From: Hadesarchaea archaeon
GTDB taxonomy: Archaea > Hadarchaeota > Hadarchaeia > Hadarchaeales > WYZ-LMO6
Length of the DNA: 37,843 bases
Direction of reading: 5' to 3'
Assembly: GCA_029259185.1 (NCBI GenBank)
Contig: JAPDJF010000035.1
Span: forward strand, 1-37,843
Shown: positions 1-37,843 of the stretch, in pieces
Numbering within the stretch: the first letter of the stretch is position 1
Layout: each line of letters starts with the position of its first letter
Notes under the pieces: generated by a model
What the model saw: the letters and a program-made list of their open reading frames with translations, nothing else
The model's database searches: none
What the model was told of the DNA's origin: nothing
Program-made: the position numbers and the translations under genes

Positions 1-128
1 CTGGGACGGCCCGAGCGAACGCCTGCGGAGATTGGGCCTCTACCCCGCGTTCCGGCTTCGGCTGTGGTCGCAGGGCATGTTCCGTCGCTGAGGCAGGAAG
101 CCCCCTGCGAGAGCTGGGGGTAGTTCAT
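1..128 (+). mobile_element. Right end / putative omegaRNA (reRNA) region of an IS200/IS605-family tnpB element, truncated by the window start
   Basis: GCCTGCGGAG...GAGGCAGGAAG-CCCCC-TGCGAGAGCT-GGGGG-TAGTTCAT: GAAG at the foot of a subterminal hairpin followed by GTAGTTCA, a typical tnpB right-end layout. Confidence 0.75.
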
Positions 129-917
129 ATGATGAAGGTCCTCCCGGTTATCAACCACCCCGCGCTTTCCGTTCAGTTGGACTCTGAGCGAGTATTGATA
201 GTGGCCGATCTGCACTTGGGGGTGGAAGGAGAACTCTCGACGAGAGGGGTCTCTCTTCCCAGTCAGGTTCCGAACGTTAAGCGGAGGCTTGAAGAGCTTA
301 TCCGGAAAGAAAAACCCGATCGATTGGTTCTCCTAGGAGATGTTAAGCACAACGTGCCTGCAAGCACTTGGCAAGAGTGGACCGAACTCCCATCACTCTT
401 CCGCGAGCTCTCGAAATTGACTGAGGTGGAAATCGTGAAGGGGAATCACGATGGAGACATAGAGGGGATGGTGGTTCCTGGCGTCACCGTTCATGGTGCT
501 CGGGGCATAGTGTTGGGTGGAAAAAAACGCGTGGGATTGATGCATGGTCACACTTGGCCTGCTCCGAGCCTGTGGAAAACAGAGCTCTTGATTTGTGCTC
601 ACAATCATCCGGCGGTAGAGTTCAGATTGGGGGGGAGGATCATAGAGCCGGTGTGGCTCAGGTGTCAGATTGACGTGTCGAAGTTACCGACGAAGCAGCG
701 CAAGCTAGTCCGAAAGGCCCCAAAGCTCTTGGTGATGCCAGCGTTTGGCGAGCTGGTCGGGGGATTCCCGGTTAACAGGTCTATTCCAGAAGGGCTTTTG
801 GGACCCCTCTTCAGATCGGGAGCAGTAAGGCTTTCCGAAGCCGAGGTGTACTTGCTAGACGGTGCCTATTTGGGCCGGGTAAGGCAGCTCCCGGGGGTTA
901 ATGACTTTGAGGACTGA
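129..917 (+). CDS. Calcineurin-like metallophosphoesterase (archaeal ICC-like family)
   Basis: Motifs ADLHLG, LLGDVKH, KGNHDG, MHGH, AHNHP. Confidence 0.88.
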   Translation: MMKVLPVINHPALSVQLDSERVLIVADLHLGVEGELSTRGVSLPSQVPNVKRRLEELIRKEKPDRLVLLGDVKHNVPASTWQEWTELPSLFRELSKLTEVEIVKGNHDGDIEGMVVPGVTVHGARGIVLGGKKRVGLMHGHTWPAPSLWKTELLICAHNHPAVEFRLGGRIIEPVWLRCQIDVSKLPTKQRKLVRKAPKLLVMPAFGELVGGFPVNRSIPEGLLGPLFRSGAVRLSEAEVYLLDGAYLGRVRQLPGVNDFED

Positions 918-988
918 ATTGGGTTCTGAGGGTGGTGAAGGATTCACTCCCAAAAAAAGAAAAGAGGGCGATGCGTGGTGTTGGGATC

Positions 989-1582
989 TCACCGTCTTCT
1001 CCGAGTTTTGTAGAAAACGAGAACAATGAGCAGGATCGCTGCGATTATCCCCACCGCGGTTCCTAGGGATGAAGTTCCACCTTCACCTTCTCCTATGTTC
1101 ACATAGATGTATTTCCAGTTCAGCAGGAGCCCTTCACCCCATGCACCCGTCCGGATCATGTACGTTCCGGGAGTAGAGGGGTTGACAACATCTCTTATGG
1201 TTATGGTGATCGTGCTCCCAGCGTCGATCGCATTGGAAGGATCGAGGCTCATTTTCACAGCTCTATACGAGTATCCATCCTCTTCGTAGTCGCTCACGGA
1301 GAAAGTCGGAATTCCAGAATAACCTGTTTGTGTGATGTCGAGGGCGTTGTCGACCGCACCCAAGTCGTATCCTTCCGGGAACATCACCACTAGCCAACCG
1401 TTTTCCGGAACACCGATGTCGAGTGTGAAGGTAATCGTGTAGGTAGTTGTCGCTCCGGTCCGTAGGTCTGTGGCTTCTACCGTGGAGGTAAGCGCACTCA
1501 CTCCAAGAGGTAGCGCGGAGATGAGCAGTAGCACGAGTAGCCACCTGATCGTGGTGGATGTCATCTCCCCCATATCCAACAC
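989..1582 (-). CDS. Hypothetical secreted, membrane-anchored cell-surface protein (start may be 1573 or 1564)
   Basis: N-terminal hydrophobic signal (RWLLVLLLISALPLGVSA), Thr-rich beta-type body, Gly linker, C-terminal TM helix followed by KTRRRR. Confidence 0.7.
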   Translation of the reverse strand: MLDMGEMTSTTIRWLLVLLLISALPLGVSALTSTVEATDLRTGATTTYTITFTLDIGVPENGWLVVMFPEGYDLGAVDNALDITQTGYSGIPTFSVSDYEEDGYSYRAVKMSLDPSNAIDAGSTITITIRDVVNPSTPGTYMIRTGAWGEGLLLNWKYIYVNIGEGEGGTSSLGTAVGIIAAILLIVLVFYKTRRRR

Positions 1583-1641
1583 CTCGGGCCCTCTTTAGAG
1601 GCTTCCGTGAGATAAGGGAGTGGGAGTATTTAACTTAACCC

Positions 1642-1841
1642 CTAACTCCGCACGATTTTAGGGAATAATTCTAGCTCTAGTCCGAGCGTTTCGGCAAGCG
1701 TCCTTGTCCTCTTTGGTATCTCGAAAATGATCATCCGATCTCCAACCTCAATGGCATAGATCTTGGAGAGTTCCAGAAGCGCGTCCCTCACACTAATCCG
1801 CTTGTTGACCCCGATCCCCATCAGCCGTTTGAGAAGGAGGC
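1642..1841 (-). pseudogene. C-terminal fragment of an archaeal IS1634-like DDE transposase, with probable element end CCTAACTCCGCA at about 1641
   Basis: ISVRDALLELSKIYAIEVGDRMIIFEIPKRTRTLAETLGLELELFPKIVRS* resembles C-termini of archaeal IS1634-type transposases; cut off at the IS607 junction. Confidence 0.6.
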
Positions 1842-2084
1842 GAGTAACAGTTGCCGATAACTTCACAAATACTAATACAATTGATGGCACTAATGGAAAT
1901 AAAGGAGGCTGCAAAGTACACGAGATTACACCCCATACCCTACGGAAGTACATCGATCAAGGAGTAATAAAGGGAGTGAGAATCGGAAAACATCGTTACG
2001 TGGAGAAGGCGGAGCTGGACAGATTGATGGGAAGCCCGCTTGGGGTGGCCATTTACGCGAGGGTCTCGGCAAAGAAACAACAGG
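1842..2084 (+). repeat. 243-bp inverted repeat, copy 1 (IS607 left end plus 5' tnpA)
   Basis: Reverse complement of 3642-3884; I found one mismatch (2080). Confidence 0.95.
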
Positions 2085-2205
2085 TTCGCTGCAACGGAGG
2101 CTACCGGAAATCCCTGGTATCCGGGGCTCTCCTTCGCGGGGAGCTTGAAAACCGACCTACCATGTATTCGGGTGGAGATATGTTAGGTTATTGGGACCAA
2201 GTGAG
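1845..2205 (+). mobile_element. Miniature IS607-family element: left end, frameshifted 5' serine-recombinase fragment, then putative right end/omegaRNA ending in TGAG
   Basis: Preceded by CGAG; 6-bp subterminal repeats ACAAAT/ACTAAT/ACAATT (1865-1882); HTH + IYARVS fragment; 2085-2205 is hairpin-rich (GCTCTCC-TTCGC-GGGGAGC; ACCTA...TAGGT) and ends GTGAG. Confidence 0.6.
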
Positions 2206-2333
2206 CAACAGGTGACTAGGTGGCCCTCACTTGAACTCCCGCCTGAGACGACGCAAAAAGATATAAATTACTGCCAACACTGCAGCCAAAATGAGGTATT
2301 CGATCGCCCTCGCCAGAGGTTGCACCTCCAAGA

Positions 2334-2528
2334 TCACCTCAACTCGCTCAGGAGGCGTGCAGCACGCTTTCTTCCGAGCAATTTCTCCAGTTCCTGTTCA
2401 GAGCCTTCTCGCCATCGCCTCAGTATTTCCTCCACCTGCTCCACTTGACCCGGGGCGAGATCCCTGACCGCCTTCAGCAAGCGCTTTTTATTCCTCAGCA
2501 CGTCTTCGGGTCTGAAAACCGCACCCAT
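2334..2528 (-). CDS. Small hypothetical helical protein (64 aa)
   Basis: ATG start, charged amphipathic composition like host proteins; no family recognised. Confidence 0.5.
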   Translation of the reverse strand: MGAVFRPEDVLRNKKRLLKAVRDLAPGQVEQVEEILRRWREGSEQELEKLLGRKRAARLLSELR

Positions 2529-2594
2529 ATTTCAAGGTTTCGATTTTGAACCTATTAGGCTTTGGCTCGCCATTCACATGTTGAGCTGGAATAA

Positions 2595-3526
2595 ATGAAG
2601 AAAACCAAGGGAATTGAGATAAAGAAGGTCGGCAACAACTACTACGCATACCGAGTCACGATGGTCTGGGACAAACAGCTCAAAAGGCGGAGGAAGATTC
2701 CCCGCTACCTCGGAAAGTGGATCAACGGGAAGATAGTCCGCACCACGAAGCGCAGACTCGGCGGAGTGTATGAGTTCGGGAACATCGCCTAGTCTGGCAG
2801 GAACTGGAAGACAGTGAACTGAACAAGCTGCTCGAGACGCACTTTCCCAACGTGAGTTCTTCAACGCGCTCATCACGACGGACGAAAAGCTCGTCTACGA
2901 CATGTCTGCGATCTTCAGCTACTCCAAGAACCTCAACCTCGCAAAGCTGGTTTCAAGGCGTGACAAGTTCCTCCTCCCGCGCATAAACTTGCTCCTCGCG
3001 TTCTCGAGATTCAAACGACAACCGTGCTACGTGAGGCTTGTTCCGGGCTCCGTGATGAGCGTGAAGACTCTGCGCGTTTTCGTCGAGGAAATCCGCGATA
3101 AATCGGCTTTTCTGATTCTCGACAAGGGATTTCTCGATCGGCACAACCTCGAGGTTCTGGACGGTGCTGGCTTCAACTTCATCCTGCTCTTGCGCCGGAA
3201 CAGCAGGCTCATCGACTACCGGAAGCGGATGTCCGGATGGTTCATCTTCAGGGGCGAGCCATCAAGTGCACTTCCTATCCTCGCGGGCGGTTCTACGTCT
3301 ACCTCTTTGAAGACATCCTCTGAAAGCCACGGAGGAGAACGAGTTCTACAACCAGAAGGCGAGCGGGGCCTCCCGACCTTCCACTTGGAGTGGGCTGGAA
3401 AGATCGCCCTGATCTCAAACGTCAAGCTCAGGCCCCAAGAAGCGTTTCAACTCTACAAGTCCAGAGACGATATCAAGCGAGCCTTCCATGTGTTCAAGAA
3501 CCTGCTCCAGGCCGACACGCCCCACC
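2595..3526 (+). pseudogene. IS1634-like DDE transposase, N-terminal/central part, with stops and frameshifts
   Basis: YYAYRVTMVWDKQLKRRRKIPRYLGK N-terminus, ILDKGF, LYKSRDDIKRAF; stop at 2790-2792; fused to the IS607 fragment after ADTPHL. Confidence 0.8.
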
Positions 3527-3881
3527 TTCCTGTTCTCGTTCACTCCAGAAGCCACGTCTTCGATTACATCGATAACTTTCAACTTGTTTGTTACGCAGTA
3601 GCTCAGCAGCCTTTCTCTCTGCCTGTTCAGGTTCCCGGCATCCTGCTGTTTCTTTGCCGAGACCCTCGCGTAAATGGCCACCCCAAGCGGGCTTCCCATC
3701 AATCTGTCCAGCTCCGCCTTCTCCACGTAACGATGTTTTCCGATTCTCACTCCCTTTATTACTCCTTGATCGATGTACTTCCGTAGGGTATGGGGTGTAA
3801 TCTCGTGTACTTTGCAGCCTCCTTTATTTCCATTAGTGCCATCAATTGTATTAGTATTTGTGAAGTTATCGGCAACTGTTA
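3527..3881 (-). mobile_element. IS607-family left end plus truncated, frameshifted serine recombinase tnpA
   Basis: MEIKEAAKY...HTLRKYIDQG HTH, IYARVSAKKQQDAGNLNRQ catalytic Ser motif, IEDVASGVNENRK; starts right after TGAG, which contains the ychF stop. Confidence 0.85.
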
Positions 3882-3884
3882 CTC
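3642..3884 (-). repeat. 243-bp inverted repeat, copy 2
   Basis: Reverse complement of 1842-2084. Confidence 0.95.
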
Positions 3885-5085
3885 ACCTTCCCTTAGCTGA
3901 GACGATGGTTATCACGTCCCCATCTTTGAGTTCGTGGTTTTCCCCCACCCTCCGTTTGGTGCGGGCATCAATAGCGTAGATGAACGAGTCTCCGAGTTCC
4001 GAGTGGATGGTGTAGGCGAATTCCCTCGCAGTGGTTCCCTTAGGCACCAAAAAGGCGTCGGGCAACACATTTCCTTTCTTATCGGTCAGCTTGTTTTCGT
4101 CGTCCACGGGGTAAACGGCTATGAGGTTGAGGAGCGTATACACGGCCTTGTCTATGCACTCTTGAACACCGGTGCTTCCCCATTTCTCCAAATACCTCTC
4201 TATGGATTTGAGAGCGTTCGCTTGCTGAGGTGTCAGAGATTCGGGTTTGAGGATCTCGAACCTTGAGTCTCCAGGAGCATAAGATATCAGCCCCTTTTCA
4301 GCGGCTTTCCTGAGCACGAGTTCGGCCTCTGAGCTCGTGGGTATCACGAGACGTCCATTTCCCTTCAATCTCTGCACGTTCTTTTCAGCGGTGCTTATGT
4401 CCATTTTGTTCGCCACGATCATCATAGGTTTGGAGATCCTCCGAAGCTCCCTCGCCAGCGCTAATAACTGGGAGTCCCCCCATGATTCGGGATTAGAAGG
4501 GTCGATTCCTGCTGACCGGATGGCCTGGGTTACTTGAAATTCACCCACACCCAATCCGCTGAGACGCGTGGCGAGTTCTTTCTCTAGAGCGGTTTGGCGG
4601 AGCTTTGCCGAGTGGGCGAATTTCTTCCACCCTCTCGCCAAGATCTCTTTGAGCCACAAGTCTATCTCGTTCTCCAAAGAAGTGACGTCTTCCAGCGGGT
4701 CGTGTGTCCCGGGGGGACATGGTTTTCCGTCTTCATCGGTTGAACCGGCGGCATCCACCACGTGGAGCAGAGCTGCAGCCATGCGCAGGTTGTCTAGAAA
4801 TCGATTTCCAAGACCTCTCCCCGAATGAGCACCTTTCACGAGTCCCGCGACATCGATCATGCGTACCGGGATGTACCTCGTGCCGTTCACACACTTCGAG
4901 TTTTGGGGGTTACACCTCACCTCGAACTCCCTGCACGGACACCGTCCCCGGACGTACGCTATTCCAACGTTTGCATCGATGGTGGTAAAGGGATAGCCCG
5001 CGGTAGGGGCGTTCGCGAGGGTGGCTGCGTTGAAGAAAGTGCTCTTACCGGTGTTTGGCTTCCCGACCAAGCCGAGTTCTATCAT
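3883..5085 (-). CDS. ychF: Obg-family ATPase YchF
   Basis: GKPNTGKST, YPFTTID, DVAGLV, ANKMD, C-terminal TGS domain. Confidence 0.93.
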   Translation of the reverse strand: MIELGLVGKPNTGKSTFFNAATLANAPTAGYPFTTIDANVGIAYVRGRCPCREFEVRCNPQNSKCVNGTRYIPVRMIDVAGLVKGAHSGRGLGNRFLDNLRMAAALLHVVDAAGSTDEDGKPCPPGTHDPLEDVTSLENEIDLWLKEILARGWKKFAHSAKLRQTALEKELATRLSGLGVGEFQVTQAIRSAGIDPSNPESWGDSQLLALARELRRISKPMMIVANKMDISTAEKNVQRLKGNGRLVIPTSSEAELVLRKAAEKGLISYAPGDSRFEILKPESLTPQQANALKSIERYLEKWGSTGVQECIDKAVYTLLNLIAVYPVDDENKLTDKKGNVLPDAFLVPKGTTAREFAYTIHSELGDSFIYAIDARTKRRVGENHELKDGDVITIVSAKGR

Positions 5086-5423
5086 CTCGAACCCAGAAAC
5101 CGGAAATAGTACCCTAGTTCCTTTTTCTCCCCAAAGCTCCTCAGTCCCATCTCCTTCAGCTGTTTTTTCAGCCGCTCCGCATAGTTCGCGGTTATTTCCT
5201 TCCTCTGCCTCATGAACTCTATGATCTCCAATGCTTCGTCATCCGTTTCGCATCTTCGAATGAAATCTATGATGGTCGGACAGTAGCTATCTTTCTTCGC
5301 TTCCTCCTCAGCCTCATCGGTATCGGTTCGCACGCCCGAAATCCTGACGGTTCCAGCACCTCCGAGCTCCTTTGCGAGGTGAGGGAACCTTTTTCTGAAT
5401 TCTTCTGGAGAGAATTCTCTCAT
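5082..5423 (-). CDS. DUF2095-like archaeal protein (start taken at ATG 5423)
   Basis: FRKRFPHLAKEL, PTIIDFIRRCET, GLRSFGEKKELGYY. Confidence 0.75.
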   Translation of the reverse strand: MREFSPEEFRKRFPHLAKELGGAGTVRISGVRTDTDEAEEEAKKDSYCPTIIDFIRRCETDDEALEIIEFMRQRKEITANYAERLKKQLKEMGLRSFGEKKELGYYFRFLGSR

Positions 5424-5425
5424 CC

Positions 5426-6748
5426 TCACTCCTCCGAAGTCCCCGCTTGGGTTTTCGTTATTCCCTTTGAACTCCACTCTCTCCGCTCCATGGTTGGTCT
5501 TGAGAGGACGATCTCCCCCGGAGGGACATCTTGGTAAATAACCGCTCCAGGGCCTATGGCTGCGTTTGGGCCTATCTTCACCCCCGGGTTTATCATGCAG
5601 TTAACACCGGTTTTGACGTTATCCGCTATGATGGTTCCCAGTTTTCTCCTTCTCGTGCTCACCCTGTTTCCTCCGACCTCCATCTCGATCTCCCCCTCGT
5701 CGAGACGTAGGTTCGCTATCGTCGTACCGGCGCCTAGGTTGCAGTAACTTCCTATGATCGAATCCCCAACGTAAGAGAGGTGGGCGATATTGGTGTGATC
5801 CATCACCACGCTGTTCTTTATTTCCACCCCATGCCCCACCCTGACGTGGTTTCCTATGTAAGTGTGGGGGCGGATGTAGCAGTTCGGTCCTATGTCGCAG
5901 TTCTCTCCTATGTATGTGGGTCCTTCGATGTAGGAGCCTGACCTGATCCTGGATCCATCCCCTACGTATACATTTTCCTGGATGTACGCTCCCACCTCTA
6001 TCTTCCCGTGGATCTCCCCGCTCTGTCGTTTGAGAAAATGTTCGTTCGCTGTCAGGAGATCCCAAGGTCTTCCAAGATCTGCCCAGAACTTAAGGGGTGA
6101 GGCGTAGAAGTGCTTCCCGGCGTCGAGCATGAGTTGGATGGAAGATGTTATTTCGTACTCCCCCCTCTCAGACTTCTCGGTTTTTTTAATGGCCTCGAAT
6201 ATCCCAGGAGTGAAGATGTAAATCCCCGCGTTGGCTATCCTGCTCCTTACCTCGGAGGGCTTTTCCACTATTCCCGCTACGCGATCTCCCTGAAGGGATA
6301 CTATTCCGTAGTGCTTGGGTTCGTCGACCTCGATCGTCGCTATGCATCCTCCGAAGTATTCGTCTCCTCTCTTCTTCTCGTAGAGTTCGACCAATGATCC
6401 CAGCGATTCGGGGTCTGTTAGGGTATCTCCGTTGATCACGAGAAAGTCTTTCCCCTCCACGAATCCTTCCACGAGTGAGATCGCGTTCGCTGTTCCGAGG
6501 AGTTCCTGCTGGTGGACGTATTCTATTTTGATCCCCATCACCGATCCATCGCCATACCTCTTCATGATCTCCTCCCTTCCGTACCCGACCACCATCATCA
6601 GCTCCTCGAATCCTTTCTCTTGGAGGAGGGATATCACCCGGTCGAGCGCGGGTTTTCCCGCCACCGGGAGGAGGAATTTGGGGCGCGTGAACGTCAGGGG
6701 ACGCATCCTCGTCCCCAGACCTGCCGCGAGGATTACAGCTTTCATCAT
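5426..6748 (-). CDS. glmU: Bifunctional sugar-1-phosphate nucleotidylyltransferase/acetyltransferase (archaeal GlmU)
   Basis: ILAAGLGTRMRPLT, SERGEYEIT, hexapeptide repeats, HLSYVGDS. Confidence 0.88.
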   Translation of the reverse strand: MMKAVILAAGLGTRMRPLTFTRPKFLLPVAGKPALDRVISLLQEKGFEELMMVVGYGREEIMKRYGDGSVMGIKIEYVHQQELLGTANAISLVEGFVEGKDFLVINGDTLTDPESLGSLVELYEKKRGDEYFGGCIATIEVDEPKHYGIVSLQGDRVAGIVEKPSEVRSRIANAGIYIFTPGIFEAIKKTEKSERGEYEITSSIQLMLDAGKHFYASPLKFWADLGRPWDLLTANEHFLKRQSGEIHGKIEVGAYIQENVYVGDGSRIRSGSYIEGPTYIGENCDIGPNCYIRPHTYIGNHVRVGHGVEIKNSVVMDHTNIAHLSYVGDSIIGSYCNLGAGTTIANLRLDEGEIEMEVGGNRVSTRRRKLGTIIADNVKTGVNCMINPGVKIGPNAAIGPGAVIYQDVPPGEIVLSRPTMERREWSSKGITKTQAGTSEE

Positions 6749-6781
6749 TTAGCGTTGAACCTTCGGCTAATAAATTTAGAG

Positions 6782-8116
6782 TCATTTGAGAAGTTTCAAA
6801 GCCATGTCGATCCTCTCCTCCGCGATCTTCCTCTCATGGGCTTCAGAGGTAATCCTAATGTATGGCTCGGTTCCCGATGGCCTGACGAGGACCCAGCTGC
6901 CATCATCAAAAACCGTTCTGACCCCGTCCACCGTCTGGATCTCGGAAACTCTCCGGAGTTCGGTTTTCACCCTCGTTAGAAAATTTTTCATCACTTCAGG
7001 CTTTCGCTCTTGGGGGCAGGGAATCTTTTTCCTGAGGATCGGGTATTCTGGTACCTCCTCGACGAGTTCGGAAAGTCTCTTCCCAGTGGCATCGAGCATG
7101 CGTAGGATCATGATGGCCGAGAGGAGACCGTCCGGTGCGAGATGTGCGTTCGGAAATATCCAAGAGCCACTCGGTTCTCCTCCGAACTTTCCCCCAGTTT
7201 TACGCAGAGTCTGTGCCACACTCACGTCTCCCACCTTCGTGCGCACGACCTTTCCACCTTTTTTTTCGATAAAATCCTCCACAACCCTCGATGCGTCCAC
7301 CGTCGTTACCATGATCTCCCCCCTTTCCACAAGATAGGTGGAGATGAGGGCGAGGAGTTTGTCTTGGGGCACGAATCTCCCACGGTCGTCGATAGCAGCT
7401 ATCCTATCGGCGTCGCCGTCATGGGCGAGGCCCACCTCCGCCCCTGTAGATCTCACGATTTTTGCGAGATCCTGAAGATGCTCTGGGGTCGGTTCTAGTC
7501 CTCTTCCAGGGAAGAGCCCGTCCGGGTGAGAATTGAGTGAGGTGACTTTACATCCCATCTCCCGAAGTAGGTGGGGCGTGACGGAACAAGCAGCACCGTT
7601 TCCGCAGTCAATGATTACTTCGTGTTCTCTCTCTAATGGGAAGAGATCTTTCGCCCACTCTTCGTACTGAAGCGCGATCTCCTTTTCTCGGATCTTACCG
7701 ATCCTTCTCCACTCTACAACTTTGGCCTCATCGATCTTCTTCTCAAGTGCTTCCTCGCTCTCGGGCGTGAAAGCGGCGCCCTCCTCATCCCAGCACTTGA
7801 TCCCGTTGTACTCTGGCGGGTTATGGGAGGCGGTTATCATCACTCCGGCGGAGGCGCCCAGCTTTCGTGTACCAAACGCGAGCACGGGGGTCGGAACGAC
7901 TCCGACCTTGATCACGTCGCATCCACCAGCGAGTAGACCTGAGATCACAGCACATTCGATCATCTCCCCGGAGACACGTGTGTCCCTGCCGATGACGACT
8001 TCTCCCGAATTTCCCAAATGGGTTGCTATTCCCAATCCGACCCTGAGGGCCAGACTGGGCTCGATCTCGACGTTGACGACGCCCCTTATGCCGGAGGTAC
8101 CGAAGAGCTTGGACAT
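6782..8116 (-). CDS. glmM: Phosphoglucosamine mutase / phosphohexomutase
   Basis: LFGTSGIRG, TASHNP, DGDADR, GGEPSG, RPSGTEP; adjacent to glmU. Confidence 0.88.
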   Translation of the reverse strand: MSKLFGTSGIRGVVNVEIEPSLALRVGLGIATHLGNSGEVVIGRDTRVSGEMIECAVISGLLAGGCDVIKVGVVPTPVLAFGTRKLGASAGVMITASHNPPEYNGIKCWDEEGAAFTPESEEALEKKIDEAKVVEWRRIGKIREKEIALQYEEWAKDLFPLEREHEVIIDCGNGAACSVTPHLLREMGCKVTSLNSHPDGLFPGRGLEPTPEHLQDLAKIVRSTGAEVGLAHDGDADRIAAIDDRGRFVPQDKLLALISTYLVERGEIMVTTVDASRVVEDFIEKKGGKVVRTKVGDVSVAQTLRKTGGKFGGEPSGSWIFPNAHLAPDGLLSAIMILRMLDATGKRLSELVEEVPEYPILRKKIPCPQERKPEVMKNFLTRVKTELRRVSEIQTVDGVRTVFDDGSWVLVRPSGTEPYIRITSEAHERKIAEERIDMALKLLK

Positions 8117-8120
8117 CGCT

Positions 8121-8729
8121 TTATCCAGGTGGTCGGTGGAGGACCTCCGTTTTTTGAACTTCCACCCTCCTGATGGGGCAGTATTTCTTCGCCAGCTTGT
8201 ATATGTCCGCTGATAGTTTTCCTAGGACGGCCTCTTGAACGAATTGGTCGAAAGTGCGCTCCTTCGCTCGCCCCTCTATCAGAACACCGATCTCCGAGCG
8301 AATAGCCTTTACCTTCGCCCTCGAGACACGTCTGCCGGTAATGACCACGGAGGTGACTTGGATCTCCGTCCCATCCTTCGTTCTGACGGTCGTGATGTGA
8401 TCTACTTTGGTTGCCCTCCTTCGCACTTGGCTCCGCATGAAGTGTTGTGCCAAATCATGTCCCACGAACTCGGTAAATGCTTTCGTCCCATCGACCCTCT
8501 TTATCTGGAAGAAAAGTTTGATGTAGGATTTGGAGACATCCTGTACGAGGTCTCCCAGCGAGGTTTCCACTTTTCTTCCCAAGAGTTGAGCCGGTTCGGA
8601 GGCAGGTGTTTCCCCAACCTTTGTTTCCCCAAACATTGATGGGGCATGGATGTCATACCAAGTTTTCTTCTTCCACATCTTTCCTGCCGCTGTGGACCTG
8701 GGTTTCTCAGCAGGCAACTTTTCACCCAC
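8121..8729 (-). CDS. rps3ae: 30S ribosomal protein S3Ae (eS1)
   Basis: WKKKTWYDIHAPSMFG, LGRKVETSLGDL, PIRRVEVQKTEV. Confidence 0.93.
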   Translation of the reverse strand: MGEKLPAEKPRSTAAGKMWKKKTWYDIHAPSMFGETKVGETPASEPAQLLGRKVETSLGDLVQDVSKSYIKLFFQIKRVDGTKAFTEFVGHDLAQHFMRSQVRRRATKVDHITTVRTKDGTEIQVTSVVITGRRVSRAKVKAIRSEIGVLIEGRAKERTFDQFVQEAVLGKLSADIYKLAKKYCPIRRVEVQKTEVLHRPPG

Positions 8730-10215
8730 TAGGTTTGGAAGCTGTGGATAAAGACTTCACGCGCCCCCTCACGGGTGGAGGCCAAGAGCGAAAATCGAAG
8801 CCGTGCTGGGCCAGGAACCCAGCTACCCAGCGAGTGGTTCCGAACCCACAGCACCCGGTCCATATCTGTCTGTTTTTAACCTCTCTTATCTTGAAGGACT
8901 TAACGAACTTCTCTCCGTGAACGTTCAGGGATGCGATCTCTAGCCATCCGTTCTTATACGGCAGTTTCACCTCTAGGTCATACGTGGCCACTTCCGGGCC
9001 CTTCTCAGGTTCCTCGTCTTCACGCAGGTAGAAAGGAGTCGCCACGGTGAGACGCCATTCCATTTCGAGTTCTTCTAGGAGTTTAATGCTTTCATCTTTG
9101 ATCGAGTCCCGGATAAGCATTACATCTTCCGGCTTCCCTATGAATACGAACTCGATCCTCCTAAACTCATGGGTGCGGATGAGTCCCTCCGCTCCTCCCC
9201 CTTCCCATCGATAGGTCCAGCCACTGCGGTCGAAGAGTTTGATGGGCAGATCCTCGACTTCCACCGTAGACCTCTCGAACATGTGATAAAACGGTTCACA
9301 CTGGGCTGGGGCGAGCACATAGGATGGGGGTTCAACGACTCCTTTCAAGATGTCTCTGGACACCTCGTTCCTCAGTCTAAGTTCCTGTTTGAAGTCCTTG
9401 AACGATTCCGGGTTCCTGGGTGGAGGGCAGACGTAATACATCCCCTCAGGTATCCCATCTAGGTATCCCGGCATTCGTCTCATAACCTCAAGCGGGATGA
9501 GCTTTGGAAACATACCCTCCTCGAACCCGAGCGGGACGGCGATGTGCTCGATTATCAAATCCTCGATCGCCCGCAGTATCCTGGCGTACGGGGGAGCGTA
9601 CGTCCATTGCCCCCTTCCTGGGAATTCACGCACCCATCCTTCTCGCTTCATGAACTCAAGTGGATCTTCCCTAAACTTCACCTTCGCCCTACCCCCCTGT
9701 TTGACCACAAGTGATCCGGGTGCTTTGGGGGGAAGAGATCGGGCCATCGACTCCAAATGGGACACGAGTCTATCCACCATCCCCTTTCTCAGATCGGCTT
9801 CACTGATGTCGCGGAGGGTCACGATGAGCTTCTCGCCCCTTTGGACTTCACAAGGTAGCTTCCGGAGTTCAGATTCTATCCTTTCGGTGGGTGTGATGGG
9901 GAGTTCGATCCGATATTCTAGAGTCTCTATCCCTCTTAGGCCTATCTTGTGTTTTTCGCCCAATCGCGTCTTGAGTTCTTTGGCGATCCTGAGAAGCGCG
10001 CTGTGGGCTCTTACGTATCTCCCCGACTCAATAGAGATCTCTATCTCCTTTCCCTTCATCCTCCATCCGGCTACTCTTGCCGCTTCGTCTTCTTTCCCTC
10101 GCGGTGCCCCTTTGGTCAAGAGAGGTGTTGATCCCTCCATCACGTTTTTCACCGTTTCTTCGGCTTTCCCAAGCTCCCCTCCGAACCTCATTCTTGCGGA
10201 TAGATGAAATCTCAT
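8722..10215 (-). CDS. serS: Seryl-tRNA synthetase, methanogen (type 2) form
   Basis: ESGRYVRAH N-domain, FPGRGQW, FPKLIP, APAQCEPFY, DRSGWTYRWE, WTGCCGFG. Confidence 0.92.
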   Translation of the reverse strand: MRFHLSARMRFGGELGKAEETVKNVMEGSTPLLTKGAPRGKEDEAARVAGWRMKGKEIEISIESGRYVRAHSALLRIAKELKTRLGEKHKIGLRGIETLEYRIELPITPTERIESELRKLPCEVQRGEKLIVTLRDISEADLRKGMVDRLVSHLESMARSLPPKAPGSLVVKQGGRAKVKFREDPLEFMKREGWVREFPGRGQWTYAPPYARILRAIEDLIIEHIAVPLGFEEGMFPKLIPLEVMRRMPGYLDGIPEGMYYVCPPPRNPESFKDFKQELRLRNEVSRDILKGVVEPPSYVLAPAQCEPFYHMFERSTVEVEDLPIKLFDRSGWTYRWEGGGAEGLIRTHEFRRIEFVFIGKPEDVMLIRDSIKDESIKLLEELEMEWRLTVATPFYLREDEEPEKGPEVATYDLEVKLPYKNGWLEIASLNVHGEKFVKSFKIREVKNRQIWTGCCGFGTTRWVAGFLAQHGFDFRSWPPPVRGRVKSLSTASKPSG

Positions 10216-10260
10216 CTCAATCCCATGTCTCCCTCAGGTGATAAGTTTTTCCCACTATTC

Positions 10261-10567
10261 TGCTTTGCACAAAAATACCGCAAAAGTCAAATGGACCCCA
10301 AAAGGTCGTGGTTGAGTTGGCCTCCAAGCGATAAGGGCTGAACCCTACGGCCTCCGATCCAAGCCGTGTCGACGAGCTTGAAGGAAACCCCCACCCATCG
10401 CCAGCCTTCCAAGCCAAGCACGGCAGTAGTAAGAGGGCAGCCTCGTTTGCTCTCTCAGAGTCCGGTAATCCTTCTCAAGGGCCTGGGCCGAGGGCTTTCG
10501 GCCCTTAGGGGACCCCGAGCCCCCAAGCACGGAAATTGGCCTCAGGGGCTAATTTTTGTGCAAAGCC
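10261..10567 (+). mobile_element. Miniature non-autonomous TIR element of the same family as 34147-35273 (tnpB mostly deleted, internal piece inverted)
   Basis: Perfect 15-bp TIR GCTTTGCACAAAAAT (10262-10276 / 10552-10566); flanking direct repeat CCCACTATTC (10251-10260 / 10567-10576); segments homologous to both ends of 34147-35273. Confidence 0.9.
10492..10567 (+). ncRNA. Putative omegaRNA scaffold at the element right end
   Basis: 58/60 identical to the reverse complement of 34160-34219; stems GGGC-TTTCG-GCCC, AGCCCC...GGGGCT, CCAA...TTGG; position 3' of tnpB. Confidence 0.55.
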
Positions 10568-10570
10568 CCA

Positions 10571-10804
10571 CTATTCAATCACACTCTCAGCGGTTTCAGT
10601 ACACGCGAGCAGGTCGTCGAGTGTTGCGAGCAGGGTTTCTATTTTTCCTTCCATCTCCACCGTGGTGGTAATCGTCCCACCCGAGGTGGTCGTCTTCACT
10701 TTCACCATCCTCGATTGAAGGTTATCGGGTTTCAGCGCTCTCGCTACGGCCCTCGCCGTTTCCGGGTTTTCGTAAGAGCACTCGACTCTCGCTTTGAGTT
10801 TCAC
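10571..10804 (-). CDS. pcc1: KEOPS complex subunit Pcc1
   Basis: 77 aa, ARAVARALKPDN and TLLATLDDLL motifs; context near serS-rps3ae. Confidence 0.8.
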   Translation of the reverse strand: MKLKARVECSYENPETARAVARALKPDNLQSRMVKVKTTTSGGTITTTVEMEGKIETLLATLDDLLACTETAESVIE

Positions 10805-10830
10805 CCCTTCCCCCCCGAGAGCCCGGATCT

Positions 10831-11784
10831 TCAGGGGTCCCTTACTCCAGCTTCGACCACCGAGAACAGGGCTTCGCTCTCTGGGAGGTTTGGGCTGTCC
10901 ACCACCCTCGCTATGCGTTTGTTCCCTTTGCTCTTCCTGAGGTAGACTCTAGTGGTGACGGAGTGGGCCAACACGTGTCCCCCTATCGGTTTAGTAGGAT
11001 CTCCGAAGAACATGTCTGGTCTAGCTTGGACTTGATTTGTCACAAAAATAGCGAGATTCCTGAGTTCGGCTATCCGGTGAAGGATCAACAGATGGCGCGC
11101 TAGTTTCTGCTGTCGCGCGGCCAGCGTCTCTCTCCCCACGAACTCGGCCCTGAATAAGGAGGTGAGTGAATCGATGATAAGGAGTTTAACCTCTTCTCGC
11201 TCCGCCAGCTCCTCCGCCTTCTCCGCTAGCAGGATCTGTTGATCCGTATTGTATGCTCTAGCGATCAAGATGTTTTTAAGAACTTCCCTGGGATCCAGAT
11301 CCAATCCGCGTGCCATGTCTTGGATCCTCTCGGGTCTAAACGTGTTTTCGGTGTCTATGAAGATGGCTTTGGCCTCCAACCCCCCTCGATCCGGAGGGAG
11401 TTGAACGTTAACACAGAGTTGATGGGCCAGTTGGGTCTTCCCCGATCCGAATTCCCCGAAAACCTCCGTCACGGCCCTCGTCGGGATCCCCCCACCGAGG
11501 AGGGTATCCAGTTGCTTGCTCCCAGTCGTAATCCATCCCAGTTCTTTCCTGAGTTCGAGTATTTCTTCTCCCGTGATGAACACCCCTATGTCTGCCATTT
11601 CCTTTGCAGCTTCGATGATCTTCTTCGCTTGGATTTCCCCTATTTCTGCTATTTCTCTCAACTCCTCCACAGTTGCGACTGCGATCGATTCGACAGTTCT
11701 ATAACCGGCTTCCCTTAGCCTTTCAGCCGTCGTGGGTCCTACTCCCGGAAGACTCTCTAGAGTTTTTTCCTTGTTTTCCACCAA
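10831..11784 (-). CDS. radA: DNA repair and recombination protein RadA
   Basis: N-terminal HhH (LPGVGPTTA), [25 protein letters not shown]; no intein. Confidence 0.97.
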
Positions 11785-11786
11785 AT

Positions 11787-13865
11787 CTATCTACCCGTAC
11801 TTCTGTTTTTTCCCACTTTAACTTTTTCCAGAAGCCTGTTCGCTTCTTCCCTCGCGTCGGGTGACTCCATCGCGCTCACCCTGAGTTCAAGCTGATCGGA
11901 GTACTTATCGTATCGGGTAACGCCCGTTAGCGTTACCTCTCTTCCCTCCAACCCAAGTTTTCGGTGAAACTCTCCACTGTTTGATCGGTAGGTCTCAAAG
12001 ATTCTTTTCGATTCCATGCCTGCGAGCTCCTCCGCGACCTTCCCGAAGAACACGGCCCTCATACTCCCGGTTCCGTCATCGAGGATCACGCTTAGCACTA
12101 CCCTGCGTTCGGGTGATACCACCTTGCCGCATTCCTCACAGAAAAGATTCGTGTCAACGCTTCCCAAACTCCTCCCACAGATGGGGCAGACATCGAAGGT
12201 CGGACGACGGCGGAGCACACGCACGATAGTACCCCTCACCCTCACCCGAACGTTCGGCTTGTCGATTTCTTGGATAGTTTTGATTTCAGGTGAGGCGGAG
12301 ACCATGGAGAGAACTTCAGCAGGAGGGATCTCCTCGTCTACGGGTGGGTTTATCTCAATCTCCCCCGCTCTCCCCACATGTAGTTCAGTTTGCCCGAAAA
12401 GTCCAACGGTGGTATAGGCGTTCCGGAGGATGATCACGTCACCAGTTTTCAAACTCTTTGCTTTTTCCGCATGTTCGTGCCACAAAGAGGTCCTTATCAC
12501 CCCGGTTCGGTCCCCTATACTCAGCGTAATGACCTTTCCTTTTTCCCCTTCTTTAGTGAATTCTCTCAGGGTCCCCACCTCTATCACTCTCCCCAAGACT
12601 TCGAGCGCATCCATCCCCGGCTCCAGTTCACCTATCATGACTTTGCTTGGTTTGAGCCTGCCCACCTCCATGTTCGGAGGGTTTATCTCGATTTTGGTCG
12701 ACCTCCCCACGTGGATCTCCGGTTTTCCGGTCAGACCAGTTTTGGTGTATGCCCCCCGCAAGAGGAGCACATCCCCTACCACGACCCTCTCGGCCACCTC
12801 ACTCGCATTGTCCCAGAACGATGCCTTCGCGAGGGATGTTTCATCTTCCAGCACCAAACTCGCTACTCTCCCCTTGCTCCCGTCGTCGCGTTTGAACTCT
12901 AGCACCGGAAACTTCCGTCTGACTCGAGCCACTACATCTATGGACGGCATGTCTGTCTCCAGTTCTTCAAGCTTCAGTAAGCGTTCCACGATTTCGGGGA
13001 GCTTCTTCACTTGAGGTGAATCGGGAGAGACGAGCACGCGCGAGGTACCCCCCACATTGAGTTCAGGTTTTCCGTGTAGACCCACCCTAACAGACGCGTT
13101 CTCTACCATAATCACATCACCCCTCCTCAGCTCCTTGGTGAGCTCAGCCTTTTCACCCCACAGCGAGACGCGGATCTTCCCGGTTTCGTCCATCAAAACT
13201 AGGGAAGCGACTTTGTCTGTGGTTCCGTCCGAGCGATCGAATGTCTTTATCTCGCTAACCGCAACGACTCTCCCGAGGACATCCACTTCCTTGAGCCCCT
13301 GTTTGAGTTCAGCGATCTTGACCGTGGACTCCTTTAAAGGTGGAAGCCGTGAGTCGACGGTCGGTTCTTTTGTGACTTCTACCGAACTTCGGGCCCCTAT
13401 GTGGAGTTCAGCTTGTCCGTTCGCCCTCTCCTGCACATATGCTCCTTTGATTCGTATCGCATCCCCCTTCTGAACAGCACCACTTCCGACCAGCGACGCT
13501 TTGTTGTCCCACAGTACAGCTCTGATGCTTCCACTCTCATCTTGGAGCACCATCCCCGCAACGTGTCCGAGCGATCCGTCCCATCTCGGGAAACTCCGCG
13601 GCTCGTATATCCTAATCACACGTGCGAGTAGATCCACGTTCGACATCCCCGGGACCAGATCCCCTATCTTCAACTCTCTCGGTTTCACCTCTTTCTGTTT
13701 GAGTTCCACCCCCAGCTCTCGGCCAACTATCATGGCTAGGCCCTCAGGCGTTACCAGAGCCCCGAGTTCTTCTCTTTTCTGGTTTATCCTAGCCATGAGT
13801 TCATCTCGGCTTATCTTTGCGTGTTTCATTATCTCTTGAATCAGCTGGTCAAAATTCATCTTCAC
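11787..13865 (-). CDS. rpa: Replication protein A, five OB folds with C-terminal Zn finger
   Basis: Repeated DE(S/T)G.I...LW OB modules; CPIC...CEEC in the last module; upstream of radA. Confidence 0.88.
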
Positions 13866-13920
13866 ACCGGTCTCTTCTTAACTTACTTCGAGAAGTTTAT
13901 AAACAGAAATCGTCGGGTAT

Positions 13921-15189
13921 CTAGTGTCCAGCTCTCAGCTCAGCCAAAATCTCCTTAGCTCGGTCAAGTCTTATACAGCGTTCTTCGACCATACGTGCAG
14001 CGACGCGGTCTATGAGTTCTCCCTCTGCCCCCGCTGCTGCGGCCACGCTCCTAGCGTGAAGCTTCATGTGTCCTCTTTGGATACCTTCAGCCGCCAGTGC
14101 TCTGAGCGCTGCTAGGTTCTGGGCCAATCCCACCGCCGCCATGACCTCTGCCAGCTCACGGGCCGTTTTTACCCCCAAGATCTTCCTGCATACTTTGGCC
14201 ACGGGGTGAATGGCCGCGGTTCCTCCCACGATCCCAACGGCAATGGGGAGTTCTATCCTCCCTCTCAGATCCCCGTTCTCATCCACCTCCCAGACTGTGA
14301 GAGGTTTATATCCTTTCACTGCAGCATAGGCATGGGCTCCGGCTTCAAGCGCGCGCGTGTCGTTCGAGGTTGCGAGTGCAACTGCTATTATCCCATTCAT
14401 TATTCCCTTGTTGTGAGTCGCACAGCGGTAGGGATCGGCGGCAGCAAACGCGTAGGCGTGGATGATTCCATCAACTACCTCTTTTCCGCCCAGAGCCTCC
14501 TTTGGAAAGGTCGCTTCAGCCCTAGCCATACGATAGACGGCTAAGTTCGATATTATCCGTAGGTAGACTTTTCCCTCCGTCAGTTTCTCGATCGTTGGAG
14601 CCACGGCCTCACACATCGTGTTGACGGCGTTTGCTCCCATCGCGTCCCTCACATCCACAAGCAAATGGACAATGAGCATCGTTCCAGTGGAGGTGTCGAT
14701 CACTCTCGCTTCCACATCCTTCGCCCCGCCCCCGAGCTTCGTCAGCACCGGGTCTCGCTCATTGGCTTCCGCTAGGATTCTTGCTTTGTTCTCTAGGATG
14801 TTTTCCTTCGCCCGAACTGGATCCTTCGCTCCCACCACTTGAATTTGGCCGATCATGATGGGTTCATCGGCGCTTGCCTTGAATCCATACTTGAGCCTAG
14901 CCATCCGTGCAGCGTTCGAGGCCGCTGCGACTACACTCGGTTCTTCGATGGCCATGGGTATGAGATAGTCCTTCCCGTTTATAAGGAAGTTCGTGGCTAT
15001 ACCGAGGGGGAGATGAGTGGCCCCGATCACGTTTTCTATCATCCGGTTGGCGAGGTCAAGTTCGAGTGATCCAGTGTTTTTCAGGATTTCGACTTCTTCC
15101 TCACTCAGATCGGCGAACTCCTTCACCACCTTTAATCTCGCTTCCGGATCCATCTCTCTAAAGCCGGGTAACCTAGATGACTTCATCAT
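13921..15189 (-). CDS. hmgA: HMG-CoA reductase, class II (bacterial/degradative type)
   Basis: ENVIG, EEPSVVAAAS, DAMGANAVN, HNKGIMNG, GIQRGHMKLH; start taken at ATG 15189. Confidence 0.93.
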   Translation of the reverse strand: MMKSSRLPGFREMDPEARLKVVKEFADLSEEEVEILKNTGSLELDLANRMIENVIGATHLPLGIATNFLINGKDYLIPMAIEEPSVVAAASNAARMARLKYGFKASADEPIMIGQIQVVGAKDPVRAKENILENKARILAEANERDPVLTKLGGGAKDVEARVIDTSTGTMLIVHLLVDVRDAMGANAVNTMCEAVAPTIEKLTEGKVYLRIISNLAVYRMARAEATFPKEALGGKEVVDGIIHAYAFAAADPYRCATHNKGIMNGIIAVALATSNDTRALEAGAHAYAAVKGYKPLTVWEVDENGDLRGRIELPIAVGIVGGTAAIHPVAKVCRKILGVKTARELAEVMAAVGLAQNLAALRALAAEGIQRGHMKLHARSVAAAAGAEGELIDRVAARMVEERCIRLDRAKEILAELRAGH

Positions 15190-15249
15190 CTCAGTTTTTC
15201 TTTTAGGATACACCTTATTTAAACGGTTGAACACCTGAAGAATACAACG

Positions 15250-15927
15250 GTGAGGCCCCTCCACTTGGGATTGATACCCGACGGCAATAGGCGATGGGCG
15301 AGAGAGCGTGGGTTAGAGATCTGGCGTGGACACGAGGAGGGAGTAAGAGTTTTGGAGAATTTCTTGAAGTGGTGTCTCGATGAGGACATTCCTGAGGTAA
15401 CCGTTTACACGCTTTCCTTAGAGAATCTCGAGAAACGATCACCCGAGGAGCTGAGGCACCTCTTCAAGTTGATGAGTTCCCTCTTGAAGCGCCTCGAGAA
15501 TGATGAAACCCTCCATGAGCGTGAGGTGAGGGTGAGGGTTATAGGCAAAACATACAGGCTGCCTTCTCACTTGGTGAATGCGGCACGCAGGATCGTGGGA
15601 TCGACTCGGTCTTACAGTAAGAACTTCTTCAATTTTCTGATAGCCTATGGTGGCCAAGATGAACTTCTGAGGTGTGTGAGGTGTATGGTCAAGAGCAAAC
15701 CCGCGAGATTCACGAAGAGCGTGTTGGAGAGATATCTATGGGTTCAGAGGCCTGTGGATCTCGTGATAAGAACCGGGAAAGAGCACAGGCTCTCAAATTT
15801 CCTCCCCTATCAATCCGCCTACGCTGAAATAATCTTTTTGGACAAATACTGGCCAGATTTCACGCGGAAAGATTTCGATCATTGCTTAGCGGAGTTCGGG
15901 AGAAGACAGCGGAGAATGGGCAGTTAG
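15250..15927 (+). CDS. uppS: cis-prenyltransferase (polyprenyl diphosphate synthase)
   Basis: IPDGNRRWA, SLENL, DLVIRTG, RLSNFL, RRMG C-terminus. Confidence 0.92.
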   Translation: MRPLHLGLIPDGNRRWARERGLEIWRGHEEGVRVLENFLKWCLDEDIPEVTVYTLSLENLEKRSPEELRHLFKLMSSLLKRLENDETLHEREVRVRVIGKTYRLPSHLVNAARRIVGSTRSYSKNFFNFLIAYGGQDELLRCVRCMVKSKPARFTKSVLERYLWVQRPVDLVIRTGKEHRLSNFLPYQSAYAEIIFLDKYWPDFTRKDFDHCLAEFGRRQRRMGS

Positions 15928-18902
15928 ATCACCAAGTCCAAGCGGAGCTTGAAGTGTTTTCCGTCGAGATCCCACTCCCTCGTGTACCCCCCGGCTTCCA
16001 CCTCGAAGAGGTGACAGACTCTCAGTTCCCTGACCCTGACTTCACGTTTTATGTATTCTAAGTGAGGTTTCAGCAGGTCGATGAACTCCGCATCCTCCAC
16101 ACCTATCATCACATCTACCCTCTCCTCCATCTGGAGATCCTTTTCTTTTCTCATCACTTGGAGACGTCTTACGAGCTCTCTCGCCATCGCTTCACCCTTT
16201 AATTCTGGTGTCATGCGTTTGCTCACCATGACTTTCCCATGCTCGAGCTGGACTACCGAGTATTCCCCCACGGGCTCTGGATCCCCGGGCCGGAGGATGT
16301 TGAGGATCTTACAGTTGGCCCTCTCTTTAAGAATTCCTCTCAGTTTTTCCAAGGAGTCGAATTCATTTTCGTTTGAGAGTTTGATCACGACTTCTTGTAC
16401 TGGCCACCTCAGCTTCAACTTGGCCTTCTGCCTAGCCTCCGCCACGGCTTCTCCGAAAAGGCGTACGAGGGCCATGGACTTCTCCAACTCCACATCGATA
16501 AGACTCTCATCCGGAGTGGGCCAATCTAGCATGTGTATGCTTTCTGGGGCCCTAGAGGTCGCGCTTTTGATCAATCCGGAATACATCACCTCACACATGT
16601 GGGGGATGAATGGGGCGAGCAAGCGTATCAGCACGTCGAGCGTTTCGTACAGAACAACATAGGCTGAGAGCTTCGACGGATGCTCTTTCTCTATCCAAGT
16701 TCGTTGGCGGATGGATCTGATGTACCACCTGCTCAGATCCTCTAGGATGAAGTTCATCAGGGTCCTCGCCGCCACGTGGAGTTCTAACCTCTCTAGGGCT
16801 TCCGTTACCTCTTTTATGGTGGTGTTAACCCTGGAGAGCATCCATCGATCTTCCGGGAGAAAGTTACGGGAGATGTCTTTGCGATTCACCACCCGTGGAT
16901 CGAAGGAGTCGAGGGACATGTAGGTAGTGGCGAAAACATAGGCGTTCCACAAGATGTTGAGGGTCCTAGAGACCTGTCTGAGCCCCACTAGATTGAACCT
17001 CAAGTCTTCCCAAGGGGGATTGGCAGAAAGAATGTACATCCTCAGCACATCTGCCCCGTACCTCTCCGCCATCTCAATGGGATCGACCACGTTCCCGAGC
17101 GATTTAGACATTTTCCTCCCTTGAGCGTCGAGGGCAAAGCCATGGGTCAAGACGAGTTTGTAGGGGACTTCACCGAAAGCTATTACCGAGGATACCTGCT
17201 GGGCGTAGAACCACTTGGTCACTTGGTCTTCCCCCTCGGTGATGAATGAGCTCGGCCAGAGATTTTTGAAGAGTTCTTCGCCCTTGGGGAATCCTAGACT
17301 GGCCCAAGAGGCGATGCTTGAATCGAACCACACGTCTAACACCTCAGGGATCCTACGCATTTCGGATCCACACTTGGGACACTTCGGTCTGAGCTTGTCC
17401 AGATCGGAGCGGTGTAAGTCTAACTCCTTAGCTTCCCCGGTGAGCTTCCTGAGTTCTTCAACGCTTCCCACAACCACGGAGTGCCTGCAGCCTCCACAAG
17501 TCCATATGGGGAAAGGTATCCCCCAGTATCGTTGCCGGGAGAGGCACCAGTCTCCCACCGACTTAACCCCGTTCGTGTATCTCCCTTTCATCCACGTGGG
17601 AACCCACCTCACTTTTTCGTTCCCTTCCAAGATGCGGGATTTTATTTCCGATACCTTAAGGAACCACTGCTCGGTGGCTCTGAAGATGAGCGGAGTTTTG
17701 CATCTCCAGCAGTGGGGATAAGCGTGGGTGATAATCGCATGCTTGAGCAACACCCTCTTCCTCCTTAAATCCCCCAGCACCAGAGGATCCGCATCTTTCA
17801 CGAAGAGCCCACAGTATTTTCCGGCATCCTCGGTGAACCTGCCATCTGGTCCCACTGGACTGAAGACAGGCAGTCCGTATTCCACTCCCACGATGAAGTC
17901 TTCCTCTCCGAACCCGGGTGCGGTATGTACGCAGCCCGTCCCTTCCTCGAGCGAGACGTGATTGCCACATATCACCCTGTGGTGTCGGAGGAACTCCTTC
18001 TGTTTTGGCACCTCTTCGATCAGGGGGTGTTCGTACCCGATTCCCTCCAGTTCCTTCCCCTCCATCGTCTCCAAGATCTCGTAATCGGATATCCCGAGTT
18101 CTCCCATCACCCGGGAGACGAGGGCTTTGGCCATCACGTATACTTCCTCCCCTACTTTCACCCTCGCATAGTCGTAATCGGGGTGGACGCATACCGCCAT
18201 GTTAGCGGGGATTGTCCAAGGGGTGGTAGTCCATATCAAGAGGTATTCGTTCGAGCGATCACGGATCTTGAACTTCGCGAAGAGGGACGGATCCTGGATA
18301 TCGTAGTACTCCCCACGAACTTCATGCTCAGCGAGAGCGGTTTCGCATCTTGGGCACCAGTGGATCACACGCAGATCTTTCCGGAGGAGTCCCTTTTCGT
18401 ATGCCAGTTTGAGGGTCCACCACGCTGACTCGATGTAATCGTTTTTGAGGGTCATGTAGGGAGATTCCCAGTCCATCCATATCCCCAGTCTCTTAAACTG
18501 CTTTGTCATGAGTTCAACGTGGTTCATCGCCCACCGTTTACACTCCTCCACGAAACGCTCCACCCCTATCACACGCTCTATGTCTTTTTTAGATTTGATT
18601 CCCAGCTTTTCCTCTACCATGACTTCTATCGGGAGTCCATGGCAATCCCACCCCGGCTGTCTCCGCACGTTTAGCCCACGCATGGTCTTGTATCGGAGGA
18701 CAACATCCTTGATGATTTTGTTCCACGCAGTTCCCAAGTGGATGGCACCACTGGCGTAGGGTGGGCCGTCCAAGAAATACCAAGGTGGACGATCGGATCG
18801 TTTCTCTTTTACCTTTTCATAGATCCTAGCTTCTTCCCACCACTGCTGGATTTTTCTCTCCATCTCCGGTGGATCGTACGTTTTCTGGGCGGGCTTGATC
18901 AT
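15924..18902 (-). CDS. ileS: Isoleucyl-tRNA synthetase
   Basis: DGPPYASG-HLGT, GWDCHGLPIE, WTTTPWT, SRQRYWG, EGEDQ, KMSKS. Confidence 0.97.
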   Translation of the reverse strand: MIKPAQKTYDPPEMERKIQQWWEEARIYEKVKEKRSDRPPWYFLDGPPYASGAIHLGTAWNKIIKDVVLRYKTMRGLNVRRQPGWDCHGLPIEVMVEEKLGIKSKKDIERVIGVERFVEECKRWAMNHVELMTKQFKRLGIWMDWESPYMTLKNDYIESAWWTLKLAYEKGLLRKDLRVIHWCPRCETALAEHEVRGEYYDIQDPSLFAKFKIRDRSNEYLLIWTTTPWTIPANMAVCVHPDYDYARVKVGEEVYVMAKALVSRVMGELGISDYEILETMEGKELEGIGYEHPLIEEVPKQKEFLRHHRVICGNHVSLEEGTGCVHTAPGFGEEDFIVGVEYGLPVFSPVGPDGRFTEDAGKYCGLFVKDADPLVLGDLRRKRVLLKHAIITHAYPHCWRCKTPLIFRATEQWFLKVSEIKSRILEGNEKVRWVPTWMKGRYTNGVKSVGDWCLSRQRYWGIPFPIWTCGGCRHSVVVGSVEELRKLTGEAKELDLHRSDLDKLRPKCPKCGSEMRRIPEVLDVWFDSSIASWASLGFPKGEELFKNLWPSSFITEGEDQVTKWFYAQQVSSVIAFGEVPYKLVLTHGFALDAQGRKMSKSLGNVVDPIEMAERYGADVLRMYILSANPPWEDLRFNLVGLRQVSRTLNILWNAYVFATTYMSLDSFDPRVVNRKDISRNFLPEDRWMLSRVNTTIKEVTEALERLELHVAARTLMNFILEDLSRWYIRSIRQRTWIEKEHPSKLSAYVVLYETLDVLIRLLAPFIPHMCEVMYSGLIKSATSRAPESIHMLDWPTPDESLIDVELEKSMALVRLFGEAVAEARQKAKLKLRWPVQEVVIKLSNENEFDSLEKLRGILKERANCKILNILRPGDPEPVGEYSVVQLEHGKVMVSKRMTPELKGEAMARELVRRLQVMRKEKDLQMEERVDVMIGVEDAEFIDLLKPHLEYIKREVRVRELRVCHLFEVEAGGYTREWDLDGKHFKLRLDLVI

Positions 18903-19004
18903 AGGTCACCCTTAGTTTTTGACTGGGTTTCTTAAAATAACATCTTTTTCACATCCGTTGAAATCCGTAAATAATCGAGCTTAGCCTTCGTTGGATAAAT
19001 TCAA

Positions 19005-20000
19005 ATGGTGAGAATCGGGAGTGTAGAAGGGAGTATGGAAGACACGGAGATATGGACGGAGAAATACAGGCCTAAGAAGCTGGATGAAGTAATCGGGCAA
19101 GAAGAGATAGTGGCTAGGCTTAAAAATTTCGTCCGGAGTAGGGCGCTCCCTCACCTCCTCTTCTCAGGGCCCCCTGGAACGGGAAAGACCACCGCGGCGT
19201 TATGTTTGGCTAGGGAACTGTTCGGTGAGGAGTACTGGCGCCAGAACTTGCTGGAGCTGAACGCTTCCGATGAGCGGAAGATTGAGACCATCCGCACGAA
19301 GGTTAAGGATTATGCACGCACGAGACCCATAGGGGATGTTCCATATAAGATAATCCTCCTGGACGAGTCCGATGCATTGACTTCCGAAGCACAGCAGGCT
19401 CTTCGGAGGATGATGGAAATGTATTCCAAAACGTGCAGGTTTGTTTTGGACTGCAATTACTCGAGCAGGATAATAGAGCCCATCCAATCGAGGTGTGCGA
19501 TCTTCAGGTTCAGAAAGCTTACTGATAAGGACATAAAGCAAATGCTCCACCGCATAGCCCGTGCTGAGAGGCTGACGGTGGATGATAAGGGGATGGAGGC
19601 AATAATCTACGTCAGTGAGGGGGATATGCGCCATGCCATAAACTTACTTCAAGCGGCAGCGGCACTGAGGAAACACGTGACCGAGCGCACGGTTTACGAG
19701 GTGGCGGCAGTAGCCCATCCGAAAGAAATCAGGGAGATGGTAGAACTCGCTCTCGGTGGGAAATTCGAGGAAGCTAGGAAAAAACTCCATCAGCTGATGA
19801 TCGAGGAGGGTCTTTCTGGGGAGGATGTGTTGGCACAGGTCCACAAAGAAATTTTGAATCTAAAGATCCCCGAAAAGGCCAAGGTACAACTTATAGATAA
19901 GGTCGGAGAGTTCGACTTCAGGATAGTGGAGGGAGCCAACGAGCGAATTCAGCTCGAGGCGATGCTTGCTCATTTCGCGGTCGTCGGTGGGCGTGCTTGA
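19005..20000 (+). CDS. rfcS: Replication factor C small subunit (start may be ATG 19035)
   Basis: WTEKYRP, GPPGTGKT, ELNASDER, LDESD, SRC; no intein. Confidence 0.96.
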   Translation: MVRIGSVEGSMEDTEIWTEKYRPKKLDEVIGQEEIVARLKNFVRSRALPHLLFSGPPGTGKTTAALCLARELFGEEYWRQNLLELNASDERKIETIRTKVKDYARTRPIGDVPYKIILLDESDALTSEAQQALRRMMEMYSKTCRFVLDCNYSSRIIEPIQSRCAIFRFRKLTDKDIKQMLHRIARAERLTVDDKGMEAIIYVSEGDMRHAINLLQAAAALRKHVTERTVYEVAAVAHPKEIREMVELALGGKFEEARKKLHQLMIEEGLSGEDVLAQVHKEILNLKIPEKAKVQLIDKVGEFDFRIVEGANERIQLEAMLAHFAVVGGRA

Positions 20001-20761
20001 AGTAGCCTCCTGATGAACTCTCCCACCTCTGATACATTCCGGACGAAAAATTTGGCCGCGGAGTTCTTCCACCTCCGGGAAACCAAGATCGTTATTCCCT
20101 TTTCCTTGAGGGCGATGAAGGCATCTTCGTCGGTTCGGTCATCTCCAACGTAGACAGGTTTTAGCTCCCGCTTGGGGTCCAGAACTCTCCACAGCCAGAG
20201 AACGGCCTTTCCTTTGTCCCAATCGATATTTGGTCTTATCTCTAGTACCTTCTTCCCGTGGGTGATCCTCAGGTGACCAGATCTCAGGTAGGGTTCAGCG
20301 GTTTCTCTCAGTGTTTTCTTCACCTTCCCCACATCTTCTCTGGGAACCAACCGGTAGTGCAAACTTACCGTTAGTCCCTTGTCCTCGATGAGAACCCCAC
20401 GGATGGGGGCGAGCTCTTTCCGCAATTTTCGACAAAGCTCGGATAGGAAAGGTCTCACCTCACGAGCCTCAGATTTGACGAGATTTACTCCGGGTCCTCG
20501 AACCTCGAATCCATGGTTTCCAGCGTAGTAAATCCCTCGTAATCCCACGAATTTTCTCACATCGTGTAGACTCCTCCCACTAATTATCCCGAGCCTGTAC
20601 CGCTTGGAGGCGAGCATCAGCAATTCTTTCATCTCCGTTGAAAGGACGGCGAGTTCTGGTCTAGAAACTATGGGAGTAAGGGTTCCATCGTAGTCGAAGA
20701 GCAGGAGTGGGTTTCTCAGACCCCTGCTCACTTCTGCCCATCGATCAAAGAGGTGATTCAT
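19970..20761 (-). CDS. otsB: Trehalose-6-phosphate phosphatase
   Basis: DYDGTLTPI, ISGRS, GNHG, WDKGKA, GDDRTDEDAF. Confidence 0.93.
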   Translation of the reverse strand: MNHLFDRWAEVSRGLRNPLLLFDYDGTLTPIVSRPELAVLSTEMKELLMLASKRYRLGIISGRSLHDVRKFVGLRGIYYAGNHGFEVRGPGVNLVKSEAREVRPFLSELCRKLRKELAPIRGVLIEDKGLTVSLHYRLVPREDVGKVKKTLRETAEPYLRSGHLRITHGKKVLEIRPNIDWDKGKAVLWLWRVLDPKRELKPVYVGDDRTDEDAFIALKEKGITILVSRRWKNSAAKFFVRNVSEVGEFIRRLLQARPPTTAK

Positions 20762-22242
20762 CCCTTCACGATGGAGCCGACTTCCGTTATGAAGTCAGCC
20801 AGCCACCTGTAAACATCGTTCTCCGCGACGTGTCTTCTCAAATTCTTCATCCTTCGCTTTCTCTCCTCCATAGGCATCTCCAGAGCCGTTTTTATAGCGT
20901 CGGCGAACCCCTCGATGTCGTACGGATTAACGAAGAGGGCATCACGGAGCTCCTCCGTCGCTCCTGCGAACTTGCTTAAAACGAGCACACCCGTGCAGTC
21001 TACGTTCGCCGCCACAAACTCCTTCGCCACTAAGTTGAGCCCATCGTGGATCGGACTCACTATGCACACGTCGGCAGTTCTGTAGAGGGCGAAGAGTCTC
21101 TTCCAGTCCATCTTCCCCTCGATGTAGATGAGCGGTTTCCAGTATCCCCTGAGATACTTCCAGTTTATCTCATCCGCGAGCTGGCGGATCCGCTCACCCA
21201 ACTCCATGTATGCGGGAACCCTGGTGCGACTCGGTGCTCCGGCTTCCACGAAGACGAAATTGTTCTGGTACTGGGGATACTTCTCGAGAAACCGGTCTAT
21301 CGCCCGGAAGCGTTCGATGATCCCTTTCGTGTAGTCTATCCTGTCCACCCCTACTCCAATGTACTTATAAGGTATGTACTGGGGAGCCCTCACCACCTTT
21401 ATTTCTTTCTTCACCTCAGGTCTCCGGGCTAACTTGTCGATGGTTTCGAAGTCGATGCTTATCGGAAAATTCTTCACGTGTGTGATGTGGCCGTTGTATT
21501 CAACGGTGTAGTTCTTGTAGTCAGCTTTGGCCCCTAAGATCTTCTCGGTGCTCGCGAGGAAATTCATGCAGTAGTTCCGGATGTGAAAACCTATGAGATC
21601 GTTTGCGAGCAGACCTTCCAAGATCTCTCTCGCCCAGGGAAGGTAAGAGAAAACATTCCACGTGGGCCACGGGATGTGCCAGAAGTGAGCGAGTACGAGC
21701 TTTCTCTTCTTAGGGAATCCGTTTCTCACCATTTTCGGAACGAGTGTCAGGTGGTAATCTTGAATCCACACGAAAGCTTTTTCAGCGCTCCCTATCTCTT
21801 CTCTTACCGCTTGCGCGAACAGCCGGTTCGAGTGGACGTATCCACTCCAGAACGATTTATCGAAAACAGGTTTCTCGAAAACGGTGTGACAGAGGGGCCA
21901 GAGGGTCTGGTTGGAGAAACCGAAGTAGAATTTGTCTACCTCGTTTTTGGACATCCACACTCTCCTCAGCGTGTACTTGGGATTCTGGGGGGGGACCCTC
22001 ACTCTATCGTGTTCGTCCACGTTTTCGCGGTCGGCGTCCCCGCTTCCCCCCGCAACCCACGTGCCACCCACCGCTTGCATCAATGGATCGAGGGCAGCTG
22101 TGAGCCCGCCAGCAGGGGTTTTTACCTTCACCCCTTCCGGAGTGTACATGTGGATGTATGGCTCTCGATTGGAAACTATGAGGAATTTATATCCTCGGAG
22201 CACCGATTGGACGAGCTTTTGGACGTCCTGAGCTGAGACCAC
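20758..22242 (-). CDS. otsA: Trehalose-6-phosphate synthase (GT20)
   Basis: VSNREP, AGGL, WIQDYHL, HIPWP, DRIDYTKGI, DGLNLVAKEF. Confidence 0.95.
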   Translation of the reverse strand: MVSAQDVQKLVQSVLRGYKFLIVSNREPYIHMYTPEGVKVKTPAGGLTAALDPLMQAVGGTWVAGGSGDADRENVDEHDRVRVPPQNPKYTLRRVWMSKNEVDKFYFGFSNQTLWPLCHTVFEKPVFDKSFWSGYVHSNRLFAQAVREEIGSAEKAFVWIQDYHLTLVPKMVRNGFPKKRKLVLAHFWHIPWPTWNVFSYLPWAREILEGLLANDLIGFHIRNYCMNFLASTEKILGAKADYKNYTVEYNGHITHVKNFPISIDFETIDKLARRPEVKKEIKVVRAPQYIPYKYIGVGVDRIDYTKGIIERFRAIDRFLEKYPQYQNNFVFVEAGAPSRTRVPAYMELGERIRQLADEINWKYLRGYWKPLIYIEGKMDWKRLFALYRTADVCIVSPIHDGLNLVAKEFVAANVDCTGVLVLSKFAGATEELRDALFVNPYDIEGFADAIKTALEMPMEERKRRMKNLRRHVAENDVYRWLADFITEVGSIVKG

Positions 22243-22273
22243 CTAGACCACAAAAAGCTGGGGTTTTCAGGGG

Positions 22274-22287
22274 GATAAATATTTATC
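22274..22287. promoter_or_regulatory. Perfect AT-rich palindrome GATAAATATTTATC between divergent otsA and mscS (bidirectional TATA or operator)
   Basis: 14-bp palindrome centred about 28 nt before the mscS ATG and about 38 nt before the otsA GTG. Confidence 0.5.
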
Positions 22288-22308
22288 GACTCTTCCCGAC
22301 TAACGAAG

Positions 22309-23346
22309 ATGCTTCTCGAGGAGCTCCAGCGGTGGCTCCCCACGATTCTCGTGTTGGTAGGATTCGTGCTGGCAGGGTTCATCCTGAGGATCGTACTAGA
22401 CTTGGGGATGACTAGGGTGATCAGGAAAAGCAAGACGAAGATAGATGACATAATTGTCAACGCGATCAGGACACCCGTGCTCATAATATTCTTGATATTC
22501 GGTCTTGAGTTAGCTTTCGAAACAGCACCCTCCCGGCCCTCCGTGCTTGTGGACATCCTCCCTCTCCTCTTCCACACGTTAGTGGTGCTCGCCGTGGCGA
22601 TATCGGCGGTGAAGGCCATCAACGGATTGCTGAAGCACTATGGAACCATGCGCCCCGCCTTGAAGTCGGTCGTGCCGACCCTTCAGAAAGTCGTGAGGTT
22701 CATAATCGCGATCGTGACCCTCCTCTTGATTTTAGATGGGCTGGGTGTAAACGTGACCGCAGCTGCAGCTGCACTGGGGATAGCTGGTATAGCGATAGCG
22801 TTCGCCCTCCAGGGGACCCTTTCGGAATTCTTTGCAGGGTTGTACATAATGGCGGATCGGCCTATAAGGGTTGGTGATTACGTCAGGCTCGAGACTGGAC
22901 AAGAGGGTTATGTGGCGGATATAGGTTGGCGGAGCATAAAGATACGCGAACTTCCGAATAACATCATAGTCATTCCGAACTCCAAGGTCGCGAGCTCGAT
23001 AGTGACCAACTACTATCTCCCCGAGACCGAGATGGCATGCTTGGTTCAGGTGGGTGTCAGCTATGACAGCGATCTTGAGAAGGTGGAACGCGTGACGATC
23101 GATGTGGCCAAGAAAGTTTTAAAGAAGGTGAGCGGGGGCGTCCCCGACTTCGAGCCCTTCATACGGTACCACACCTTCAGCGATTTCAGCATAAACTTCA
23201 CGGTGATATTGAGAGTCAAGGAATACGTCGACAAGTATTTGGTTACCCATGAGTTCGTCAAGGAACTTCACAAACGGTACAAGGAGGAGGGAATAGAGAT
23301 TCCTTTCCCCATCCGTACGGTTTATTTGCGGAGGAAGAGAGCCTAG
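22309..23346 (+). CDS. mscS: Small-conductance mechanosensitive channel
   Basis: Several TM helices, AFALQGTLSEFFAG, DRPIRVGD, IPNS, GIEIPFP. Confidence 0.92.
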   Translation: MLLEELQRWLPTILVLVGFVLAGFILRIVLDLGMTRVIRKSKTKIDDIIVNAIRTPVLIIFLIFGLELAFETAPSRPSVLVDILPLLFHTLVVLAVAISAVKAINGLLKHYGTMRPALKSVVPTLQKVVRFIIAIVTLLLILDGLGVNVTAAAAALGIAGIAIAFALQGTLSEFFAGLYIMADRPIRVGDYVRLETGQEGYVADIGWRSIKIRELPNNIIVIPNSKVASSIVTNYYLPETEMACLVQVGVSYDSDLEKVERVTIDVAKKVLKKVSGGVPDFEPFIRYHTFSDFSINFTVILRVKEYVDKYLVTHEFVKELHKRYKEEGIEIPFPIRTVYLRRKRA

Positions 23347-24722
23347 TCGCTTTTTCCTTCTTTGAACTTTTGGATGGCATCTTGGAAGACTTCAAGGATC
23401 TTCTTTATTCCTTCTCTCAGGGAGAGGATCCTCACGGTTTCCCTGCCCCTCTCACCCATCCTCATGGATGCTTCCGGGTTTTCTAACAACCAAGTCAGTT
23501 TTTCCGTCAACTCACCCACGTTCATGGGCTCGAAGGTGTATCCGTTCGTCCTCTCTATCACTATCTCCGAGGCCCCGGCCCCCCTGCTTACGACTACGGG
23601 CTTCTTGTAGATCCAAGCCTCGCCCACCACGAGTCCGAAGCCCTCTTTTACGGAGGGGAGAACTACCACTTCTGCTCGTTTGTATGCGGCTTTGAGGAGC
23701 CTATCGTGGAGGTAGCCCGTGAATATCACATGATCTTCGAGCTTCAGCTCCCTCACGAGGTTCTCAAGTTGGTATCTCCACATCACACCCTTTGGGAGGG
23801 ACAGCCCTCCCCGGGTGGAGCCTGAGAAGCTTCCATCCCCGATGAGCATCAATTTCAGGTTTTTGAACTTGTGCACGAGAGGAGCTAGCGATTTTATTGC
23901 CGTGTCCTGGCTCTTAACCCTGTCCATCCTCCCCACCACCAGAATGATCCTGTCTCCCTCCTTTATCCCGAACCTTGAGCAGAATTCTTCCACATCCGAA
24001 CTCTTTGGTTCAGTCCACTTCTCCTCGTCTATGTATGGGTATATCTGATAGGCCCTTCCATGATATCCGGCTCTGATCAATCCCTCTAAATCTCTCCTGC
24101 AACTGACGATCACCGCGTCAAACGATTCGAGGCATCGTATCATGAAATTTCTGATGTATGGGTCTATGGTGTCGAACTGGAGAGGAATGTGCCATCTGAA
24201 CACCGTGGGCGCCGCTAGTCCTATCATGCTTCCTATCTGAAGTTGCTGGAAATCGTGGATGTAAAAGAGGTCGATAGGTGCTAGCTCAAACATCTTGGTA
24301 GCACATGCCCAGTTATATTTCGCGTAGGCTTCGAACTCCTTCGGTCCCACTTGGCGTTTTTCCAAATCATGGATTTCCTCCCATATCCTCTCCTTCATGT
24401 GAGCGTAAGCAGAGAGTTCCTGAGGTCCTAGGGAAATGTTGTGGATGGAGATCTTCCCGATCGTCATCCGCTCTGGCCCGATTGGATTCAGCGACACCCA
24501 GTGCACCCGTTTGGCTATGTTCTGGCGGAGCATCTTTTTTAACAGCGGGAAGAGGAGCTTGGGAACTCCTCCGGGGGTGAGTTCGTAGTCTTCGCCTTCT
24601 TCGAGCATCTCGAGAGGGACGGGATCGGGTAAATCTCCATACTTCTCCAGTAGCTCAGAGTACTGGAGTTTGAAGCGAATGAGTGGGGTTTGAGAGTTAA
24701 CGCACAGAACCAATTTTTCCAT
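23343..24722 (-). CDS. GT4-family glycosyltransferase, trehalose-cluster associated
   Basis: IHDFQQL, FRWHIP, VGRMDRVKSQ, PSVKEGFGLVVGEA. Confidence 0.85.
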   Translation of the reverse strand: MEKLVLCVNSQTPLIRFKLQYSELLEKYGDLPDPVPLEMLEEGEDYELTPGGVPKLLFPLLKKMLRQNIAKRVHWVSLNPIGPERMTIGKISIHNISLGPQELSAYAHMKERIWEEIHDLEKRQVGPKEFEAYAKYNWACATKMFELAPIDLFYIHDFQQLQIGSMIGLAAPTVFRWHIPLQFDTIDPYIRNFMIRCLESFDAVIVSCRRDLEGLIRAGYHGRAYQIYPYIDEEKWTEPKSSDVEEFCSRFGIKEGDRIILVVGRMDRVKSQDTAIKSLAPLVHKFKNLKLMLIGDGSFSGSTRGGLSLPKGVMWRYQLENLVRELKLEDHVIFTGYLHDRLLKAAYKRAEVVVLPSVKEGFGLVVGEAWIYKKPVVVSRGAGASEIVIERTNGYTFEPMNVGELTEKLTWLLENPEASMRMGERGRETVRILSLREGIKKILEVFQDAIQKFKEGKSD

Positions 24723-24769
24723 CCATTAAGTTTGAATTCGCGAAATAAAAAATTAATTTGGAACAGAGG

Positions 24770-26857
24770 CTATCTCCGTTTTTTTCTCCACTCGGATTTG
24801 GTCGGACATTTGGGATCCAGACACATCTTGTATGGTCTCATGCCAGGCCGATTCACTTGGATCATAGGAGTTCCGCACTCTTCACAAGTTTTGTTGAGAG
24901 TTATGATCATCCCTGAGTGGGGAAGCGGATACGAGTTCTTGCACCCCTTGCCGAAGTTCGAACATCCCGCGAAACGTTTGTGGGTGCTTCTCGAGACTAC
25001 TATCTTCAGTTCTCCTCCGCACTTCGGGCATTTTCCGAGGATCTTCTGAAGTCGCTTCGTTTTCCTGTAGACCTCGCTCAACTCCCTTCCTATTTTCAAC
25101 TCATTAGCTTTGAATTTTGATAGGATCTTGTTGAGTTCTTTCTTCGCTTTTTCGATCACCTCCTCCTTTTTGACCTTCCCAACTTGGATCGCATCCATCT
25201 TCCTCTCGAATTCGGCGGTCAGTTCTTCGCTCACGATTTCGGGACAATATTTCTGGAGGGTATTGACCACGTGGATTCCGAGCTCGGTAACGGTGATCTG
25301 GTTTCCGAAGATATACCCTCTCTCGTAAAGGTTTTGGAGGATCGGGGCCCTCGTGGCTTTGGTTCCTAGGTTGCGGGCTTCCATCTCTTTCACGATAGAT
25401 GCCGGATTGTAACGTGGTGGAGGTTGAGTCTCCTTCCTTTCGAAGAGAACTTCTTTCACCCTCAGCGTTTGACCCTCCTTAAGAGATGGCAAGATTATTT
25501 CTTCGGTTGCACCGTAGCGTCCGTAGTACGCGAGCCATCCTTCTTCCAGCACCCGTCTTCCTCTGAGATAAAAAGGTTCCTTCCCAACCTCGACCCTGAC
25601 ACGAAGACTCTCCACCAGAGCTGGGCGACCAAACACCGAGAAGAATCGTCGGACTATGAGGTCATACAGCCTCTGCTGGGGTCCGGTGAGTTTCCCGGGG
25701 TTTTCTCCCGTTGGGTATATGGCTGGGTGAGCAGGGTCGGTCTTTTTGCCCTCGTTAGGTTTCGGCTCTCGTGTGGAGAGGATTTCGTTGGATATCTCCC
25801 TATACGACTTTGAGATTTCCCCGAGTTGTTTTAGAATCTTCACGTAATCGATGGTCGGGGGAAGCTTCTGTGAACTGGTCCGAGGGTAGCTTATCAGGGC
25901 CGCTTGGTAAAGGGCTTGGGCTATTTGCTGGGTACGCATGGGAGTGTACCCAAAGCATCGGTATGCTTCCGATTGCAGACCTCCTAAGTCAAACGGGACG
26001 GGTGGCGGGCGTCTGTACTGGCGGATTTGGATCTCCCTGATTTCCGCAATCTCACTTTCGCATGCAGCCTTTGCCCTCTTCGCTTCCCCTTCGTCGAAGA
26101 AGCGCTGCTTTGCGTGTTCTGCCAAGATCTCCTTTCCCTCCACGTCTAAGAGAAGATTCAAGACCCAGAACGGCTTTGGCTTGAAACGCTTGATCTCGAG
26201 TTCTCTCTCCGTCAAGATCTTGAGGGTGGGGGTCTGCACACGTCCAGCGGAGAGTTTCGCGAACCTCTCGCTCGCTGCTTGTACGGAAGAGCTCAGAGCC
26301 TTGCTCACGTTCACCCCCCAATACCAGTCGAGAGTATGCCTCGCTATCCCAGCTTCTATGAGTTCGAAATCTAGGGTGGGCATGATCTCTTCATACGCTT
26401 TGCGTATGTCTTCAGCTGTTAGAGTGGAGAACTTCATGCGTTTGGCTTTCTTCAGGGAGTCCTCTCCGCACAGGTACTTCAAGATGCTCCATCCTATAAC
26501 GCTCCCCTCGATGTCGAAGTCCGTTGCTACTATGTAGTCGTCGCTTTCCCTTGCCAACTCCCTTATAGTTTCAACGAACACCCTGCTTTTTGCAGCCTTC
26601 TTGTCCACGGAATACGTAGGGACCCAGTCTACATCGTACACGGGGTAATCACGCATAGGTTTCACGTTTTTAAGCGTGAAGAGGTGTCCGAGGGCCGGAA
26701 CCACCACCATTTTTCTCCCATCCAGTTCCAACTCATAGTAGGGAACGTCATTGAGTTCCTGTCTCACAGCCCTCTTTCCACCTAAAGCGATCGCTATCTT
26801 AGACGCAGCCGTAGGCTTTTCGCACACGATGAGGGTTTTGTTCTTCATCTCGACCAC
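24770..26857 (-). CDS. topA: DNA topoisomerase IA (start GTG 26857 or ATG 26848)
   Basis: CEKP, ATDFDIEG, SAGRVQTPTL, active-site ISYPRT, AHPAIYPT, LGTKATR, C-terminal Zn ribbons. Confidence 0.96.
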   Translation of the reverse strand: MVEMKNKTLIVCEKPTAASKIAIALGGKRAVRQELNDVPYYELELDGRKMVVVPALGHLFTLKNVKPMRDYPVYDVDWVPTYSVDKKAAKSRVFVETIRELARESDDYIVATDFDIEGSVIGWSILKYLCGEDSLKKAKRMKFSTLTAEDIRKAYEEIMPTLDFELIEAGIARHTLDWYWGVNVSKALSSSVQAASERFAKLSAGRVQTPTLKILTERELEIKRFKPKPFWVLNLLLDVEGKEILAEHAKQRFFDEGEAKRAKAACESEIAEIREIQIRQYRRPPPVPFDLGGLQSEAYRCFGYTPMRTQQIAQALYQAALISYPRTSSQKLPPTIDYVKILKQLGEISKSYREISNEILSTREPKPNEGKKTDPAHPAIYPTGENPGKLTGPQQRLYDLIVRRFFSVFGRPALVESLRVRVEVGKEPFYLRGRRVLEEGWLAYYGRYGATEEIILPSLKEGQTLRVKEVLFERKETQPPPRYNPASIVKEMEARNLGTKATRAPILQNLYERGYIFGNQITVTELGIHVVNTLQKYCPEIVSEELTAEFERKMDAIQVGKVKKEEVIEKAKKELNKILSKFKANELKIGRELSEVYRKTKRLQKILGKCPKCGGELKIVVSRSTHKRFAGCSNFGKGCKNSYPLPHSGMIITLNKTCEECGTPMIQVNRPGMRPYKMCLDPKCPTKSEWRKKRR

Positions 26858-27137
26858 CGCGAGGAGACCCCGTCCGAAAGGGCGGGGGGGAACTGCGGAG
26901 GATTTTTAGGTGAAAATGCGCGTGCGATCTCTGAAAGGCAATCCCGCGGGGAGCGGCTCGGATGTGGGCCGGATGTCCGGAAGCCCGAATAGGGCTCCGG
27001 ACCGAAGCGGGCGGAGGAGTCGAGCAGGCTCGCTCTGGACGCGCCGCCGTCAACCGGCCTCGTGCGGGTCTGAGTGCGATGAGTTTCGAGCACCATGATC
27101 ACCTGCAAGTCCATTCCTTTAGGGAGGGGTAGTTGAC
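26858..27137 (+). mobile_element. 280-bp non-coding IS200/IS605 derivative (left-end hairpin, structured interior, right end/omegaRNA)
   Basis: CCAC|...GGAG-A-CCCCGTCC-GAAA-GGGCGGGG, nearly identical to the 37736-37760 hairpin; right end GCCGTCAACCGGC...CAAG-hairpin-GGGGTAGTTGAC. Confidence 0.8.
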
Positions 27138-27189
27138 TACCTCCATACCGTCAAGCAAATTTTTGGCTCTTCTGCCGAATATAGATTTG

Positions 27190-28062
27190 ATGAAATGTTC
27201 TAGGTGTTCTAGATGGGCGGTAGCGGAGGTAGGATGGAAGGGGAGAGCGTATTGTTCAGATCATTACCGGGAATACTTCTTGGGGCAAGTTCGGAAGGTC
27301 ATGGATAAGTTTAGGGTGGGGGGAAAGGTGTGTGTTGCCGTCTCAGGGGGGAAGGACTCTGCCGCTTGTTTAGAGGCTCTTACCCATTTCAGGGGCATCG
27401 AATTAGAGGCGTTTTTCTTAGACCTTGGTATCCCTAGGTTTTCGAGGGGGAGCTTGAAGAAAGTCTCCGAGCTTTGTGAAGAATTGGGGGTGGATCTCAC
27501 AGTGGTTTCCCTCAAGGAAAGGTGGGGAAAGTCGATCCCCGAGATATTGAAGGAGCGGAAGGGGAAAGCGTGTAGCCTCTGCGGGACGGTGAAGAGGTAC
27601 GTGATGAACGCGTATTCTTACGAGGGACGATTCGACTTTCTGGCTACCGGGCATACGCTCTCCGACGTTGTTTCGTCAACTCTCAACAACCTAGCTAATG
27701 TGTACGTGCAGGCGTTTAGGGGGGTGGGCCCGTTTTTGGAGGCCAAAGAGGAGTTCAAACTCAGCCGAAAGATCAAACCCCTGTACTACCTCACCGATGA
27801 GGAGTGCAAGCTGTACTCCGAGCTTTTAGAGCTTCCATTCTATACGGGGAAGTGTCCGTATGTTTCGGACGCTCCGACGAAGCGGATCAAGGCTTGGCTT
27901 AACAGACTGGAGCGGGACCAACCCGGTGTGCTCAGAAACTTTGCAAAATCTTTCACCCTTCTAGAATCCTCGATGGAGAATAGGGGGGAGATCTTGAAAT
28001 GCAAGAGGTGTGGGTACGCAACGACTACGAGGATTTGCAAATTCTGCAGGCTGATGAACTAG
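27190..28062 (+). CDS. TtuA/Ncs6-like PP-loop tRNA thiolation protein
   Basis: N-terminal CSRC...CSDH, SGGKDS, CSLC, ATGH, CPY, C-terminal CKRC...CKFC; start taken at ATG 27190. Confidence 0.85.
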   Translation: MKCSRCSRWAVAEVGWKGRAYCSDHYREYFLGQVRKVMDKFRVGGKVCVAVSGGKDSAACLEALTHFRGIELEAFFLDLGIPRFSRGSLKKVSELCEELGVDLTVVSLKERWGKSIPEILKERKGKACSLCGTVKRYVMNAYSYEGRFDFLATGHTLSDVVSSTLNNLANVYVQAFRGVGPFLEAKEEFKLSRKIKPLYYLTDEECKLYSELLELPFYTGKCPYVSDAPTKRIKAWLNRLERDQPGVLRNFAKSFTLLESSMENRGEILKCKRCGYATTTRICKFCRLMN

Positions 28063-28571
28063 TACTGGATTCCCTCGGTGGTGACAGCCTCTTTGGGGCT
28101 TTTCACCGGGAGAATCATGCTGACGAAATCTGCTCTCTCGATCAGTCTCTTCTTCGCGAACCTTCCCGTGAGGATCACGTTAGTTTTCTCCGGTAACCTT
28201 TCGATGAGTTCCAAGACATCTTCCACCCTTATAAGCTTGCAGTGAATGGCTAGGTTCACCTCGTCTAGGATGAGGAGATGAGGCTTTTTTTCCTCCGCGA
28301 TCTTTTTAGCGAATTCGATGGCCTTCTTACACAGCCTCTTGTCCCTCTCGTCGAGATTTTCGAATCCTTTCCATCCCCTTCTTCCGAACTGGTAGATCTC
28401 GTATTGGGGACCTAACTTCTTCTTTATTTTATACTCCCCAGTTTTTTTCCACCATTTGAGAAACTGGATTATTACTACTTTGTGTCCGTGCCCGATGGAT
28501 CTGAGAGCGAGTCCTAGAGCACTTGATGTCTTCCCAGCTCCGGTTCCGGTATAGATGTACACGTGCCCCAT
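28059..28571 (-). CDS. cobO: Cob(I)alamin adenosyltransferase, CobO/BtuR type
   Basis: YTGTGAGKTSSALG, IQFLK, ILDEVN, LTGR, GIQY. Confidence 0.88.
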   Translation of the reverse strand: MGHVYIYTGTGAGKTSSALGLALRSIGHGHKVVIIQFLKWWKKTGEYKIKKKLGPQYEIYQFGRRGWKGFENLDERDKRLCKKAIEFAKKIAEEKKPHLLILDEVNLAIHCKLIRVEDVLELIERLPEKTNVILTGRFAKKRLIERADFVSMILPVKSPKEAVTTEGIQY

Positions 28572-28572
28572 A

Positions 28573-30642
28573 TCAAAACGCACATGTGGGGGTGGGACAC
28601 CCACCCGAGTATTCGGGACCGGCCACGAGGTGCTTGGGCCTGCTTACGTAGAGTACCTGTTGTTCTTTGCTTCCGTACCGATACACCGTCACACCCTTAC
28701 ACTTCAACTTGTACGCTAACTCGAAAACTTTCCACACTTCTCTTTTCCTTGAGTTTTCAGGGAGGTTGACCGTTTTGCTCACACTGTTGTCTACATGTTT
28801 CTGGAATGCTGCCTGCATCCGTACATGCCACTCTGGCTTTATGTCGAATGCTGTTCGAAAGATTTTTCTCACCTCTCTCGGAACATCCTTCAATCCTTGC
28901 ACGCTTCCACGATTTTTGGCTATTTTTTCAAGCAAACCGATGCTGTAAAAACCCTTGCCCTTAGCGAGGTGTTCGAACACGGGGTTCACCTCGAACAGCC
29001 TGGTTCCCTCTAGGACGTTTCTCATGAATGAGACGGCGAATATCGGCTCTATCCCACTCGAGCACCCAGCTATAATGCTTATGCTACCCGTTGGCGCTAT
29101 GGTGGTGATGGTGGCATTCCTCATCGCGCCGTATTTTCCCCTCCAGATGCTCTCCTCGAAGTTCGGGAACGATCCCCTCCTCTCGCCGAGTTCGGCCGAG
29201 ACCCTTCTGCCAGTTTCGGTTATGAACTTCATGAGCTTTTCGGCGATCGAGATAGCCTCTTTCGTGTCGTAGGGAATTCCGAGTTTTATCAACAGATCTG
29301 CGAATCCCATCACACCCAACCCGATCTTCCGATTAGCTTTCGTCATCTCTTCTATCTCCGGTAGAGGGAACTTGTTAACTTCTATGACGTTGTCTAGAAA
29401 GCGAACTGAGATCTCCACAACCCGATGGAGTTTTTCCCAGTCCACCTCCTCCCCCCTTACCATCTTCGAGAGGTTGATGCTTCCCAGATTGCATGACTCG
29501 TGAGGGAGGAGCGGCTGCTCACCGCAGGGATTGGTCGCCTCTATCCTGCCCACCCCGGGGGTTGGGTTATGGCGGTTGATCTCGTCTATGAATATTATTC
29601 CAGGGTCTCCGCTTCTCCAGGCATTCTCCACGATGAGTTCCCAGATCTTTTTCGCCGCAACTTCTCGCACGGGCTTCCCAGTTCTGGGGTTGATGAGCCT
29701 GTATTCTTCGTCCCTCTTGAGCTTCTCCATGAAATCGTCGGTTATAGCCACGGAGATGTTGAAGTTGCTCAGTACCCCTTTCCTCGATTTCGCTGTTATG
29801 AACTCCTCGATGTCTGGATGGTCTACTCTTAAGATCCCCATCATCGCTCCCCTCCGTTTCCCCCCTGCTTTTATTATCTCCGTAGCGATATCGAACACAC
29901 GCATGAATGAAACGGGACCCGAGGCCACACCCTTGGTTGACTTCACGGTATCTCCCCGAGGTCTGAGTTTAGAGAAATCGAAGCCGACCCCCCCTCCAGT
30001 TTTTTCGATGAGGGCCATATTCTTCACGGCCTCAAATATGCTTTCCAACGAGTCCTCCACTGGCAACACGAAGCAGGCGGAGAGTTGTCCGAGTGGGGCC
30101 CCTGCATTGAAGAGGGTTGGAGAATTTGGGAGGAATTCAAGCCTGCTCATGACTCCGTAGAAATCTCGCTCCGCTCTCGTGGGATTTTCATCGACTTTCG
30201 ATACGGTTCTCGCGACCCTCCTCAGCATTTGGGCAGGGGTTTCGACGATTTCATTCCTCTCGTTTCTGAGGAGGTATCTCTTTCGCAAGACTGTTAAGGC
30301 GTTAACGGAAAGCTTCGGTTCCTCGATTCCCAGTTCCTTCCTCAGTTCTCGTATTTCAGCCTTCTTTTCTCTGTATTCCAAGTATTCTTTGGCGATCTCC
30401 TCGTAGCCCCGCTTCTGAAGAGTTTTTATGACGATATCTTGGATGTCCTCAACGGAAGGTATTCTCTCAACGAATTCCTTTTCGAGGGTTTGGAAAACTT
30501 CGTGCGAGATTTTCTTAGCGAGCTTTTCATCTCCCTCCCCCACTGCCACCATGGCTTTGTGGATGGCGTTCGTGATCCTCCTCAGGTCGAATTTTACTAT
30601 CTTTCCGTCCCTTTTCCGCACCTTGGATATCCGCATGGTCAT
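28573..30642 (-). CDS. nrdJ: Adenosylcobalamin-dependent (class II) ribonucleotide reductase with ATP cone
   Basis: VRKRDG ATP cone, PNSPTL, LSACFV, TNPCGEQ, CNLGS, IAPTGS, KGVTVYR; no intein. Confidence 0.93.
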   Translation of the reverse strand: MTMRISKVRKRDGKIVKFDLRRITNAIHKAMVAVGEGDEKLAKKISHEVFQTLEKEFVERIPSVEDIQDIVIKTLQKRGYEEIAKEYLEYREKKAEIRELRKELGIEEPKLSVNALTVLRKRYLLRNERNEIVETPAQMLRRVARTVSKVDENPTRAERDFYGVMSRLEFLPNSPTLFNAGAPLGQLSACFVLPVEDSLESIFEAVKNMALIEKTGGGVGFDFSKLRPRGDTVKSTKGVASGPVSFMRVFDIATEIIKAGGKRRGAMMGILRVDHPDIEEFITAKSRKGVLSNFNISVAITDDFMEKLKRDEEYRLINPRTGKPVREVAAKKIWELIVENAWRSGDPGIIFIDEINRHNPTPGVGRIEATNPCGEQPLLPHESCNLGSINLSKMVRGEEVDWEKLHRVVEISVRFLDNVIEVNKFPLPEIEEMTKANRKIGLGVMGFADLLIKLGIPYDTKEAISIAEKLMKFITETGRRVSAELGERRGSFPNFEESIWRGKYGAMRNATITTIAPTGSISIIAGCSSGIEPIFAVSFMRNVLEGTRLFEVNPVFEHLAKGKGFYSIGLLEKIAKNRGSVQGLKDVPREVRKIFRTAFDIKPEWHVRMQAAFQKHVDNSVSKTVNLPENSRKREVWKVFELAYKLKCKGVTVYRYGSKEQQVLYVSRPKHLVAGPEYSGGCPTPTCAF

Positions 30643-30731
30643 ATTCTTCTTCTCAAGAGAAAATAAACCGATTCACTAGGCGGTGAATTAAGGTTTTATT
30701 GAATTGAGGAAAAGAGAATTGGAGAGATGGT

Positions 30732-31916
30732 ATGGCTTGGGATCTGGGCATCGAAAGCTTGCTTGTGTGGCTATTGATATTTTTCATCTTCGGCATCCTG
30801 TGGAGCTACTTCACCCCTCAGCTCCTTTCACTCCAGTCGAACTTGATAGTCGGTAGAGTGCGCAAGTCACTCCGGGAGCTAGAGAATTGGGCGAGAGAGA
30901 CCCGCAGGATAGCACTGAGTTCACTCCTAAAACATGGTCGCACCAAGCGGGATATAGAGGAAGAACTCAACAACTTCCTGGAATTCTTCGCGATTGGGCC
31001 GGTCTCCGATGATCCGGTTGGGGTGTTGGGCAGACTCGATCACATTTTGGACGTGCGGAAGAAGAGATTCGAAGATGCTGTGGCGACTTTCGCGCCTAAG
31101 GCAGACCCTGAGACAGCAGCCACATTGGAGATGGTGATAGAGGGAGCGATCGCCAGTAACTTCCTCTACAGGGTGGTGAGACACTTTACCCTCCTAGCCG
31201 AGAAGACGAAGAGTTACCAGCTCATCATGGCTATCCAGATGTACATGCCGATATTCAGGGAATACGCCAAAGCGTACCGGGATGCGACGAGAACGTTTTC
31301 TCAGAACCAACCGATAGGTGACGGTGTGGGGTCTCTCGTGGCTGCTAAGCTGATGGGGGGAAGTAAACCGAGGGAGCTGGTGAAGGACACGGTGTTAGCC
31401 GAGACGGAGTTCGAAAAACGTAAATTACTGATCGTGAAGGCCAAGGGTCCGGGTGGGAGGGTCGGAAAACCCGGGGAACTGATAAACATGTTGGCCAAGA
31501 AGAGGCGCATCGACAGGATCATAATGATCGATGCGGCCTTGAAATTGGAGGGAGAACGTAGTGGGCACGTGATCGAGGGTGTGGGAGCGGCGATAGGTGG
31601 CCCACCCACCGAGAAATACAAGATCGAGCAAGTGGCGGTGAAGCACAAGATTCCCTTGGATGCGATCATCGTGAAAGAATCTTTCAGAGAGGCTATTACC
31701 CAAATGAATACCCGATTGGCAAGGGCAGCTGATATCGCACTAGAGCGGGTTAAGAAGGCTATAAGGGAAAGGACGAACCCTGGTGACTGTGTGGTGGTGG
31801 CTGGAATAGGAAACACGCTCGGGATCGGCCAAGGGGTGGGGGAGCTACCGAATAAATTCCCTCAGCCCAGCGAGGAAGGAGAAATAGAGTCGGATAAGCT
31901 ATTTATCCCCGTGTAG
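30732..31916 (+). CDS. DUF1512-like archaeal membrane-anchored protein
   Basis: N-terminal TM, PIGDGVG, KAKGPGG, IDAALKLEGE, GVGAAIGG, GIGNTLGIGQ. Confidence 0.8.
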   Translation: MAWDLGIESLLVWLLIFFIFGILWSYFTPQLLSLQSNLIVGRVRKSLRELENWARETRRIALSSLLKHGRTKRDIEEELNNFLEFFAIGPVSDDPVGVLGRLDHILDVRKKRFEDAVATFAPKADPETAATLEMVIEGAIASNFLYRVVRHFTLLAEKTKSYQLIMAIQMYMPIFREYAKAYRDATRTFSQNQPIGDGVGSLVAAKLMGGSKPRELVKDTVLAETEFEKRKLLIVKAKGPGGRVGKPGELINMLAKKRRIDRIIMIDAALKLEGERSGHVIEGVGAAIGGPPTEKYKIEQVAVKHKIPLDAIIVKESFREAITQMNTRLARAADIALERVKKAIRERTNPGDCVVVAGIGNTLGIGQGVGELPNKFPQPSEEGEIESDKLFIPV

Positions 31917-31948
31917 CTTTAGAGTTTTCTACAAAAAAGGGATTTCGA

Positions 31949-34138
31949 ATGCATCGATACAAACACGTATCGGACATAGAGAAGTTAATGTGGAAGCCCT
32001 CCCACGTAAGGAACATCGGGATAGTGGCCCATGTCGATCACGGCAAGACGACCTTGACGGATTCGCTGGTGGCAGCTTCAGGCATAATAAGCTTTGAACT
32101 CGCGGGAGAGCAGCTCTTCACAGATTTTCTGGATATTGAACAGCAGAGAGGGATCACCGTCCAAACTTCGGCTGTGAGTTTGGTTCACACACTCGGGGGG
32201 GAGGAATACTTGATCAACCTCCTCGACACTCCTGGACACGTGGATTTCACGGGAGACGTGACGAGGGCTTTGCGTGCTATCGATGGTGTGGTGGTGGTGA
32301 TGGATGCCGTTGAGGGGGTGATGCCTCAAACGGAAACAGTCGTCCGCCAAGCACTCCAAGAGCGCACGAAGCCCGTGCTTTTCATTAACAAGGTCGACAG
32401 GCTCATAGATGAACTTAAACTCCCTCCCGAAGCCATGCAGGCTAGGTTGGCGAAACTTATCTCTCAGTTCAACGAAATAGTGAGGAAATACGCCCCTCCC
32501 GAACTTGCGGAGGGGTGGCAGGTTAAGGTTGAGGAAGGATCGGTGGCTTTCGGTTCGGCTAAGGAGAAGTGGGCCCTGTCCACATCTCAGATGCGGAAGA
32601 AAGGTATCACCTTCAAGGATATCTTAGGGGCTTCACGGGAGGGGGGAAGAGAAGAACTCGCCAAGCGAACCCCGCTCTACGAGGTGGTTTTGGATATGGT
32701 AATCCGCCACCTTCCAGATCCTAGGGAAGCCCAGCGACTCCGTATCCCGATCCTCTGGAAGGGCGATTTGGAAAGTGAATTAGGAAAAGCGATGCTCTCA
32801 TGCGATCCGAAAGGAAAGGTGTGCATGGTCATCACCGATATAATAGTGGACGAGCAAGCTGGGGTTATATCTACGGGGAGGGTTTTCTCAGGAACGCTGG
32901 AGAAAGGGAAGCCGGTGAGATTGGTTGGGTCGAAGCAGGAGGCCAGAGTTCAGCAAGTTGGGATCTACATAGGACCAAAGAGAGAGATAGTTGAAAAGGT
33001 TCCCGCAGGGAATATCGCGGCGATAATAGGGATGAAGGAGGCTTACGTGGGGGAGACACTCGTGGAAGCCGGGGTCGAGGGGGAAGGATTCGAAGAACTC
33101 AGGTACATAAGTGAACCCGTCGTCACCGTGGCCGTGGAACCGAAGAACTTCCAAGACTTACCCAAGCTCGTGAACTTCCTCAGTAAAATAGCGAGAGAAG
33201 ATCCCAATGTGAGGGTCAAAATAAACGAGGAGACGGGTGAATACTTGGTCTCCGGGATGGGAGAGGTCCACTTGGAGATAGTGGAGTACAAACTCAAGGA
33301 GGCTGGGCTGGAGATCAAAACCTCGGAGCCATTGGTGGTCTACAGAGAGACGATTGTGGGGAAGGCTGGACCCGTCGAGGGTAAGTCCCCGAACAGGCAC
33401 AATCGATTCCAGATAAGTGTGGAGCCCCTAGAGCAAGAGGTTCTGAAGGCTATCGACGAGAAAGTGGTTAAGACCAAGCAGGACAACAAGGAGCGCGCAC
33501 GAATCTTGAGGGATCTCGGCTGGAGCGCGGATGCTGCCAAGAATGTGATGGCGGTGGTTGGGGGGAACATCTTAGTAGACATGACTAAGGGTGTGCAGTA
33601 CATGCGGGAGGTGGAGGACTATATCGTGGAGGCCTTCAGCCAGGTGGCCAACGAGGGTCCCGTAATGAGGGAGCCGATGAGGGGAGTCAAAGTATTGATC
33701 AACGATGCGGTTCTTCACGAGGATTCCGTCCATCGTGGCCCAGCACAGATCATACCCGCGGTTAGACGTCCAATCCAAGCGTGCGTGCTCCTAGCGAATC
33801 CCGTGATCCTCGAACCTCTATTTAAGTTGGAGGTGCATGTCCCAACGGAGTTTATGGGTGGGGCAATAAAGGTGATCCAAGGGAGGAGAGGGAGGATCGT
33901 GGCCATGGAGCCGGAGGGGGAGGCTACTACGGTCATCCGGGCCCTGCTTCCGGTGGCGAACTCCTTCGGTCTTGCGGCAGAAATGCGTTCGGAGACGGAG
34001 GGGAGAGCGATCTGGGCCACCGAGTTCGAACGTTTTGAGCGTTTGCCCCCTGAACTCCAGAGCCAAGTGATCTCGAATACAAGGAAGAGGAAGGGCATGA
34101 GCCCGGAGCCCCCGAAGGCTGAAGAGTTTATGGAGTGA
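31949..34138 (+). CDS. fusA: Translation elongation factor 2
   Basis: AHVDHGKTT, RGIT, DTPGHVDF, NKVD, GMGEVHLE, diphthamide loop HEDSVHRGPAQ. Confidence 0.97.
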   Translation: MHRYKHVSDIEKLMWKPSHVRNIGIVAHVDHGKTTLTDSLVAASGIISFELAGEQLFTDFLDIEQQRGITVQTSAVSLVHTLGGEEYLINLLDTPGHVDFTGDVTRALRAIDGVVVVMDAVEGVMPQTETVVRQALQERTKPVLFINKVDRLIDELKLPPEAMQARLAKLISQFNEIVRKYAPPELAEGWQVKVEEGSVAFGSAKEKWALSTSQMRKKGITFKDILGASREGGREELAKRTPLYEVVLDMVIRHLPDPREAQRLRIPILWKGDLESELGKAMLSCDPKGKVCMVITDIIVDEQAGVISTGRVFSGTLEKGKPVRLVGSKQEARVQQVGIYIGPKREIVEKVPAGNIAAIIGMKEAYVGETLVEAGVEGEGFEELRYISEPVVTVAVEPKNFQDLPKLVNFLSKIAREDPNVRVKINEETGEYLVSGMGEVHLEIVEYKLKEAGLEIKTSEPLVVYRETIVGKAGPVEGKSPNRHNRFQISVEPLEQEVLKAIDEKVVKTKQDNKERARILRDLGWSADAAKNVMAVVGGNILVDMTKGVQYMREVEDYIVEAFSQVANEGPVMREPMRGVKVLINDAVLHEDSVHRGPAQIIPAVRRPIQACVLLANPVILEPLFKLEVHVPTEFMGGAIKVIQGRRGRIVAMEPEGEATTVIRALLPVANSFGLAAEMRSETEGRAIWATEFERFERLPPELQSQVISNTRKRKGMSPEPPKAEEFME

Positions 34139-34146
34139 TCAGCGAG

Positions 34147-35273
34147 GGCTTTGCGCAATTAGCCCCTGAGGCCAATTTTCGTGCTTGGGGGCTCGGAGTC
34201 CCCTAAGGGCCGAAAGCCCCACGCTTCCGTCCCTGGGGCAGTGGCCTAGGAACCTCTTTCCTATGTTTACGGCTCCGTTGAGGTCGGCGTTGTACTCCAG
34301 CCCACACGACGAGCATTTGAAGAAGCCTTGAGAGACCCTTCGTCCTTCGTTTCCACAGCGGTGGCACGTTCGGCTGGTGTACGCCTCGCCGGCGCACGCC
34401 ACGCGGACCCCTTCCGAGCCTTGTACTCGATGTACCTCGACAGCCGGTGGTGGGGCATCGAGTGCAAGATGCGCTTGAGCTTCCCTTTGCCCGCTTGTGG
34501 ATTCCCTTCAGGTCCCCTATCACGATGATCGAGTTTCGCTCCTTAGCTTCGCTGACGATAGCCTTCGAGATCTTGTGGCACAGGTCGTCTATTCGCCGGC
34601 TCCTTCCCGCCTACCCGATCGATCACTTTCAGCAATTTCTTTTCTCCAAGCCGCTTTCGGAGCCACGTAATGACGCCTTATCCCCCTTGCTTCCTTCCCG
34701 TAGAGCTTGGGGGAGGTGATGTTGGCCTCCTTCTGCAGCGCCACAGACGCCGCGAGAAAGCGCTCCCCCAAGTCCACTGCGGGGACGCCGGAGGGATGCA
34801 TCGGCTTGACCCTACGCTTGACCGTGAGGTGGAGGAAGAACCTCCCGTTGCGGTGGACGAGCTGTGAGTCGGAGAGCTCAACCCTACCCGAGGAGAGAAG
34901 CTCCTCGTGGGAGCGCCACATCCGCAGCGGGCACCAGATGCGCATACAAGGTTGAAACGGATACGAAAAACCTGGCGAACCTGTTTCCGGTTTCGGTGAG
35001 CTTGAATGAGTCCTTATCGATGAGGATGGGAGCCTTCCGCCTGTCCCCGGCCTTCCAAGCTAAAGCACGGCAGTAGTAGGAGGCAGCCTCGTTTGCTCTC
35101 TCAGAGTCCGGCCTCTCAAGGGCCTGGGCGCGATCCCACGCTTGGAGGTCCTCCAGAAGCTTGCGCTTGAACCGGGTGAGGCCGTAGAGTTCAGCCCTTA
35201 TCGTCTTGGAGGCCAACATCGAACGTGGTCCGTCGGAACCATTTTAAGTTTTCCGGTATTTTTGTGTAAAGCG
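34147..35273 (-). mobile_element. TIR-bounded, TSD-flanked element whose only cargo is tnpB plus a right-end scaffold
   Basis: Ends ATTTTTGTGTAAAGC (35258-35272) and degenerate GCTTTGCGCAAT (34148-34159); direct repeat GATCAGCGAG at 34137-34146 and 35273-35282. Confidence 0.88.
34220..35219 (-). pseudogene. tnpB: TnpB RNA-guided nuclease, multiply frameshifted (3' limit approximate)
   Basis: Pieces in different frames: MLASKTIRAEL, AVDLGE (RuvC-I), IGDLKG, LSRYIEYKA, EAYTSRTCHRC, FKCSSC, NADLNGAVNI (RuvC-III). Confidence 0.92.
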
Positions 35274-35329
35274 ATCAGCGAGAAAACACCTTTTTAAAGC
35301 CCCCGAGTTCAGTTCCCATAAGGAAGAAG

Positions 35330-35863
35330 ATGGAGGCTTTAGCGAAAGCCCGGCTCTACAAGGATAAGGCGGTGGTCTGGGAAGAGGGTCAAGCCAACCA
35401 GCTGTATCAGCGAGGAGTTTTCGGAAAGCCATTGAGTGGGGGAAAACTTCAGCTCGCTCCAGTTGAAGTTCTTTACTTGGTGGAGAACGGAAAGTTGGAG
35501 GTGGTGGAGGGAAAGTCGGAGAGACCGATTTCCTTCGAGAAGTTGTGGGCGAGGTTCTCGAAGTCCGATCCAGATCTCATGCTGAAGTACAGGGTGTACT
35601 CAGACCTTAGATCGAGGGGATACGTGGTAAAAACCGGACTCAAGTTTGGTGCTCACTTCAGGGTCTATGGGAGAGGAGAAAAGCCAGGGGAGGTCCACTC
35701 AAGATACCTCGTTCACGCGATACCGGAAGGGACGAAGTTCACCCCTTCCGAACTCGCCAGGGCTGTGAGGTTAGCCCATTCGGTCAGGAAGACGATGTTT
35801 TTTGCCGTAGTTGACGATGAGGGAGATGTGACTTATTACTCCCTCAGGAGGGAAAAGCCGTGA
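35330..35863 (+). CDS. endA: tRNA-splicing endonuclease, short single-unit type
   Basis: VYSDLRSRGY, KTGLKFG, FRVY...HS, AHSVRK (Tyr/His/Lys triad present); TTTTTAAA box at 35291-35298. Confidence 0.93.
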   Translation: MEALAKARLYKDKAVVWEEGQANQLYQRGVFGKPLSGGKLQLAPVEVLYLVENGKLEVVEGKSERPISFEKLWARFSKSDPDLMLKYRVYSDLRSRGYVVKTGLKFGAHFRVYGRGEKPGEVHSRYLVHAIPEGTKFTPSELARAVRLAHSVRKTMFFAVVDDEGDVTYYSLRREKP

Positions 35864-36969
35864 TGCCTTGGGTCGATCCTTGGGGGACTTCCATCCCTCC
35901 AGATTACGCTAAGTTGATGAGAGAATTCGGGATTCGGCCTTTCGAAGACGTTCTACCGCGGATCCCAAAACCACATCACTTGATGCGGCGGCGGGTGATC
36001 TTCGGACACAGGGACTTCGAGAGGGTCCTAGACCGGATACTAGAGAATCAACCCTATGCGGTGATGACGGGGCTGATGCCCAGTGGGGGTATGCACATGG
36101 GCCATAAACTCGTGATAGACCAATTGATATGGTACCAGCGAACAGGGGCGGAGATATTCCTCTGTGTGGCCGATATGGAGGCTTTTTCCGCTAGGGGCGT
36201 GCCATACGAGAAATCGAGAAAAATTGCGATCGAGGAGTATTTAGCGAACTACGAAGCACTTGGATTGGATTTGGAGAAGTGCAATGTTTACTTCCAGTCC
36301 AAGAGTCCTGTCGTTCAAGCGCTGGCTTACAGTCTTGCGAGGAAGGTCAATTTCAGCGAAGTGCGGGCCATTTATGGGTTCTCGGGTGAGACCCGTTTGT
36401 CCCATCTCTACTATCCGATGATCGACGTGGCGGATATCCTCCATCCCCAACTTGAGACATTTGGGGGTCCACGTCCAACTGTTGTACCCGTGGGGATCGA
36501 TCAGGATCCCCACCTCCGGTTGGCGAGAGATGTGGCGGCTAAGTTTCACGGTGAGTATGGTTTTTTGCCACCATCTTCCACCTATCATCGTCTGATGCGT
36601 AGCTTGGATGGAAAGAAGATGTCGAGCAGTAACCCAAAGTCTGCCATATTCTTAACCGATAGTCCCTCTGTGGTGGCGGAGAAGATCAAAAACGCTTTCA
36701 CGGGTGGGAGACCTACCGCGAGGGAGCAAAGGGAAGTGGGGGGGAGGCCGGATGAATGCGTCGTCTATGAACTCTGTGTCTACCACCTGCTGACCGATGA
36801 CGATGATTTGCTTGAGTTCCGGAGGAAATGCGAATCCGGAGAAGTGATATGTGGAGAGTGCAAGCAGAGGGTCATAGAGCTGATGGACAAATTCTTGAAA
36901 TCTCTCGGTCACAAGAGGAAATCCGCGAGATCGAAAGTGCAGAGAGTATTGGGGCGTATGGAGTTCTGA
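35860..36969 (+). CDS. trpS: Tryptophanyl-tRNA synthetase
   Basis: VDPWG, TGLMPSG-HMGH, VPVGIDQDPH, KMSSS, AFTGGR, CGECK. Confidence 0.95.
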   Translation: MMPWVDPWGTSIPPDYAKLMREFGIRPFEDVLPRIPKPHHLMRRRVIFGHRDFERVLDRILENQPYAVMTGLMPSGGMHMGHKLVIDQLIWYQRTGAEIFLCVADMEAFSARGVPYEKSRKIAIEEYLANYEALGLDLEKCNVYFQSKSPVVQALAYSLARKVNFSEVRAIYGFSGETRLSHLYYPMIDVADILHPQLETFGGPRPTVVPVGIDQDPHLRLARDVAAKFHGEYGFLPPSSTYHRLMRSLDGKKMSSSNPKSAIFLTDSPSVVAEKIKNAFTGGRPTAREQREVGGRPDECVVYELCVYHLLTDDDDLLEFRRKCESGEVICGECKQRVIELMDKFLKSLGHKRKSARSKVQRVLGRMEF

Positions 36970-37026
36970 CGCCTGTTCAGGGGGGAGGGTTTTTATTTCG
37001 TTCGATCAGAGGAAGAGGGAGCCGAT

Positions 37027-37134
37027 ATGGGAAAGAGGCCACGGAAGTGGAAGAAAAAGGGGCGCATGCGCTGGAAATGGGTGCGTAAGCGGATGCGCCG
37101 AAAGATGCGTAGGTTGAAGCAGAGGAAAGGATGA
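37027..37134 (+). CDS. rpl41e: Ribosomal protein L41e (eL41/eS32), 35 aa, absent from the ORF track
   Basis: Translated by hand: [35 protein letters not shown]; T-rich TATA-like box at 36990-36998. Confidence 0.88.
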
Positions 37135-37186
37135 GGAAGTTCCAGAAAATCGTTTAAGGTTACAGAGCGAGTATTAAGGGAGTTCC

Positions 37187-37699
37187 ATGCCTTTAAGACC
37201 AGGACGTGCTTATAGGCATTTCAGCGGTCCGGCATACACGCGTAGGGATTTCGTTGAGGGCGTACCGGGGTCTCGAGTGACGTTCTTCGACATGGGAAAC
37301 CCCAGAGGTGATTTTCCCCTTGAGATCTCTCTCGTGGCCCTCCAGCAGGGGCAGATCAGGCACAACGCGCTCGAAGCCGCGCGGATGGCGGCCAACCGTT
37401 TACTCGAGACGAGAGTAGGGAGGAGCAACTACCATCTCAAGCTCAGGGTGTACCCTCACCACATCTTACGTGAGAACCCTATGGCGATAGGTGCCGGCGC
37501 CGACAGGGTGTCAGAGGGTATGCGTTTAGCATTTGGCAGACCTTTGGGAACGGCCGCCAGGGTGAGCAGGGAGCAGAAGGTGATAACCGTGAGGGTTCCG
37601 GAAGAATTTCTAGAGGTGGCCAAGGAATCCATGAGACGGGCGGCTAGCAAGCTCCCCCTGAAGTGGCGTATCATGGTGGAAAGGAAGGGGGGGAGCTAA
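37187..37699 (+). CDS. rpl10e: 50S ribosomal protein L10e (uL16)
   Basis: [38 protein letters not shown]. Confidence 0.96.
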
Positions 37700-37729
37700 G
37701 TCGTTTGTGGTCTTCCTTCACCTTACCAC

Positions 37730-37843
37730 CACCAAGGAGGCCCCGTCCGAGAGGGCGGGGAGGAATTGGTGAAAACTTTTTATGTATTGAAGGAAATAAT
37801 CCCTACCGTGAAGCAGACGCTCTTGGTCAGGCTGAACCCCACG
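37730..37843 (+). mobile_element. Left end of an IS200/IS605 (IS1341-like) element and first 12 codons of a probable tnpB (GTG 37808)
   Basis: CCAC|CACCAA-GGAG-G-CCCCGTCC-GAGA-GGGCGGGG-AGGAA-TTGGTG, TATA-like TTTTTATG, then MKQTLLVRLNPT. Confidence 0.7.

Follow-up and report, generated by a model that had tools for sequence, protein, structure and literature searches.

The window (the whole 37,843-nucleotide stretch that was analyzed) carries a tnpB remnant enclosed in terminal inverted repeats (TIRs) as well as a target-site duplication (TSD), an observation that is real and confirmed. The element is probably a non-autonomous DDE transposon, of the cut-and-paste type, whose cargo would be a TnpB gene and its guide-RNA region. 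Two insertions had been noticed in a preliminary description of this DNA, the tnpB remnant between inverted ends and an exact direct repeat, and a second copy with perfect 15-bp TIRs and a different exact repeat; both were found as described (Table 1).

Table 1. Features of the two copies of the element family in the window (LE, left end; RE, right end).
Feature	Position	Strand	Remarks
Copy 1, decayed family copy	34147-35273
Copy 1, TSD on the RE side	34138..34146	.	ATCAGCGAG, 9 bp; overlaps fusA by one base, the final one of its stop codon
Copy 1, RE TIR	34147..34159	-	GGCTTTGCGCAAT; degenerate, with a 3-base deletion and one substitution relative to the family consensus
Copy 1, structured 3' region, putative omega-RNA scaffold	34147..34256	-	four hairpins; compensatory changes across two families
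Copy 1, tnpB pseudogene	34187..35219	-	several frames; two TGA and three TAG stops inside the match
Copy 1, LE TIR	35258..35273	-	C+GCTTTACACAAAAAT, read on the minus strand
Copy 1, TSD on the LE side	35274..35282	.	ATCAGCGAG, 9 bp
Copy 1, TTTT on the element strand	35283..35286	-	abuts the LE-side TSD on its 5' side; candidate for a TAM or for half of a transposase target site
Copy 2, TTTC	10248..10251	+	directly 5' of the LE-side TSD
Copy 2, TSD on the LE side	10252..10260	.	CCACTATTC, 9 bp
Copy 2, miniature (MITE-like internal-deletion derivative)	10261..10567	+	307 bp, perfect 15-bp TIRs
Copy 2, LE TIR	10261-10276		T+GCTTTGCACAAAAAT
Copy 2, RE TIR	10552-10567
Copy 2, TSD on the RE side	10568..10576	.	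CCACTATTC, 9 bp

What the miniature retains is some 95 nt at the LE and, in the RE region, the last three hairpins; it has the features of a MITE, being short, non-coding, multi-copy, bounded by TIRs and a TSD, and derived from a longer element. The exact 10-mers reported earlier (GATCAGCGAG and CCCACTATTC) are both present in the window, and the length of the duplication had been left at 9 or 10 bp. Since the base that follows the RE is a C in 15 of the 16 genome copies with both ends, this base belongs to the element and the shorter value, 9 bp, is the correct one. Inside the window the TIR 15-mer has three matches, a count that 3 of 100 shuffles also reached and that is therefore weak evidence by itself.

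Stronger numbers came from the rest of the genome, where the blastn search proposed in the preliminary description uncovered a multi-copy family with matches on 17 of the 54 contigs, delimited by 16-bp inverted repeats, (G/Y)GCTTTGCACAAAAAT. When TSDs were tallied over the 16 copies with both ends, the 9-bp repeat was exact (9/9) in seven copies, 8/9 in one, matched with one indel in another and 6/9 in a further one; the remaining six agree at no more than 4 of 9 positions and have no TSD. The chance of a single exact 9/9 match is about 4e-6, and about 6e-5 exact 9-mer matches are expected by chance among 16 copies, as against seven independent ones observed at different loci. Three of the six TSD-less copies share the LE flank TTTC GAACCTTTA C and have unrelated RE flanks, a pattern that looks more like IS605-style carriage of the left flank, or gene conversion. 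The RE flank of C20 resembles this shared LE flank, and the RE flank of C11b resembles the LE flank of C33; from such flank similarities, recombination or gene conversion was considered for all six. Most family copies are TnpB-less miniatures, many of them with internal deletions, or pseudogenes. Divergence between copies is 3-17%, and the family may for that reason be extinct.

The long copies C1, C4 and C15 contain tnpB alone, with neither a Y1 nor a serine tnpA. An intact tnpB was found in one of the three long copies read through (C1, C4 and the window copy; the partial or truncated copies C34, C16, C3, C31 and C13 were left out), and this sole intact gene, G000:C1:38425-39507, encodes a protein of 361 aa that matches Pfam Cas12f1-like_TNB (2.6e-23) and NCBIfam guided_TnpB (8.3e-50). 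RuvC-I, RuvC-II, RuvC-III and the zinc ribbon could be recognized, with the D in AVDLGE, CxxC...CxxC and NADLNGA all present; the canonical RuvC-II Glu is replaced by Gly (IVIGDL) clade-wide, which fits the published RIIr-type rearrangement. A TnpB query against the genome contig collection returned four distant loci.

The terminus GGCTTTGCACAWWAAT is present in 47 of the 65 genomes of the order (the class-level search covered the same 65 genomes), a reversed control pattern being near zero. Three inverted pairs of the terminus with exact 9-bp TSDs bound other contents in relatives. One of these elements, of 1464 bp, holds a remnant of an IS5-like transposase, its C-terminal 120 aa; another is 1046 bp long; and the third, of 3185 bp, carries a methylase of 991 aa that is Eco57I/MmeI-like. 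Intact homologues of the IS5-like transposase (345-423 aa) end at most about 25 nt from such a terminus at five of the nine loci examined. For the intact IS5-like genes in G019, G051, G045 and G049 one terminus was found but not the second TIR, and upstream of them homology runs on into a small gene; no complete TIR-transposase-TIR unit with exactly the window terminus was found in the relatives examined. A related autonomous IS at G029:C3 encodes a 377-aa IS5-family transposase (NF033579, 2e-24) and has the TIR GGGCTTGGGACAAAAAT and the TSD GGATAATTC. With 86.5 bits against a threshold of 140, the related archaeal transposases do not reach the cut-off of the NCBIfam IS5 model. An end of sequence GCTTTGGGACAAAATTACCCC, observed in the genome of the window at C1:114714 and C17:24541, adjoins a Y1 remnant and resembles the terminus of the G029:C3 IS.

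The first seven bases of the terminus are those of the ends of IS903B, for which the published account gives repeats beginning GGCTTTG and a direct repeat of 9 bp (PMC10569121). Like IS903, a member of the IS5 family, the window family combines a GGCTTTG start of the TIR and an A/T-rich stretch after it with a 9-bp duplication and a T-rich motif directly outside this duplication; unlike IS903, it has no internal transposase, shows the target motif on one side only and resides in an archaeal host. IS1595 and IS6 termini had been brought to mind by the same ends in the preliminary description. The ends are IS5/IS903-like and not IS1595-like, neither of the 2 genomes searched yielded IS1595, and the resemblance to IS6 applies to a sister family only. 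The search for a DDE transposase within the same TIRs yielded the remnant-bearing element of relatives and nothing in this genome: no cognate IS5-like transposase was found in the 95%-complete MAG by PF01609, by tblastn with the G019 transposase, which returned nothing, or by a further search that gave 0 matches in G000. PF01609 has just two matches there, an IS1634/IS4-like remnant of no relation, which lies in the window, and, on a contig of 1.4 kb, an IS1182 gene. The former, at 2902-3786, was tried as the partner and rejected, being IS1634/IS4-like and unrelated to the partner family.

The sister tnpB family is found in G029, which belongs to another genus, and its TnpB is 63% identical; its TSDs are exact over 9 bp in four of six copies and 8/9 in one. 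Its LE shares 21 of 25 terminal bases with an IS6-family IS of the present genome (G000:C4:8346-9533; DDE_Tnp_IS240 5e-12, NF033587 6e-27, TSD GATCGTAGC), and the sister family therefore has its ends in common with an IS6-family element. The IS6 family (IS26/IS240 type) resembles the sister family only, through the GGTTCT start, the IS240-type transposase and inverted repeats of about 25 bp. It is described with an 8-bp duplication; here the IS6-type IS and the sister family have a 9-bp one, and the window family uses other ends. The IS6-type gene of G029 itself (C11) was rejected as a partner because it is a different IS without these ends. One could propose that the window family, with its GGCTTTGCACAAAAAT ends, was moved by the IS6-family transposase at G000:C4 and not by an IS5/IS903-like enzyme, given that this IS alone among the DDE elements of the MAG combines clean TIRs and a 9-bp TSD with an uninterrupted frame, that both TIR types begin with GG and that the sister family uses exactly its ends. 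We regard this as unlikely, as the two TIRs have no more than about 5 bases in common over the first 10 and, in relatives, the GGCTTTGCACA terminus goes with IS5-family genes.

The earlier assignment of the element to neither IS200/IS605 nor IS607 has held up. IS200/IS605 elements end in hairpins and lack both TIRs and duplications, whereas this family has 15-16-bp TIRs at both ends, a hairpin at the RE only and the exact TSDs tallied above. No Y1 TnpA was found in the three long copies; elsewhere in the genome the Y1 genes, including both matches above the cut-off, are only broken or partial. IS607 elements, which have a serine-recombinase TnpA, likewise lack the TIRs and TSDs of this family, and the IS607-type TnpA at L018:613-1224 (Resolvase 8.9e-29) belongs to an unrelated element. 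What the family does share with IS200/IS605, tnpB-only IS1341-type elements and the protein-less PATEs derived from them is the TnpB protein family, with close relatives in elements of this sort in the same archaeal order, a structured 3' region that is a putative guide RNA, and miniatures that keep their ends (PMC3119063). The closest outgroup TnpBs, at 40-53% identity, lie in classical hairpin-ended IS605-type elements without TIR or TSD. This ancestry, the subterminal hairpin with a short tail at the RE, the T-rich motif on the LE side only, as in IS605, the left 9-mer common to three copies with unrelated right flanks, and the Y1 remnants in the genome would all suit movement of single-stranded DNA by a Y1 (HUH) TnpA of the IS200/IS605 type, the TIR then being a by-product of end hairpins and TTTN the Y1 target. 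However, Y1 transposition makes no duplication, yet in seven copies the 9-bp repeats are exact and site-specific; no hairpin of the RE type is present at the LE, which has an inverted copy of the RE tip instead; and the same ends with 9-bp TSDs bound non-TnpB cargo in relatives. Taken with the broken state of the Y1 genes, this makes a Y1-driven element very improbable.

A four-hairpin fold is predicted for the putative guide-RNA region of both tnpB families, with compensatory change in 13 of 32 pairs across the two, and the sequence of the terminal hairpin is completely different between them; against Rfam, no family matched the region. In the last hairpin, the inner part of the TIR forms the 3' arm and is followed by a 6-base tail to the RE, so that the RE repeat doubles as the 3' arm of a putative, guide-RNA-like terminal hairpin. 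At the opposite end, 14 of 16 copies, or 12 of 14 if the three shared-flank copies are counted once, have TTT on the 5' side of the LE-side TSD, over a background of 3.4% (binomial 2e-16; Fisher LE versus RE 7e-5), and its mirror at the RE side was seen by eye in 0 of 9 copies. The G029 family, also judged by eye, has a T-rich LE side in five of six copies and the mirror motif in 0 of 5. Of 42 family ends in relatives with no known TnpB, 10 likewise have TTT in this position, and IS903, with a reported target motif WTTYA-N9-TRAAW (PMC2577343), prefers TTY beside the TSD; the motif may therefore reflect transposase target choice rather than a TAM.

The phasing of TTT beside the LE-side TSD in two sister families with TIRs of different DDE families, the co-variation of TIR sequence with the RNA hairpin and the failure to find, in either genome, a cognate transposase for its own family raise the question of whether TnpB and its RNA join in insertion, through TAM-adjacent site choice or a RuvC-fold integration, with no separate cognate transposase involved. 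TnpB is known to cut at a distance of 15-21 bp from the TAM rather than at 0 and 9 bp; the same TIRs bound TnpB-less elements with a transposase or other cargo, and the predominance of TnpB-less miniatures and pseudogenes within the family likewise argues against such a role. It appears most unlikely to us, and we know of no precedent for TnpB phasing or catalyzing insertion.

The window insertion was occupied at both junctions in all of the four public runs examined. No contig in these runs joins 34146 to 35274, a missing joint that proves nothing. That the repeats and inverted ends arose by chance or as assembly artefacts of a repeat-rich MAG, as contigs overlapping by 127 bases and the shuffle count above might suggest, is refuted by this run occupancy, by the TSD tally and its statistics, and by the recurrence of the C15 and C1 insertion sites (LE junctions) in two independent short metagenome contigs. 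Among same-family genomes, an empty site was recovered for neither copy: in five of five genomes fusA is next to endA and just a short, element-free spacer separates them, which at 76-78% identity cannot show a single copy of the 9-mer, and for the miniature only the right flank aligned in four of four genomes. Flanking genes in the nearest genomes are 74-78% identical, and flank blastn found no paralogous empty sites within the genome.

If the element is a DDE transposon, then an IS5/IS903-like transposase made elsewhere would bind both repeats, excise the element and insert it across a 9-bp staggered cut, and this enzyme would now be absent from, or unassembled in, this genome. Mobilization in trans by a DDE enzyme, as the preliminary description had proposed for a non-autonomous tnpB transposon, is supported by the shared terminus and the sister family; since the cognate transposase was not found in the genome and an empty site was not recovered, it is a step that we infer. 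The TnpB lineage would have derived from ordinary hairpin-ended IS605-type elements, and the right end may have been remodeled in this subclade, the transposase-binding repeat becoming the 3' arm and tail of the last guide-RNA hairpin. The TTT beside the duplication, confined to the left end, may in turn be the TAM. An unoccupied site would in that case consist of TAM, duplication and right flank, in this order, and be a target of the copy's own guide RNA, and TnpB could still cut alleles that lack the element, favoring its retention or fixation.

Associations between TnpB and DDE elements had been mentioned in the preliminary description as known from surveys, and the kind is indeed in print, solo copies included. 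Altae-Tran et al. (2023, PNAS, PMC10691335) describe six DDE-associated TnpB branches with inverted terminal repeats, as well as solo TnpBs that lie between the same ends as elements with a transposase and are inferred to have moved in trans; for the DDE-5 branch they give a TA motif, located 8 bp upstream of where the transposon ends. The DDE families named in the text of these sources are IS630 (PMC10691335) and ISL2, IS630 and IS1031 (review PMC13565253). Branches DDE-1 to DDE-6 resemble the window family in having tnpB within inverted terminal repeats, its 3' end near one end, and in the solo copies and, for DDE-5, the short motif at a set distance from the end; going by the published descriptions, the window family is set apart from them by its IS903-like ends and 9-bp TSD (IS6-type in the sister) and by the lack of a transposase in all copies. 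TnpB in DDE-type elements has thus been in print since 2023, and the present lineage may be among those published. The 2026 review characterizes the TnpB-DDE link as relatively weak and such elements as rare in prokaryotes (PMC13565253). Fanzor1 is a comparable case of a TnpB homologue as a passenger in non-autonomous DDE-type elements known by their TIRs and TSDs. It is reported from eukaryotic TIR transposons, such as elements of the MuDR type, whose TSDs are 9 bp long (Bao and Jurka 2013, PMC3627910). Fanzor1 differs from the window family in its eukaryotic hosts, other transposase superfamilies and larger proteins.

For annotation, the result means that tnpB copies bounded by TIRs and TSDs do not belong under IS200/IS605. 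In this order of vent archaea, the TIR elements serve as carriers of cargo in general, one of them with a restriction-modification gene. TnpB is believed to aid the survival of IS605 and IS607 elements when these are excised without a scar, and two sister TnpB lineages, freshly derived from hairpin-ended IS605-type elements and placed in two DDE end-types (IS903-like and IS6-type), are a compact natural example that raises a testable question, namely whether RNA-guided homing still works when the transposon leaves a duplication. We tentatively suggest, as a possibility that falls short of being the likelier one, that TnpB and the guide RNA form a homing or drive module of the DDE transposon, in which the RE repeat lies in the last guide hairpin, the TSD supplies the first 9 guide nt of each copy and TTT, half of the transposase's target motif, acts as the TAM. 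If this is true, only correctly oriented insertions beside TTT would cut unoccupied alleles and spread through the archaeal cell, which would be polyploid, while the miniatures would hitch-hike with nothing but a guide.

The contig that forms the window belongs to an archaeal MAG (1.27 Mb in 54 contigs, 94.9% complete), and metagenome runs containing this stretch are labelled hydrothermal-vent or marine. When the two window copies of the tnpB element were compared with the genome by blastn, family matches were found on 17 of the 54 contigs. Besides three long copies, the family consists of internal-deletion derivatives of ~150-640 bp and of truncated copies. An intact tnpB ORF, of 361 aa, is found only in the copy on contig C1, and its product matches Pfam Cas12f1-like_TNB (2.6e-23) and NCBIfam guided_TnpB (8.3e-50), with OrfB_IS605 slightly below the cut-off. 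The window tnpB copy has three TAG and two TGA stops within the match.

Sixteen two-ended copies were oriented from the tnpB start (left end, LE) to the tnpB 3' end (right end, RE). The LE consensus is Y followed by GCTTTGCACAAAAATACCG, and the RE terminates in ...ATTTTTGTGCAAAGC followed by C. Because this C follows GCAAAGC in 15 of the 16 copies, it was assigned to the element, giving a target-site duplication (TSD) of 9 bp. The inverted ends and flanking repeats that the preliminary description reported on both window copies are present as described, and the flanking duplication is real, its length alone having to be corrected to 9 bp. An exact 9/9 TSD was found for seven copies (C1a, C1b, C1c, C4, C6 and both window copies), a single exact 9-mer match having a chance probability of ~4e-6. 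The TSD is imperfect in C11a (8/9), C14a (one indel) and C7 (6/9), and matches at 4/9 or less in six copies. Three of these six, on C13, C14b and C23a, have a common LE flank of ~16-20 nt, TTTC GAACCTTTA C, and unrelated RE flanks; gene conversion into flanks all bearing TTT and inter-copy recombination are the candidate explanations. In the C20 copy the RE flank opens with a 9-mer (GAACCTTAG) resembling this common LE flank. No empty insertion site was recovered from same-family genomes, metagenome contigs, public runs or a within-genome flank search.

Features of the tnpB family, its putative partners and neighboring mobile elements (G000, genome of the window; other G numbers, other genomes of the order; C, contig; L, fetched locus)
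Feature	Location	Strand	Size	Remarks
Copy 1 (long copy)	window 34147-35273		~1.13-1.16 kb	between the fusA stop codon (ORF 31949-34138) and an endA-like gene (35330-35863)
Copy 2	window 10261-10567		307 bp	miniature
Long copy	G000:C1:38407-39561		~1.13-1.16 kb	
Long copy	G000:C4:33643-34772		~1.13-1.16 kb	
Miniatures with common LE flank	G000:C13:32183-32202; C14:36930-36949; C23:8811-8830			
IS240-type IS	G000:C4:8346-9533 (L099:1202-2389)		~1.19 kb	nearly intact, IS6 family
G046 element			1464 bp	IS5-like transposase remnant (C-terminal 120 aa), 12 nt away from one TIR
G049 element			1046 bp	exact 9-bp TSD
G006 element	C58:2717-5901 (L127:518-3702)		3185 bp	TSD CTCCAGATG; 991-aa Eco57I/MmeI-like restriction-modification methylase
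IS1634/IS4-like DDE transposase frame	window 2902-3786			degenerate; NF033559 2.8e-16
IS607-type serine recombinase fragment	window 3415-3750	minus		opposite strand, overlapping the IS1634/IS4-like frame
Second IS607-type serine recombinase fragment	window 1763-2215			
IS607-type serine recombinase TnpA	G000:C5:51412-52023 (L018:613-1224)		204 aa	intact; Resolvase 8.9e-29
Second end type	G000:C1:114714; C17:24541			
Y1 TnpA remnant	G000:C1:115323-115517			
Sites near two thermosome paralogues	G000:C26:6504-6560; C11:22758-22901			
Facing or paired termini	L135:1422-1466; L145:1405-1443; L136:1404-1444			in G051, G045 and G019

Of the 65 genomes of the order, 19 gave TnpB matches at E<=1e-20. 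The nearest relative (63% identity) is encoded in G029, a genome of another genus, within a 1177-bp element with perfect 14-bp terminal inverted repeats (TIRs; GGTTCTCTTCGGAA) and an exact 9-bp TSD, TAACTAGCC. Five miniatures of ~285 bp in G029 have the ends of this element; of the six copies that this makes, four have an exact TSD, one an 8/9 match and one an unclear TSD. All the remoter TnpBs (40-53% identity) that could be delimited lie in classical IS605-type elements: G023 has three multi-copy subfamilies with 9 copies between them, and G006 and G052 have partial copies. These elements have hairpin ends, an RE terminating in ...GGTAGTTCAC, and neither TIR nor TSD. A scan of 12 tnpB loci for TIRs plus a 9-bp TSD was positive for the G000 and G029 elements only. 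The canonical RuvC-II Glu is replaced by Gly (IVIGDL / IGN) throughout the TnpB clade and not just in the TIR subclade; section 8 of PMC10691335 describes sites rearranged in this way.

The transposases of the genome itself were surveyed by Pfam search. DDE_Tnp_IS1595 had no match in G000 or G029. Two of the four Y1_Tnp matches in G000 were above cut-off, both broken or partial, and the two DDE_Tnp_1 matches correspond to the IS1634/IS4-like remnant in the window and to an IS1182 gene on contig C51. DDE_Tnp_IS240 matched once in each of the two genomes. In G000 the match lies in the IS on C4, which has an open frame of 293 aa (DDE_Tnp_IS240 5e-12; NF033587 IS6 6e-27, under cut-off but the top match), TIRs of 25-26 nt and an exact 9-bp TSD, GATCGTAGC. 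A zinc-ribbon-like N-terminal stretch of this IS is in a different frame, its G+C looks higher than that of its surroundings, and its ends recur as fragments and a ~200-bp miniature on C2, C3, C26 and C33. The terminus of the C4 IS is identical to the left end of the G029 tnpB element over the first 17 bases and at 21 of 25 in all, and the sister tnpB family therefore bears IS6-type ends; G029's own IS240-type gene is part of a different IS.

For the family of the window, the 16-mer GGCTTTGCACAAAAAT, allowing up to two mismatches, was found in 47 of the 65 genomes, mostly as GGCTTTGCACAWWAAT, and a reversed control pattern gave counts near zero. Among the fetched loci, three inverted pairs of this terminus had exact 9-bp TSDs (G046, G049 and G006). 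Homologues of the IS5-like transposase of the G046 element are present in 12 of the 65 genomes and absent from G000. In five of nine loci examined, an intact IS5-like gene of 345-423 aa ends ~20-25 nt from such a terminus, and the IS5-like transposases beside it measure 349 aa in G019 and 345-350 aa in G051; the opposite terminus was searched for at the loci of these intact genes and not found. An autonomous relative on contig C3 of G029 encodes a 377-aa IS5-family transposase (NF033579 2e-24), with TIR GGGCTTGGGACAAAAAT and TSD GGATAATTC. The IS903B repeats printed in PMC10569121 open with GGCTTTG, with 9 bp given as the length of the direct repeat, and the IS903 target motif is WTTYA-N9-TRAAW (PMC2577343, Table 1). 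From these sequence comparisons we conclude that the window's family is probably an IS5/IS903-like non-autonomous element, the inferred acting enzyme of which would be encoded outside this MAG. The proposal of the preliminary description, a non-autonomous tnpB transposon moved in trans by a DDE enzyme, is supported in substance.

Several other occurrences of such ends were recorded. Solo ends in relatives adjoin an SMC_N/AAA_23 protein and a predicted pPIWI-associated nuclease, and the TIR family may serve to carry defence genes. Immediately next to an IS5-like transposase gene in both G051 and G045, two termini point towards each other (...CAAAGCC, 9 nt, GGCTTTGC...), the facing elements appearing to have one 9-bp target in common; G019 has a back-to-back pair of termini spanning 39 bp. 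In G000, a thermosome (Cpn60/TCP1) gene is preceded at ~100 nt by three tandem TTGCACAYAAAT motifs, which open with the TIR sequence and may be an end remnant or a repeat reused as a regulatory site; the other paralogue of this gene has a 146-bp tnpB-family miniature immediately upstream. A second type of end, GCTTTGGGACAAAATTACCCC, is similar to that of the IS5-family IS on G029:C3 and adjoins a Y1 TnpA remnant in G000. The IS1634/IS4-like remnant and both IS607-type fragments of the window are part of the repeat family that is largest in this genome (119 intervals, single linkage). After the intact IS607-type TnpA on C5 comes an unrelated, truncated tnpB. Contig C51 (1358 bp) is taken up entirely by a single IS1182-family transposase gene rich in G+C (439 aa, NF033551 9.4e-95) and has no repeat overlap with other contigs; either contamination during binning or the collapse of a multi-copy IS may account for it.

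The LE flanks have a further feature in common, as 14 of the 16 G000 copies have TTT directly 5' of the LE-side 9-mer (13 as TTTN, one shifted by one base), or 12 of 14 when the three copies with the common flank are counted once. The genome background is 3.4% (binomial 2e-16). Scored by eye on the printed flanks, the mirror motif on the RE side was absent from all nine copies with a TSD of at least 8/9 or an indel match (Fisher LE vs RE 7e-5). In the G029 family, likewise scored by eye, the LE side is T-rich in five of six copies, and the mirror motif was seen in none of five. A reading of the TTT as purely TnpB-linked is weakened because TTT occupies the equivalent position in 10 of 42 family ends of relatives without a known TnpB (Fisher vs the LE count 7e-5) and because IS903 itself favours TTY outside the TSD (PMC2577343). 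It is conceivable, at somewhat less than even chances, that the LE-side TTT is at once the preferred half-site of the transposase and the TAM, the motif adjoining the TnpB target. The general idea of a TAM-like motif beside an end is not new, since the supplement of PMC10691335 notes, for the DDE-5 branch, a TA motif located 8 bp upstream of the transposon end.

The right end could also specify a guide RNA. Over their final 143 nt, the elements of G000 and G029 have an identical predicted four-hairpin fold (z = -3.5 and -5.2), and an alignment of four G000 and six G029 right ends has 32 consensus pairs, 13 with compensatory change. The terminal hairpin differs wholly in sequence between the two families yet keeps its pairing, and the TIR makes up the 3' arm together with a tail of 6 nt; the transposase-binding repeat is therefore accommodated in a conserved guide-RNA-like scaffold. 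This accommodation argues that the putative RNA was under selection once the type of end had changed. Three RE hairpins are retained in the G000 miniatures and four in those of G029, and no Rfam family matches the structured region of the RE.

IS200/IS605 and IS607 elements have neither TIRs nor TSDs, according to the available text of PMC13565253 and PMC3119063. The accessible parts of Altae-Tran et al. 2023 (PMC10691335) associate several TnpB branches with DDE transposases, describe inverted terminal repeats in all six of these branches, and state that solo TnpBs may have near-identical flanking ends, suggesting mobilisation in trans; the DDE types named in a review (PMC13565253) are ISL2, IS630 and IS1031. 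The available text of PMC10691335, PMC13565253 and PMC3119063 contains no mention of TnpB with IS6-type or IS903-type ends. A TnpB in a DDE-type TIR element is thus of a kind already published, to which the present family adds a case. What goes beyond the literature as we found it is that sister TnpB lineages occupy two different DDE end-types, that the TIR is embedded, with covariation, in a guide-RNA-like hairpin, and that a one-sided TAM-like motif abuts the duplication.

Follow-up and report, generated by a model that had tools for sequence, protein, structure and literature searches.

The window analysed here is a 37,843-nucleotide stretch of Hadesarchaea DNA, and within it lies the decayed copy of a small mobile element. 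We consider it likely that this element had IS5-type ends and was moved in trans, that its sole gene encoded a TnpB of the alternative-glutamate type, and that an intact paralogue elsewhere in the genome is an active nuclease. The catalytic rearrangement itself is nothing new: it follows a published alternative-glutamate layout that is common in archaea. Of more worth is its setting, in which a compact, 361-amino-acid alternative-Glu TnpB stands in for the transposase inside IS5-type ends.

The whole TnpB-only element in the window is 1127 bp long (34147..35273, minus strand; boundaries set by a blastn search of the intact copy against the genome). It encloses a tnpB pseudogene that runs from its start codon to the native TAA stop (34159..35219, minus strand) and was delimited by three-frame translation together with the lists of open reading frames and indels. 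The four motifs named in the preliminary description (AVDLGE, IVIGDLKG, GEAYTSRTCHRC and NADLNG) can all be read on the minus strand within 34270-34790 or at its margin, a stretch that forms the nuclease half of the dead copy, and three-frame translation shows them spread over different reading frames. RuvC-I reads AVDLGE (34763..34780, minus strand), DLG rather than DPG, and its catalytic Asp is the counterpart of Asp153 in the intact paralogue. Alignment to Cas12f chains places the glycine of IVIGDLKG (34503..34526, minus strand; equivalent to Gly240) at the canonical RuvC-II glutamate position, and an alternative glutamate (equivalent to Glu286) lies in GEAYTSRTCHRC (34355..34390, minus strand), six residues before the first zinc-finger CxxC. 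Translation of the same strand also gives the second CxxC, FKCSSCG (34301..34321), and the RuvC-III motif NADLNGAVNI (34262..34291), which contains the equivalent of Asp320.

The intact paralogue (G000:C1:38425-39507) carries the same glycine and relocated glutamate. At 361 amino acids it exceeds the 330-350 or so that had been estimated for the ancestral protein, and its predicted RuvC triad comprises Asp153 (RuvC-I), the relocated Glu286 and Asp320 (RuvC-III, NADLN). We aligned this protein with its 120 best homologues. Asp153, Glu286, Asp320 and each of the four zinc-finger cysteines are present in 121 of the 121 sequences and Gly240 in 120; the glycine, the glutamate, both aspartates and the four cysteines are also invariant columns in a 36-row alignment. 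In phmmer alignments to solved Cas12f chains, Gly240 falls under the canonical RuvC-II glutamate and Glu286 under the canonical proline before (Y/H)TSQ. Furthermore, the expression published for Ealt TnpBs, D{P}G x(120,160) E x6 CxxC x(12,18) CxxC x(4,8) D (PMC10711439), finds a match in 115 of the 120 homologues and, at residues 153-320, in the intact paralogue. Among the 150 best matches from 1.84 billion representatives, the Ealt position in ranks 1-50 holds E in 42, P in one and is unreadable in seven, and in ranks 101-150 it holds P in 23 and E in eight. Canonical paralogues from the same genome, used as an internal control, read VLENL, NPHNTSK and DRDVNA. The alternative-glutamate layout goes back to the ancestor of a large family, most of it archaeal; 75 of the 80 family loci listed come from archaea. 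A quick family tree, from which four rows identical to others, rows with internal stops and partial matches had been removed, has an open backbone that is compatible with one or with several captures of IS5-type ends.

Judged by its sequence, the protein is a TnpB of the alternative-glutamate type (TnpB2, RIIr, Ealt). The intact paralogue scores 170.2 bits against NCBIfam guided_TnpB (cut-off 100) and 82.3 bits against Pfam Cas12f1-like_TNB (cut-off 26.3; 2.6e-23), with Pfam OrfB_IS605 slightly below its cut-off (28.8 against 30.5 bits). A split RuvC domain with three acidic residues is present, as is a C4 zinc finger between RuvC-II and RuvC-III. The AlphaFold model (pLDDT 83.5) has a TnpB/Cas12f fold, in which the strand at 235-241 ends at Gly240 and the strand at 281-285 is followed directly by Glu286. 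Just past this fifth strand, Glu286 would stand in for the canonical glutamate at the end of the fourth.

Several published proteins share this layout. The 'Ealt TnpBs' were defined in PMC10711439, and the RIIr-5 group of PMC10691335, the likeliest counterpart, is described there as having its RuvC-II glutamate replaced by glycine with a compensating glutamate elsewhere. Compared by such descriptions, alternative-Glu TnpBs and our protein are alike in that the canonical RuvC-II position holds a non-acidic residue (here glycine) and a conserved glutamate follows about 45 residues later, six ahead of the first CxxC. They also have in common the RuvC-III motif NADxN, the C4 zinc finger, a length of 340-380 amino acids and an archaeal host. 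TvTnpB from Thermoplasma volcanium, an alternative-Glu 'TnpB2', is reported to be active in RNA-guided DNA cutting (PMC10530073). According to the same source, TvTnpB belongs to an IS605 element that has a Y1 TnpA, and its TAM is NTGAC, whereas the window element has IS5-type inverted repeats and 9-bp duplications and is without a transposase.

Loss of the canonical glutamate could alternatively mean that the family is nuclease-dead and acts instead as an RNA-guided binder or regulator, and PMC10691335 does describe many TnpB lineages that have been inactivated and put to other uses. We regard this as improbable. None of the 121 sequences departs from the three acidic residues or the zinc finger. 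The gene also belongs to a multi-copy mobile element, unlike the inactivated lineages, most of which are described as immobile (PMC10691335). Published Ealt enzymes, moreover, cut DNA, and removal of the alternative glutamate, as in the E467A mutant of the Fanzor ApmFNuc, abolishes cutting (PMC10530073). By analogy with these enzymes, we infer that the intact copy encodes an active RNA-guided double-strand endonuclease; the 'active compact nuclease' of the preliminary description is a reasonable deduction from the published relatives. The intact paralogue and its thermophile-associated relatives are candidate small genome-editing nucleases, and published relatives of the alternative-Glu type have been reported as being without collateral cleavage.

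The combination of glycine and relocated glutamate had been read as a mark of Fanzors and their related TnpBs, in agreement with published accounts of a layout common to Fanzors, both Fanzor1 and Fanzor2, and to a subset of TnpBs (PMC10530073, PMC10691335, PMC10711439). It had further been proposed that the element is an archaeal parallel or relative of the Fanzor1 arrangement. The parallel holds as an analogy, but the kinship does not: on present sequence grounds the family is not Fanzor kin, because its RuvC-I reads DLG and not DPG, its nearest solved proteins are Cas12f and TnpB, and its match to Fanzor1 is not significant. The residue after the RuvC-I aspartate is leucine in 98, isoleucine in 22 and proline in one of the 121 sequences, and the DPG form of the expression matches one of the 120 homologues and not the intact paralogue, which the D{P}G form does match. 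According to PMC10711439, DPG at RuvC-I is near-exclusive to Fanzors and defines them and the pro-Fanzors. Searches with the family profile gave E-values of 5e-29 for Cas12f, 7e-13 for ISDra2 TnpB, 1.3e-11 for mimivirus Fanzor2 and 0.21 for Fanzor1, and in Foldseek the TM-score was 0.64 for Cas12f and 0.48 for Fanzor2, at rank 33. In neither sequence nor fold is the family closer to Fanzors than to other TnpBs and Cas12 proteins.

That the protein is nevertheless a true Fanzor relative or forerunner (a pro-Fanzor), in an element homologous to Fanzor1 transposons, is in our judgement very unlikely. In its favour, the alternative glutamate occupies the same place as in Fanzors, six residues ahead of the zinc finger, and the element combines inverted repeats and duplications with a link to a DDE transposase. 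Many Fanzors share this setting, PMC10711439 and PMC3627910 describing them in cut-and-paste transposons with repeats and duplications. Set against this are the DLG motif, the profile E-values and the Foldseek ranking given above, as well as the report of PMC10711439 that places pro-Fanzors in cyanobacterial IS607 elements only and that of PMC10691335 that RuvC-II rearrangements have arisen in several clades. The family is also without the insertions and the added N-terminal region of Fanzors, and its setting is one of archaeal loci and IS5-type ends rather than a eukaryote, a giant virus or a cyanobacterial IS607 element. Among solved structures, Cas12f proteins (AsCas12f, OsCas12f) are the best matches in both sequence and fold, with a similar size and the same RuvC and zinc-finger core. 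They differ in retaining the canonical RuvC-II glutamate and in being CRISPR-associated, while no CRISPR array is involved at the TnpB element.

The gene had been placed inside a terminal inverted repeat (TIR) element, and the DNA around it bears this out: inverted repeats and target duplications are present, and the cognate transposase proves to be a DDE enzyme. The TIRs are about 16 nt long. In the intact copy, which measures 1155 bp, 15 of the 16 terminal bases match; those of the window copy are more decayed. The left TIR (35258..35273, minus strand) reads CGCTTTACACAAAAAT in the window copy and CGCTTTGCACAAAAAT in the intact one, and the right TIR is the decayed variant GGCTTTGCGCAATTAG (34147..34162, plus strand). 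Both ends abut the 9-bp target-site duplication ATCAGCGAG, at 34138..34146 on the right-end side, where it takes in the final base of the EF-2 stop codon, and at 35274..35282 on the left-end side. The target motif at 35283..35298, directly outside the left duplication, is T-rich and TATA-like and reads TTTAAAAAGGTGTTTT on the minus strand.

Elements of this kind recur throughout the genome. A blastn search with the intact copy matched 25 places on 17 contigs, and TIR pairs with a 9-bp duplication, allowing at most one mismatch, number eight in this genome and 31 unique pairs when relatives and metagenomes are added. The window itself holds a 307-bp miniature derivative (10261..10567, plus strand) in which an inverted internal piece joins the left end to the right, and which is flanked by a perfect 9-bp duplication, CCACTATTC; three further copies of this architecture lie on other contigs. 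An in-frame tnpB fragment that had been noticed near 10400-10489 is real and has its origin in this miniature: 10417-10491 (minus strand) translates to SAQALEKDYRTLREQTRLPSYYCRA. In contigs from four DNA runs, element ends reach 10-14x the flank depth and the middle about 3x; internally deleted forms are present in these runs, and no empty site, with flanks joined without the element, was seen in their contigs.

The same ends occur with transposase genes in other genomes. IS5-family DDE transposases (Pfam DDE_Tnp_1) are encoded at nine of 116 metagenome loci that carry the repeat, and against NCBIfam transpos_IS5_2 these proteins reach 125-127 bits, below the cut-off of 140. Three complete transposase elements share the ends and have perfect duplications (L148, 4700 bp; L184, 2760 bp; L271, 6843 bp). 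The largest lies in a complete Fermentimicrarchaeum genome, where a 1140-bp TnpB-only element and a 187-bp miniature carry the same repeat; it was found by protein search, the search by repeat spacing having yielded no autonomous element. On plasmids, the best matches of the partner transposases carry the annotation IS5-like ISAba12/ISAba10 family; with bacterial IS5 members these transposases share only some 23% identity.

The transposase and tnpB were never found in one element. No tnpB occurs at any of the 19 transposase loci or of the 116 metagenome loci with the repeat, and eight of the 16 relatives' genomes that hold the repeat gave no family match at E <= 1e-10. Around solo repeats in the relatives no tnpB was seen either, the sole long repeat pair there carrying a methylase-like gene. 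In this genome, whose assembly is 94.9% complete, neither of the two candidates scored is a cognate IS5-type transposase, and no transposase adjoins the repeat at any of its 28 occurrences. The two DDE_Tnp_1 genes of the genome have other ends. The IS1182-like gene on contig C51 and its relatives were ruled out as partners by their ends, and the insertion sequence at 1835-3888 of the window by its different, long inverted repeats. TnpB itself can be rejected as the mover, since these ends are also found on elements that have an IS5-type transposase and lack tnpB. With these ends borne by IS5 elements and no such transposase found in the assembled genome, the TnpB element is therefore a non-autonomous cargo, probably moved in trans.

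The first bases of the IS903 end presumably resemble the ends of the TnpB element. The IS903 subgroup of IS5, as described in PMC8431375, comprises elements of 950-1150 bp with TIRs, a DDE transposase and a 9-bp duplication. The TnpB element is similar in size, repeats and duplication, and the partner transposases match DDE_Tnp_1 and transpos_IS5_2; the difference lies in the gene carried, which is tnpB in the window element and the transposase in IS903 elements. We infer from these likenesses that the ends and the transposase belong to the IS903 subgroup. Associations of TnpB with DDE transposases have been described in PMC10691335, which distinguishes branches DDE-1 to DDE-6 and names in its main text a single family, IS630, linked to DDE-6. 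It also describes TnpBs inside symmetrical inverted-repeat ends, as here, and solo TnpBs with the ends of transposase-bearing elements, which imply mobilisation in trans. Our case differs from these DDE-associated TnpBs in that the partner is an IS5-family enzyme making 9-bp duplications and that none of the elements seen carries both genes.

An ordinary IS200/IS605 unit of the IS1341 type, moved by a Y1 TnpA and flanked by repeats only through coincidence, is a highly improbable explanation of these loci. It would fit the family members at about 40% identity, which lie in IS605-like elements with hairpin ends and without duplications, as well as one homologue (P0098) that carries a Y1 transposase domain and the Y1_Tnp remnants of this genome. 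Against it stand the eight repeat pairs with 9-bp duplications in the genome and the 31 overall, the same ends flanking IS5-type DDE transposases, and the description of IS605-type elements in PMC3119063 as having neither inverted repeats nor target duplications. The IS605-like relatives and the Y1 domain of P0098 do mean that IS5-type ends hold for part of the family only.

The window copy is a pseudogene and is dead. Pairwise alignment gives 93.6% identity to the intact 1155-bp copy over 1127 aligned bases, with 72 substitutions and 10 deletions of 3, 5, 1, 2, 2, 2, 4, 4, 2 and 3 nt. Eight of the ten deletions break the frame inside tnpB, and one in-frame 3-nt deletion also falls within the gene. 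Relative to the 361-residue paralogue, these eight frame-breaking deletions leave no open reading frame for the window tnpB, which is therefore without a protein product. Heavy as this decay is, the idea that the glycine and glutamate are its accidents, and that the ancestor had a canonical ExL and PxxTS, has next to no probability, because the intact paralogue and the family have the same residues (Gly in 120 and Glu in 121 of the 121 sequences, where canonical E and P had been named as the signature of decay) and the Ealt expression matches all but five of the 120 homologues.

We are able to propose a mechanism for the preferred reading, an IS5-ended element moved in trans. A TnpB gene and its predicted guide-RNA region occupy the position of the transposase inside the ends of an IS5-family (IS903-like) DDE transposon, giving an element of 1.13-1.16 kb that is not an IS200/IS605 unit and would depend on a transposase supplied in trans. 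The guide RNA would be transcribed out of the 3' end of tnpB and across the right end of the element. This region, 34147..34241 (minus strand) in the window, contains a predicted omega RNA scaffold of three hairpins, based on the fold of the intact copy (z = -2.77); the intact and window loci gave no Rfam match at E up to 1. In the last hairpin an upstream segment pairs with the inner inverted repeat and leaves a 6-nt tip, a layout seen in single folds of six of seven copies and relatives, and in the one whose terminal repeat is different, the 5' arm of this hairpin matches that repeat. The last scaffold hairpin may thus be built from the inverted repeat, with the guide starting at the variable 9-bp duplication and continuing into flanking DNA, and such a guide would let the nuclease recognise the unoccupied site. 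In Fanzors, too, the inverted repeat is described as part of the guide-RNA scaffold (PMC10711439). The Fanzor scaffold also absorbs the duplication, whereas in our element the sequence of the 9-bp duplication changes from copy to copy and could serve as nothing but guide. The intact copy has five consecutive T within the last right-end hairpin, at which archaeal transcription could stop too early for a guide to be made.

A bolder extension of this mechanism, which we put forward tentatively and hold to be rather less probable than its alternatives taken together, is that the TnpB-only elements are an independently evolved, working counterpart of Fanzor1 transposons, with a nuclease serving an IS5-type DDE family in trans. 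Beyond the hairpin built from the inverted repeat and the guide read from the 9-bp duplication, the T-rich motif would then be both the preferred transposase target and the TAM, which would lead to unoccupied sites being cut again and refilled, and miniatures with a preserved right end would work as independent guide genes for the one intact nuclease. The family also shows that a Fanzor-like active site and a Fanzor-like transposon setting can come together without Fanzor kinship. More generally, the clear pair of autonomous and TnpB-only elements in a complete genome, together with the many miniatures, offers a simple prokaryotic system in which to ask how an RNA-guided nuclease cooperates with a cut-and-paste DDE transposase that makes variable duplications. 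Until now, eukaryotic Fanzors have been the main route to this question.

The element in the window lies among genes for EF-2, a tRNA-splicing endonuclease and a tRNA synthetase (open reading frame list), and its T-rich motif lies 32 nt ahead of position 35330, where the divergent tRNA-splicing endonuclease gene starts. In this genome the T-rich motif directly precedes the duplication in all eight insertions. As a separate observation, with genes taken as mechanical open reading frames, a host gene start lies nearby on the left-end side in eight of eight insertions, on the right-end side in two of eight and at 1878 of 5000 random positions; locus L034 is a counterexample.

The tnpB copy in the window (34147-35273, minus strand) is flanked by the EF-2 gene (to 34138) and a tRNA-splicing endonuclease gene (from 35330); in translation it is split over three frames. 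All four motifs claimed in the preliminary description are found on the minus strand: AVDLGE (34763-34780), IVIGDLKG (34503-34526), GEAYTSRTCHRC (34355-34390) and NADLNGAVNI (34262-34291). A search of the assembly (1.27 Mb, 54 contigs, 94.9% complete; the window is contig C15) recovered one intact paralogue, a 361-aa protein at C1:38425-39507. The window copy is 93.6% identical to it, with ten deletions, eight of them frame-breaking, and zero insertions; it is a pseudogene. Across the elements as a whole (34147-35273 against C1:38407-39561), the window copy differs in length at ten places, always by a loss of 1-5 nt and never by a gain, a strong bias towards deletion in its decay.

The Gly/relocated-Glu pattern ascribed to the catalytic site is real, being present in the intact paralogue, which carries SVIVIGDL and AGEAYTSRTCHRCG. 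In phmmer alignments with solved Cas12f chains, Gly240 (numbering of the intact paralogue) falls on the catalytic RuvC-II Glu, and Glu286 on the Pro that usually precedes (Y/H)TSQ. Canonical TnpB paralogues in the same genome, acting as an internal control, read VLENL, NPHNTSK and DRDVNA. A 5.8-billion-protein collection yielded 728 homologues at E <= 1e-5; when the best 120 of these were aligned with the query, Asp153, Glu286, Asp320 and all four Cys were found in 121/121 sequences and Gly240 in 120/121. The AlphaFold model of the paralogue (pLDDT 83.5, pTM 0.78) places Gly240 at the end of strand 235-241 and Glu286 immediately after strand 281-285. Searching 1.84 billion representatives with a profile produced 586 matches at E <= 1e-30, and in the best 150 of these we read the residue six positions before the zinc finger. 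It was Glu in 42, Pro in one, another residue in none and unreadable in seven of ranks 1-50; the corresponding counts were 29, six, two and 13 for ranks 51-100, and eight, 23, seven and 12 for ranks 101-150. Because Glu gives way to Pro with rank among these 150, the alignments indicate that alternative-Glu proteins are the near family and canonical TnpBs the next neighbours. Elsewhere in the genome, a TnpB-like open frame (C11:26006-26761, 483 aa) has a canonical RuvC-II Glu (AFEGI) and reads EASRHLVTSWN at the RuvC-III Asp position; this could be a TnpB with a rearranged RuvC-III, or an inactivated one.

This catalytic layout, correctly read in the preliminary description, is already known in the literature. 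Major TnpB clades are described with a rearranged RuvC-II, the largest being RIIr-5, in which Glu is replaced by Gly and another Glu compensates, and 'derived' TnpBs with NADxN at RuvC-III (PMC10691335). Relocated-Glu proteins have also been named TnpB2, with the alternative Glu about 45 residues downstream (PMC10530073); in the intact paralogue it lies 46 residues downstream. The same source describes TAM-dependent DNA cleavage by the archaeal TvTnpB and the killing of a Fanzor by mutation of its alternative Glu.

The proposed kinship with Fanzors did not hold up. PMC10711439 defines the alternative Glu as six residues before the first CxxC, gives DPG at RuvC-I as a second Fanzor hallmark, and reports 'Pro-Fanzors' with both features from cyanobacterial IS607 elements only. 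The published D{P}G expression matches the intact paralogue at residues 153-320 but the DPG expression does not; among the best 120 of the 728 homologues, the two match 115 and one, respectively. The paralogue therefore reads as an ordinary alternative-Glu TnpB that misses one defining Fanzor feature. Comparisons with solved structures agree with a placement outside Fanzors, Cas12f coming top both with the family profile (5e-29, ahead of ISDra2 TnpB at 7e-13, mimivirus Fanzor2 at 1.3e-11 and Guillardia Fanzor1 at 0.21) and in Foldseek (TM-score 0.64, against 0.52 for ISDra2 TnpB and 0.48 for Fanzor2 at rank 33).

With blastn, the intact copy finds 25 places on 17 contigs of its own genome, every one of which starts or stops at the same two boundaries. 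These delimit a unit of 1155 bp in which 54 nt precede the start codon and 15 nt follow the stop; its ends are inverted repeats (left, CGCTTTGCACAAAAAT; right, reverse-complemented, GGCTTTGCACAAAAAT). A 9-bp direct repeat, different from copy to copy, brackets every complete copy; at the window copy, 34147-35273, it is ATCAGCGAG on both sides. When no more than one mismatch is allowed, eight repeat pairs in this genome have a 9-bp duplication, and 31 unique pairs were found across this genome, its relatives and metagenomes. Internal deletions are present in many copies, and a 307-bp miniature form occurs four times, once at window 10261-10567. In contigs of public vent metagenomes, the element ends are covered 10-14 times as deeply as the flanks. 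IS200/IS605 elements are described in PMC3119063 as having neither inverted repeats nor duplications, and that identity is ruled out here by the presence of both.

The 1155-bp element has no room for a transposase, none lies beside the repeat at any of its 28 places in the genome, and a search of the 94.9%-complete assembly found no cognate IS5-type transposase. The exact 18-nt version of the repeat occurs in at least 116 metagenome stretches; among the 116 listed, a DDE transposase adjoins it in nine and tnpB is found in none. In these stretches and two viral contigs, 18 of 83 examined repeat occurrences have a mate with a 9-bp duplication, bounding elements of 99-4700 bp. Two metagenome stretches hold complete transposase elements with perfect duplications (L148, 4700 bp; L184, 2760 bp). 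Both transposases are matched by Pfam DDE_Tnp_1 and, at 125-127 bits, below the cut-off of 140, by NCBIfam transpos_IS5_2. Their best plasmid matches, with an identity of about 23%, carry the annotation IS5-like ISAba12/ISAba10 family. In PMC8431375, IS903-subgroup members of the IS5 family are given a length of 950-1150 bp, inverted repeats and a 9-bp duplication. Of 41 genomes (this one and 40 relatives), four contain transposase homologues of 41-45% identity, one of them 53 nt from a repeat match. In a complete Fermentimicrarchaeum genome, three elements of different size carry a common repeat: a 6843-bp element (L271) with an IS5-type transposase, a methylase-like gene, other passengers and a perfect duplication, CGATAGAAC; a 1140-bp TnpB-only element (L034; protein 42% identical); and a 187-bp miniature.

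We conclude that tnpB is the sole cargo of a non-autonomous IS5-type transposon derivative, and infer that it relies on a transposase supplied in trans. The transposon type first proposed was right: the element has terminal inverted repeats and 9-bp duplications, and elements that share its ends encode a DDE transposase. TnpBs within DDE-type ends have already been described in outline, as has the movement of solo TnpBs in trans (PMC10691335); to these the present elements add an IS5-type partner making 9-bp duplications, in archaea, an apparently new combination in the literature searched.

The same repeat and 9-bp duplications surround TnpB relatives (33-42% identity) in records labelled Micrarchaeota, Fermentimicrarchaeum and an uncultured archaeon. 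The closest relative (62%, labelled Hadesarchaea) has another repeat, yet a 9-bp duplication too. Relatives of about 40% identity found in a same-order genome resemble IS605 elements in that their ends form hairpins and they lack a duplication, and one TnpB homologue among the best 120 of 728 bears a Y1 transposase domain. In a quick tree of 38 rows, inverted-repeat members form three well-supported clades on an unresolved backbone, which would fit either single or repeated capture of IS5-type ends. A 3185-bp element in a same-order genome (L122:318-3502) is bounded by the inverted repeats of the TnpB element, with a perfect duplication of 9 bp; its sole long gene encodes a protein of 981 aa that contains an N6-methylase motif (NPPF), and it holds neither transposase nor tnpB. 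With the methylase-like gene in L271, these IS5-type ends appear to ferry restriction-modification-like cargo besides TnpB. In Fermentimicrarchaeum (L034:7051-7062), an ATG within the TnpB element's right inverted repeat is a potential start for the adjacent ABC-ATPase frame.

All eight insertions with a duplication (the window copy and those at C1:39561, C1:49388, C1:67904, C4:34772, C6:2902, C11:5037 and C15:10261) share one orientation, directly after a T-rich, TATA-like motif, which at the window copy lies at 35283-35298. Immediately ahead of the left-end duplication, four bases read TTTC in four insertions, TTTT in two, TTTG in one and CTTT in one; most have a TAAA-like box a few bases upstream, and none of the eight has a T-rich motif beyond the right end. 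Since IS5-type copies in relatives share the motif, it is probably a preference of the transposase; it may double as a TAM. In 8/8 cases a host ORF that reads outward begins 8-59 nt from the left end, against 2/8 on the right side and 1878/5000 random positions, which suggests oriented insertion immediately upstream of promoters; L034, in another genome, is a counterexample to the ORF-start pattern.

Over its last 238 nt, the intact copy folds more stably than shuffles (z = -2.77). Folded singly, six of seven right ends (two copies from this genome and four relatives) give three hairpins, in the last of which an upstream segment pairs with the inner inverted repeat and leaves a 6-nt tip; the fold of L073, a fifth relative, is ambiguous. 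In the relative with a different repeat, the 5' arm of this hairpin differs to match. The predicted hairpin resembles those of Fanzor RNAs in inverted-repeat transposons, as described in PMC10711439. A guide would then begin at the element boundary, with the variable 9-bp duplication followed by flank, and would match the unoccupied site. Counting against such a guide, a run of five T within the last hairpin of the intact copy may end archaeal transcription.

Other mobile DNA is also present. A different insertion sequence of about 2 kb (window 1835-3888) is bounded by long inverted repeats of 60 nt or more, which start GGTGAGTAACAG, and carries a 294-aa DDE_Tnp_1 gene at 2902-3786; miniatures of about 450 bp derived from its ends lie on contigs C5, C8, C10 and C26. 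The 1358-bp contig C51 is one open 448-aa frame, cut at both ends, for an IS1182-like transposase (DUF772 and DDE_Tnp_1). A 94%-identical copy in a same-order genome again occupies a tiny contig; the insertion sequence is probably present in many copies and fragments assemblies. Several more repeat families of 250-450 bp (82-99% identity), not related to the TnpB element, are exemplified by C1:61667-61993, with three further copies, and C1:92737-93123, with four.
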